From NCBI RefSeq assembly GCF_006345805.1, contig NC_043015.1:39122001-39186000 (forward strand): a stretch of 64,000 nt of DNA. Direction: 5' to 3'. Source of the stretch: Octopus sinensis. Its lineage: Eukaryota. Within the stretch, counting starts at the first letter, position 1, and every line of letters begins with the position of its first letter. This document shows positions 1-64,000 of the stretch, in pieces. Below the pieces are notes generated by a model that was given only the letters and a program-made list of their open reading frames with translations, searched no databases and was not told the DNA's origin. The position numbers and the translations under genes are program-made.

Positions 1-14
1 ATTGACAACCATGG

Positions 15-172
15 TGGGCTTCTTTCAGTTTCTGTCTACCAAGCCCACTCACAAGACTTTGGTCAACCCAAGGCTATATATAGTGATAGACACTTGTCCC
101 CGGTGTCAGGCAGTGGAACTAAACCTGAGACCACATTGTTAGGAAGTAAGCTATTTAACCACACAGCCATAC
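15..172 (-). mobile_element. SINE family B 5' half
   Basis: Reverse complement of the 5' half of the 33873 element. Confidence 0.8.
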
Positions 173-1153
173 ATGTATCTGTGTACGTACACACACACAA
201 TGTGAGGGCACTGGTTCCAGGTTCAATACACACAAATTCAAATCGCAAGATTGTGGAAAAACTAATGACAGTCATTTAAAGTGCTATTTTATGATGTTAC
301 TGTTTACTATGAAAACTGAAATAGTTTCATCGTACATCTAGGACTTGACAGGCATTACAAGTGTTTACTATGAAGTGTGAGCTATTTCTCTCAGACATCT
401 CTCTCGGTCACTGAAATCATTCTAATTGCAGTGGAGTCATATTCAAAACCAAACCTGAAGCTGTCATTTGACTGATTTAATACTGACCAGTGTGTGTCTG
501 TTAACCTTCATTGTATGTCCACAGGTTGGTGAGAAGCAATTTGGGTGTCTGGTGGTAGGTGGAAATGAATGCATGTGATAGGAATTATACCTGGTGTCAC
601 ACAATTTGTGACTGGCTGGTGTTGTTAGATGCCTCACAACTTTCAGCAATAATTTCCCCAATGTTCAAACAAGGCTGAACTTTAGATATGGAGTTGTAAT
701 TCTCTCTCTCTCATACACACTTTAATTCAAAATGTTTAAAATTCAGATAAATTCTTCTTAAAAATTAATTTATGAAACTGTTTTTTTCTGTCCCCCCCCC
801 CCCAACAAAATATATAAAGTCCAAGAATAACCATCATGTGTTGTCCTGTTAAATATATTCCTAATATCAAACTGTTGATATTCCATATGAACATTAGTTT
901 GTGATGACCACTTAGTTGTCCGGTATTTCTGTTAAACAGTATTTAAATTGTTACATAGGGGTGATGAATGTGATTTTAAGGGCACTTGTGAATTTACTGG
1001 TGTAATTAATGTTAATTTAAACCCAAGGGAACTTAATTATAGTATTACTTCATCAACATGGCATTTACTTGATAGTGTCGACTTTGAGTCAAGTTTCCAT
1101 GACTACATCACTGTATTGTGAGAACAAACCAAGTGGACCCGTTTGTATTACTG

Positions 1154-1533
1154 ACTAGCAGTATCGCCCGGCGTTGCTCAGGTTTGTAAGGGAAATAACT
1201 ATAAAGCATTTTTAGAGAGTTATAGCCAAAAAATAGCAAAAAAATGGAAAAAAAATGATGGTAAATTTTTTTTGAGAGTTAAAAAAGGTGGAGTTGCGTC
1301 CCCTAGACGGTCTGGGTTTCTGATTCTCGACCCCATGTCGAATTTATCGATTTTTTTCAGAACTGGGGGAACTTTTCAAAATTGTCGCTGCGTTAGTTTT
1401 GAATTATGACATTGGGCTATGTGTGTGTCAAGTTTCATCAGAATCGGTTGAAAGCCGTGGTCAGGGTGAGGGTACGAGAAAACAGACACACAGAAACACG
1501 CACAGACAAACTGCCGTTTATATAGAGAGAGAT
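1154..1533 (+). mobile_element. Non-autonomous Helitron/Helentron-like element (Lep1-like layout)
   Basis: Starts ACTAGCAGTATCGCCCGGCGTTGCTC and ends with an ACAGAC-type repeat and CCGTTTATATAGAGAGAGAT; recognised by terminal layout only. Confidence 0.45.
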
Positions 1534-2138
1534 ATTTCTAATGAAGTTGTAGCTAAAATATATCCGGCAAGTTTCAGGTGGTTTAGTTTTATTAATTGTT
1601 TGGTGAGAATTGTGAATTTTGTTTAAATTTGATCAACAACTTCTGCTGCTCTGATTGGAATTCAACATTTAAAGATGCCAATAATTTCTTAGAAATTAGA
1701 ATAGTTTCTCTTTTGAAAAAAGTTGAGCAAAAATATTTTTTTTTCCCCCCTTTTAAATGGTAAAATTTCTCTCTTTTCTTTCGCTTTTTTTCCTTGCTTT
1801 CTGTTGTTGTTTATACATTTTAGTTTTGACTGTGAAATAGTTTGTGAATGAAATATTAAATTTCTATAACGAACAAATAAGAAATAAAGATAAAATAAAC
1901 GAAAAAAAGTAGGAAAAAAAAAAAAATTTCATTTCTTGAAAACAAGACATTTCTTTTAATGATGTCATTGAGAGTTTGGAATATAAATGTCAATGGCTGG
2001 AGGTAAATTGTTATTTCTTGAAATTTGATTAACTCTACCTAAAGTCTCGGCAGTGAACTGTCCTAAAGATGTTTCCATTCTATTAGTTTGATGTTCATTC
2101 ATTTGAACATGTTATACAGCTGGCATGGCACCACTTTC

Positions 2139-2330
2139 CCCACCACCACCACCACTACCACTACTACAACAACCACCATCACCACCACTACTACTACCAC
2201 TACTACTACCACCACTACTACTACTACTACCACCTCTACTATCACTACTACTACTACCACTACTACTACTACTTCGTTGACAATCACTGTTGCCAGTACC
2301 ATAACCACCACCATGACCACCACCACCACT
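2139..2330 (+). repeat. (ACC/ACT)n trinucleotide tract
   Basis: Direct reading; gives the poly-Thr/poly-Val ORFs. Confidence 0.9.
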
Positions 2331-4682
2331 GGATGGGAGTTGCTTCATTGTTCTCTCCAATCACTGTTAGCTTGCAAGCTTTTTATCTCTGTAGACATCA
2401 AAGAAAAACACACACACACATACACACACTCTCACACACACACACACAGAGGAGTACATTATTAGGAATCGTTTTTTGATGAGCGGGGTGGAGGTGTGTG
2501 TGTGCAGGGTGGAGGGGGTGTGTGTGCTGTGGGTGACAGTTAATTCTGTTCATTATAGTAATGAACGACTAGTTATATAGTGTGGCTAGTTGAGAAATCT
2601 TGATTAGTCTTAAATATTTCTCAGCATCTTATTAGTAATCAAGCTGTACCGGTAATATTTCCTCCACTACTTAAACGACGACACCGTGTGTGTGTATGTG
2701 TAGGGGGGGAGGGAGTGCTGCCTCTGCTGCCTGTAGCAGTGATTGCAAAGACGTGCTGCTAATATACTAATTAGACCGACTTCATTTGTTTGGTGTCTTC
2801 CACTAATTATACGTCCATCTTTCTTCTCTCCTCCTCTAACATATATTTTAGCTTCGGCAACTTTATCATTAACAGCCTCTCACATGTCACAGTTGACACC
2901 ACAGAAAGCTGGTTCACTTCTAACTAACAGCCTCTACTTTTCATCGCCTTTGTTCAATTTGTGTGTGTGTGTGTGTGTGCTTGTTATTTGCGACAACAAC
3001 ATCTAAGGACCCACTCTTTGTTTAACTCTAAAAAAAAAATAGGGAGCTCTTTTTAGATAACATAAAAATATATCTGTTTTTGAATCAGTTTTTTTCTTTT
3101 TGTTAGTTTTTATTTCTGTTTTTTTTTTTTCCTAAGAAGTTCCAATAGAGTCTTGTAATTGTGTAGGTTTGCTATGTCTGTCGTATCTTGCGTCCATACC
3201 AGCTGCCATCCACTTCTTTGTTGTATGTGAGAATGTAATTTTTATAACGGAGGATTGTTGAGTTCAGAGAAGAGAAGCGGTTTACCAGTTTCTCTTAGAA
3301 ATAAATGTTCAAGTTCCCTTACAGATAAATAAGCCCTGACTACATAACAGGACATTTAGTTTTATAACCTCTTGGAGTGGCTGACGTTAGGAAGGGCATC
3401 CAGCCATAGAAACTATACCAAATCAGACTGGGACCTGGCTTACCAGCTCCAGTCAAACCATCTAACTCATGCCAGCAAGGACAATGGACGTTAAGTGATG
3501 ATGATGATGATGATGATGAACCTGTGGAAAGGAGTTTACATTAGTTATTTAACCTAATTACAAGAGAAAGTTTGCATAGTTAATTAACCTGATTACATTA
3601 AGGGTATTTATTTAGTTATAATAACCTAACTACACTGAATCATAGAAAAAAACCCTATATTTATAGATCTAATCTATTGCAGATTAATAAAAGTGATTTG
3701 ATAGATCTGAGTTCAAAATGGTGATTTCTGGTGCAAATTGTGAAAATTTTGCGAGGTTGCTTCTTACTTCTGCAAGCCTGGATCACATTAATTGTCCATT
3801 CCACTCTCAGAGGCCCCGAACAAAGATCGTCAAATGCCAAGTAGTAAAGAGGGACAAGAGTGAATTCCATTTCTGTTTTTATAATAATAGGATTATTATG
3901 ATGATGGTGTGTTCCTCTGATTAACCCTTTCGTTACTGTATTTATTTTGAGATACTCTGTTTCTTTCAATTAATTTTAAATATAACAAAAGAATTTAGTA
4001 AAATAACTTAGTCATCATTCAGCTAGTGTTAGGAACATAAATTGTGACTAAGGTTTGGTGGAAGATTTTAATTCAAAACTTATGAAGACAAGACATTTGT
4101 ACTCAGAGCCAGAGGTGGTTTCAGCAGGGTTGGTAACGAAAGGGTTAAAAACCATCTTTTTTTTCTCTGCCTCAGTTGTGAAAAATATATTCTGTGAAAT
4201 CTCACAGATCCACGCTTTTTAGTGTGGATTGACTGATCTAGAGTTCGAATCTTCACTACAGCTGTGAAGTGAAATAGCAACTGCTGCAGTGGTGGTCATG
4301 GAACAAATCAAAGTGGTCACTCAATCTGTTAGAAATAGCAATCAAATTCTTTCTAGAATCATATCTTGTTGGAAAGGTAAAGGAAGCTTTGAATATTTTA
4401 ATTCTTGGCATACCTCATAAAAGGTGGGAGAGTCGTGTTTGGAAAGCTTTTGATCTTAGGTCTGTCTACTCAGTAAGGTTCATCCTGGGGCTAAACAATG
4501 ACAACTGATGAAAGGAAAGTCAGACATACTGTTGTGACTACATCAATAGTTAATGTGTAACTTTGCATCGCTATCCTACCCACCTGTAATGAATGATCAA
4601 ATATTTAATGTTAATAACGACACATCTTCACTTGTTCTGCTCCATTGAACTTCATGTTTTTGATGACTCTCTTCTCTTCCAG

Positions 4683-4796
4683 ATGACCTCTGACTTCCGC
4701 AACCTCTACGACGATGGTGTCATTGTTGAGGTCCTCATCACCCAACCCATACATGGAGATGTACTGCACAAAACCAGAAGTTTGATGCAGGTCATT
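4683..4796 (+). CDS. ATP6AP2: ATP6AP2 / (pro)renin receptor, penultimate coding exon (MTSDFRNLYDDGVIVEVLITQPIHGDVLHKTRSLMQVI)
   Basis: Polypyrimidine tract and AG at 4681-4682, GTAAGT donor at 4797, 114 nt, phase 0/0. Translation resembles human [35 protein letters not shown] and joins in frame to the 6216 exon. Confidence 0.88.
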
Positions 4797-5399
4797 GTAA
4801 GTATTCTGCTGAGATTCTAAAATATATTGCTAGAACTTTTAGAGTATAATATACCTTGTGGTGTTATTTCTGTCCTTTGAGCCCTGAATTCAAATTTCAC
4901 TGTGGCTCATTTCAGTTGTAGACTTCATTGGTCACTTGACCCTTGAACCTTGGTCATCTTTAGTGGAGACCAACTCTGTTGTAAGTATCGAGGCTCACTC
5001 TTCAGTTGGAAGAGAACTTCTATGAATCTGTCTGGGTGGTCATTACTGGTGAAGGTTTTATGAGGCTGGAGTGCAGATCCCACCTCAACCTGTTTTGGTT
5101 GCCTTTTATGACATGTTGAAGAAATGGGTCCATGCTTTAATGTGCTGGTTCCCACACAGCACTAGGGTTTGCTCAAAAACACAACATGCTGCCCTGTCTG
5201 GAAACAGAACCCATGGTCTGGCAATCATGAGTGCAACACACTAATCACTTGGCCAAGTCTTTACTATGAAGATTCTGCTTAATCAGGATTCAATCTTTGA
5301 ACAACTGCATGTCATAAAAAGATGTGTCCAGTTGGTGACGCTTTGTGTGTGTGTGTGTGTGTGTCTGTGTGAGTGAATGTGTGAGTGTGTGTGCGTGTG

Positions 5400-5622
5400 A
5401 TACCTATTTCTTTACTACCCACAAGGGGACAAACAAGGACAGACAAACGGATTAAGTTGATTATATCGACTCCAGTGCGTAACTGGTACTTATTTAATCA
5501 ACCCCGGAAGGATGAAAGGCAAAGTCGACCTCGGCAGAATTTGAACTCACAATGTAGCAGCGGGTGAAATACCACTAAGCATTTCATCCAGCGTGCTAAT
5601 GATTCTGCCAGCTTGCTGCCTT
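5400..5622 (-). mobile_element. SINE family A copy
   Basis: Reverse complement of the 27960 element (GAAAGGCAAAGTCGACCTCGGCAGAATTTGAACTC). Confidence 0.8.
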
Positions 5623-5727
5623 GTGTGTGTGATACCAGTAAGAACAATTGTGGTTTAAGTGTACATATTGATGATATCAGTGTTCACATTAATTCCTGAT
5701 TATTTGAGAATAAATTCATCATCATCA

Positions 5728-6058
5728 TCATCATCATCATTTAACGTCCGCTTTCCATGCTAGCATGGGTTGGACGATTTGACTGAGGTCTGGTGAACCA
5801 GATGGCTGCACCAGACTCCAATCTGATCTGGCAGAGTTTCTACAGCTGGATGCCCTTCCTAATGCCAACCACTCTAAGAGTGTAGTGGATGCTTTTTACG
5901 TGCCACCAGCACAGAGGCCAGTGTGGTGGTACTGGCAACGACCATGCCCAAATGGTGCTTTTTCTGTGCCACCTGCACAGGAGCCAGTCCAGTGGCACTG
6001 GCGACGACCTCGCTCGAATGTTTCACGTGCCACCAGCCCAAATGCCAGTAAGGCCTAT
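5728..6058 (-). mobile_element. RTE-tailed repeat with (ATG)n tail and ~60-bp internal repeats
   Basis: Reverse complement of AGGAAGGGCATCCAGCTGTAGAAAC..GGACGTTAAATGATGATG; a forward copy lies at about 3372-3520. Confidence 0.7.
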
Positions 6059-6215
6059 TTCATTGGCATCACTCTATGGAATGTAATTCACCATTTTTCA
6101 GGAGACCCTAGAGAATTATTGATATTTTCTCCCAAATACCTTTCCTATTTTAACCAACTCTAACCCGTCTCCTTTTAATTTCCCTGATTAATTCCTTACA
6201 AATTTCTCATTTCAG

Positions 6216-6413
6216 GAGGCAAAATCCAATTCCACCCTAAACCTCGTTGGAAGCTACTCTGACAATTACTCTTCCATTTTCAACATCATTCTGTGGGGTA
6301 TGATTGTGCTGATGGTGGCCCTTTTCGTTATATCCTACGGCATTTGGAACATGGACCCAGGCCGTGACAGTGTTATCTACAGAATGACCAGCCAGCGATT
6401 GAAAAAGGAATAA
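6216..6413 (+). CDS. ATP6AP2: ATP6AP2 terminal coding exon (EAKSNSTLNLVGSYSDNYSSIFNIILWGMIVLMVALFVISYGIWNMDPGRDSVIYRMTSQRLKKE*)
   Basis: TTTCAG acceptor ending 6215, TAA at 6411-6413. A transmembrane helix is followed by the diagnostic WNMDPGxDSxIYRMT cytoplasmic tail of ATP6AP2. Absent from the ORF track (no start codon). Confidence 0.95.
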   Translation, partial: EAKSNSTLNLVGSYSDNYSSIFNIILWGMIVLMVALFVISYGIWNMDPGRDSVIYRMTSQRLKKE

Positions 6414-6553
6414 TTCTAGATTTGGGGTTTTTTTCCTTCTGCATCTTAGAAAATGAATTGAAATTTCTGAGTGAAAGTTTGTTTGCAGAGGCTTGGGACA
6501 TATTTCGGTATTGACAGCAGTGAGGGGGTTGTTAAAGCTGTCTTACTGATGTG

Positions 6554-6632
<79 letters not shown>

Positions 6633-6759
6633 CACACACATATATATATGCATACATACACACATACGTACATACATATATATAAATATATATGTATGTA
6701 CATATATATGCTCACATACATACATATATATATATATATATGTATGTATATATATATAC

Positions 6760-6801
<42 letters not shown>

Positions 6802-8044
6802 AGCCATCAGTAAGATTGTTACAGCTATCTTACTGATGTGTGTGTGTATGTGTGTGTGTGTGTGTGTATGTATAAAACTATTAGTGAGGTTGTTTTAATT
6901 GTTTTACCTCTACAGCAATTCTCTACCTACATGTTAATAGATCTTTGCTCGTTACTGTTGACCAATAAATCAATTAATGTGTTTAGTTTTAATTCACTGA
7001 TTGATCAAATTAACCAGGAACTTTATATTTTTCTTGTTGCTATTCAGGCTCTGCTGTACTTAATTAACTCTCACAAAACACTCAACTTTAAACTCCTCAG
7101 TTGTCTAATTATTTCATAAGTTTTATCAAAACCAGGATTTTTTTTTGTTCCTACCAAAAGTTTAATCTTTTTTTTTTGCAGCAAATTCATAGCAATATTT
7201 CATTTCAATCATGTATTTAAATTTAAGATTTAAATATATGAAAATAAGTTTTTTGAGTGAGAAATTATTGTTGAGATGTGGAGTATTCTAGAAACTCGTC
7301 AAGTTTGGAATTAATTTCTGAAGATTTTTCAGTGAATCTTGACTTTTGTTGCAGTTATTTCTTGTGACATGATTCCATATTTTTTCTGTGTTTTATTTCA
7401 AATATTAAACTTTAGACTTTCAAATAGAACAATCTTCTTGATAACTTTGTGTTTGACTGGGTATGTCTACAATTTTAGGGGTAGATTTAGGGGTACATAG
7501 GTCTGATCTTTCTGTTAGAAGATCAGATATTTTCAAGTTTGACATTCCACTGTAAAAACCAATAAATTGTTGGATTGGGTCATGTTTGTTAAAGCATGAA
7601 CGCCCTCACATCCACACAATAGCTGCCCTTTCTGATAAACCAGTTCTATTGTTCCAATTCCACTTTGTTTTATTGTGATATATTTTGTTTATACTTTTTG
7701 TTTTTTCCAAATAAAATGTTAATTTTATTTTATTTGTTGTTTTGTTTTATTTAAATTTTATTGTGGTTGTCTTCAGATTTTCATGACATCCTGCACATCC
7801 CCCCTGCCTTTTTGTAACCTCTTCCAATGCCTTTGTCCCCAACTCTAGTCAGTTCAGTGTTACAAATTCTTGGTTTCCTTTTGTCTGGAAAATATTCTTC
7901 ATAACTTCAAAAATGTTTCCATATTTCTGAAAATTGGATCACTTCTTTTTTGGCTCTTTCCTCATTGTCATCTCTCACACACACAAACACACACACACAC
8001 ATGCACTTACATGTTCACATAGACTTGTACATACACTCACACAC

Positions 8045-8362
8045 TGGCACTCCATTGGTTACAACGATGAGGGTCCCAGCTGATCTGATCAACGGAGCAG
8101 CCTGCTCATGAAATTAACATGCATGTGGCTGAGCGCTCCACAGACACGTGTAAACCCTTAACGTAGTTCCCAGGGAGATTCAGCATGGCACAGAGTGTAA
8201 CAAGACTGACCCCTTCAAAATACAGGTTCAACTCATTTTTGCCGGCTGAGTGGACTACTGCAACGTGAAATAAAATGTCTTGCTTAAGGACACAATGCAC
8301 TACAAAGAATCGAACTCACAGCCTTATGATTGTGAGCCAAACGCCCTAACCACTAAGCTACA
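8045..8362 (-). mobile_element. SINE family C copy
   Basis: TGGCACTCCATTGGTTACAACGATGAGGGTCCCAGCTGATC..CGAACTCAC..CCTAACCACTAAGC; a related plus-strand piece lies at about 58430-58605. Confidence 0.7.
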
Positions 8363-8384
8363 TACCTTCATCACATCACACACT

Positions 8385-8660
8385 CACACATACACATACA
8401 CACGATGATACATATTCACACACACACACACACTTGCATACAATGATACATATTCACACACACACATACACACACACGCATACATACAATGATACATATT
8501 CACACACACACATACACACACACACACGCATACATACAATGATACATATTCACACACACACACACATACAATGATACATATTCACACACACATACATACA
8601 ATGATACATATTCACACACACACACACACTTGCATACAATGATACATATTCACACACACC
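8385..8660 (+). repeat. Compound minisatellite (CATACAATGATACATATTCA + (CA)n) x ~7
   Basis: ATACAATGATACATATTCACACAC recurs, separated by variable CA runs. Confidence 0.85.
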
Positions 8661-11609
8661 TCTCACCCCTCACTCCCCCCAGACACTATTTTGTCACCAA
8701 TCAATAAATTCCTAATCAATTCATTTTGTTGTGTTTTTTTCAACTTTTCAAACATTTTTCCTTTTGTTTGTTAGAAGTTTTTTCTTTTCTGTGTGTCAGC
8801 CGACATTAATTTCCTGGTGCCTCAGTCGTCGTCTTCTCTGCCAACCATTTCTCTCTTTGGAGGTGTTGCTACATTCCTACGAAGACCAGTTCTAGGTTTT
8901 GGTTTTTTTTTTTTTTTTTCTCTCTCTCGAAATATTCCCAGTTTCAATTCGTTTCGCTCATTGTTGCACCTGTCGGCTGCTGTTAAAGACTTACCTGGTT
9001 TGCTGCTTCGTCACAAAAACAAAAGACAATAAACGAGACAGACAGACAGACATTGTGGTGTAGTACGTTGCGTTGTGGTGGTGGTGGTGGTGGTGGTGTG
9101 GTGTGGTGTGTTATGTGGTGTGTTGTGTGTCACGGGGTAATGTTGTAGTATAGGGTGTAGCATTGTGCTTCACTGCTACCAAAAACAGGCAAGCAGACAG
9201 ACAGGCAGACGGACAGACAGACAGACAAATAGAAAGGCAGACGGACAGACAGGCAAGCAGAAGGTAGACCGACAGACAGGCAGGCAGACAAGCAGAAAGG
9301 CGGACAGACAGACAGAAGGTAAACGGACAGACAGACAAACAGACGGACAGACAGGCAGGCAGACATGCAAACAGACAGACGGACAAACAGGCAAATAAGG
9401 CTGGCACATAGGCAAGCAGAAGGTAGACAGACGGACAGACAGACAGACAGACAAGCAGAAGTCAAGCAGGTAGACAGACAGGCAGAAAGGCGAAATACGT
9501 TTTTTTAACGGAATGCTGGCTTTTGCAAAAGTTCTGGAAGTTTCCAACTTCTACTGTGGAACCTACTGTCTTTGACCTGTTTTCTCAAAACAGAGACCAA
9601 AGTTCCAATTCTTTAATATCTTTAGATAATGTCCCGAAATCTCTTTTTCACCCACTCTCTCTCTCTCTCTCTCCCCTCCCCCTCTCTTCCCTCTCTCTTT
9701 CTCTCTTTGTCTGTCTCCCTCTCTCTCCCCTCCCTCTCTCTCTTCCCTCTCTTTGTCTGTCTCTGTGTCTGTCTCTCCCTGTCTCTCCCCTCTCTCCCCA
9801 CAGTTCTTCGGTTTCCAGTTCTCTTTAAGAAGCCGACCTACTGCAGAAAGGAAGAGACGTGGAAATCAAGCAGGAAGTATAATTGTCTTCCAATGTCGTC
9901 GTTACAATGGAAGCTTGCCGTCATTAAAATAAAGTCTCAGTTGTTTAATTAGACACAGAAGAATCGTTAACCGTTTCCACAGAAGCAGGTGTTGGTCTGC
10001 CACCGATCTCTTTTACACAACACATGTGACTCTGATTCTTCTCCATTTGGTTTGTTTACCAATTCCAGAATAAAATACACAATAGTCAATAAAATCATTG
10101 AAAAAGCTAAAGAACCGTTTGATTCCTTTATTTATTTACCATTCTCTGTTCTTTCTGCGACGAACAAACCCCACCCCCGTCAACCAATTTCAAGGGGGGT
10201 TTTTTTTCCCCATTTTTTTTTTGTGTGTTTTCAATTTTCTTCGTCAATTTATGACTGACGGAAATTTGCTTAATTCGTCTTCAATCGATGTCGTTCTTCC
10301 AACTAAAACACAATCAGAAAAGAAGACATCGAAAAGGAGAGGAAGAAACGGTGTGTGTGTGTGTATCGGTGTATATATTTGCGTGTATCTGTGTGTGCGT
10401 GTAAGTGTGTGTGTGTGTGTGTACGATTTCAGGAATCGAGCCTAATTATCGTTCCTGGCTTGAAGAGAACGGAAATCATTCCTAGTTGAAACTTAATTGC
10501 TTTAACAATAAAGTTCTTGGTAATTCAGTCCTATACCTACACACCTACACACACACACACACACACACCTACACACATACATACACAATGTTACCCCCCC
10601 CCACGCACACACACGCGCGCACACATGTTACCAGTTGTCTCGAGGCGAACGAAACCGTATTCTGTAGTCAATGCTACAGTACTGTGCACTACATTGTTGT
10701 AGTCAGTGCTACAGTACAGGAACACCTCCACTTCGTGATTCACTTTCAAATCACCGTTCGTTAAGAGAGATCCTGAGACATATTACACACACACACAAAC
10801 ATGCATACAGATAGACATATAGACATACATATATACAACATATAGACATACACATACGTATGGACATATATACAGACCCTTATTCTGTACACACACACAC
10901 AGAGAAACATGCATACATATAGACATACACATATGTATAGACACATATACAAACCCACATTCTGTACACACACACACACACAAGATACTCACACATATAT
11001 ATATAAACGTGTGTGTACAGAAGCGAGGCATACACACAACTATATACAAGGTTAGGTTATCAGGAGTTTTGACATTAGACATTTTTTAAAGCATTAAATA
11101 AAGATCGATATAAAAAAACAGTTTAGATTTAATCAATAAATTGATTAAATCATTAAGAAATAATAAATAATCAAATGCTTCTTCAATTTTTTTGTTAACA
11201 TTCCTCGATGCTTTTTCGTTGTTCGTATTTAATTCGCTTCAAGTGGAAAGAATCCTTTTATTTAGAAATGCATCCGTCACACGATTTTTCTTTTCTTCAG
11301 AAATTTCACGGCAACAGACGTGAGACAAAATTTTAAACTGGCTGCAAATTTTCAATTTCGGAATTTGAATTCCGAGTCTCACAAATCTCAATTCCTTTTT
11401 AAATAAGTCAAAACAGCTTTGCTGAAGTTTTAGGAATGGAAATATCACCAGGAGTTTACACTGATAAATCATCTTCAATTCTTTCATAATTTTTTTATCA
11501 ATTCAAAATTTTAAGACGAATAAATGGCAGGAGAATGTGAAAGCAGTTTGTAGCGCATCGTCATCTTTTAAACAAAATGACTCAAGGAACAAACAAGTAT
11601 TTAAATGAA

Positions 11610-13345
11610 CATTATCGAAGCAAATTGCAGCGATGGCAGTTGTTCGTGTTTGAAAATTATGAAGAGTCGCAAGCTCTTAAGTGGCTTTGTAGACCAATTC
11701 CCGATTCTTGAGCGACAAGCTCTAAGCACACTTGGGGCAAATATGTAGGTTTTGCTTAGATGGGAGTGTAGCTTTGTCTCGCCTTCTCTGACGTTTCTCA
11801 TCGGCTGTAGATACCCTGGCCTTCTCAGAGCTGCTTGTAGACGTCTGGATGCAATCTCGCCACCCCTCATCCTCTGTGCTGCGACTCCATCAACCCCGCG
11901 GGTTTATCCCGGCTGGGTCAACTGGCGTTTCAGCTGGTCTTTGAAACGCTTCCGTGGGTTGGGGGACTGGTTCCTCTGCTTCTTTGACCTCGGCTGAGAT
12001 GGCCATTGAATACAACCTTCAGAAATGTGGATTTGTCCATGCATGAGACGTGGCCTACCCAACTGAGTTGTAGTGGATTAACTGCCTTGTAGGTTTTGGT
12101 CCTAGTGGACAGATACTGTGCACACTTTTGCAGATGTCCAAAGGTGTTGGCTTCGGCAATGCAACTATCAACGTCCTTTTCAAAGGCTGCGTCTTTGGAG
12201 ATGATACTCGCCAGCGAGGTGAAATGTTTGTCTATGTTAAGAGGAAACCCTTTGATGCTGATCTGCAGTGGTCGGTTTGTAACATTTGGCGGTTTCTGGA
12301 GCAGCGCTTCAATTCCCTTCAGACTGATAGTGAGGTGAAAGGCGTTGGCTGCCTTAGCAAAGCGAGACAAGACTATGTGGAGGGCTACCTCTGTATGTGC
12401 TAGAAGAGCGCAGTCGACAGCAGGATAAGGTTGAATTCCTGCAGAGTCTTTGTGCGAGCAGTCGTCGAAGATTGAATATGTTTCCGTCAGTGCAGACACG
12501 GATGTAGATGCCCTCATGTAAGTCCTCCGTGACCGCCCACAGCATCATGCTGAAGAAGATTGTGTCGGGGCCAGAACACAACCCTGTTTCACGCTGTTCT
12601 CAATGGAGAAGGACTCCGACAGGTTAGTGTTGTACTTGATCTGTCCCGCTGGCTCTCGGGTAGCTGTCCGAGTACAAGGAGGAATATTGGTGGACAACCA
12701 AACCGCTCCAGAATTCTCCACAGCCCATCCCTACTGACCGTATGAAATACCTTTTATTTTTTTAGGTCGATGGAAGCAGTGCAAAGCACCGTGTTTTCTG
12801 TTTGCATTTCTCCTGTATCTGGAAGAAGAGAAATGTCTGTAACATCTCGGTTGGCACAAAAACTACACTGACTCTTGTGAAGGACTTCATCAGCGATGGT
12901 GCGAATTTGTCTTTCAACAAGAACACACGCCACAATCTTGCCTACAATTAAAAGCAGTTTTATGACTCTGTATTTGGGGCACACTGCCCTCACACCTTTG
13001 TTCTTGTACAGAGACACCATTATGGTATTGTGCAGGTCGCTCGGGATTTCTCCTTTCTCCCGGCACAATTTAAAGTGGTCAGTGAGTTTCTCAAGAAGTC
13101 GGTTTCTGCCATGCTTGTATACTTCTGCCACCCACACCAAGAGCCTTGTGAGTCGCTACCTTGAGCCTATCGAAGGGTGGATGGACCAGCGCCTCTTTCT
13201 CTGATATACAGGCAACTGATGCTGCTTGCATTGAGCGTGTCTCCATATAAAACTTGCATAGTGTTCAGGCCAGCGGTGTTTGAGGCCACTTTTCTATCGG
13301 CAGAGCGCAGAGGTGTTTGTGTTTGGTGAGTGGGGTCATATACTG
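11610..13345 (-). mobile_element. Degenerate 5'-truncated RTE-clade LINE (reverse transcriptase region)
   Basis: ORFs 12754-13140 and 11930-12517 give VSLYKNKG, SQCSFCANR..TD, ASIDL, LSWVGHV, resembling RTE LYKNKG..N.RGISLL..SQCGFR..FIDL..WAGHV. Many stops, frameshifts and deletions. Confidence 0.85.
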
Positions 13346-13462
13346 CACGGTGTGCCTCATAGAAGGATCTAATAGCTCCCTAATCAGTTAACGTTTAGTC
13401 CTTTTAACAAGTGCCACCCTCCAGTTGTTCAAGATTCCCTGCAATTTCCACTGGAGGATGCT

Positions 13463-13532
13463 GCAGGCGGACCCGTAGGCAGGCGGACCCGTAGGCAGAC
13501 GGACCCGTAGGCAGACGGACCCGTAGGCAGGC
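13463..13532 (+). repeat. 16-bp GC-rich tandem repeat x4 (GCAGRCGGACCCGTAG)
   Basis: Units start at 13463, 13479, 13495 and 13511. Confidence 0.9.
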
Positions 13533-15241
13533 TTGGTCGATTGGTTGTTTGGGTTGGCGACCATTCCTTCGTGTCAAGTGTGTTTCTGGTGGAGGAATTT
13601 TTGCATCTCTTCCTGTACGTATATATGTGTATATAGTTAATAAATCGTATGGTATACAGCCGGTAGTTTTGCCGGCAAAGCAGTTCACTGGCTTAATGTT
13701 CGTTGGGTAATTAATGAGAGACGGAAGATGAGAGATAGCATCTTCCATCTTCCGTCTCTCGTTAATTACGTGTATGTATGTATGTATGTATGTATGTATG
13801 TATGTATGTATTTATGAAAGTATGTGTGTATGTGTGTATGTATGTATGTATATATGTACTTACGTACGTATGTATGTATATTTGTATGTATGTGTGTATG
13901 TATACATATATATGTGCGTGCGTGCGTGTGTACGTATGCATGCATGTATGTATGTATGGACGTACGTACGTATGTACGAATGTATGTAGGTATACGTATA
14001 TATGTGCGAGCGTAAGTACGTATGCATACATGCGTGCATGTATATATGTATGTATGTATCTTATCTATCTATTTAAATTATATAAAAATGAAAATGAAGT
14101 AAATTCCGTATTCAATATTTCTATCAACAAGTCTGGGATAAATCTTATATTTCAGAACCAATCAAAAATATAATTGAATTCGATACAATTGTCACAAAAA
14201 CATTGGTTTAAAGAGAGAAAAATCGAGACTCTGTCCTTAGAACCCGTATCACTAATATCTAAGGTTTATGGTAACACATATAATCCAGTCTAAGAAATAA
14301 GATCTTTTGTAACCCTTCGTGGGTCGGCGGGGTTAGAATTATGCAAAAGGCCATTGGGGTCTCCTTTTATTTTTGCGCATTTCTGCACAATCCATAAAGT
14401 AATATTTGTTTAATTTTGTATATATGTATGAGTGCATGATACAGAACAAGAAATCTAACACTTTTTTTTATAGTTTTATAAACTATACATATAGCAATAA
14501 TACAAAATAAAAAGAAAATTATCTAGTATATCGAGTCATACCTGTACAAATACGAAGAAAATTGATTTCTAGTTCACCAGAGTTTCTCGTTGCCGTTCAT
14601 CAGACAGTTTTTGCTAGAATGGAACCGATATATCAATTCAATCTAGACTCTTACAAACGCTACACCTTTAAAAAGAAATGGACTTGTTTGATTGGCCCTT
14701 TAGAAAAAAACGGTCAATCTTCGAGCGATAAACAAAAAGGTCAAAAATATATGTATATATATATAAAAAAAACTTATAAAAAATTATAAAATCCGAGGAA
14801 AAAACCTTACATTGAATAAAATACATATTGACGTTAACGAAGAAAGTATAAATTAATTCATAGGAATTAAACCTGTTATAAATATTACACTGCAATACAT
14901 ATTTTTATTAAAATGTGCATATATATATATCAACATACACGAAAGGATGCGCGCCAACGCCATACATATACAGACGTATGAATATAAATCTAAATATACA
15001 CATAAATGCATGTGTACATATATTCACGCAAACCATCTCGCACGCAAGTTAAAAATCATGTATGTAGCGATTCTCATATACTGAGTAAGGGGGGGAACGA
15101 AAGAAAGGAAGAGAGAGAAAAAGGAACGAAGGAGGGGTGGGGAAAAAAACGAAATAAGAAAAAATTATGTATACAATCTGTGTAACGGCGTTATTGGCAT
15201 ATATGGAGACAAGTATACAAACAAGTTCGAATGGATACATA

Positions 15242-15332
15242 CGATGGGCTTCTTTCAGTTTCCGTCTTCTAAATCCACTCAAAGGCTTTGGTCGGCCCGA
15301 GGCTATAGTAGAAGACACTTCCCCAAAGTGCC
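15242..15332 (-). mobile_element. SINE family B fragment
   Basis: GGGCTTCTTTCAGTTTCCGTC..GGTCGGCCCGAGGCTATAGTAGAAGACACTT. Confidence 0.75.
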
Positions 15333-18315
15333 CGTTAATTTAATCACGAATCTTAATGGAAAACTTTTGTTATACTCCTGCTTGAAATTTGGTGGCACTG
15401 GGTGTGGCCGCGCACCCAATGCAACAACCATTATACACCGCTGTCAACAAAGCTGGAATATTGTCGACTTGGATTAAGAAACAGGTTTTTGGTTGCTTAA
15501 ACAAAAGAATTTGATATGCGTTGCTGCATAACTTCATCCTTCGGTCTGAAGAAACCGGAAGTTTGAGTGTTATTAGCGTAGCCATGTCAGGCTGATCATT
15601 ATGTTTTTCTCGTAACCATGAGGCCCCTAGTTTTTTCATAGGGTCTTACGTATGTGTTTACATATATATAGATACATATCATGCGTATATAAGACAAAAC
15701 TAACAATGTTTATTTGAACAACATCGTCATCAATGCTAAAAAGTAAAGAATGAAAAGCACAAGTGACACCACTGGGATCTGAACTTAGGACCTTGGGTGT
15801 TAAAAATATTTTCGGAATCCAACACCTGTCGCAACGAACAATCAAACGGACAAACACCGCACACGGACATTAATATGAACAATGTTTTAATATTGTTTTG
15901 TATTGAAGGATCGATGGGGGTTGCCCAGACCCTTGATAACTTCATCAGTGTTTCTTAAAAATCCTTCACTCAGTCATTCGAAGTTACTTCAACGCAACTG
16001 GAACATTGGCACCACAAGAAGATAAGAGAAGGTAAGTAATAAACTTTGCTTCTTTTTTGGAGAATTTCTTCTCCTCTTCATAGAAATATCGGAAGACGTT
16101 TTAATTATGGAAAAGTTAATTAACGCTGGAACTATAAAACTCATTAGAAAATATTTTCTTCACAATTTCGGTCATAATTAATATCCAATCAAACAAAAAT
16201 TGTTTTCATTAACATAATTTTTACTATAATTTGTTTTCTGTTATATGCAAAAAAAACAAAAAAAAAACTAATTTCAAATCCTTAATTACCCAGTTGTTGC
16301 TGCTTTTCAACCCTAGGTCAGCTTTGTTCCAGTAAATGCAATTATTTATTATTTACAATTAAGACATAATTTTGACGAATATGTTATATACCAGTCATAT
16401 ACTGAGGCCCAGTTCCTCACCTGAGCACCCTAATCCCAATCACTAAACTGGTTTGGCTTCGCAGTTAGACAAAAGAAACGAATCGTTCAAAATTTTTCCC
16501 TTTAAATTCCATGGGACAAATGATAGATCTGGGAGCTTTATAGAATTTTCTCAATAAAGCCAAGAAAAAATGATGTTTTATAAACACATTCTACCAGTAA
16601 ACGAAGTTTAAAAGTGTTTAGTTAACTAGAAATTGTGTTGAAAAGTGCCGTTCAAAAGGAAAAGATCCTCGATATGGGGTCGACGGAGAACGGAGCCTTC
16701 AATACGGTTTCGATTCGTTTCACTTACATTAATGCCCCTTGGGCAACGAATGAACGCCACAACCTTCCGTTTCCTCCCCCAACACCTCTGCACCTCCTCA
16801 AAGGAAATATCTTTTATTTTTCACATTTGACCCCCAATCAAATCCCGTCAACATTTCGTTTTCACATCCACTTGGTTTCATGCAGTAAATTTACCTCCAA
16901 CAGCCAAGAAGGAACTTCCGGTAATGCCAATCATTATTGCTGGAAGCGACGATCTGCGGAATGGTTCCGCAGATTTTAGGAAAATGAAAAAAAAAAAAAA
17001 AAAAAGAAAATTCTAATATATTAGAGAATGAAAGGATTGTTACATTAAAAGAAGAAGAAGAAGAAGAAGAAGAAATGGACAAATAAATGAATAAATCACG
17101 GCTTTTCTTTTTCTCTCTTTTGCTCAAGAATTTTCTTGTATGAAAAATACTTTTTTTATATATATATTATATATATATTGGTCTTGTTTGTATTTCTTTT
17201 TGTTCAGTACAACATCCCTCCTTCCCTCCCCACCCTCCTCCTCCCCCCTCCTCCTCCTCCTCCTCCTCCTCCTCCTCCTCCTCCTCCTCATCATCATCAT
17301 CATTATCATCATCACCATCATTAACATCCGCATCAGTCGCTCTAAATGGTGACGATGCCTCGATCATTATCGTTCTTTCAACAATTGATCCGTTAAACTA
17401 AAAAAAACTAGGCTGCTTCAATAATAATCGAAGGTGTTTACGTTGTGGGGGGCCAGGGGCAGGCGTTCTGCTGCACTTTCTGAGACTCTGTTCAGATAAT
17501 AAATAAATTGCAAAGCCAGAGTTCTTTCAGTTTGAGGATCTAATCATGGTAAGTGTATTCCAGTCGAGTTCCAAATCTTATTTTCCCTGCAGAAATGGAA
17601 AGTTATAATCTATCTTGCAATATTATATTACAATCGTTTATTATAGTGAAATATTGACGATTGCATCAATCCTTTTGTCTTGATGTCGCTAATTTGTTCT
17701 CGTTAATTTAATGAAAGAAAACAAAAAAAGAATTTATTAAAACAAAATCTAGGAAAATAAAAATCAGAATGCGAAAACGGTTTCTTATTTCGAAATCGAA
17801 ATTTATAACAAAAAGAAGAGAGAAAAAAATATATAATAAAGGAAATATAGTTTTTTTTTTACCTCTTTTGGATTTTTGCTTTGAAGAATGTAATAACGTA
17901 ATACTGAAAGTCTTTGGTTTTTACGAAATGAATGTATTGTCGATATTTTTGGCAGATCAATACCGGAAACAGTTAGAAATATTATGGTCTTTATCGGCAT
18001 CCGTAGAATAAAAAAAAAGATCATAATTAGGTTCCAGGGTTTAGGAACGGTTTTAGTTAAATAATACATCTTTACTAAATGAAATTGCCATATTTAATGG
18101 TGTTTTATGGAATCGAAGTGGATATGTATGGGTGTGGGGGGTGTGGGGGTGGATGCATGTGTTTATACATGTGTGTGCGTATGTATGTATATATACACGT
18201 GTGTATACACACAATCACACATATACACTCAAATGTATCTATGTATGTATGAATGTATGTATATATATATATATACACGTATATATATGTTACTACCTAT
18301 GTGTGTATGTATGTA

Positions 18316-18355
<40 letters not shown>

Positions 18356-18398
18356 TATATATATATATATATATACACACACACATATAATATATATA

Positions 18399-18568
18399 TT
18401 TCTTTTACTTGTTTCAGTCATTTGACTGTGGTCATGCTGGAGCATCGCCTTTAGTCGAAGAAATCGATACCAGAACTTTTTCTTTGTAAGCCTAGCACTT
18501 ATTCTATCGGTCTCTTTTGCCGAACCGCTAAGTTACATCGGTTGTCAAACGATGGTAGGGGGACAAAC
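18399..18568 (-). mobile_element. SINE family B 3' half
   Basis: CTTTTACTTGTTTCAGTCATTTGACTG..TTATTCTATCGGTCTC..GCCGAACCGCTAAG. Confidence 0.8.
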
Positions 18569-18735
18569 ATAGACACACAAACATATATGTAAACATACAT
18601 ACATACATACATACATACATACACACACACACATACATACATACATACATACATACATACATACATACATACATACATGCATATATACATACATATATAC
18701 GTATATATATGTATGTATGTATGTATATATATATA

Positions 18736-18821
<86 letters not shown>

Positions 18822-18843
18822 CACACACACACACATATATACA

Positions 18844-19602
18844 TACGTGGTCTGATAAATAAGTACCCGGACTGTTGCCATAGTAACGAGGCTAAAGCAC
18901 GCAGAGTGAAGCCGCTTGGCACAGATTGACCTTGAAATCTGCTGAGCATGCGCACTAAGTTTTAATGTTCTAGCTCACTTCCGCTGCTTACAGCAATGCT
19001 TGGAAGGAATGTGTGATCATTGCATTGACCATCACAGAGAAAGGTGAGCAGAGAATCTGCATAAAATTTTGCCAAAACCTTGCTGATACCTGAAAAGAGG
19101 ACTCCGCAAAGTTTTCATCGTTCTCGACTCAATCAAGATCTTATGCAACTGAGAACCGAGTGCCTTTTTGGTCAGCTGAAAGCAGCTTTGGCACAAACTT
19201 GGCAGACACGCAGACCATTCCCAAATCTTCAGTGATAATAGACTGAACTGAACCGTAACTAATCGGCACATCCTCTGATAACTCACAGATGAGGATTCAA
19301 CAATTTCCTTCTCACAGTTGCACGCACATTTGCGATGTTTTTCTCAGTTTTGCTGGTTGCAGGTCTCCCAGAACGTTCATCAATATCGACATTTTTTCGT
19401 GCTCTTAGAACCGTCTGAACAACTCGTTCACTTGTGTGCGGCTCATAAACTCCTCTCCATACACTTTCTCCAACTTAGCGTAGACCTCTGAGCAGGTACC
19501 GCCATGACAACTTTCTCTGTCATGGTCAATTCAACGATCACATGCTATACACCTTCCTCCCAAGCACTGCTGTAAACAGCGGAAGTGAGCTAGAACGTTA
19601 AA
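18844..19602. mobile_element. Mariner relic: two 5' ends facing inward, with transposase fragments
   Basis: TA plus TIR CGTGGTCTGATAAATAAGTACCCGGACT. The + strand reads TEKGEQRICIKFCQNL; the - strand 19540-19096 encodes DLGMVCVSAKFVPKLLSADQK-like sequence. The subterminal segment near 18965-19005 is mirrored at about 19555-19602. Confidence 0.8.
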
Positions 19603-20898
19603 TCATTACTCTACATTTAGGGATAGGGATAAACATAACAGTACAGAGCTTAGTAAATCAATTTGGTATCTAAAAGACAACAATAAACAATTTAATTTAG
19701 ATTGGTTGATTTTCTCAATTTCGATACCTTATGATAAAGGCAAGGAATTTTGTCTTCTCTGTAATTCTGAACTATTTAAAAAAGTTTTTCCTAAAAATCC
19801 CCTTGTAAACACGTTTATAGAGCGTGCATACCGACGTAAACATTGGCAGAAACACACCTTTAGTTCATATAAGTGATATCAATCATTATATATAATTTAA
19901 ACATTAATTTTCTTCTTACATTTCACATTCACTAGATATATCTTTTTCCAAGACTATAGGGTTTTATTTAATTTACATATCGTTATATACTTCTCATTTA
20001 TTTGGGACTTTTTCTTTCCTTTACCCCTCCTCTTTCTATAGGCTACCTTTGACGTTATATCCCCTAACGTTTTTTTTAAAAACAACCTTAATAGCATTCA
20101 GTTAATCACTATACATATCCATCATTTTCTGTTAAAATGTCTTATTGATGAGTTTTATTTCTTCATTTCCCTGAAGAGATTATATTGTTTTACACCATTT
20201 TATTCCTTTGGAATAATACCAGTGATATTTTGGAAGCATGTGTCGGAAGTAAAAGAATTCGAATAACACCTGCGTTTAACTCCATTTATCTATTTATATA
20301 TATATATATTATACAAAATATTTCATGTAAACCTGAAGTTTCTACCTTTAAAACAAGGAGTTACAACCTTTTTACTTGTGTGATTTTTTGCTACCCTGGT
20401 AACTATTTACCTATTTTTTTCCGTGTTAATTGTTAACAAGGGAAAAATACACACACACACACACACACACACATACACACAGAAATACACACACACACAC
20501 ACACAGAGAAATACACACACACACACCACACACGCACACATGTATAATGATAGACGACATATGAGCAATCAGCTATTGCCGTCCGACCTGCAGAAATGAT
20601 GTGTTTATGGTGATCGAACGCATGTGCTGCACATTAGGTCCCTCCCTCCATCGATTCCTGGCGTTTCCTGACGCGTGGCACACAGATTCGTTTTATGTGT
20701 ACGTGCTGCAAACGCATGTGCCGTGCGTTAGCTCACTTCCTCAAACAAATCGACGACGCCTGACCAGGTTCACGGTGTCGAAGCGATCGCAGAGAAAAGT
20801 GAGATGAAGTGTTCTGCTCAAGAATAGAACGCACCACCCGGTCTAGGAATTGATCTCGCGATCGTGAGTGCAACACACTAACCAATAGGCTATGCATC

Positions 20899-20899
<1 letters not shown>

Positions 20900-20940
<41 letters not shown>

Positions 20941-20987
20941 TATATATATATATATATATAATATGTATATGTATGTATGTATATATG

Positions 20988-21030
<43 letters not shown>

Positions 21031-21352
21031 ATATATATATGTATATGTATGTATGTATATATGTATGTATATATATATATATATGTATGTATGTATATAT
21101 ATTATATATATATAGATATATATATAATATATATATATATTATATATGTATGTATATATATATATGTATATGTATGTATATATATATATGTATATGTATG
21201 TATGTATATATGTATGTATATATATATATGTATATGTATGTATGTATATATGTATGTATATATATATATGTGTATATGTATGTATGTATATATGTATATA
21301 TATATATATATGTATAAATATATATATATATATATATATAGATATATATTTG

Positions 21353-21391
<39 letters not shown>

Positions 21392-21413
21392 ATATGTATA
21401 TATATATATATAT
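20900..21413 (+). repeat. (TA)n/(TATG)n tract, left flank of the ribozyme array
   Basis: Direct reading. Confidence 0.95.
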
Positions 21414-21559
21414 AAAATAAATATAAGAGAGTGGTCACTATATGGCTCACTCTAGCACCAGTTAATCCAAAGGTTTCAACCACGAAAATACATGTTTCCC
21501 ATGAAAGTCAGTACGATTGTTAGCTCACACGGACAGGGCAAATAAAAATAACAAAAATA

Positions 21560-21658
21560 CAGATTATTTTGGGACAATTGTTTCGCTATTAATGAATTAA
21601 ATGTAATTTTACTTACAAAAAAAAAATCCATTTGTAGCTCGTCAGCCAAAACTATCTG
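21560..21658 (-). ncRNA. Type I hammerhead ribozyme (inverted copy)
   Basis: Reverse complement reads CAGATAG-TTTTGG-CTGACGA-GCTA..TAGC-GAAAC-AATT-GTC^CCAAAA-TAATCTG; predicted cut between 21573 and 21572. Confidence 0.85.
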
Positions 21659-22301
21659 GATGAAATCCACTCAATCACACGCCAGATTTTACCATAACGA
21701 TAAATACGCGTGTGGTTCAATTGATTACATCCGACGTTATAATTCAAATGCCCCAACCAACAGCGCGCCAAACTGACGAGCTACAAATGGATTTTTTTTG
21801 TAAGTAAAATTACATTTAATTCATTAATAGCGAAACAATTGTCCCAAAATAATCTGTATTTTTGTTATTTTTTATTTGCCCTGTCCGTGTGAGCTAACAA
21901 TCGTACTGACTTCATGGGAAACATGTATTTTCGTGGTTGAAACCTTTTGGATTAACTGGTGCTAGAGTGAGCCATATAGTGACCACTCTCTTATATTTAT
22001 TTTGTAAAAATATTATAATATGTTATAAAATATTATAATAATCCAGGTTTCTCGGAGCACTAGGCCACTTGGTGTTGAATAGATATACTATTAAATTAGT
22101 ATCTAATTCTCTCACCCTTATTAATTAATTATAATTATGCTGCATTTATTTCTAAATGCTGTATTTGTTTTCCGTGAAAGTTTGGCGCGCTGTTGGTTGG
22201 GGCATTTGAATTATAACGTCGGATGTAATCAATTGAACCACACGCGTATTTATCGTTATGGTAAAATCTGGCGTGTGATTGAGTGGATTTCATCCAGATA
22301 G

Positions 22302-22383
22302 TTTTGGCTGACGAGCTACAAATGGATTTTTTTTGTAAGTAAAATTACATTTAATCATTAATAGCGAAACAATTGTCCCAAAA
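22302..22383 (+). ncRNA. Type I hammerhead ribozyme (array copy)
   Basis: Stem I TTTTGG/CCAAAA, core CTGACGA and GAAA, stem II GCTA/TAGC, stem III AC-AATT-GT, GUC cleavage after 22377. Confidence 0.88.
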
Positions 22384-22836
22384 TAATCTGTATTTTTGTT
22401 ATTTTTTATTTGCCCTGTCCGTGTGAGCTAACAATCGTACTGACTTTCATGGGAAACATGTATTTTCGTGGTTGAAACCTTTTGGATTAACTGGTGCTAG
22501 AGTGAGCCATATAGTGACCACTCTCTTATATTTATTTTGTAAAAATATTATAATATGTTATAAAATATTATAATAATCCAGGTTTCTCGGAGCACTAGGC
22601 CACTTGGTGTTGAATAGATATACTATTAAATTAGTATCTAATTCTCTCACCCTTATTAATTAATTATAATTATGCTGCATTTATTTCTAAATGCTGTATT
22701 TGTTTTCCGTGAAAGTTTGGCGCGCTGTTGGTTGGGGCATTTGAATTATAACGTCGGATGTAATCAATTGAACCACACGCGTATTTATCGTTATGGTAAA
22801 ATCTGGCGTGTGATTGAGTGGATTTCATCCAGATAG

Positions 22837-22919
22837 TTTTGGCTGACGAGCTACAAATGGATTTTTTTTGTAAGTAAAATTACATTTAATTCATTAATAG
22901 CGAAACAATTGTCCCAAAA
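22837..22919 (+). ncRNA. Type I hammerhead ribozyme (array copy)
   Basis: TTTTGG 22837-42, CTGACGA 22843-49, GCTA 22850-53, TAGC 22898-901, GAAAC 22902-06, AATT 22907-10, GTC 22911-13, CCAAAA 22914-19. Confidence 0.9.
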
Positions 22920-23371
22920 TAATCTGTATTTTTGTTATTTTTTATTTGCCCTGTCCGTGTGAGCTAACAATCGTACTGACTTTCATGGGAAACATGTATT
23001 TTCGTGGTTGAAACCTTTTGGATTAACTGGTGCTAGAGTGAGCCATATAGTGACCACTCTCTTATATTTATTTTGTAAAAATATTATAATATGTTATAAA
23101 ATATTATAATAATCCAGGTTTCTCGGAGCACTAGGCCACTTGGTGTTGAATAGATATACTATTAAATTAGTATCTAATTCTCTCACCCTTATTAATTAAT
23201 TATAATTATGCTGCATTTATTTCTAAATGCTGTATTTGTTTTCCGTGAAAGTTTGGCGCGCTGTTGTTGGGGCATTTGAATTATAACGTCGGATGTAATC
23301 AATTGAACCACACGCGTATTTATCGTTATGGTAAAATCTGGCGTGTGATTGAGTGGATTTCATCCAGATAG

Positions 23372-23454
23372 TTTTGGCTGACGAGCTACAAATGGATTTT
23401 TTTTGTAAGTAAAATTACATTTAATTCATTAATAGCGAAACAATTGTCCCAAAA
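23372..23454 (+). ncRNA. Type I hammerhead ribozyme (array copy)
   Basis: Same motif; GUC cleavage after 23448. Confidence 0.88.
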
Positions 23455-23907
23455 TAATCTGTATTTTTGTTATTTTTTATTTGCCCTGTCCGTGTGAGCT
23501 AACAATCGTACTGACTTTCATGGGAAACATGTATTTTCGTGGTTGAAACCTTTTGGATTAACTGGTGCTAGAGTGAGCCATATAGTGACCACTCTCTTAT
23601 ATTTATTTTGTAAAAATATTATAATATGTTATAAAATATTATAATAATCCAGGTTTCTCGGAGCACTAGGCCACTTGGTGTTGAATAGATATACTATTAA
23701 ATTAGTATCTAATTCTCTCACCCTTATTAATTAATTATAATTATGCTGCATTTATTTCTAAATGCTGTATTTGTTTTCCGTGAAAGTTTGGCGCGCTGTT
23801 GGTTGGGGCATTTGAATTATAACGTCGGATGTAATCAATTGAACCACACGCGTATTTATCGTTATGGTAAAATCTGGCGTGTGATTGAGTGGATTTCATC
23901 CAGATAG

Positions 23908-23990
23908 TTTTGGCTGACGAGCTACAAATGGATTTTTTTTGTAAGTAAAATTACATTTAATTCATTAATAGCGAAACAATTGTCCCAAAA
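23908..23990 (+). ncRNA. Type I hammerhead ribozyme (array copy)
   Basis: Same motif; GUC cleavage after 23984. Confidence 0.88.
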
Positions 23991-24443
23991 TAATCTGTAT
24001 TTTTGTTATTTTTTATTTGCCCTGTCCGTGTGAGCTAACAATCGTACTGACTTTCATGGGAAACATGTATTTTCGTGGTTGAAACCTTTTGGATTAACTG
24101 GTGCTAGAGTGAGCCATATAGTGACCACTCTCTTATATTTATTTTGTAAAAATATTATAATATGTTATAAAATATTATAATAATCCAGGTTTCTCGGAGC
24201 ACTAGGCCACTTGGTGTTGAATAGATATACTATTAAATTAGTATCTAATTCTCTCACCCTTATTAATTAATTATAATTATGCTGCATTTATTTCTAAATG
24301 CTGTATTTGTTTTCCGTGAAAGTTTGGCGCGCTGTTGGTTGGGGCATTTGAATTATAACGTCGGATGTAATCAATTGAACCACACGCGTATTTATCGTTA
24401 TGGTAAAATCTGGCGTGTGATTGAGTGGATTTCATCCAGATAG

Positions 24444-24526
24444 TTTTGGCTGACGAGCTACAAATGGATTTTTTTTGTAAGTAAAATTACATTTAATTCA
24501 TTAATAGCGAAACAATTGTCCCAAAA
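24444..24526 (+). ncRNA. Type I hammerhead ribozyme (array copy)
   Basis: Same motif; GUC cleavage after 24520. Confidence 0.88.
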
Positions 24527-24979
24527 TAATCTGTATTTTTGTTATTTTTTATTTGCCCTGTCCGTGTGAGCTAACAATCGTACTGACTTTCATGGGAAAC
24601 ATGTATTTTCGTGGTTGAAACCTTTTGGATTAACTGGTGCTAGAGTGAGCCATATAGTGACCACTCTCTTATATTTATTTTGTAAAAATATTATAATATG
24701 TTATAAAATATTATAATAATCCAGGTTTCTCGGAGCACTAGGCCACTTGGTGTTGAATAGATATACTATTAAATTAGTATCTAATTCTCTCACCCTTATT
24801 AATTAATTATAATTATGCTGCATTTATTTCTAAATGCTGTATTTGTTTTCCGTGAAAGTTTGGCGCGCTGTTGGTTGGGGCATTTGAATTATAACGTCGG
24901 ATGTAATCAATTGAACCACACGCGTATTTATCGTTATGGTAAAATCTGGCGTGTGATTGAGTGGATTTCATCCAGATAG

Positions 24980-25062
24980 TTTTGGCTGACGAGCTACAAA
25001 TGGATTTTTTTTGTAAGTAAAATTACATTTAATTCATTAATAGCGAAACAATTGTCCCAAAA
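24980..25062 (+). ncRNA. Type I hammerhead ribozyme (array copy)
   Basis: Same motif; GUC cleavage after 25056. Confidence 0.88.
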
Positions 25063-25337
25063 TAATCTGTATTTTTGTTATTTTTTATTGCCCTGTCCGT
25101 GTGAGCTAACAATCGTACTGACTTTCATGGGAAACATGTATTTTCGTGGTTGAAACCTTTTGGATTAACTGGTGCTAGAGTGAGCCATATAGTGACCACT
25201 CTCTTATATTTATTTTGTAAAAATATTATAATATGTTATAAAATATTATAATAATCCAGGTTTCTCGGAGCACTAGGCCACTTGGTGTTGAATAGATATA
25301 CTATTAAATTAGTATCTAATTCTCTCACCCTTATTAA

Positions 25338-25343
<6 letters not shown>

Positions 25344-25380
<37 letters not shown>

Positions 25381-25404
25381 TATATATATGTATATATGTA
25401 TATA

Positions 25405-25442
<38 letters not shown>

Positions 25443-25531
25443 CATGTATACCTACCTACATACATATATATATATATATATATATACATATATATATGTA
25501 TATATGTATATATATATGTGTATATATATAT

Positions 25532-25604
<73 letters not shown>

Positions 25605-25620
25605 GCATATATATATGTGT
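25344..25620 (+). repeat. (TA)n tract, right flank of the ribozyme array
   Basis: Direct reading. Confidence 0.95.
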
Positions 25621-26353
25621 GTGTCTGTGTGTGTGTGTGTGGAGAGAGAGAGAGAGGGTGAGAGAGAGAATTGGACGCCTTATAGAATCCTGCATAACCA
25701 AGAGTAGATGACTTCAAATTTATGATATTTCTTTTTCCTGAAATTCTTTGAGACGTCTTCGTCTTTGATTTAGTTGAGAATTTGGAATGTTTTCATCCGT
25801 TCCTCATTTCAGTTCCAGGTGGGCAAATGCCATTTGACAGGGAATGAAACAATTGGATTTTCGTTCTAAGGACGTTTCTGCATTTTCAATATCAATTATT
25901 AATGGGTTGCTGTAATAATATTCAGCTTATGTACGTTCGGATGTTACGCGATTAAGTAGTTAGATAGAGAGAGAGAGAGGGGGGGGAAGAAAGTAAAGGG
26001 TGTTTATCATAGGGGACATGGTAGCGGTGAGAGGTAGAGAGGGAATGCTATTTTCATACGTACTCACGTGATATAGTGAAGACTGTAGCATCTGTTAGTG
26101 GTGGTGGTGGTGGTGGTGGTTGTGGTAGTGGTTAATGGTGGAGACGCTTGTGGTTGTGGTTGTGGTGAAGCGGAAATGGCTAAAAGTGTATTGAATTATT
26201 TTCTTATGATTCAGTAACCCACTTAACGCATGCGCTTTTGCGAGATTGTCGTCTGCTAAACTGAAACCGTCAATTTGTTTATCATTTAAGTAAAAGAAGT
26301 GTATACATTATATATACATACATACACACATGGGTACTTACATATATACACGT

Positions 26354-26395
<42 letters not shown>

Positions 26396-26644
26396 TAATA
26401 TATATATATATATATAAGATACTAAAGTGTACGTACGCCGCTATATATATAGACGATACAAAGAAGACATGGACACGAGTATAACTAGCCGAAATAGCAA
26501 AGATAATCTGGAACTCGACTGAGGAAAGAAAACTCCGAACGACCCGTCCTTGTTTTCTTTGTATCGTCTATCTGGTTGTTTTTTTTTTGTCCCTTTTTTG
26601 TATCACCTAACTGTGTGGATGTTTTGCGTTCTTGTCCCATTTTG

Positions 26645-26685
<41 letters not shown>

Positions 26686-26937
26686 CATATGTGTGTATAC
26701 ACATACATATGTATATATATATATACACATACATATGTGTGTATACATATGTGTGTGAGTGTGTGTATACATACATACATATACATACCTACACACATAT
26801 GTATAAGGCCACAATTTACTCTTTACTTATACGTAGCATCATTAAGAACTTGTCGCTAAATTGACCAAATTAAAAACTGTTAACATTTTTGAAGAGGATT
26901 GTTCCCTAGCTACACTTTGGCAGAAAAACATGGATTA

Positions 26938-27785
26938 CATTGAAAAATGCGAGTAAGAGAAATAATATTCTTAAGATTATAAACCTGGAAAAATACAGGA
27001 CAAGTTACTACATCTGCTAAAGTACAGAATAAGAACATTTTTTTATTTTAAATGTTGCAGCTAAGGATATAATTAATTATTTGATTTTAATTTACAAAGT
27101 AACGTTATAATTAAAAAGGTACCATCATTTTGTTAAAATATTGACACACTACAATACTTAGGAAAATGAGAGCCAGAAGTACCAATTATAGCTAAAGTTT
27201 TATGCAAAGTAGAATAGTATATATGGTAGGCAAATTCTTTACGTTAAAAATTGGTATTGGGTCAAGACTAAAAATGTGAAGACTTGGCAATAATTTAGGC
27301 AATAACTCAAGCAAATTTTACTGTGAATTTGTTGTTGTAGGTAGAGTTTACTATAATATTTAACTAACATTTGTACTATTCTATTTGTTGTACTAATTAT
27401 GTACTACTATTATTTTTTATAACCTATTTTCAAATTTTCAATTATTAATGAATAATTAAAAAAATGAATTTTTTCAAGTGCAAAAGATATTTTAATTGAG
27501 TTATTTTTTAAATTTTTAATGGAAGTAACAAGTAATAACAAATAGAATTGATAACTTGTTATAAAATTTTTAACTTTAATTAAAGCTAATATTTTATAAA
27601 TTTAAATATTTTATTTGAAATTTTTATCCTTAGCTGCAATATTTTAAGTAAAAAATGTTCTTGTTCTGTACTTTATCAGATGTAAAAAGTTGTTCTGATC
27701 TCTTCCAAGTGTAATAACTTGTCCTGTACTTTTCCAGGTTTATAATCTTAAGAATATTATTTCTCTTGCTCTCATTTTCTCCGTG
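26938..27785. mobile_element. Fold-back/MITE with long TIRs (CAC..GTG ends, TA flanks; CMC/EnSpm-like)
   Basis: About 26938-27070 is the reverse complement of about 27618-27785 (e.g. AAGAGAAATAATATTCTTAAGATTATAAACCTGGAAAA); AT-rich non-coding interior. Confidence 0.7.
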
Positions 27786-27959
27786 TAATAAAATATGGAG
27801 AACGATAGACGACAAGAACTAAGGAGAAGGCACAAGGAACATTCTAGACGAGAACAGAAAGTGTTGGCGATGGAATTGTATTATGTGATGGTGTTGGGAA
27901 TGGAGGAGATAGCAGTGTGTTAAGTTTGGTCTATGTGGTCGGCGGTAAGGGTGTATATA

Positions 27960-28195
27960 AAGGCGGTGAGCTGGCAGAGTGGTTAGCACCCCGGGCGAAA
28001 TGCCTAGCGGTATTTCGTCTGCCACTACGTTCTGAGTTCAAATACCGCCGAGGTCGACGTTGCCTTTCATCCTTTCGGGGTCAATAAATTAAGTACCAGT
28101 TACGCACTGGGGTCGATGTAATCGACTTAATACCTATGTCTGTCCTTGTTTGTCCCCTCTGCGTTTAGCCCCTTGTGGGTTGTAAAGAAATAGGT
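27960..28195 (+). mobile_element. tRNA-derived SINE, family A
   Basis: AAGGCGGTGAGCTGGCAGAGTGGTTAGCA (A box)..GAGTTCAAAT (B box)..TTAAGTACCAGTTACGCACTGGGGTCGATG; at least six copies in the window. Confidence 0.85.
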
Positions 28196-29494
28196 AAGGG
28201 TGTATATATGTGTGTGTGTGTATTCGATTATTATAATCCGCGATAATACTATGAAATGGTTATTGTTACCAAAACTAATGACTTCTAAGTATTGAAACTG
28301 TTCCCTGAGATAGTCCTCCATATTGCCTTTCGTCGTCACGTGATATTTCATTAATTAGTTTTAATTCTATTTTGTTATTAATTACCAACATACACTCACA
28401 ATCTTCAGCCTCTCACCCACTATCGCACTGTATCACCTTACTCTGCCTCTTCTACGACTACCGCTGTATCTTCTACTCCTCAGAACGAGCTCATTTCATG
28501 TCATTTCCACCCAGGCCCACCCTGCCAGAACTGGGATTAATCACCACCAACCCGACCACCATAACTATTCCTTCTCCACAACTGCAATCATCAACTTACA
28601 ACTGCCCCAATTTGCGCCATGGGGCGGGAGCTGAATGGAAGGTAGATAGGTTTGTCCACAAAAGATTGGGGAATGGCATAAACGGAAGACAGGAAGATGA
28701 CGGCTAAGCAGCATCATTTCCGTCCAAAGTTACCATTTTTCATCATGACTATACCTTCTGAAGGTGTGGCGATGTGTGATGTGGAGGTGTTTATGTTAAG
28801 TGTGTATGTGTGGTGGAATTGAGAGGGGCTTCTAAATTTACTCACATCATTAACGCACATCATTAGTTTGATAATTACTGGTATATTGAGTGGATATTTT
28901 TTCATGAGGAAATATCGATTGGGTATGGTATGGTCTGTTATAGCATCCAGCGTTGCGGTATGTATATTAGGATAATCTACGTTATAACAAGCTGTAATCT
29001 GGTATCCAAGACGATGCTATTAAATGATGGAGTGTCCAGGGAAGAATAAATAGTTCCACGGACAGACAGACAAATATATTGCTGAAGTCCGTGTTACATA
29101 AAAGAACGGAAAGTTTCCTCTTTTGCAAGGCTGAAGTTATAAACCGGCAAATGAGAATACATTAGACATAATTAAGACACATAACATATAACTGTGGATT
29201 TGTGCAATGATCCGTGACAACACTGTTCCTGTGATTGCTCTCAACCATTAATTCCAAACGATCTGAAAGAAAGCAGGAATGTTACTTTGAAGAATTACTC
29301 ATTTCCAAGTCCGTTCCACAACTAGCAACGGCAAACGTTTTCAGTGTCAAAGAACTAAAATGTTCGAGCGTCGACAAAAAGTATTCAACGGCTGTAAATT
29401 GTTAGAAAATTTTAGCCAGAAAAAGAAACAAGAGAAGATCTAGAAAGAAATAACCGATCGATATTTTCTAAGCTAAACAATGTGAAATTATTTG

Positions 29495-29531
<37 letters not shown>

Positions 29532-29591
29532 ACGCATGGATCGTTAGCCCCTCAATGCAATTTTTTTCTCTCCTTGTTTCTTCTCTGTGTA

Positions 29592-29629
29592 TCTTTCTGT
29601 TGAAGAGCGTAGGCTCGAAACGTAAAAGA
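29592..29629 (+). ncRNA. Hammerhead-like minimal motif with non-canonical core
   Basis: TCTTT-CTGTTGA-A-GAGC-gtag-GCTC-GAAAC-GTA^AAAGA. Stems I and II are perfect and ACGT is palindromic, but the core reads CTGTTGA instead of CTGANGA. Confidence 0.45.
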
Positions 29630-30107
29630 CCTGTTTTATTTCTATTCCTGAGCGCCATACTAATACAATTGTTTGTTTGTACTCCACCTGCCTTCATTCT
29701 TTTGTTTATTTTCGTAAACCTGCCTTCGTGTTTTGTTTATTTTCGTAAACCTTCCCGTTATATATATATATATATAATATATATATATATAATATATATA
29801 TATATAAAATGTATGTGTATTTTTTTCAATGTGTACAAATAACATGGAAAAAATAAGTAAATAGTTACCAGGGTAGCAAAAATTCACGTAAGTACCAAGG
29901 ATGTTACACCCTACTTATAAAGGTAGAAATTCCAGGGTTTAGTTAAATGTATTTGCATAACATAGATAAATTAAGAACCTGCGTTTAACTCCTTTTCTTA
30001 ATTTGCCACAAAAATTTACTGGTCCAAATGTTGCTATTCGACGAATATCCAAATCTTTTAACAACGAAAAATATGCTGAACCGTTACTGACCATTGTTTA
30101 TGTTCTA

Positions 30108-30914
30108 CCGTATTTGCTGGCGTATAAATCTCATTCTCATTTTACGAGTACATTTTGTGAAAAATGTAAATTTATTACGTTTCATCATGCATCTATTGAA
30201 AGCTATTTTAAAGTAGTTTTGTAGAGAAAATGTTTGGTTCTGTGCATGTTAATACAATGCTGTGACAGTATGCAGAAATAAAGTATGAAAGCATAAATTT
30301 GTCATTAATAATCTGTTATGGGATTTCCATATTTCAGCTTTTATCTTTCAATTCAACTGTGAAGTTGTTTATATTTTGGTCTAGAGAATTGCTATACAAA
30401 ATATAAAACTCGTCTTTTCGGCCATTTTGTTTTGTGCAGCCGCCATTGGTCACTGGAGTGGTGCACCGCTGCTTTCGTTTTCCGTCATCCACTCATTGCA
30501 AACGGCTGATAGAAGGATGAATATTTAACGTTGCTTTCAACTTTCTAGGAGAATATTTTAAATTTTGATAATTAAAAATTCTTTCTTTACGGTTACAGTC
30601 ATTCAATAATTTAAAACATATCAGGTATGGGTTATGTATTCTGAGGAAGAAGACATAATGAGATGGTGTGATCTCCCCACATAAATACCAAAATATCGTA
30701 GTTTGTAGCAGCAAACTGCAATTTTTGGCTTGCTTTCAGTATTTTATTGTTGATGACAATTATTGTGCCAGACAGACCTATGCTCAACTATGATCTCCCA
30801 ACAATACGACACTGGATTTTCTTTTCTTATTCGTAATATGGCCGCATTAGACGCAGGGCAAATTATTGATACATTTTTTTTACAAAAACACGTCTTATAC
30901 GCCAGGAAATATAG
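30108..30914. mobile_element. Non-autonomous Tc1/mariner (Tc2-like) element
   Basis: TIRs CCGTATTTGCTGGCGTATAA and TTATACGCCAGGAAATATAG, each flanked by TA (30106-07, 30915-16). Confidence 0.7.
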
Positions 30915-32747
30915 TAATTCTAATAAGCTTTATTTGGTTCAACCTCTGGTATTGAATTACGGTTATTCTGGACCATCTCGGTTTTCATATAACTCAAACT
31001 ATTTTATAGTTATATTTACGAAACAAAAAAAGAGGAAAAAAGATTTCATACATCAGTTAAATAGAAGAAACCAAATATTAATATCGTGGTTTGATGTCTT
31101 TTCTTATTCAGTCTGAGATTTTCCATGATTTTTATCATATTTGTAAGTTTTGAGCAGATACACACCTACTGAGATCTAAAATCTCTAAAACTGTTCCAAC
31201 TTATTGCTGGCTGTATGTTTTAAATTTTTGGAGAAACTTCTGCGGCCCTCATGGCCAGTTCTTGTCTAACACATCTAGAAAAGAGTTGAGAGTTTTCTTG
31301 ACAATAGCATTAGTCTTCCTCGCAGTTAACTTTTCTCTCAGGAGGAAACTTATTCAGCACAAGTCAAAGAGAATCATTCGTCATTCTTCCAGTGCTGCTC
31401 TTGCCTTTCTGCTGAATTCTTCCACCCTGTCATACTACTTCCATATGCTACCCTTATTCCACCGCCGTATTTTACCACCCTTATCGCACTGATGTGCTAT
31501 TGCAACTTATAAATGATGGCTGCCACTCGCAAGAGAATCTGATCGGACAGCATCCACCGTTCTTTTGCTTGTTTTAGCATCTCATATAATGCTGAGTAAA
31601 TATAGAAGCCCCTCTCAATTCCACCCCACTTCCCGACCTAACTGAACATTCATGATATGTCTGCTAAAAGAAGAGTTTCATTATTCCGGGGTTCGTTATA
31701 GAAATACTAGTCTTATGTTGGTACTTCTATTTTCGACCCGAAGCAGTGAAATGCTAAGTTGATCTCGGTATGATTTGAACTCAGAGTGCAAAGGGCCAAA
31801 CCAAATATCCCATTTTATCTGACCCACCAACACTTTCGCCACATATTCTTACCAATGTCAGGGCGCATGGCCTTGTGATTAGGGTCTTGCACTCAGTAAC
31901 GCTTTCAATTCCTGGATCGAGTGGTTCGTTGTGTTCTTGAGCAAAACACAACGTCTTGCGTCGCTTTGTGATCTCTTCAACACCTAATCTGTGGTAAACC
32001 GTTCACCTGTCCAGGCAACGTCAATTGGATGGAGGGACAGGTGAGCTAATAGAGAGCATATACCTTTGATTATTAAAGGCAAATCATCTGAGCAGGTCGT
32101 TCACCAAGAAATGACAAAACCGTCTTTCTCGGACGACAAAAGACTACCATCACATTCTTAACAATCTATTAGGAACGGATCCCCGTCAGTTTTAACGATG
32201 ACCATTCAGTTATTCCACCAACTGAACTACTTAGAATGTAGATGGCTGAGTATTCCACGGACGTGTACAGTTTATGGTAATCATTAGAAACAATCAGCGA
32301 CACAGTGTACAACGAGGCTATCTCTTTAAGTTACAGGCTCAATCAATCCTCGGGATTCAATGCAGTTTCCATCAACACAAATTTACTTACAAGGCTTGGA
32401 TTGACCTCAGACAATGGTAACCAATCTTTGACTGAAATGTCACTCGCTGGGATCGAACCCAAACTTTCGTAATTGCCAATGAACTTGACAACCATTCGGT
32501 CATGCTACACCACCCTATTGAGCTCAACTGGTTATGGTCAAACAACTGACAAGCAAATCTGTGGTATTGAGCAGAATATTTGCTGTAGCCCATCTTTTAT
32601 ACCAAGACAAAACAATGTACGTGATAACACTTCCAAACAGTTAAGATCAGAAGCCATGAGAGCAACTGCCTGGTATTGCATCAGGACATGTATGTATGTA
32701 TGTATGTATGTATGTATGTATGTATGTATGTATGTATGTATGTATGC

Positions 32748-32778
<31 letters not shown>

Positions 32779-33401
32779 TGTATGTATGTATGTATGTATG
32801 TATGACAGATAGACAGATGTGCATGTCTGTCTGTCTGCCCGTAAATATATAAACATACATACACACAACAAAGGTGAGGGCGCATGGTCCTTTGGTTAGG
32901 GTGTTGCATTCACGATTGCGAGATTATGGCTTCAGTTCCTAGACCCGGTGTGTTCTTCAACAAAACACTTCGTCTCACGTTATTCTGAGATCACTTCGCC
33001 ACCTGACATGTGGTATACTGTGAACCTGGCCAAGCGTTGTCGATTTGATAGAGGAAGTGACCTAATGCACGGCAAATACGTTTGCAGCACGTACATATAA
33101 ACAAACCATTTGTTTTCGTGTGAATATTTCTAAATGAAACAGAGACAGCTGACGGAATTCTTAAAACTTCCCGGAGAAGATAGCAGGAAACCTTGATAGT
33201 CATCTGGAGGGCATTTATCCTCAGCCGTCTGAATTGTTGCTCCCAATTATGGTCATCACATCGAGGCAATCATCTTCGTATAGCATCATTGGACTGTTTC
33301 AGGATCTGTCATTAATTGTACACTCTATGTTGACCACAATTAGGAGCAATAATCAAAACACTTGAGGACCAATAATCTCTGGAGGGCCATCATGGTTTCT
33401 T

Positions 33402-33632
33402 ATTTCATCACTACCCACAAGGGGCTAAACATAGAGGGGACAAACAAGGAGAGACAAAGGGATTAAGTTGATTAAATCAACCCCAGTGCGTAACTGGTAC
33501 TTAATTTATCGACCCCGATAGGGTGAAAGGCAAAGTTGACCTCGGCGGAATTTGAACTCAGAACGTAACAGCAGACGAAATACCGCGAAGCATTTCGCCC
33601 GGCGCGCTAACGTTTCTGCCAGCTCGCCGCCT
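33402..33632 (-). mobile_element. tRNA-derived SINE, family A, with 16-bp target-site duplication
   Basis: Full-length reverse copy flanked by GCCATCATGGTTTCTT at 33386-33401 and 33643-33658. Confidence 0.9.
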
Positions 33633-33872
33633 TTATGGTTTCGCCATCATGGTTTCTTGTTCTCTTCTGAGAGTTCTTAGGATCGTTCCAGCCACTGTCT
33701 GCATTTTATTTAGAAATATGCAAATAGAAACACGCATCGTTAGTCATGTTAATGCGTTGGTTGTGTGCTGATTGTGACTCTGGGACTGAAATCCACCCTG
33801 ATCAAGTTTATTTTGTATGAATTTCATTTAACTTTGAGCGCTGATAGCGGTTTTCTTGGAAAATTTCAACAA

Positions 33873-34275
33873 TAGGCGCAGGAGTGGCTGTGTGGTAAGT
33901 AGCTTGCTTACCAACCACATGATTCCGGGTTCAGTCCCACTGTGTGGCACCTTGGGCAAGTGTCTTCTACTATAGCCTCGGGCCGACCAAAGCCTTGTGA
34001 GTGGATTTGGTAGCGGAAACTGAAAGAAGCCTGTCGTATATATGTATTTATATGCGTGTGTGTGTTTGTGTGTCTGTGTTTGTCCCTCTAGCATTGCTTG
34101 ACAACCGATGCTGATGTGTTGATGTCCCCGTTACCTAGCGGTTCGGCAAAATAGACCGATAGAATAAGTACTGGGCTTACAAAAGAATAAGTCTCGGGGT
34201 CGATTTGCTCGATTAAAGGCGGTGCTCCAGCATGGCCACAGTCAAATGACTGAAACAAGTAAAAGAGTAAAGAGT
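33873..34275 (+). mobile_element. tRNA-derived SINE, family B, full length
   Basis: AGGCGCAGGAGTGGCTGTGTGGTAAG..GGGTTCAGTCCC..GAAACTGAAAGAAGCCTGTCG, internal (TG)n, 3' end ..CAAATGACTGAAACAAGTAAAAGAG; about nine fragments in the window. Confidence 0.85.
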
Positions 34276-34309
34276 AATAAATTGCATATTTCCTTCTGCC
34301 CGCTTATAC

Positions 34310-34745
34310 AAAGCATTTAAGTAAGGTTGCTGGTGTGTTGCATCTCTTGATGTCTTTATCATCTGTGACACTTTTTAGTATCACTGCATAACTAGTAAAG
34401 ATTGCTGTCTGAATAGCGGAGAGCATATCTGAAGGAGCTACGCTGAACAACAGTGATCCCTAGACTGTGTGTGACTCTAGTCACTATTATTGTTCCCTGG
34501 GAGACAGGGCACTTCGCCACTACTTCCTGGTTTCTTTCCTTTAAAATGTCATGCAGTCTGTTTTCCGATCATGCAGTTTGTTACATATCGTTCCATGAAC
34601 CCTTTTCCCGAAGGCTTTCGCAAAATTGAGATATATCACATCCACCTATGAGTGGTTGAGCAAATGTTTTAACGACCAGACGTAGTCTTGCAGGAACTGT
34701 GTCAGACAGTTTCTTCCTGGTCGAAAACCACGTTGGATATATTAC
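34310..34745 (-). mobile_element. CR1/L2-like LINE reverse transcriptase relic
   Basis: The - strand translates to RGFRPGRNCLTQFL..VDVIYLNFAKAF.., matching QHGFRPGRSCLTQL..VDVIYLDFAKAFD; disrupted by stops. Confidence 0.7.
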
Positions 34746-34905
34746 TTAGCAAGTAATTTACTTCAAAGAACATTATTAGTTTCCTTCTGGTGATTCGTTC
34801 CATGACTTTGCTGATATGCGAACCCAGAAAGGTAGGACTAATATTTTGCATCATCTCTGTGTCTATGTGTGTGTGTATGTGTGTGTGTGTGTGTGTGTGT
34901 GTATA

Positions 34906-35520
34906 CAGTATACCTCAACCTTCGTCGTTAATTGGTTTCTGGAGATACGACTTAAGTCGAATTAACTTGTCTCTAGGCTAGACTGAATTTACTTGCCACA
35001 CGTTCTATTGAGACCTTATAGCCTGCAATAGTTTTCTCCTTGGAAATGAACGAACGGTCTGGCAATCTTTTCCAAATACAACCCAGTTTTGTCTACGCTA
35101 AAAATCTGTTAGCGAAGAAACCCGTTTTCTTCGATGATTTTCTTTAATGCATCAGGAAATTCCGCTGCTACATGTTCGTCAGCTGATGCACTTTCACCTT
35201 GCTTCTGAATGGAGTGATAACTTCTTCACTCCTTACATCTCATGAACCATCCTTGACTTGCCTTAAACTCTACATCTTTCTCATCTGGGTATCTTTTTCT
35301 TCAGGTCCTCAAACAAAGACAACGCTTTCTCTTGAATGATTTCTTGACCAATAGTAGCACACTGACGATTCAACCTAAAAATCCAAAGAGAAAAAAGACT
35401 TACCATTTCTTCAAAGATTTTGCCTATTTTCTTATTGATGACATTGTTCTTCATCTCTGGGGTTTCATATTGTCTATATTATGTACAGTCGTCCATACAG
35501 GTGTCCGACTCATCCCAAAA
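34906..35520 (-). mobile_element. pogo/Tigger transposase relic
   Basis: The - strand gives FKASQGWF..QGESASADEHVAAEFPDALKKIIEENG..QIFSVDKTGL (Tigger FKASxGWF, GEAASAD, VFNxDETGL); TA-CAGTATACCTC terminus at 34904-34916. Confidence 0.7.
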
Positions 35521-36099
35521 GATCGTGCAATTGCTACCACTGTAGATGCATATTGAACTACATATATATATACATAAGTATATGTACATATATATACGTA
35601 CATATGCATACAGTTGCACATATGTACACACACATATTTATATAAAACTGACATTTTATTTCCAACATGGTTGCATCTGCAAAATATTGCATCAACAACA
35701 TATCTGGAAATTTCAGGTTTCTTCTCTGATAAGAGAAGTGGAGTGTATATATTTGTATAGTGTATACTATATTTTGTGTAATATGATGCTCTTTACAGAC
35801 TCCGATAGTGATTCCGTTAAATTTATTGTTGTGAATCATAGAAACCACGCAAGATATGTGTAGACATAACTAATCGCATCAGACGTCATTAGTGGAGACA
35901 AAGAATTTAACTTCCGGCGGAAGAGCCAATGATACGGTGTCAGTTTTCTGTTGAAGTTATTTCAATGCCTACTATGATACATCAATGCTCCGCAACCTTT
36001 TTTCACTTGCGATACATTTATCATCTTGATATCACCTTGACTGACCAATCCGTCGGGCGTCCATTTGACACCGCTGGTCACAGCACGCTGTCCACTCCT

Positions 36100-36350
36100 C
36101 ACTGGATCGCGCCTTTCTCATCTACGTGATCTCAGAGAGAAGTCTGGCGTGAGGGATGTCATCGTAGAATATACACGCAGCAAGTTTAGATGGGTTGGAC
36201 ACGTCGCCCGGCTCACCGATCATCGGTGGAACCCGCGCAGTTGTCGAGTGGTACCCGTGCGAGCGGAAATGACCACTCGGAAGGCCTCCACGACGGCGGC
36301 GTTACGATTTCAGAAGGGCGACTGCGATACACTTATATTCTTTTCAAAAT
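36100..36350 (+). mobile_element. RTE LINE fragment (post-RT region)
   Basis: LREKSGVRDVIVEYTRSKFRWVGHVARLTDHRW matches the RTE-type ..DVIE..K.RWAGHVAR.TD.RW motif. Confidence 0.7.
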
Positions 36351-37631
36351 TCGGCGGCACAGCCTGAACTAAAAACATAACTAAAAGTATAGGTGAAACA
36401 ATTATATTCAGGTTACACAGCGGCACACCTAGCATCGTCTCGTGGTACACCAGTGTGCCACGGCAAATCGACTGCGGAGCGCTGTACAACATTACCATTG
36501 TTGTCGAACGTTACAACGTTACATAAAGCGAAGTTTTCTACCTGAACAGACGAGATCTAATTACCGTTTCAGTTATTCTAATTATGTACAAATGAATTAA
36601 TTCTTTCATCACTTAATCTTAATTATATGATAAATACTTCCAAGAGTTCCATAAAGCCGTTACCTACTCATTAATTAAACTCATAAATTGGAATTCAAAA
36701 TCTTCATCCATTAAATCATTTTTACTCTACATTAATCTTAAACTCTAATTCTTAGAAGAAGCAGAAGAAAATTACAGCTTTTGGATTCGTTTTTGCATTC
36801 GATCACTCGCAGTTCTGTTTCTCCAGATATTCCATTATCCTCTTTTTGCTGCCCTAAATAGCTGTTGTGTCGTTTCTGACCAACTGGAACAAATTATTAG
36901 CTTCTGTTTATAAAAGCTGCTATAATAGTGTCACTTTCCACAGCTTAACCCTGGCCCACATCCATCAGTCAGACGCCATCTTCTTCACTCAGCCATTTGG
37001 CTTAAAACGTAGATGATTATTCATCCGATATTTTAACACAGAACTAATATTTGTTCTAATTTCGCCCAGATCGATGCTCACTTAACATGGAAGCGATCTC
37101 TTTCTTTGATATTTTTCACACATTTCCCTCCCTCCTCCACCATGGAGTGTTTTATTTCTATATCTTTTTATTTATTTTTTTTATACCGATGAAAAGAAGA
37201 ATTAACGGATTATCTTAATGTTATTATATCCGAGTCAAGAAACCATAACAATGGTCCTAAGTCGCGTATTCTTTGATATTTGATCAATAATCTGGTAATG
37301 TTTTCTCGCCATTTCTCTAGAGAACCGCTGTAAAGGTGGTGTCTGCGTTATATGACGGATTCTCAGTGAGAAAGAATGGTTACACTCTACCGTTCGCAAT
37401 TCTAGGAATGGTTAACAATGGATAGAAAAACATGTAAACACAATGAGAAAATACAGGAACACGGAACACTCGTGAAATAACGTGAAATTATTTATCTTTC
37501 AACTCGGAATTATAGAGAATAATTTATACAAGAGTAGTTGAGCTCATCTTTTATTCTTTTCCTCTTTTCTTCCTGCTCTCCTCCAGCTCCATCAGTTATA
37601 TATATATATATATAAACATACATATACATTC

Positions 37632-37677
<46 letters not shown>

Positions 37678-37716
37678 TATATATTTATATGTATATGTAT
37701 ATATATATATGTATAT

Positions 37717-37818
<102 letters not shown>

Positions 37819-38653
37819 ATATTATATATATATATTGTATATATTTGTATATACGTATGTATACATTGGTGTCAGAACATCGGTGAAGTTCTGTGATGAA
37901 CAAAAACGGAAACACAAACGTCCATTTCTTTTTTGCTTTTTGTTTTTTTTGTTTGTTTTATTTACACAGTTATCGTTCTGACATCGACCTTTCACCGTTT
38001 CACTCTTCCAGTTGAAGTGAGATGCAGAAACCAACTCTTAAGGAAGACCAATGCATTGTTTTTTGCTTTTGTCAACATCTAACGCACCCGTCTCTTGCAC
38101 ATCCTTCCATTACACACACACACACACACACATACACGCACACACACACGCCTTGTACGCACATACGCACACGTATATATATGCAAATATATAGATGTAT
38201 TTCTTACTCCCTTTTTTCTCTCATCCTTCTTTACTCAGTGGCTCCTAACTCTCACAGACTCAAATGAGCACGTAATTATACATATATATATATTTCGTTT
38301 TTAGATTATATATATATAATATATATATATATATATAATATTATATATATATATATTATATATATTATATATATATAATATATATATATATATAATATAT
38401 ATATATATATATTTCGTTTTTAGATTATATATATAGTATATATATATATGTATATATATACACACACGCACTAATATATTGACTCGTTAGTGTTGGTGTT
38501 GTGGTTGTTGTTGTTGTTGTTGTTGGTGGTGGTGTGTACAATAAAAGTTGTTGTCGCTGCTGTCTGAGTGAGAGAAGTGAGGTCGTTTGCATTGTTCAAG
38601 TTACGAATTCTCAGCAAAAAAGCTCCAGGTGAGCCGGAATGAGTTGTCTGCCC

Positions 38654-38659
38654 TTTATT
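38654..38659 (-). promoter_or_regulatory. Possible Shox polyadenylation signal
   Basis: AATAAA on - about 215 nt downstream of the Shox stop; motif only, no transcript support. Confidence 0.25.
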
Positions 38660-38874
38660 GAGTGGAAACTGGCCGCCATGATGATAACTGGGTGTTTACA
38701 GAAGACAGGTTTAGGGTGAAAAAAAAAACAACAAACAAACAAACAGTGTTTATATAAAATGAAACGAAAACAATTTGGTGGTGGTGGTGGTAGTGGTGGT
38801 GGTGGTGGTGGTTGTGGTGGTGGTGGCGAAGGGAGAAGACAAAAACGAAATGAGAAAGTACAGTTATTGTCAGT

Positions 38875-39194
38875 TCATAGTCCTAACGTTGCTAAGTGTT
38901 TCTTGGCTTTCAACCTGAGATCGGCAATACTGGAACTTTTGTTTGTTTTGAAGCTGCTGTCTGGTATCATGGCGTAGTTGAGTGCAGTGTAATGGTGCGG
39001 GTAGAAGAAGATGGGATGAAGTGGGTGTTGAGAAGCAGCAGCGGCGGCCGCGGCAGCAGCGTGGTAGGGGTAGTAGGGGGGGAAAGGTGGCATGGCGAAC
39101 CTTTCCATTGGTTCTCGAATTGGGGGCATGTTGAAGAATGGTGCTACCCGACAGGTGTCTAGTGGAGTTCCTGGAGATTGCAAGAGTAATCCAG
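38875..39194 (-). CDS. Shox: Shox (short stature homeobox) terminal exon with poly-Ala tract and OAR domain (..GLLLQSPGTPLDTCRVAPFFNM..KSSSIADLRLKAKKHLATLGL*)
   Basis: TTTCAG acceptor at 39200-39195 on -, phase 1, TGA at 38877-38875. LDTCRVAPFFNM matches SHOX LDACRVAPYVNM, and the C-terminus matches SHOX2 SSIADLRLKAKKHAAALGL. Confidence 0.95.
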
Positions 39195-39254
39195 CTGAAA
39201 CAGACAGAAAAAAAAATATGTATCAGTCACGGAATAGTCATAAAAATTAAAAGA

Positions 39255-39412
39255 CATATCATAACAGTTGTAAAGATAGGCGTTCCTCAACCACATGGTT
39301 CCGAGTTCAGTCCAACGGCTAGGCATCTTGGGCAAATGTCTTCAATGAAATCCTCGGTTTTGTCAATGGATTTCGTAGACGGAAATTGAAAGTGCTCTCC
39401 TTTCGTGTGTGC
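39255..39412 (+). mobile_element. SINE family B degenerate 5' half
   Basis: CAACCACATGGTTCCGAGTTCAGTCC..CTTGGGCAAATGTCTTC..GTAGACGGAAA. Confidence 0.7.
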
Positions 39413-39425
39413 GTAATATATATAG

Positions 39426-39512
<87 letters not shown>

Positions 39513-39713
39513 AGACTACAAGAATGACCAAATATAAACACCATTGGAACTCACACATAAGGTACAGGAAACTTATATATACACCATTTGGTTAAATAAT
39601 GGAGCTGCAAATAGAATATCCTCACGTATCTCAATTCTATTTTCATTCCTTCACTTTCTTCTGTATTTCATATCTTCTCTACAATAATTACTACTTAAAC
39701 ATTTTCTCGCACC

Positions 39714-39761
39714 GTCTCTGATGAAGGGATATTTAAGATATCCCGGAAACAGCTGTAAGAC
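39714..39761 (+). ncRNA. Solo minimal type I hammerhead ribozyme (Penelope pLTR-type)
   Basis: GTCT-CTGATGA-A-GGGATAT-ttaag-ATATCCC-G-GAAAC-AGCT-GTA^AGAC. All three stems are present, with an A.G mismatch at the base of stem II. Confidence 0.75.
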
Positions 39762-40218
39762 TTTCTTTTTATAAATGTTCTGAAAATTATTCACAGCCTT
39801 GGATTTTTTTTTATCTCACTCTGTAAATTATATATATTATATATATATCTATATATATATAATATAATATATAATACAAAATGGGACAGAAGGCAAAACA
39901 TCCAGATAGTTAGTAGGGTTCAAAATTCCCAACAGCTGTTTCGGTAGTATTTTACTGATACTTTCTTAGATCACATCATGGCAAAACTCCGCCATCATCA
40001 GATAAATATTAAGCGCGACACTTTGTACTAAGCCATTCCTGACGTCCTACATGATGTACCTAGACTCTAATGAATTTTGTAACTCTATCTCCCTCTCTCA
40101 CGCACACACAGAGAAAACAATAACAAAGTTTGAGATTAATTAAACCAATTACTTTGTTATCGATATTTCCAGTCTTTCGGTTGACCTTTCTTAAACACAC
40201 ACACACACACAAACACAA

Positions 40219-40279
<61 letters not shown>

Positions 40280-40726
40280 GTGAATGTTAGGGCATTATTT
40301 GTTGCGACTCGCTGCGTCATGAGTTCTAATCCCGCTTAGGTAAAATTTACCTCTAATCCTTTTGGAATAAAAAAAATAATAAATAAATAAAGCAAATACT
40401 AATTCATGGTGGTGGCGGCGACGGGAATGGTGGTGATGGTGGTGGATTGATGGAAGTGATACTGTGAGACTAGATACCTTGTGGTTTTTGTTTCGGTTTT
40501 ACGTAAGTAAAGTCGTTAATGGCGAAACCGGTCTACGATTTATTCTTTATTTTTTATATCTTCATTTGTCTTACCCGCTTATGTTCTGGTGTTTTGCTGA
40601 AATTTTCGGGAGAACATTCTTTTCTTTGTGGTTAGATCGTAGGTGATCTATTTCTAGCATATTGGATGTCCACTTTGTGGTCATCCCTTCTTATACGCAT
40701 ATATATATATATACATACATACATAC

Positions 40727-40765
<39 letters not shown>

Positions 40766-40778
40766 CATACATACATAA

Positions 40779-40925
40779 CGACGGGCTTCTTTCAGTATCG
40801 GTCTACCAAGCCCACTTGCAGAGCTTTGGTCGGCCCGAGGTTACAGTAGAAGACACTTACCTAAGGTGCCGCGTAGTGGTACTGAACCCGGAACCATGTG
40901 ATTGGGAAACAAGCCTCTTTTCACG
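40779..40925 (-). mobile_element. SINE family B 5' half
   Basis: ACGACGGGCTTCTTTCAGT..GGTCGGCCCGAGG..GAACCCGGAACCATGTG. Confidence 0.8.
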
Positions 40926-42290
40926 AGAACTTCTTTTCCTTTTTTCTCTCATGCTGTGTATGTATGGTGGTGTAATGTGCTGTTATATATATATATATGT
41001 ATGTGTATATATATTATTATATATATATATATCTATATATATATATATATATTATACGTGTGTATGTGTACACACGCGCGCAGACACGCACACATATAGT
41101 GGGGAAAGTGTGAGAGAGATGGAGACTTCTAAATAATTAGATGTGTACATAAAAAATATGTTGTCAGTCCAGATTAGGAAAATACGTCCATGTATATCCA
41201 TATTTTTGTATATCTCAATCGTCCGCCATACATAAAGATGATTGAATCAAAGAACCGAGGAATAAACTTCTTTCGGAAGCGATGTCTCGGCGACGGGGGT
41301 TGCGAGCAGGAAAGTAATACATCAATCTAAGCAGAACAGTTTACAACAATGATAAATTACAAAATAAATTTTCTAATTAATCTCAACCAATTTCTGCCGG
41401 TCTAATTCATTAAACAACGAGAAAAAATTCTTTCGCTGTTCACATCAAGGTCCTGACACTGACCAATATTCAAAGTTCAGCTGACGAGATTTATTTGCTC
41501 TGCCAATGTTAATCCGCCATCTGTCTTGCCACTTGGGCTGACAACTCGTTGTTTGTGCTTCGCTTTTGTCAATCCTTTTATCAATAGCATGACGTATTTT
41601 GTTCGAAGCCTGACCAGTTCTCCAGCGCCAGTTAATTACTTCATACTTAGTCGATTACCGCGATACACTGACGAGTAGCGAAACATTTAAAGAAAACCAA
41701 AGAACAACAAAAACAGCAATAACTTGACTGATTGAACATTGGCGAAAACCAAACGAAAACCTTCGGTGGGAGGCGGGAAGAAATAAGGGAATGGCAGAAA
41801 AGAAATCCCTGTAATAAAAAAGAATTTAAGAATAATTGAGCGAGATAGAAGACAGAGTAAATTAACATTTCAAACGAAATCTTTACAATAAACTACCGTA
41901 GATGTCATTGATTATCGCCCTTGTCATTACTCGCTATTACTGAAGAACAGTTTAGGTGGAAGGCAAGTAAGATGGCTACGAAGAAGCTGAAGTCGAACGA
42001 AGAACAGGGAATCAAAGCATAAGGACTATAATAGCGAGGGAGGCCGCATGAAAGAGTGTCTTGTCTGAGAGGAGTGATAGACTGTCCGGCTGTAAATGAT
42101 TTCCCTGCGAGACAGATTCTGTGAGACGTGTTAAAAAAGGGGGAAGCTAAACAGTTAAGATGAAAAATCGCAGAAGCTGTCAGCGGGTTTGGTGTGAATG
42201 CTTCATTAGGGCGGTGTTTGTGGTCACAGATATGGCTTTATGATGTTCGGCTGTCTTTAAAATAAGCGTAATATCATAGAATTAAGAGGA

Positions 42291-42352
<62 letters not shown>

Positions 42353-42429
42353 CGATGATGATAATGATGATGATGGTGGTGGTGGTGGTGGTGATAATAA
42401 TAATAATAATAATAATGATAATAATAATT

Positions 42430-42655
42430 TATTTCTTTATTGCCCACAAGGGGCTAAACATAGAGGAGCCAAACAAAGACAGACAAAGTGATTAAGTCGA
42501 ATGCATCGACCCCAGTGCGTAACTGGTACTTTATTTATCGACCCCGAAAGGATGAAAGGCTAAGTCGACCTCGGCGGAATTTGAACTCAGAAACGTAACG
42601 GCAGACGAAATACCGCTAAGCATTTCGCCCAGCGCGCTAACGTTTCTGCCAGCTG
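42430..42655 (-). mobile_element. SINE family A copy
   Basis: Reverse complement of the 27960 element. Confidence 0.85.
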
Positions 42656-42756
42656 CTGCTGCTGATGATAATGATGATGATGATGATGGTGGTGGTGATA
42701 ATAATAATAATAATGCATTTTCCAAGGTAGCTCACTTTCACCTTTAATTTTCTGCA

Positions 42757-42903
42757 TAGCCCTAAGCTCAGAAAATATAAAGATTTGCTAATCGAAATCG
42801 AAAAGATGTGGCATCTGAAGACGGTTACAATAGCAACGGTTGTAGGAGCGTTTAGAATGACCAAAAAAAGGAACTGAAAATTATTTAAGAATGATCCCTG
42901 GCT
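42757..42903 (+). mobile_element. C-terminal fragment of a restriction-like-endonuclease LINE
   Basis: KYKDLLIEIEKMWHLKTVTIATVVGA resembles the K..KY.DL..EI.RMW......PIVVGALG motif of RLE non-LTR elements. Confidence 0.55.
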
Positions 42904-42905
42904 TA

Positions 42906-43065
42906 TAATATGTGACAATTATTCGGTAGCCATGATAAAACTCCGAGTTTCGGATGCCGAGGGTGGAAACTCACGCTGCCATCCGCATCAGTTATCCGGC
43001 CATTTCCACCTCGGCATCCGAAACTCGGAGTTTTATCATGGCTACCGAATAATTGTCACATATTA
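42906..43065. mobile_element. Fold-back (inverted) Penelope pLTR-like relic with degenerate hammerhead on -
   Basis: Arms 42906-42969 and 43003-43065 are near-perfect inverted repeats. The - strand 42996-42934 reads GATAA-CTGATGC-GGATG..CATCC-GAAAC-TCGGA-GTT^TTATC. Confidence 0.6.
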
Positions 43066-44284
43066 CATTTACAGATATATATATATATAATTATATATAT
43101 ATATATTATATATATATATATATATATTATATATTATATTAAGAAAATTATTGAAAATAACAACAGATCAATATCATTTATTTTTCAAACTGGAACAATT
43201 TTAAACAGCATTAAATAAAAACAGCCACCTGTGTATCATACTTAACGTTATATACACATTTGAAAGATAATGTTTGAGAGAAAATTTCTTCATAGACTTA
43301 TTAAAAGAAAACAATATATATCGAATACATAGTAAATGTGTAAATAAGTCTTCTATTAAGGCAGGGATCTCAAAAAATCAATCCAGTCATAAATAATAGT
43401 TTAATATACACAGCTTTAAAACTCCCTTGGAAAGGAAAAAAGATGGAAAGCTACTTGGAGGATTCGAACCACGCATCTACTGTGACCAATCCCGCAGTGA
43501 GATGGAGGAGAATTCCACGGGTTGACTAGCATCTCTGCTGTTGGTTAAATATTAATTCACAGACATTAGTTCACTTGAGAGAAAACTAAATAATTAAACT
43601 TATATAGAGGGAAAAAAAGACATTTATATTTCTTATTTTGACAGTAAAATTCCTTCAGAGTACACTTGGTGTTATCGGTAGCACGATTGCTTGGTAAGTG
43701 ATAAATTCTTGGTTCGATTCCTGTAAAACCATCCTTTCTTTTAACCAATATTATGCCGTTTTACAAACACACAGACACACACACAGACGATTTCTGGGGG
43801 CATAAGCCAGAGCATTCAATGCTAAAAATCGAAAGCATATAATTGAGACAGGGTACATACAACTTTCTGTCCGTCTCTCACTCTCTCTCTCTTTCTCTCC
43901 CTCTCTTTCTCTCAAAAAACAAAAAGAAAGAAAAGAAACAACGAAAACATTTCATTTGTTGTTTGCATTCATTTATGTTGAAGCAAGCATGGCGTGTCTG
44001 GCATTCATGCAGGAAACACCGCTACGTGTGTGTGTACGTGTCTCTGTGTATACATACGCAATCCTTTTTATATGCACACACACACACACACACGTCTGTA
44101 TACGTATGTCTGTGTGTGGAAGTAAGTGTATTGACATCCGAGTCTACAAATAAATCTGTGAAGCGAATAATTTTAAACACCATTACTGAATTAATGTGAT
44201 AATCCAAATGATAATACGCATTGTACGCTACTTCTGATAATAATCCTTCCTACTACAGACACAAGGTTTGAAATTGTGTGTGGA

Positions 44285-44402
44285 GGGAATAGTCGATAAC
44301 ATCGACCCCAGTACTCAACTGGTACTTATTTCATCGGCCCCGAAACGATGAAAGGCAAAAATCGACCGCGGCGGAACTTAGAAGGTAAAATGCTGCTAAG
44401 CA
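44285..44402 (-). mobile_element. SINE family A partial copy
   Basis: ATCGACCCCAGTACTCAACTGGTACTTAT..GAAAGGCAAAAATCGACCGCGGCGGAA. Confidence 0.7.
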
Positions 44403-44993
44403 TGATTTATTATTACGCTAAGAAGCAGTGCATGGTACCAGAATCTTCGACTCCACTCAAATATAACAGACTCCTTCACATCGTTGTTAGAATATCCGTA
44501 TAAATGGCGTTAAGAACGTCTAGTTTGTAATGGCATCGAACCCGCATACGTTTTAATAATGAAGTTAAACCGACTAGTGAAGTCGTTTAATACGTGTGTT
44601 TCAGATTTGCGTAATAGGTAACAGAAAATGCATCCATTACGTAAACCTTCCTCAGTCAAAGGATTTTCAAATATGAAAGAATTGATGGAAATATATATAT
44701 TGAAATATTTCCATCAATTCTTTCATATTTCTAGCAAAAACTGTCCGACGAACGGCAACGTGAAACTCAGAGTAACAGGTTTTGTGGAATTTTCTGCTGC
44801 TTTAAATAAAGCATATTACTCTACCACTGGTATTTGAGTACTCATTTTTTTCCACTTGTTTCACATTTATGTGTTTACTCTCCGGTATATTATATATATA
44901 TAATATATAGATATATATATATAAGTATATATATATATATATATATTGATAAAAACAGGAGACCCTCGATTTATGTAAATAGAGGAATTTATT

Positions 44994-45225
44994 TGTAAAT
45001 GTAATATGTGACAATTATTCGGTAGCCAAGATAAAACTCCGAGTTTCGGATGCCGAGGTGGAAATCCACCGGGCATCGGAAAAACGCTATGATAACGGAA
45101 TTTTTCATAGCGTTTTTTCCGATGGCCGGATAACTGAAGAGATGGTGGCGTGGATTTCCACCTCGGCATCCGAAGCTCAGATTTTTGTCTTGGCTACCGA
45201 ATAATTGTCACATATTACATTTACA
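44994..45225. mobile_element. Second copy of the same fold-back relic, with nested hairpin and degenerate hammerhead on +
   Basis: Same arm sequence (TAATATGTGACAATTATTCGGTAGCCA..) as 42906. Nested hairpin CATCGGAAAAACGCTATGA/TCATAGCGTTTTTTCCGATG. The + strand has GATAA-CTGAAGA-GATG..CATCC-GAAGC. Confidence 0.6.
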
Positions 45226-45254
45226 GATATATATATATATGTACACACAACACA

Positions 45255-45307
<53 letters not shown>

Positions 45308-45318
45308 ATATATAGAGG

Positions 45319-45355
<37 letters not shown>

Positions 45356-45641
45356 TGTGTGTGTGTGTGTACATATATATACATATGCATTCATAAATAC
45401 ATATGTATATATTATATATTATATATTTGTGTGTGGTGGTGTGATGTATTGTATGTCTCCCTCTATACATACTTATCCCGCTAACTTAATAGCCAACTCT
45501 AGCCACACATATATATTGAAATATTTCTATCAACGTACGTATTTGTAAATAATATATCAGGAATAGAAAATTAAATTATATACATACATCCACACACACA
45601 CATCTTAGCATATGTGTGTGTGTGTGTATTATATGTCTGTC

Positions 45642-45676
<35 letters not shown>

Positions 45677-45913
45677 ATGTTTTTGCATATATGTGTGTAT
45701 GCGTTTGTATGAATTAGGCAAAAATATGAATATCCACTTAAGATACATACGTTGACACACAAATATAATTACACATGAATACTACATACGTTTACACACA
45801 CACACACACACACAGAGGCAGAGAGATTGTTGGAAGTGTCATTTATATATATATGCAGATGCATACATATGCATGTGTATGTGCGTGCGTGTATATATAA
45901 TATATATATATAT

Positions 45914-45987
<74 letters not shown>

Positions 45988-46467
45988 CAAGTGTGTGTGT
46001 GTGTGTATGTATGCGTGTATAAATCATAGATCTGCGTTAAAATATTCGTTTATATATGCATTCGTACATACATACAATATATATAATATAATATATATTA
46101 TATATAATATATATATATATATATATATGTTTTTATTGTATTTTTAAAGCATCTATCTATAGCAATACAAACAATGTAGACATTTAGACAGCATGGAAAT
46201 ATATATACATACATACATATATATATATATTATACACCCACGCCCACCCACTCATGCACATGTGTACTGTTGTATCAACATCCCCCACCCCCATTTTATG
46301 TATCTAGTCGAGTTATGTGCACTGTATGGTATTCATGCATCTATTTAGATAAGCATGTAGATGCCTGCACCCCCTCTCTCGTTCTCTCTCTCTCTATGTA
46401 TATATATATATACGTATATATATATATATATATACGTATATATATATATATATATACATATACATTC

Positions 46468-46498
<31 letters not shown>

Positions 46499-46504
46499 AT
46501 ATGT

Positions 46505-46578
<74 letters not shown>

Positions 46579-48304
46579 GTATATAATATATATAAACGTA
46601 GACAAAACTAACGTGATGAAGTGATGAAGTGGATGTTGCAATTTGGTTTTGAAGAAGATTGATTAGATTAAATCAAAGTTATATTTTCTGATAATTCAAA
46701 GTTCAAATTGGAAAAGGGAAGTCAGAGCAAGTTGTGACGCTACGAAAATAAACAAGAGCTTTAATCAGCTCCGAAAATGTACTGTTTATTTCGCTTGATT
46801 GATTGTTATGGTGGAATCTTGCTTGAATTCTTGACTGGCAACTATCTTGTCGTTTGGTCTGACGTCCAATAAACACAAAGTTAAAGGTCAGGTGTTTCGC
46901 AAGAGTAGCAAGTTTTTCGAGAGAGAGAGAAGGCTGCTGGCCCACACCAGTTCGAAGCAGAGGCATGGTAAATATTTGAATCCGGTAATAAATCATATCA
47001 ACTCTATACAATGCCACAGCGACCAGTCTGATCCGTCAACATTGGTGTAAATAATCGTTTATTAAGGTCTGGCTTGTACCATTTATTTAGACTAATTGAA
47101 AGCCAAAACTATCCACATTGATCTAACCAAAGTCAATAGAACAAGAAAACAAAGCTAATTTGGAAGAGAGAAGAAGGGGAAAGAGTGTAAATGTGAGATA
47201 ATAAAGCAAACAAACGAACATTTTCTATTTCTTTTCATAGCTCTTTCTCTCTCCTCCCATCTCTCTCTTCTTTTTTTGTCCCGGGAATATTGTTAGTACA
47301 GTGAGAGAAATCATTTGCATGGGGCTGTGTTTGAATTTTTCGTTGTTTTGGCATAATTTTTCTGAATGTAGACGTAAATCGGCGTCATCTTTCTGAATAT
47401 AGACAGCAAATTTCTTATCTTATTTGGATGAACCTAAGACGCCAGTGAAATATATTTGTTGAGATGTATCGTCTGACTCAGGTTGGTTGAATAATGAGAG
47501 CGAAGTTAGATAGCGAGGGTAGAAGAGAGAAAAAATCGGAGAACATGGCCGCTCTTAACTGTCAAAGTTATACGATTATTTTTTTTTAATTCAAGCAAGA
47601 TAAATTGTCTTTTTTCTTAAATAAACATGGAATAGATTGCATTAATAAAGGCAAACAATATTGCCAAAGGTTATAGTCACTCTAATTTCTTGTGATGTCA
47701 CCTTCATATTTATGTATCTATGTATGTATATATGTATGTATATGTGAGCGAGAGGGAGAGCCATGCATTCACACATGCATATGTATGCGCACGCTCATGT
47801 GTGTGTGTGTGTGTGTGTGTGCAATAAATATATTTGATATTTATTTGGATAAGAATTGGAGGGAACATTTATTATGTTGTTGTTGTTGTATTTGGTGACG
47901 GTGTATTTTCCATAAATATATATTTAAATATTTTTGTCATTCCAAGATGAAGGTCCACTCAACCAGTTTTCATTTACTTACATAACCATCGCTTGATATA
48001 TTTAATTCCATATGTCTAGGTTAATTATATCAAATATCTCACTGATGAACGAGGGTTTCTTCCTAATATATCTTTAAAAAAGGACATCGTCATCGTTGAC
48101 GTCGTGGCCATAAACTTCACCACCGCCACCGCCACCACCACCACTACCACCACTACCATCGCCATCACCACCGCCGCTGCTCTCGCCACCACAGTTGCTA
48201 TTATCAATGTTTTACAACTGTTAAGTTTTTCTTTCATTCTCACTGACTGTGTTTCGTGTCTCGGTTAGGAAGGGGCTAAGAAAAGGGGCCAATGCGGTGA
48301 CCTT

Positions 48305-48578
48305 CCCTCATTAACTCAAACAATAAAATTAGTCCTTTTTTTATCCAACTCTCAGTAACAGAGAGACCGCTGTTATTTGAAACCGGAACGTTTCTCTTAC
48401 TGCCTGGCCACCCACGTGGTCCCATTCTTCATGGAAGATCCCTCATTAACTCAAACAATAAAAATAGTTTTTTTTTTTCCACTCTAAGTAACAGAGAGAC
48501 TGTTGCTATTTGAAACCGCGAAATCTCTCTTACTGCCTGGCCACCCACTCAGTTCTGGTCCCATTCTTCATGGAAGAT
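48305..48578 (+). repeat. Two-copy ~135-bp tandem duplication
   Basis: CCCTCATTAACTCAAACAATAAAA..CCCATTCTTCATGGAAGAT at 48305 and 48440. Confidence 0.85.
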
Positions 48579-49332
48579 ATCATCCTAACTAGATGATATC
48601 ACTCCAGTCAGATATTTCTCTGACATATTATAGCCATTAGCTATTGACTAAACAAATATTGGTTACCAGAATATATCACCATGGCAGTATATCGTCGTCT
48701 AAAAAGACAATATTAGCAAGAAGATATCACCATGATATTTTATCATTTTAATGACATATCTCTGTGTCACTTTGTCAAACTAAAATATTATCTTTCTAAC
48801 CCACCACCTAATAATATATGGGCGAAACGATAAAGAAAAGCAAAGCAAGAAGAGAGGAAAAAAAGCGATTTCGCGTGAAAAATAGTTTATATATTTTTTA
48901 ACGAATCTATTAATTTGCCACAGAACTTTTCCGGAGATGAGTCAGGCATTTGAGAAACATATTTTTCTAATCACACCAAAATCAGCGTTAGAAACCGCAA
49001 ACATCTATGTTTCTCCGCCCCCATATTGGATTTTTACCCCCGCTATTTGTTGTGCGCATGCGCATTCTCTTTGAATAAATACATGCTTTATTCAAAGCAA
49101 AACTTGATATATAATTTCTGAAGTAGGCGTTTATTTCAGAATGTTTGCGAAGAATAACTCTTAGTTTGGTGTGATGGAATTACGAGAATTATATTTGGCT
49201 TAAAGTACAAGTCCCGAACATTTGTCTGGATTGAGACTTGGAAACAATTTAAATGTGGTCTTGCGTACGAAAATTACAGGCAAGATCTGTTTGGGATGAC
49301 CTATAAATGCTTTGACCCCCATCACTCTCTCA

Positions 49333-49413
<81 letters not shown>

Positions 49414-49422
49414 GTCTATCTG

Positions 49423-49455
<33 letters not shown>

Positions 49456-49635
49456 ACCTGTGGACTGAATCTTTGTTTCGCTTGACAGTTCATTCGACCA
49501 ATCTGGTGTTAATAATCTGTCAAACAAAATTTGAAGTCCCAGTCAACATGAATTTGAATTCAGTAAATGACTTGTTATTCTTAGACTCACTTTGAAATGA
49601 AAATCTCAATTTAGCAATATATATATATATATTAA

Positions 49636-49675
<40 letters not shown>

Positions 49676-49689
49676 GTGTGTGCTTTTAC

Positions 49690-49890
49690 CTTTTATTCTT
49701 TTACTTGTTTCAGTCATTTGACTGCGGCCTTGCTGGAGTACTGCCTTTAGTCGAACAAATCGACAACCAGGACTTATTCTTTGTAAGCCTAGTACTTATT
49801 CTATCGGTCTCTTTTTGTCTAACCGCTAAGTTACGGGGACGTAAACACGCCAACATCGGTTGTCAAGCGATGGTGGGGGGACAAACACAG
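49690..49890 (-). mobile_element. SINE family B 3' half
   Basis: Reverse complement of the 3' half of the 33873 element. Confidence 0.8.
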
Positions 49891-49916
49891 ACACACACAC
49901 AAATATATACATATAT

Positions 49917-49956
<40 letters not shown>

Positions 49957-49958
49957 CA

Positions 49959-50382
49959 AAATAAGCAACAAGGATATCCAGAGGTAATGCAGTACGATCG
50001 TTTCATGCAGCTCCATTTTATTGAACAATGTAACCATTTCATCAATTTAAATGCAAAGCAACCCTCAGCTTCAAAAAGACATAGAAATTAATTAAATCAA
50101 AACAGATGGACACATTAGTATAATTTTACTTAACATCTCCAAGAAGTTAGGGAGAAGACAAATAACATGCTGCCTTCACTTCAGCTTAGAAGCTTCTAAG
50201 CTGAAGCGAAGGCTGCATTATACTAGTGTGTCCATCTGTTTTAATTTAATTTAATTCTATATCCTTATGCAGCTGAAGATTGCTCTGCATTTAAATTGAT
50301 GAAATGGTTGCATTATTCAATTAAATGGAGTTGCATGAAACGATCGTACTGCATTACCTCTGGATATCCTTGTTGCTTATTT
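49959..50382. repeat. ~420-bp fold-back palindrome with a perfect 28-bp central palindrome
   Basis: 49959-50124 is the reverse complement of 50217-50382 with scattered mismatches; CTTCAGCTTAGAAG|CTTCTAAGCTGAAG at 50179-50206. Confidence 0.85.
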
Positions 50383-50468
50383 GAATTTTAATCACCTTAT
50401 TTTGAAATTGTATGGATAATACCGTGCTAAATTCTGGTGCCTCAACTTAAGTACCATATTCATCTGAT

Positions 50469-50499
<31 letters not shown>

Positions 50500-50501
50500 T
50501 A

Positions 50502-50655
50502 CGACGAGCTTCTTTCAGTTTCTTTCTACCAAACCCACTCATAAAGCTTTGGTCGGCCCGCAGTATGGTAGAAGACACTTGGCAAAGGTGCCACGCAGTG
50601 GGACTGAACTCGGAATCATGTGATTGGGATGCAAGCTTCTTACCACACATGCCTA
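50502..50655 (-). mobile_element. SINE family B 5' half
   Basis: ACGACGAGCTTCTTTCAGTT..GTGCCACGCAGTGGGACTGAACTCGG. Confidence 0.8.
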
Positions 50656-50976
50656 TACATACACACACACACACACACATTCTAGTTTCGGTTGAACCCA
50701 TTTATTGACGGCAGCTAATATTAATAAACCAATAAGTTTAGAATCAAGATTCCTTGAAAAGGTTGCAAGACGCAACGAAAATTTTAGGAAAATAAAAATA
50801 AGGAATAAGTGGCAATTTTACCGGTGAGTGTGTTATATTATAAGGCACAAAAAGAAAATGACTCTCTTCAGACACAACAGAATATGCTTCAACATACAAA
50901 CTCATATAAAGAATCTTGCAAACCAAATCCAAAAACGAAATTTAGAGTTAAAGGATTTCGCGAAATTAGGGGTGGC

Positions 50977-51038
50977 AGATTAATGTGAGGTGGGGTAGAT
51001 TAATGTGAGGTGGGGTAGATTAATGTGAGGTGGGGTAG
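50977..51038 (+). repeat. 20-bp tandem repeat x3 (AGATTAATGTGAGGTGGGGT)
   Basis: Three exact copies. Confidence 0.9.
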
Positions 51039-51440
51039 CATAACTCTGTGGCCCAAAATTAACAGACCCCCACCAGGTCTAAAGAACTCTTTAACATTTG
51101 GAACTGTTTTACCATTTAGTGGAATCAAATTTGGAACAGTTTGATTGGAGAGCGAACTCTTGAACCAAACATCCATGACTGTCTCTTTGTCTATGCCTCT
51201 CTCTCTCTCTCTAATATATATATACATATATATATACACAAATACACAAACATACATATATTTGTACATATTTGTACACATATCTATGCACATCTATACA
51301 TACATACATATATATATATATGTGTGTGTGTATGTGTGTATATATATATAGATAGATAGATATGTATATACGTATGTATATACATAGATATACATACGTG
51401 TATGCATATGCGTGTCCATATGTATGCGCATAGATATGTG

Positions 51441-51505
<65 letters not shown>

Positions 51506-51919
51506 ATATATATGATATACTCAAATACACACGTTTATCTTCTCACCCCCTCCCTGTCCGTTTTCCCCTGTATACATTCATATATTTACCCTCCACCGCC
51601 TCTCTTTTCCCTCTTCCCTTCACTCCTTTTCCCTGTCCCCCTCGCTACACTTTCTTTATTTCCCCCCCCTTTCTTTCCTCTCACACACAACTCTCTCTCT
51701 CTCCCTTCCCCACCTTCCCTCACACAATCACTGCAACCAGCGCCGTCGCCGCTGCCCCCAGAAGCTCCGCCATTACAGCTGCCGCCACAACCGCCTCCGC
51801 CGCCACCGTTCATACCACTTGAACCCGCCGCCCTAACACAGTTCCTGATGAATATTTAACCAATTAATCAAAGCTTTAGGGTGAAACTGTCAACAGATTT
51901 CTGGTTGTGAGTGGTTTGG

Positions 51920-52510
51920 AGACTCCGCTTACAGTCACTGTCATACAACAATATCAACACTCCGTTTACTGTCACCATCTTACAACACTATCAATACTCC
52001 GCTTACATTCACCATCACACAACAACGTCAACACTCCGTTTACAATCACCGTCACAATAATATCGACACTCCGCTTACAGTCACTATCTCACAACAGCAT
52101 TAACGCTCTGCTTACAATCAACATCACACGACAACAATATCAACACTCCGCTTACAGTCACCATCTCACAACAGCATCAACACTCTGCTTACAATCAACA
52201 TCGCACAACAACAATATCAGCACTCCGCTTACTGTCACCATTACACAATGCCAAACACCGTTTACAGACACCATCTCACAACAATATCAATTCTCCGCTT
52301 ACAATCAGCATCACACAACAGCAATGTCACCACTCCGTTTACAATCACCACCACATAGCAATATCAACACTCCGCTTACTGTCATCACCACAACAATATC
52401 AACACTCCGTTTACAATCACCATCGCACAACAATACCAACACTCCGCTTACAATCACCATCACCCCTCACATTAACAATATCATGACTCCCCTTACAGTC
52501 ACTATCATTT
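51920..52510 (+). repeat. Degenerate ~37-39-bp minisatellite (ACACTCCGCTTACAGTCACCATCTCACAACAATATCA)
   Basis: About 15 diverged copies; explains the spurious 201-aa ORF at 51907-52512. Confidence 0.85.
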
Positions 52511-52777
52511 AATCTTATTTGCTGCTAAGATTAATTTAATTGCTAATTCTACTGGCCACAACCCCCTCCCCTACACCCCACCGCACATCTCCCGGCGGAC
52601 AACAGCAAAACACACACACACACACACACTAATACGTACCCATATCTCACAAACACACGCCTACATACACATACACACACACACACACACCGCAGCCTTT
52701 TACTGTTTATTAACTATCAAACGATCGTAATCTTATTACGCTTGCACCATACACAGCTGTCGGCACACACACACCAA

Positions 52778-52818
<41 letters not shown>

Positions 52819-52965
52819 TGCACACACAGAGATGCACAAACCTACGTATTCACATGCACATATATGCGTATAGCTACCATAGATACATACACACATTCGC
52901 TTCCGTACACACTGTTTCATAAGCATTTAAACACATATGCATACAACACACACATATATATATCC

Positions 52966-53004
<39 letters not shown>

Positions 53005-53049
53005 CATATATATAAATATATGAATATATATATATATATATATATTATA

Positions 53050-53080
<31 letters not shown>

Positions 53081-54472
53081 TGTGTGTGTGTGGTACGTAC
53101 ACACCTAAACATGCACACGTACATATAGAAAGCCATACACACATACATATACATTCCGATTCACATACACAATAACACACACACGTATGTATGCGTGTAC
53201 GTATGTTCACACGCACACATACGTAAGTACATACCCAAAACACACACACACACACACATATATACACATCTCACACACACACACACATGCACACATCTCA
53301 CACAGTCCGGTCAATTTAAGTAATTTATTAATAAATCCATTATACATTAACAGTTTCAAATGAAGACAAATGTTTTAAAGCGACAATAGAAATTTTCACA
53401 GTAAACCTGTTATTGTTTTCACATAAAGAACATCGGAGAGACATTAAAATGCTTCACACCATCGCCGCCGCCGCCATCTTCGTCGTCCTTCTCCTCTTCC
53501 TCGGACTGTCCGCCATATTGCTGCGGCTCTTCTCTCTCTCTGTCGACCAATCAGTGTGAAATAAAGTCACAACTAAAAGTTTACACAAATCGTTATTGCC
53601 TAATGTATAATGTTGACTCAATTTTGAAAAATATTCTCTGATCAAAGCCATTCATTTATTCATCGATTACACCTGCTTTTTCGTTTTCATATTGTTTTCT
53701 ATCACATCGCTCAAACGAGCAATCACCGCCATCACGAGTACGACCATCGCCGCCGCCACTATCGCCACCACCGCCGTCGTCGCCTCCACCACCACCACCG
53801 CCGCTATCGGCGTCGCCACCACCATCACCCCCAGCGGCACAATCACCGCAACTACCAGCATCATTGCCACCTAAACGCCGTCACTTCCTTCGCCACCGCC
53901 ACCATCGCTCTCATCGCCATCACCATCGCCACTACGACACCACCACCACCACCATTACCACCACCACCTCCACCGCCTCCACCGCCACCACCACCACCAC
54001 CGCCGCCACCGCCACCGCCACCACCACCACCACCATTACCAGCACATCACTGCTTTTATACTTACACATCATCCTTACCGCACGATTACTGCCACCACCA
54101 CCACCACCACCACCACCACACTACAACTTCCGCCGCTATTCCCCCCCCCCGCTAACACGCAACCCTACACCACCACTATCTCTAGTACCATCAACGCCAC
54201 TACTTCTATAACCACATCATCACCACCACCACCACCACCGTCACCGCCACTGCCATCACCCTCCCCCGCTAATATTACAATGATGAAATAATATTCTGCA
54301 ATATACAACCGTTTGGGTCATCGGAAATGTCCTTCGGTTAGCAGCGGCGAAATGGCACTTTGAAACAAATGCACTGAAAGAGAAATTGTTGTGGCAAACG
54401 GAACCGCCATTTTCTTCACACTGTCAAGCAGGCTTCTGTCAGCCATTATGGGGAATGCGAATCTGTACTCAC

Positions 54473-54530
54473 CTTTTTGCATTTGACTCTCTTGTTTTCG
54501 ACACTTAGCTCGGCGGTTCTGGAACCAGAC
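54473..54530 (-). CDS. Shox: Shox 58-nt exon encoding homeodomain helix 3 and beyond (VWFQNRRAKCRKQESQMQK)
   Basis: On -, ctttacag|GTC TGG TTC CAG AAC CGC CGA GCT AAG TGT CGA AAA CAA GAG AGT CAA ATG CAA AAA G|gtgagt. Matches SHOX VWFQNRRAKCRKQENQMHK, and the phase fits the 39194 exon across a 15,278-nt intron. Confidence 0.95.
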
Positions 54531-54925
54531 CTGTAAAGATATTCACATTATTACAGTGGGCCTCGTGTAAATAACCCCCAACTTTCAGATTTCCAGCTAA
54601 ACTTAATTTATCTGTTTATTCCAGCACATTGCTGCCTTTATTAGATTAGCTTCAGTTTTTCTTTCAAATTTCTTTGTGTGTCTAATCGAGCCTCGTGGCT
54701 GATACCCAGTTGGTCAATTGCATTAGTGGCATCGTTCACGCATCCTGCTGCAGATTGCCAATGTTAACACGACTAATCCCAGATGGGTTGTTGCCAGTGT
54801 GAATGTACAGTGTAGTGTGTGAAATTTCAATTTGACGATAGTTGTATAACAGGAGAGGAGATTGTTTGAGTGAGTGCCTGCCGACGTCCGACTCATTATA
54901 GGCTTGCAAGGAAATTAAACAACAC

Positions 54926-54945
54926 AAACAACGACGACAACCCCG

Positions 54946-54987
<42 letters not shown>

Positions 54988-55001
54988 GCAGCAGCAGCAG
55001 C

Positions 55002-55033
<32 letters not shown>

Positions 55034-55070
55034 CCAACAGAATTGCGACTGCAACAACAAAAAGATGGAT
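54926..55070 (+). repeat. (AAC)n/(AGC)n trinucleotide tract
   Basis: Direct reading; gives the poly-Asn/poly-Cys ORFs. Confidence 0.9.
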
Positions 55071-55619
55071 GAACGCACATTTTTGTCGTTTTATGTCGTA
55101 TTTTTTCTCTTCTATTCTCTCCATGAACGAATGTTATTTAGGGTAAAGAGAGAAAATATAGTCACAGGAAGATAATAAAGGGACAGTGGAGGATAGAATA
55201 AGAGAGGAAGGGTCTGATGTGGACCCTATAAACTACTGTGGCTGTAAATGAACGTTTAAGGGTCATTCGAATAGTTTTCCTGTAATTCGGTAAAAAGAAG
55301 AAAAAAATCTATCTTACCGCCCCACCCCCAATTACTGTCAGAAAAAATTCTCTCTTCGACTCATCATACAACGTTGAGTTCTTAGATATACAATATTAAG
55401 CGAGGTGATGTGGAGGCATGCATGCCAGAACGGACATAAATCAGAAGTTTAGCATTTTTAGGGAAGAAGAATGTTGAGTAATTCGTTTTGGATCGTTAAA
55501 TGTGTTGTCTCCATTTAGGGCTGGGTGGGGAGTTGACGTGGTGCTGTTCATCCGTCTCCACGTTATTGACTACGGACAAATTTCAAGTGAGAAGACGTGT
55601 GTGATAACAGAACTTGTAA

Positions 55620-56028
55620 TGTAACACCACTCAAATGTGGAGTGTAACAGAAAAGTAACAGGCCAACTGTAACACCACTCAATTGTGGAGAGTAACAGAA
55701 GAGTAACGAACTAATTTGTAACACCACTCAAATATGGAGGGTAACAGGAGAGTAACAGACCAACTTGTAACACAACCCAAATGTGGTGTGTAACAGAAGA
55801 GTAACAGACCAACTTGTAACATCACTCAATTGTGGAGAGTAACAGAAGAGTAACAAACTAATTTGTAACACCACTCAAATATGGAGGGTAACAGGAGAGT
55901 AACAGACCAACTTGTAACACAACCCAAATGTGGTGTGTAACAGAAGAGTAACAGACCAACTTGTAACACAACTCAAATGTGGAATGTATCAGAAGAGTAA
56001 CAGACCAATTTGTAATACCACTCAAATG
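55620..56028 (+). repeat. 49-bp minisatellite x ~8.4 with a 147-bp higher-order repeat
   Basis: Units start at 55620, 55668, 55717, 55766, 55815, 55864, 55913, 55962 and 56011; units 2-4 match units 5-7. Confidence 0.9.
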
Positions 56029-57200
56029 AGTTTTTGATGTGACAACAGCGACTGTTGTAACATGACATGATATCGTATGTCAAAGATGTAACTGCGTATG
56101 AGATAGTGAGACATGTGTCTGTAGCTACATGTAATAGTGTGACGCAGATATGACTGTGTAAGAGATAGTGTGACATGTAACTGTAGCTATAAATAATTCA
56201 GAGCATCAAAGATGTGACTGTAACGTTAATGTAAGGTAGCCATACAATCCGCTGTGTCAGAGATGTAGCTGTATGAGATAGTGGACACGTGACTGCAACT
56301 TTATAAGATAGTGTGACACAGATGTAACTGTAGGCGCAATGGATGCTGCCCACAGGACATGTTTCTCTGATTAAAACTTTAACCGACATAAAGTTTCCGT
56401 GGCCTTAAATCACATTTGAGTTCAAATTTTACCCGAACCTTCCTGTGACAGGAAACTTCAGTCAATAATATGGACTCAAATGTAATACAATCGACTCCAA
56501 TGGCCGGTGGTGGTGGTCATGGGTGAATAAACTTCTCATTTTAATTAAATGCCTAGCTTCATTTCGTATATTGGCTAATTGCTAATTTAAGCTAGAGAGA
56601 GAGAGCAGAGGGGTGAGAGAGACGAGGGTAAGAGAGTGAAAGAAAGAGAAAAAATAAGGGAGAGAGAGAGGGGGGAGAGCAGGGGGGTGTAAATGTAATC
56701 AATTAAAACAATTAAAAAGCCCGTGTGCAAGAATTGTTAATTTCCATTTGAAGTTTAATGTGATCAACACTTTACCTTAAGTGGACGTTTTCGCAGAGTT
56801 TTCATTGCAAATTTTGTCACAATTAATTGTTTATTTAATCAATATTTTGCTTTTTAATTTAAACTAATTATTGTTTCATTATATCACCAGAAGACTCTCT
56901 CTCTTTCTCTCTCTCTCACACACACACTCTCTCTCTCTCTTCCTCTCACTCCCTCCCTCTCGATCTATATACATCAGTGTCCAGGCTCTCTCTCACCTTC
57001 TCCCCTTCTCTCTCTCCCCCTCTCTCTCTCTTATCAGCATTTTCAAAACACAGTTTCAATGTTTTACCGATTCTCAAAAAATCATTACAAAACACATTTT
57101 TCCTTCTCAAATCAAATGTCTAATTTATTAATGAGTTTAGTTTTAAAAAAAAAATTAGCAAGATTTAAGTCATTGTACAACATTTAAAGTATTTATGCTG

Positions 57201-57274
<74 letters not shown>

Positions 57275-58024
57275 CATTATTATTATTATTATTAATTGAG
57301 TAAGTATCGATTATACAAAAACAGTTCCAATCAATTTTAATGAGAAACCAATCAACTTAATTATTTTGACCATCTTTGAAAAATTGACAGCAATTCCAAG
57401 CACGTGAGGAGGACATTATGTCCGGATGTATAATGTCCACTGGGTACCTCTAATAAATGTAGGTAATGGTCAGATGGCCTGAACCTGATGTCTCTCTTTG
57501 TTTGGATTGTGGTCGAATTAAATAGATGTAGCCATTGGTCAGCTAATCTGGACACGATGTTTCCCCTTGTTGGTATTATGGTCATGCAGTTAAAAGGAAA
57601 CACTGTCCGAATTCTGACCATTGACTACATCTTTTAACCTTAACTACAACCCAAACAAAAGCTGATAGGACCAGGCTGTCTGACCATTGGCAAAAACTTT
57701 TTACTTTGGCCATTTCAGTTATATTTTCAGATATTGTTTCAACCGGAAGTAATTATTTTTGTAGATTGTTTACAACAGAAAAGACAAACATATACAATTG
57801 TCTGATATACACACACACAAACATATACATACAAATATACATACATATATACATAGCTGTTGGAAGAGCTTCCACGTGGTCGCTCGACTTTCGGGAATAG
57901 AAGCTAAATCCCCATCAATTCACATCATACCATCTAAAAAACTGACATATAGACTAGCGTATTCCTAGATATATTATGTCTAGAAATAAACTGGGTTAGA
58001 ATCTTTTTTTTTAAACCTGATATT

Positions 58025-58322
58025 TATTCTACTGGATTCTTTTTTGTCGAAGCGCTAAGTTACGGAGACGTAAATACACTAATACCGGTTGTCAGGTGGT
58101 GGAAGGGGACAAACGTAGACATAAAGACACACACACACATAAATTTACACTCGTACGCACACATGCATATTCGACAGGCTTCTTTCAGTTTCCGTCTACC
58201 AAATCCACTTACAACGCTTTGATTAGCCCGAAGTTATAGTAGAAGACACTTGCCCAAGGTGCCACGGAATGGAACTGAACCCGGAACTACGAGGTTGGGA
58301 AGCAAGCTTCTTACCACACAAC
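58025..58322 (-). mobile_element. SINE family B copy
   Basis: Both halves are present in reverse, separated by (CA)n. Confidence 0.8.
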
Positions 58323-58621
58323 CCCATGATCGACCAGATTATCGGATGTTGTTATACATCGCTAGTCACAATGCTGTACTCTTTCACCACAACTTTCTCT
58401 CACTCTTTCTTCCTGTTTCTGTTGCACCTGTATTTCAAAGGACCGGCCGTGTCACACTCTGTGTCGTGCTGAATCTCCCCGAGAACTATGTTAAGGGTAC
58501 ACGTGTCTGCGGAGTGCTCAGCCACTTACACGTTAATTTCACGAGCAGACTGTTCCGTTGATCGGATCAACTGGAACCCTCGTCGTCGCAACCGACGGAG
58601 TGCCACGATATGCATACATAA

Positions 58622-58694
<73 letters not shown>

Positions 58695-58699
58695 CGTAT

Positions 58700-58765
<66 letters not shown>

Positions 58766-59129
58766 TCATGGCTTAATCATAGGAAGAAGGTCTTGATTTT
58801 TGTAAGATTTCCTACGATAAAGATGGGGTGAGAGAAGGGCTGAAGAAATCTCAGCTTGTGATTTGACCTCAGAAGAGAAACAGTGTCCAAATACAACAGG
58901 GTGGACTCAAGACACCCAACTTTGGTCTGGTGATGGTGGTGATGACGAAGACTGCTACCCAACAACCACAATCTTCCAACCCGGTTAACATTGACATAAT
59001 TTTGCTCTCAGAGTTTGATTCAACATGAATGTATGGCAGCAGACATTTGCGCCAAGCTTTCGTACTCTAGAACTGAACCAGAAACCCCAGGATTACACAA
59101 CGAACTTCTTACCCACACGACCATATCTG

Positions 59130-59163
<34 letters not shown>

Positions 59164-60792
59164 ACACACACACACATACATGCTTACGAACACGCACACA
59201 CACACACACACACACAAATACATGCATACAAACATGCACATATACACACATATATGTACATGCATGCATGCTAGTGTGTGCATGTGCTGGTTTGTATGCA
59301 TTTGTGTGCGTGTGTGTGTCTGTGTGTGCCTGTGTGTGTGTGTGGTGTGTGCATTTCTGAGTCCATTGTACGAGTGTAGAGGTTATCGCTATTGTTATGT
59401 ATTTCATAAAATTCCCAAATGGTTGACTGGGAAGTTCCCATTGATAATGAGAAACATCCTTCCACTAGGCCCTCCCCACCCGCACATAACCGTGCTACAT
59501 CATCCAATGAACGTGTTTGTTCCTTACTGAACGCCATAATTGGAACTGCTTCCAGTTTAAACGCAAAACTCGCTGGAATCGGTAAAACCACTCTCTATAG
59601 TCAATAGCTTCATTTTCTTTCTCTTTTTATCTTCTTTCGCTACGAAGAAGAAAAATCGCAAGAATTTAGTGTGTTGCTGTCAAACACAATAGTTTTAATC
59701 TGATTGGAGCTCAAATACAGTGGCAGAACGATCACCAAGCGCCTGGACAACAGTTATCCTTCTTTTAAATGAAATTAATGATTTTGATAAGAAAAGCCAT
59801 CGCGAAATAACTTTATTAAATTAGTTGAAAATAAGGAGACAACTTATATAGATTTAATATCGATAAATAGACGGTGTTGATTTTAAACCAATACAGAAAT
59901 ACGTCTATAATTGAATTTATTAAGTAGAAGAGTGAACCCACATTAAGATATATTACCAGATTACTATATTAGCGTTTCCCCTAGAGACAGGCGAAGCGAA
60001 AGAAAGGATCTAGAGAGCTGCTGAAATGTGTTGTGAGCAGCGCTCTTACGTACGATCGACCGCCAACATGCCTCAGCCACTCGCAAAGCGTGCTGTAGCT
60101 TCCTTTTTGCATTTCTTTAAATCGTCCAATTAACATTCTAATTGCAGAATTATTTGAGGCGATTATTTAATATTTTCCTAACGGAGCATTAATCATGGCT
60201 CGCGCGAAGTAGCTTTTCTCTTCAGCCGAACGCCTCTTGCAGACTCATGGACGTTGCTAGCTGTCATGGCGGAGAGTGAACGACGGACCAGACGATGGGA
60301 GGTGTGGGAAGAGTGAGAGTAGAAGGAGAGCAGCCGCTGATTGATTGCGCAGTAGTTTTATTCTGACAACATATAATATCAGATATAATTTTTGTGTATG
60401 TCGTCAACAGTACATATTTTAATATTAGCAATAAAGTAATGTTGCTGAGCTGTTGTATTTATTTCATTTATTTCATTTATTTATTTATTGTGTCATTGTG
60501 CGCGGGTTTGGACGAGAGGACAGTCCCGTGAAAGTGTGACCGTGGTGACAAACTCTGTTACATTTTATTAGCTCTGACAGCCCCTTTCACCGACCTCGTC
60601 GTCTGTCATTGGAGTGTTAACGCGTTACCCGTTTCAAACCCTAGTCTTTCTCCCGTTCGGCTTTGTGCCAACTCTGGGACCATCAAACACAAATAAAGCA
60701 AGGATGTTTTAAGATTCTGTACATTGCGACGCGAAGTCAAGGCATGGATGTGACTATTTATGTGTATATATATACGCATGTGTGTATTCCTG

Positions 60793-60824
<32 letters not shown>

Positions 60825-60834
60825 TGTATGTATG

Positions 60835-60863
<29 letters not shown>

Positions 60864-60865
<2 letters not shown>

Positions 60866-61141
60866 TTCGGCGGGAGGACTTAAACGACATGCAAAGGTAC
60901 ATGAAGCCCAGTTACAACTACAGCCGGCTATTACCAGTAAAGGTTCTAGTTGCCAATTTTGTATAAGACATTGTAGATCTTTAACTGGGATAAAAAGTCA
61001 CATTCGATCACAGCACCAATAACAGTTAAGCTTCGTGCAATGGCCATACTCGATAACGAGGGGGTAGCCATAATGTATGTATGTATGTATGTATGTATGT
61101 ATGTATGTATGTATGTATGTATGTATGTATGTATGTATGTA
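60864..61141 (+). mobile_element. 3' end of an RTE/RTE-X-like LINE: C2H2-like C-terminus, 3' UTR and (TATG)n tail
   Basis: NSAGGLKRHAKVH..CQFCIRHCRSLTGIKSHIRSQH*, then GCCATACTCGATAACGAGGGGGTAGCCA and (TATG)n. Confidence 0.65.
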
Positions 61142-61654
61142 TCTTCGCTTTTAATTTACTGAATTCTTCCTTAGAGAAGGATTTGGTTTCTAAGAAACGA
61201 AGCCCAATCGATAAAGTTTGGATAACAACAACGCTTTTAAATATCGAACTTTCGGAAAGTCTTGGATATTTATAAATTTCGTATTAGCCGGTCTCTTTCT
61301 TGGCTCAAGAATCCTAGTGTCTTCAGACGGTGACTTAAGCATTTACTGGCATCACTAAGAGTGCCACTGATTATTGGTATGTTTGTAGGTTTGAAGGTTT
61401 TGAAGTAGTTGTCCATAAGTATTCCCTTCATCTGCAGAGTAACTGTCCATTCTCTATCACTGTACATAATATTTTTTTCTGTCCAATAACATCAAGTCTG
61501 TCATATTTGGCAGAAGTTTTGATGGGAATACCCATTTCAGTTCTCCTTGTCCTGAAAGATATACATCTATTGGCAGCGGAAATATTTTCCATGAATTTAT
61601 TTGACGGTAAGAAATTATCATAACTAAACACATTGTTATTAGCTTCTCTAAATA

Positions 61655-62180
61655 TGTTGTGTGGACACCCCCAGACGATGAAGTAGACTAGCCCAATACG
61701 TAGATATAGAGGGAGAAGTCTAGACGTCGTAGAAGACTAGCACAGGAGAGTAGCAGTAGAGAGTCGAAATTGAGTAGTTGAGACATCCGAACGTGCGACA
61801 TAACGTTGGCGACGAGGATTTCGTAGCTCACACAGCCACTGTGTAGGATTGCGATATAACAATATGACCTTGGATATTGGCCGTAGAGGAAGTTAGGATC
61901 TTAGTAACATTTTTGATGGAGTAACTGCTGACCCCATGCACAACGTCATTAACAGAAGTGTGACACTTTCGGTTGTGCCTTGGTACCTTAAGGGTTTCGC
62001 TGTCGCTTTGTCCACTTATGACTATCTCTTGTTTTGTATAATATAATAAAAAAAAAGTGACGTTCGAGAAGCGGTGTGATGGTCACGAATCGAAGAGAGG
62101 CTGAACTTCGTGGCAATATTACCATCGTTTTGCCACATTTGTGGCAAAATGTGAAAGCAATATATAGAGAAGGGAGTGTT
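61655..62180 (+). mobile_element. Putative miniature LTR retroelement (TRIM-like): ~151-bp LTR, tRNA-Ser(GCU) PBS, ~370-bp internal region, PPT
   Basis: TGTTGTGT..ACATAACG imperfect inverted termini (61655-61805), TGGCGACGAGGAT at 61807-61819, AGAGAAGGGAG at 62166-62176 followed by TGTT, then a microsatellite. Confidence 0.55.
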
Positions 62181-62224
62181 TATATATATATACACACATA
62201 CATATCTATCTATCTATCTATCTA

Positions 62225-62265
<41 letters not shown>

Positions 62266-62278
62266 ATCTATCTATCTC

Positions 62279-62311
<33 letters not shown>

Positions 62312-62500
62312 TATAATATATACATACACATACTCGCATATATATATATACATATACGTGCATACATACATACCTACATACATACACATATATATACACA
62401 CACACATGTAAACGCACACACATATATACACACTTGCATATATGTATTTATATATATGCATATATATATAATATACATGTGTGTATGTATGTATGGTATG

Positions 62501-62562
<62 letters not shown>

Positions 62563-62993
62563 GTTGTGTGTGGTGTGTGTGTGTGTGGTGTGTGTGTGTG
62601 TAGCAGTGACATACAGACAAGTAATCTTAAATATTTTATGCAGATGGTACCAAGACAAAGGCGAATCTGTTGAATACTTGTTAAGCAGTGTATATAGAAG
62701 AGAATAATACATATACAGACAGACGAGGGTGTTTAATAGAGAACTGAACAGATATGATAGGAGAAAAAGGGAGAAATTGATGTCTGGAGAGAAACCATTC
62801 TGACTTTCAGCTAAAACATAGGAATATATTTCTCGTAGAACTCTGAAGAACTTTTACAGAATCAGGAATCAGAAGCGATTTTGAATACATTTCTGGTGTT
62901 TTTCTGATTATCCAAATGTATTATCAAAGACGTTCTATCCATGAACATCCTGTCTTATGGTACTCAGGGACACTGTATTGTCTAATGTGTCAT

Positions 62994-63205
62994 TAAGGCG
63001 ACGAGCTGGCAGAAACGTTAGCACGCCGGACGAAATGCTAAGCGGTATTTCGTCCGTCGCTACGTTCTGAGTTCAAATTCCGCCGAGGCCGACTTTGCCT
63101 TTTATCCTTTCGGGGTCGATAAATTAAGTACCAGTGAAACACCGGGGTTGATGTAATCGACTCATCCCCTCCTCCAAAATGGCTGCCCATGTGGCAAAAT
63201 GTGAA
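62994..63205 (+). mobile_element. SINE family A copy
   Basis: TAAGGCGACGAGCTGGCAGAAACGTTAGCA..GAGTTCAAATTCCGCCGAGG. Confidence 0.85.
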
Positions 63206-64000
63206 ACCATTATCTACTGTGTCATTTCCTTTAAGGCAGTAAATTGTTTCTAATGGTTGTCATTTGCGGTGTTAATGCAGGTGATGGCGATGTTGGATGT
63301 GCTACCGAGGACAGTTGTAATGGTAGTTGATGTTTGTGATGTGGTGGCGGTGGTGGTTGTGTTAGTGAGGATGGTTGTGGTGGTGATGATGGCTGTGGTG
63401 GTGGTAGCGGAGTATATCTATGAAGAATGCGATATGCAGAGGAACCTGGTCAAATCGATATCGTCGACAAATTTGAATGCTATCGTTGGCACTCTGCTGG
63501 TTCTTATTTAACCATTTATCTCTCACAACGAAGCCCGCCTTTTTAAGATAGGTACTATGAAGAGGTACAATCCTTCGACACTTTAACAGCAGTGCTGCAT
63601 TTAAAGTTTATTGTGTACACAGAGAAACTGCTTCGATATATTTTGTCTCGAACCACAACACAAAGAAAAACTCCCCTGGGTTAGGAAGCATTACTTTGGC
63701 GAACATTTATCCGGCATTCTTAACATTTAGCCTCCTAAGATCTGCGAAATATTTGTTCTTTGACAAAGAAAAATTCAGGAGTAAAGGAAAAGCACGGAAA
63801 CCATGAAGAGATTGGCAGGAATAAACCAATAAGGAAGCTGGAGATTAGATCGATTTTCGGCTTAAAGGATATAAATTAACTGGTCAGGAACAGCAAGTCA
63901 AAATATATTACCCTTTGTCTGTGGAGCCCCCCCCCCAGTCGTCTCGGCGTTTTCTCTGATTCTCATCGATTTTCCCATGTGTTACAAGGAAATATTATCA

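Follow-up and report, generated by a model that had tools for sequence, protein, structure and literature searches.

The tandem block at positions 21414–25343 of the 64,000-nt Octopus sinensis stretch analyzed here (hereafter the window) is likely the product of one recent insertion. The inserted element would be a non-autonomous retroelement equipped with hammerheads, namely a non-LTR retrozyme of the animal type whose unit measures 536 nt. The non-LTR retrozymes are a described class, of which the element is an additional member; no description of retrozymes or hammerheads in cephalopods was found in the literature searched. A reading made from the sequence only had proposed a tandem repeat of the non-LTR retrozyme type in which every unit contains one type I hammerhead, and this proposal is consistent with every testable feature of the block. 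The architecture of the block further suggests that it was probably mobilized by a Penelope-like element (PLE).

A forward head-to-tail array occupies the plus strand from 21773 to 25343 and contains 6.67 units of 535–536 bp, as delineated by unit alignment and BLAST. The array opens at residue C3 of a hammerhead core and closes at consensus position ~358 within an A/T-only patch. Its units start at 21773, 22308, 22843, 23378, 23914, 24450 and 24986, and the array ends at 25343. Variation among the forward units is confined to four alignment columns, and in each of these one base has been gained or lost within a homopolymer of at least two bases. The ~6.7 near-identical ~536-bp units of the earlier reading are borne out, with a corrected start: position 21414 lies inside a minus-strand copy, and the forward units begin at 21773. 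Since no substitution was found among the forward units and the inverted copy across 3.9 kb, the block is, judged from its sequence, probably one young insertion. The homopolymer-only differences resemble long-read consensus errors, and the copy number is therefore assembly-dependent. The unit is simple and periodic with a GC content of 32.5%, and the block contains no terminal repeats beyond the units themselves. The longest stop-to-stop frame of the unit, read through the multimer, has 69 aa, which confirms the proposed noncoding character. BLAST detected no second copy of the unit in the window outside the block, and no homologues were found among the metagenome and viral contigs scanned.

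The sequence CUGACGA...GAAA...GUC is present in all eight hammerhead copies of the block (seven on the plus strand and one on the minus strand), and the helix sequences are identical across all of them. The plus-strand C17 residues are located at 21843, 22377, 22913, 23448, 23984, 24520 and 25056, exactly the seven GUC^C cut positions that had been predicted. Six consecutive plus-strand hammerheads, spaced one unit apart, are complete by descriptor search and sequence inspection: 22295–22390 (C17 at 22377, with a 1-nt deletion within the loop 2 insertion), 22830–22926 (C17 at 22913), 23365–23461 (C17 at 23448), 23901–23997 (C17 at 23984), 24437–24533 (C17 at 24520) and 24973–25069 (C17 at 25056). 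The first forward hammerhead (21773–21856, C17 at 21843) was missed by the descriptor and read from the sequence. Its core and GUC triplet are retained, as are helices II and III, and the sequence upstream of its core at 21773 is acagcgcgccaaa, where complete copies have cagatagttttgg. Only six plus-strand motifs are complete because this copy lacks the 5´ strand of helix I; the claim of a complete hammerhead in each unit holds for those six and fails for the first. The eighth hammerhead, also complete, lies on the minus strand within the inverted copy (21658–21560), with C17 at 21573 and a predicted cut at 21573/21572.

The three-helix type I layout, in which helix I is open and helices II and III are closed, is found in six plus-strand copies and in the minus-strand copy. 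The core is complete and comprises C3–A9 (CUGACGA), G12–A14 (GAA), A15.1–U16.1, C17 and the G10.1–C11.1 pair. Helix I consists of 7 proximal bp (one of them G-U), an A-A mismatch and 5 further bp. Helix II has 4 bp (GCUA/UAGC), and helix III has 2 bp (AC/GU) with a palindromic AAUU loop. This architecture is close to that of canonical metazoan type I hammerheads, which have a helix I of 6 bp, a helix II of 4 bp and a helix III of 1–2 bp with a 2–4-nt palindromic loop (PMC4209133). An atypical feature is a hairpin of ~40 nt inserted in loop 2. On either side of the insertion, the CA/AA(UA) residues match loop 2 of the consensus, although loop 2 of the present motif is split by the hairpin, and the Rfam alignment places these CA...AAUA residues on the Schistosoma-like consensus GUCC-CAAAUA-GGAC. 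The candidate 'loop 1' in helix I is limited to the A-A mismatch, plus the G-U pair. A tertiary contact between loop 1 and loop 2 is required for hammerhead activity at physiological Mg2+. The 106-nt motif has a predicted folding energy of -27.5 kcal/mol (z = -5.1) with the required helices I and II formed. When folding is unconstrained, the core GACGA is predicted to pair with UUGUC, in a fold 4.6 kcal/mol better than the one with an unpaired core. In the predicted dimer with unpaired cores, helix III has 8 bp and the helix I strands are swapped.

A 126-nt search against Rfam aligned positions 1–45 of RF00163 (Hammerhead_1) in full to 23372–23454, with a score of 30.1 bits and an E-value of 4.3e-6 that already counts 4227 families. 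The gathering threshold of RF00163 is 34 bits, and the Infernal check that had been proposed with this model thus missed the family threshold by 4 bits. The sub-threshold score probably reflects the 40-nt loop 2 insertion in the alignment. No RF00163 match was obtained at the gathering threshold, in a permissive 4.2-kb search or in a 316-nt search; filtering removes the match once at least 316 nt are searched. In shuffled sequence, a relaxed type I descriptor returns 0.01 hits per 64-kb window on both strands, and a descriptor that requires the palindromic helix III element returns 0.003. The corresponding chance expectation per 536-bp unit, both strands included, is ~3e-5 to 8e-5. The motif also carries features beyond those demanded by the first descriptor, namely the G10.1–C11.1 pair, the GUC triplet, an extended 12-bp helix I and the palindromic helix III. 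A further descriptor match, on the minus strand at 44655–44591, has no Rfam support and illustrates that questionable matches can arise with the relaxed descriptor.

A working definition of retrozymes comprises at least two consecutive units, each with a complete type I hammerhead (Li et al., 2026, bioRxiv 10.64898/2026.07.22.740005), and the array presents six consecutive complete motifs. As in retrozymes generally, the unit is noncoding (69 aa), without LTRs and below 45–50% GC (32.5%). The circular plus-strand monomer is predicted to reach a minimum free energy of -151.4 kcal/mol compared with -106 kcal/mol for shuffled sequence (z ~ -8), with 67% of bases paired. The predicted fold agrees, at 536 nt, with the highly self-paired monomer of a few hundred nucleotides that characterizes retrozymes, and the circular minus strand is predicted to be less structured (-111 kcal/mol, z ~ -5). 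The unit had been regarded as unusually long for an animal retrozyme. It does exceed the 150–450 bp or 170–400 nt reported for metazoan retrozyme units (Cervera & de la Pena, 2020, PMC7229834), but falls within the 51–972 bp of consensus lengths in the 2026 survey, where 75% of families do not exceed seven units per array (bioRxiv 10.64898/2026.07.22.740005), and the supposed anomaly disappears. The element resembles metazoan non-LTR retrozymes in its low-GC noncoding head-to-tail repeats that each hold a single type I hammerhead, its predicted highly self-paired circular monomer, its array of ~7 units and the PLE mobilization proposed for both. A helix III of 2 bp with a tetraloop is likewise found in invertebrate retrozyme hammerheads. 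The element differs in the ~40-nt hairpin in loop 2.

At its 5´ end, the array adjoins an inverted, 5´-truncated partial unit on the minus strand (21414–21772; local alignment and BLAST), which comprises consensus 410–536 followed by 1–~232. Local alignment of this copy with the doubled consensus revealed homopolymer-length differences only. Its BLAST HSPs are located at 21645–21399 and 21774–21646, and its outer boundary is fuzzy (21399–21414) because the unit is A/T-only there. The 3´ end of the inverted copy points outward, into the left (TA)n. At the head-to-head junction, alignment and sequence show a 2-nt overlap (CT, 21773–21774) that is assignable to either copy, and an asymmetric spacer of 127 nt lies between the two arms (consensus 1–232). 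The block interrupts a (TA)n microsatellite, with TRF arrays at 20902–21425 and 25343–25616 on either side; reading of the boundaries assigns the left part of the insertion target, (TA)n/(TATG)n, to 20902–21413 and the right part, (TA)n, to 25344–25616. The left unique flank is reached from the inverted copy without a break, via the microsatellite, within which a target-site duplication is unreadable. Both outer ends fall inside the only all-A/T patches of the unit, which make up 11% of its length. These ends lie ~115–125 nt of unit apart (consensus ~232–246 versus ~358), with no defined 3´ terminus for measuring a 30–40-bp 'tail'. The inner ends do not coincide with the ribozyme cut site, which both putative cDNAs cross, so the template would not have been a cleaved linear monomer.

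Tandem copies with an inverted 5´-truncated copy and a microsatellite target are hallmarks of PLE integration (PMC8557442; PMC11167929), and a preference for (TA)n has been reported for Naiad-clade elements (Craig et al., 2021, PMC8557442). The block combines tandem copies and an inverted 5´-truncated copy adjoining the 5´ end, the arrangement described in PMC8557442, with a (TA)n target, and therefore carries the published Penelope-like insertion signature. The Penelope-type mobilization suggested by the sequence-only reading gains support from the inverted copy and the target. One purified PLE protein cleaves the two DNA strands, extends each of them and initiates reverse transcription internally (Frangieh et al., 2024, PMC11167929). 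The hammerheads of PLE pLTRs are likewise type I with a palindromic helix III element and capable of dimerization, which is predicted here. The 'minimal' Penelope hammerhead, in contrast, has a helix II of 7–8 bp, a helix I of 4–5 bp and no helix III, whereas the present motif is of the canonical type, its helix II having 4 bp and its helix III being genuine. No RT/GIY-YIG ORF was found in the window, where the unit frames have at most 69 aa and the neighboring ORFs have no significant Pfam match, nor was the 'tail' extension of 30–40 bp that PLE insertions carry at one end identified. An autonomous PLE was rejected as a candidate identity, given the lack of an RT and GIY-YIG endonuclease ORF; unlike PLEs themselves, the element would be no more than a passenger or a non-autonomous derivative.

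The life cycle of such an element would begin with transcription of the plus strand of the array as a multimer. Each type I hammerhead would cleave after GUC (C17), either singly or as a domain-swapped dimer, in which the palindromic ACAAUUGU segments of two copies would pair to form the 8-bp helix III. The resulting monomers of 535–536 nt would carry 5´-OH and 2´,3´-cyclic phosphate ends, and a host RtcB-type ligase may close them into a highly base-paired circle. For the origin of the locus, its anatomy and the published PLE biochemistry suggest that a PLE RT/GIY-YIG endonuclease, acting in trans, cut both (TA)n strands, and that each 3´-OH then served as primer for reverse transcription, which started inside the template, at a patch of A and U only. 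One cDNA would have run for 6.67 laps and the other for 0.67 lap on a template without a free 5´ end, that is, a circle or an uncleaved multimer. Joining of the cDNA 3´ ends at the 2-nt microhomology would have placed the inverted truncated copy head-to-head with the array. The full reading, in which the locus keeps both products of one Penelope-type integration on retrozyme RNA (two opposite-strand cDNAs started in A/U patches, 6.67 laps around a 536-nt circle and a microhomology join), is a tentative one, possible but short of probable.

The earlier proposal of rolling-circle reverse transcription of a circular RNA was overstated, as that process is indistinguishable from the copying of an uncleaved multimeric transcript. 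The same element and enzyme could have used such a linear transcript, made from a donor array, or the RT could have switched between monomers, with no closed 536-nt circle in either case. We regard this as rather unlikely. The anatomy demands only continuity across the cleavage site, unprocessed RNA was the dominant substrate of one PLE in vitro, with hammerhead cleavage dispensable for insertion (PMC11167929), and autonomous PLEs insert as tandems without a known circular intermediate (PMC8557442). However, a 7-mer of at least 3.6 kb would need to evade seven consecutive self-cleavage sites, and the hammerheads of invertebrate retrozymes reportedly cleave efficiently, with monomeric circles accumulating (PMC7229834). 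A different objection concerns the assembly. Complex tandem and inverted PLE structures often cause assembly problems (Craig et al., PMC8557442), and inter-unit differences that are all in homopolymer length are typical of long-read consensus error, so the copy number, the inverted junction or both could derive from mis-assembly or chimeric long reads. The junction is no simple fold-back, with its asymmetric spacer of 127 nt and an inverted copy continuous with the unique left flank, and an artefact is very improbable; it would change the counts, but the unit and its ribozyme would still exist.

It is improbable, to a lesser degree, that the block is an ordinary minisatellite or satellite that grew at the DNA level, by unequal crossing-over, replication slippage or rolling-circle replication of eccDNA followed by re-integration, and that its hammerhead, inherited from an old retroelement or pLTR, is now a relic that is inactive or without relevance. 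Concerted evolution can homogenize arrays and would also yield near-identical units, a single locus is visible in the window, the Rfam score is sub-threshold, and Li et al. (2026) discuss local amplification of retrozyme-derived repeats into satellites. Unequal exchange nevertheless leaves the substitution-free, head-to-head inverted 5´-truncated copy with its 2-nt microhomology unexplained, as well as the outer ends in A/T-only patches against (TA)n. The plus-strand-biased RNA structure and the core intact in 8/8 copies point instead to recent selection or to recent copying from a functional RNA. Least credible of all is a chance resemblance to a hammerhead in an AT-rich, non-ribozyme repeat, an idea to which the unmet Rfam curated threshold, the atypical loop 2 insertion and the doubtful match at 44655–44591 (minus strand) lend some color. 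Against it stand the 0.003–0.01 hits expected per 128 kb scanned, the RF00163 E-value across all families, the features beyond the first descriptor, and a context of low-GC tandem repeats, exactly where such ribozymes are known.

Hammerhead-bearing satellites include newt satellite 2 (~330 bp), Schistosoma Sm-alpha and pDo500 of Dolichopoda cave crickets (cited in PMC7761336). They resemble the present locus as tandem genomic repeats with a type I hammerhead, and they are transcribed and processed. The classical satellites differ in being high-copy and diverged, whereas the present locus is one array of 6.7 units that is free of substitutions and has clear insertion junctions. The pDo500 unit is roughly 500 bp long, a size precedent for the 536-bp unit. 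Plant LTR retrozymes and viroid-like circular RNAs (PMC4918200) are noncoding, ribozyme-processed and structured circular RNAs of several hundred nucleotides, as is predicted for the octopus element, and in the plant retrozymes the circular RNA has been proposed as the retrotransposition intermediate (PMC4918200). Unlike the present element, plant LTR retrozymes have type III hammerheads in LTRs, a PBS and PPT, 4-bp target-site duplications and a GC content above 55%.

Animal non-LTR retrozymes are thought to spread via small circular RNAs copied by PLE enzymes, and the published arguments for a link between retrozymes and PLEs are co-occurrence, a shared ribozyme type and pLTR similarity. A substitution-free locus with readable junctions offers a concrete, testable picture of retrozyme integration. 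The tandem-plus-inverted layout in (TA)n is expected if the enzyme cuts and extends both strands and initiates internally. The inverted copy and the first forward unit would form a perfect 232-bp hairpin if transcribed through, which, speculatively, could feed small-RNA silencing of the retrozyme family. The element appears very recent and is possibly still active, making it a place to seek ribozyme-processed circular RNAs of ~536 nt, and its naturally occurring hammerhead, whose loop 2 insertion is large, is material for structure-function study. If the two-cDNA reading on a circular template is true, the locus would provide direct structural evidence, beyond co-occurrence, for rolling-circle copying of animal retrozyme circles by PLEs, in a lineage without described retrozymes and with a hammerhead able to accommodate a ~40-nt hairpin in loop 2.

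The forward array spans 21773-25343 and consists of head-to-tail copies of one unit, whose start is taken at the C of CUGACGA. Six units on the plus strand, starting at 21773, 22308, 22843, 23378, 23914 and 24450, measure 535, 535, 535, 536, 536 and 536 bp in order and are followed by a 358-bp partial unit from 24986, in agreement with the ~6.7 units of ~536 bp counted by the sequence-only reading. That reading had begun the array at 21414; instead, 21414-21772 is a reverse-complement partial copy, and the forward units begin at 21773. The unit consensus is 536 bp with a GC content of 32.5%, and the longest stop-to-stop frame through the unit multimer is 69 aa. Alignment of the seven forward copies reveals four variable columns, every one a one-base indel in a run of at least two identical bases, and 0 substitutions. 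The array is absent from the TRF output because the longest TRF period is 500. No further copies of the unit were found elsewhere in the 64-kb window.

The hammerhead motif has the layout cagauaguuuugg-CUGACGA-GCUA-CA-[AAUGGAUU UUUUU UGUAA GUAAAA UUACA UUU AAUUCAUU]-AA-UAGC-GAAA-C-AAUU-G-UC^ccaaaauaaucug. Every invariant core position, the G10.1-C11.1 pair and the GUC triplet are present, and the core proposed from sequence alone (CUGAnGA, GAAA, GUC) is read in the motif as CUGACGA, GAAA and GUC. Helix I is formed by seven proximal pairs, including one G-U, followed by an A-A mismatch and five further pairs. Helix II comprises four pairs, helix III comprises two pairs capped by AAUU, and the segment ACAAUUGU is perfectly palindromic. 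In canonical metazoan type I hammerheads, helix I has 6 bp, helix II 4 bp and helix III 1-2 bp with a palindromic loop of 2-4 nt, and in tandem repeats these ribozymes can work as dimers (Cervera and de la Pena, PMC4209133); a 2-bp helix III with a tetraloop has been termed 'similar to invertebrate HHRs' (PMC7229834). The seven cut positions predicted earlier each coincide exactly with the C of GUC in their unit, with cut-to-cut spacings of 534, 536, 535, 536, 536 and 536 nt. The claim that each unit holds a complete hammerhead fails for the first forward motif, which is incomplete in cis because no helix I 5' strand lies upstream of its core at 21773. Its GUC site could be cleaved, on this model, only through a domain-swapped dimer with the next unit. 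In 100 first-order Markov simulations, a relaxed type I hammerhead descriptor written for this analysis has a chance rate of 0.01 per 64-kb window (both strands searched), which falls to 0.003 when a palindromic helix III is demanded (300 simulations); recast per 536-bp unit, the rates are roughly 3e-5 to 8e-5.

The Rfam search suggested by the sequence-only reading gave a divided result. No Rfam hammerhead was reported at the gathering threshold over the whole window, nor in permissive searches over 4.2 kb or 316 nt. A 126-nt input, the only search in which RF00163 passes Infernal's filters, yielded a full-length alignment (1-45) to Hammerhead_1 at 30.1 bits versus the gathering score of 34 bits, so that the model is covered completely and the curated membership score is narrowly missed. 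The E value of this match is 4.3e-6 in a single search across all 4227 families. In the alignment, 40 nt are inserted in the consensus loop 2, between its CA and AAUA residues, and this insertion is the probable cause of both the hits lost to filtering and the bit-score shortfall.

The 106-nt motif folds with an MFE of -27.5 kcal/mol (z = -5.1), and helices I and II are formed as required. In this fold the core GACGA pairs with UUGUC; constraining the core to stay single-stranded gives -22.9 kcal/mol. When two copies are folded with unpaired cores, an 8-bp helix III forms between them and their helix I strands are swapped (-55.0 kcal/mol, compared with -58.8 kcal/mol for the unconstrained two-copy fold). 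The 536-nt plus strand, permuted to the cut site and folded as a circle, reaches an MFE of -151.4 kcal/mol with 67% of bases paired (shuffle mean -106 kcal/mol, z about -8). The minus strand gives -111 kcal/mol versus -80 for shuffles (z about -5 to -6), and the ribozyme-carrying strand is therefore the more structured one. The predicted plus-strand structure is in keeping with published accounts of retrozyme circles as 'highly self-paired'.

The inverted copy at 21414-21772 corresponds, in reverse complement, to consensus 410-536 and then 1-~232, deviates from the consensus in homopolymer length only, and contains an additional complete hammerhead at 21658-21560 on the minus strand. Its 5' end is joined head-to-head to the 5' end of the forward array (...cgcgccaaa|CT|gacgag...), where the CT can be assigned to either copy, a 2-nt overlap of the inner ends. 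Consensus 1-232 thus occurs in both orientations, and at 21414-22004 the two perfect inverted arms of 232 bp are separated by a 127-nt spacer. A simple fold-back sequencing artefact was rejected, given that the junction is asymmetric with this spacer. Rfam miRNA-family matches in the permissive 4.2-kb search, including MIR4208, were dismissed as artefacts of (TA)n and the large inverted repeat. The whole 3.93-kb block splits a (TA)n-rich microsatellite into a left part at 20902-21425 and a right part at 25343-25616. The 0 substitutions over 3.9 kb, inverted copy included, suggest one recent event and are also compatible with assembly-consensus smoothing.

As we interpret it, the locus fits published Penelope-like integration point by point. 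Penelope-like elements show an insertion bias toward microsatellites, and Naiad elements have (TA)n among their preferred targets (PMC8557442). In contrast to R2 and L1, a Penelope-like protein in purified form both cuts and extends the two DNA strands, and it begins reverse transcription internally on its template (Frangieh et al., PMC11167929). At this locus two oppositely oriented copies meet at their 5' ends, and their 3' ends point outward. The outer ends (consensus ~232-246 and ~358-362) both lie in the only all-A/T patches of the unit (consensus 234-271 and 347-367, together 11% of the unit), which could base-pair with a (TA)n primer. An A/T-only imperfect palindrome, AAATATTATAATATGTTATAAAATATTATAAT, is present in every unit at consensus 240-269 (e.g. 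23617-23646), and it falls on the patch where the cDNA of the inverted copy seems to have begun.

The predicted ribozyme cut site lies at consensus 71|72, and neither inner end is located there. The forward cDNA crosses this site seven times and the inverted cDNA once, which means that the template lacked a free 5' end there and was either a circle or an uncleaved multimer. A circle is favoured only by the published ribozyme efficiency and circle abundance of invertebrate retrozymes, and the in vitro preference of a Penelope-like element for unprocessed RNA (PMC11167929) speaks for the multimer. In Pfam searches for an autonomous element, 20 ORFs, half of them spread across the window and half around the array, returned nothing significant. 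With no autonomous Penelope-like element beside the array, any enzyme would have acted in trans.

The surroundings of the array are non-coding DNA rich in microsatellites and repeats. At 11933-13155 on the minus strand lie two decayed reverse-transcriptase-like ORFs, one of 204 aa and one of 133 aa (RT-like ORF 11933-12544). The 204-aa ORF has its best match at E = 4e-23 and 53% identity among ENA proteins carrying Pfam RVT_1; no Pfam domain was reported in either ORF, and they are probably a LINE-type relic. A ~240-bp dispersed repeat occurs in five copies with a mean column identity of 82% (5401-5622 (+), 27957-28196 (-), 33400-33637 (+), 42429-42659 (+) and 62991-63170 (-)), with an additional fragment near 44300-44400 (-). 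It looks like a tRNA-derived SINE family, with a tRNA-like segment (...GAGTTCAAATTCCGCCGAGGTCGAC...) in reverse orientation; ARAGORN called no tRNA genes in the window, and a literature search for strings of the SINE sequence retrieved no paper. Minisatellites are located at 51922-52463 (37-bp units, 14.6 copies, 74% matches), a C-rich array that produces a spurious 201-aa ORF, and at 55620-56028 (49-bp units in 8.4 copies; higher-order period 147 bp, 93% matches). Two ~420-bp self-reverse-complement stretches at 44895-45314 (74% identity) and 49959-50382 (81% identity) are large imperfect palindromes or fold-back-like sequences. A second descriptor match at 44655-44591 (-) carries CUGAGGA and GAAA, a 20-nt loop on a helix II of 12 bp, a 2-bp helix III and a GUA site. 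It was rejected as support because it has A at 10.1 and a non-palindromic helix III and is single-copy in the window. Rfam gave no hammerhead match for it in a search as short as 131 nt, and chance is the probable explanation, odd as that is given the expectation of 0.01 per window.

Searches for relatives returned nothing in several collections. Scanning metagenome and viral contigs for exact occurrences of the gapped core pattern gave 0 matches, and exact look-up of the unit's two ATG ORFs in an assembly collection found nothing. A chimeric query joining the ten unit frames that reach 28 aa or more, designed to catch spurious ORF calls on related repeats, had 0 matches among 5.8 billion proteins. 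The core sequences used as text strings retrieved no paper, and literature searches found no description of a hammerhead or retrozyme in octopus or cephalopods. According to a 2026 repeat annotation, Octopus vulgaris has 30 Penelope families that were recently active, with 329 insertions diverged by 2% or less; hammerheads and retrozymes go unmentioned in that paper (PMC13282606).

The 536-nt element is a candidate animal non-LTR retrozyme, which agrees with such elements in every testable respect and is predicted to work like one. It shares its insertion architecture with Penelope-like elements and is not itself one, because it has no ORF. The sequence-only reading considered the unit longer than known monomers, which holds against the 150-450 bp and 170-400 nt ranges of the 2020 animal retrozyme study (PMC7229834) and not against the 51-972 bp of a 2026 survey, in which arrays run to no more than seven units in 75% of families (bioRxiv 10.64898/2026.07.22.740005). 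What is unusual about the element is the ~40-nt loop 2 hairpin together with a cleanly readable double-primed insertion. Transcription running through 21414-22004 would yield retrozyme sequence folded into a long double-stranded hairpin, from which small silencing RNAs might arise.
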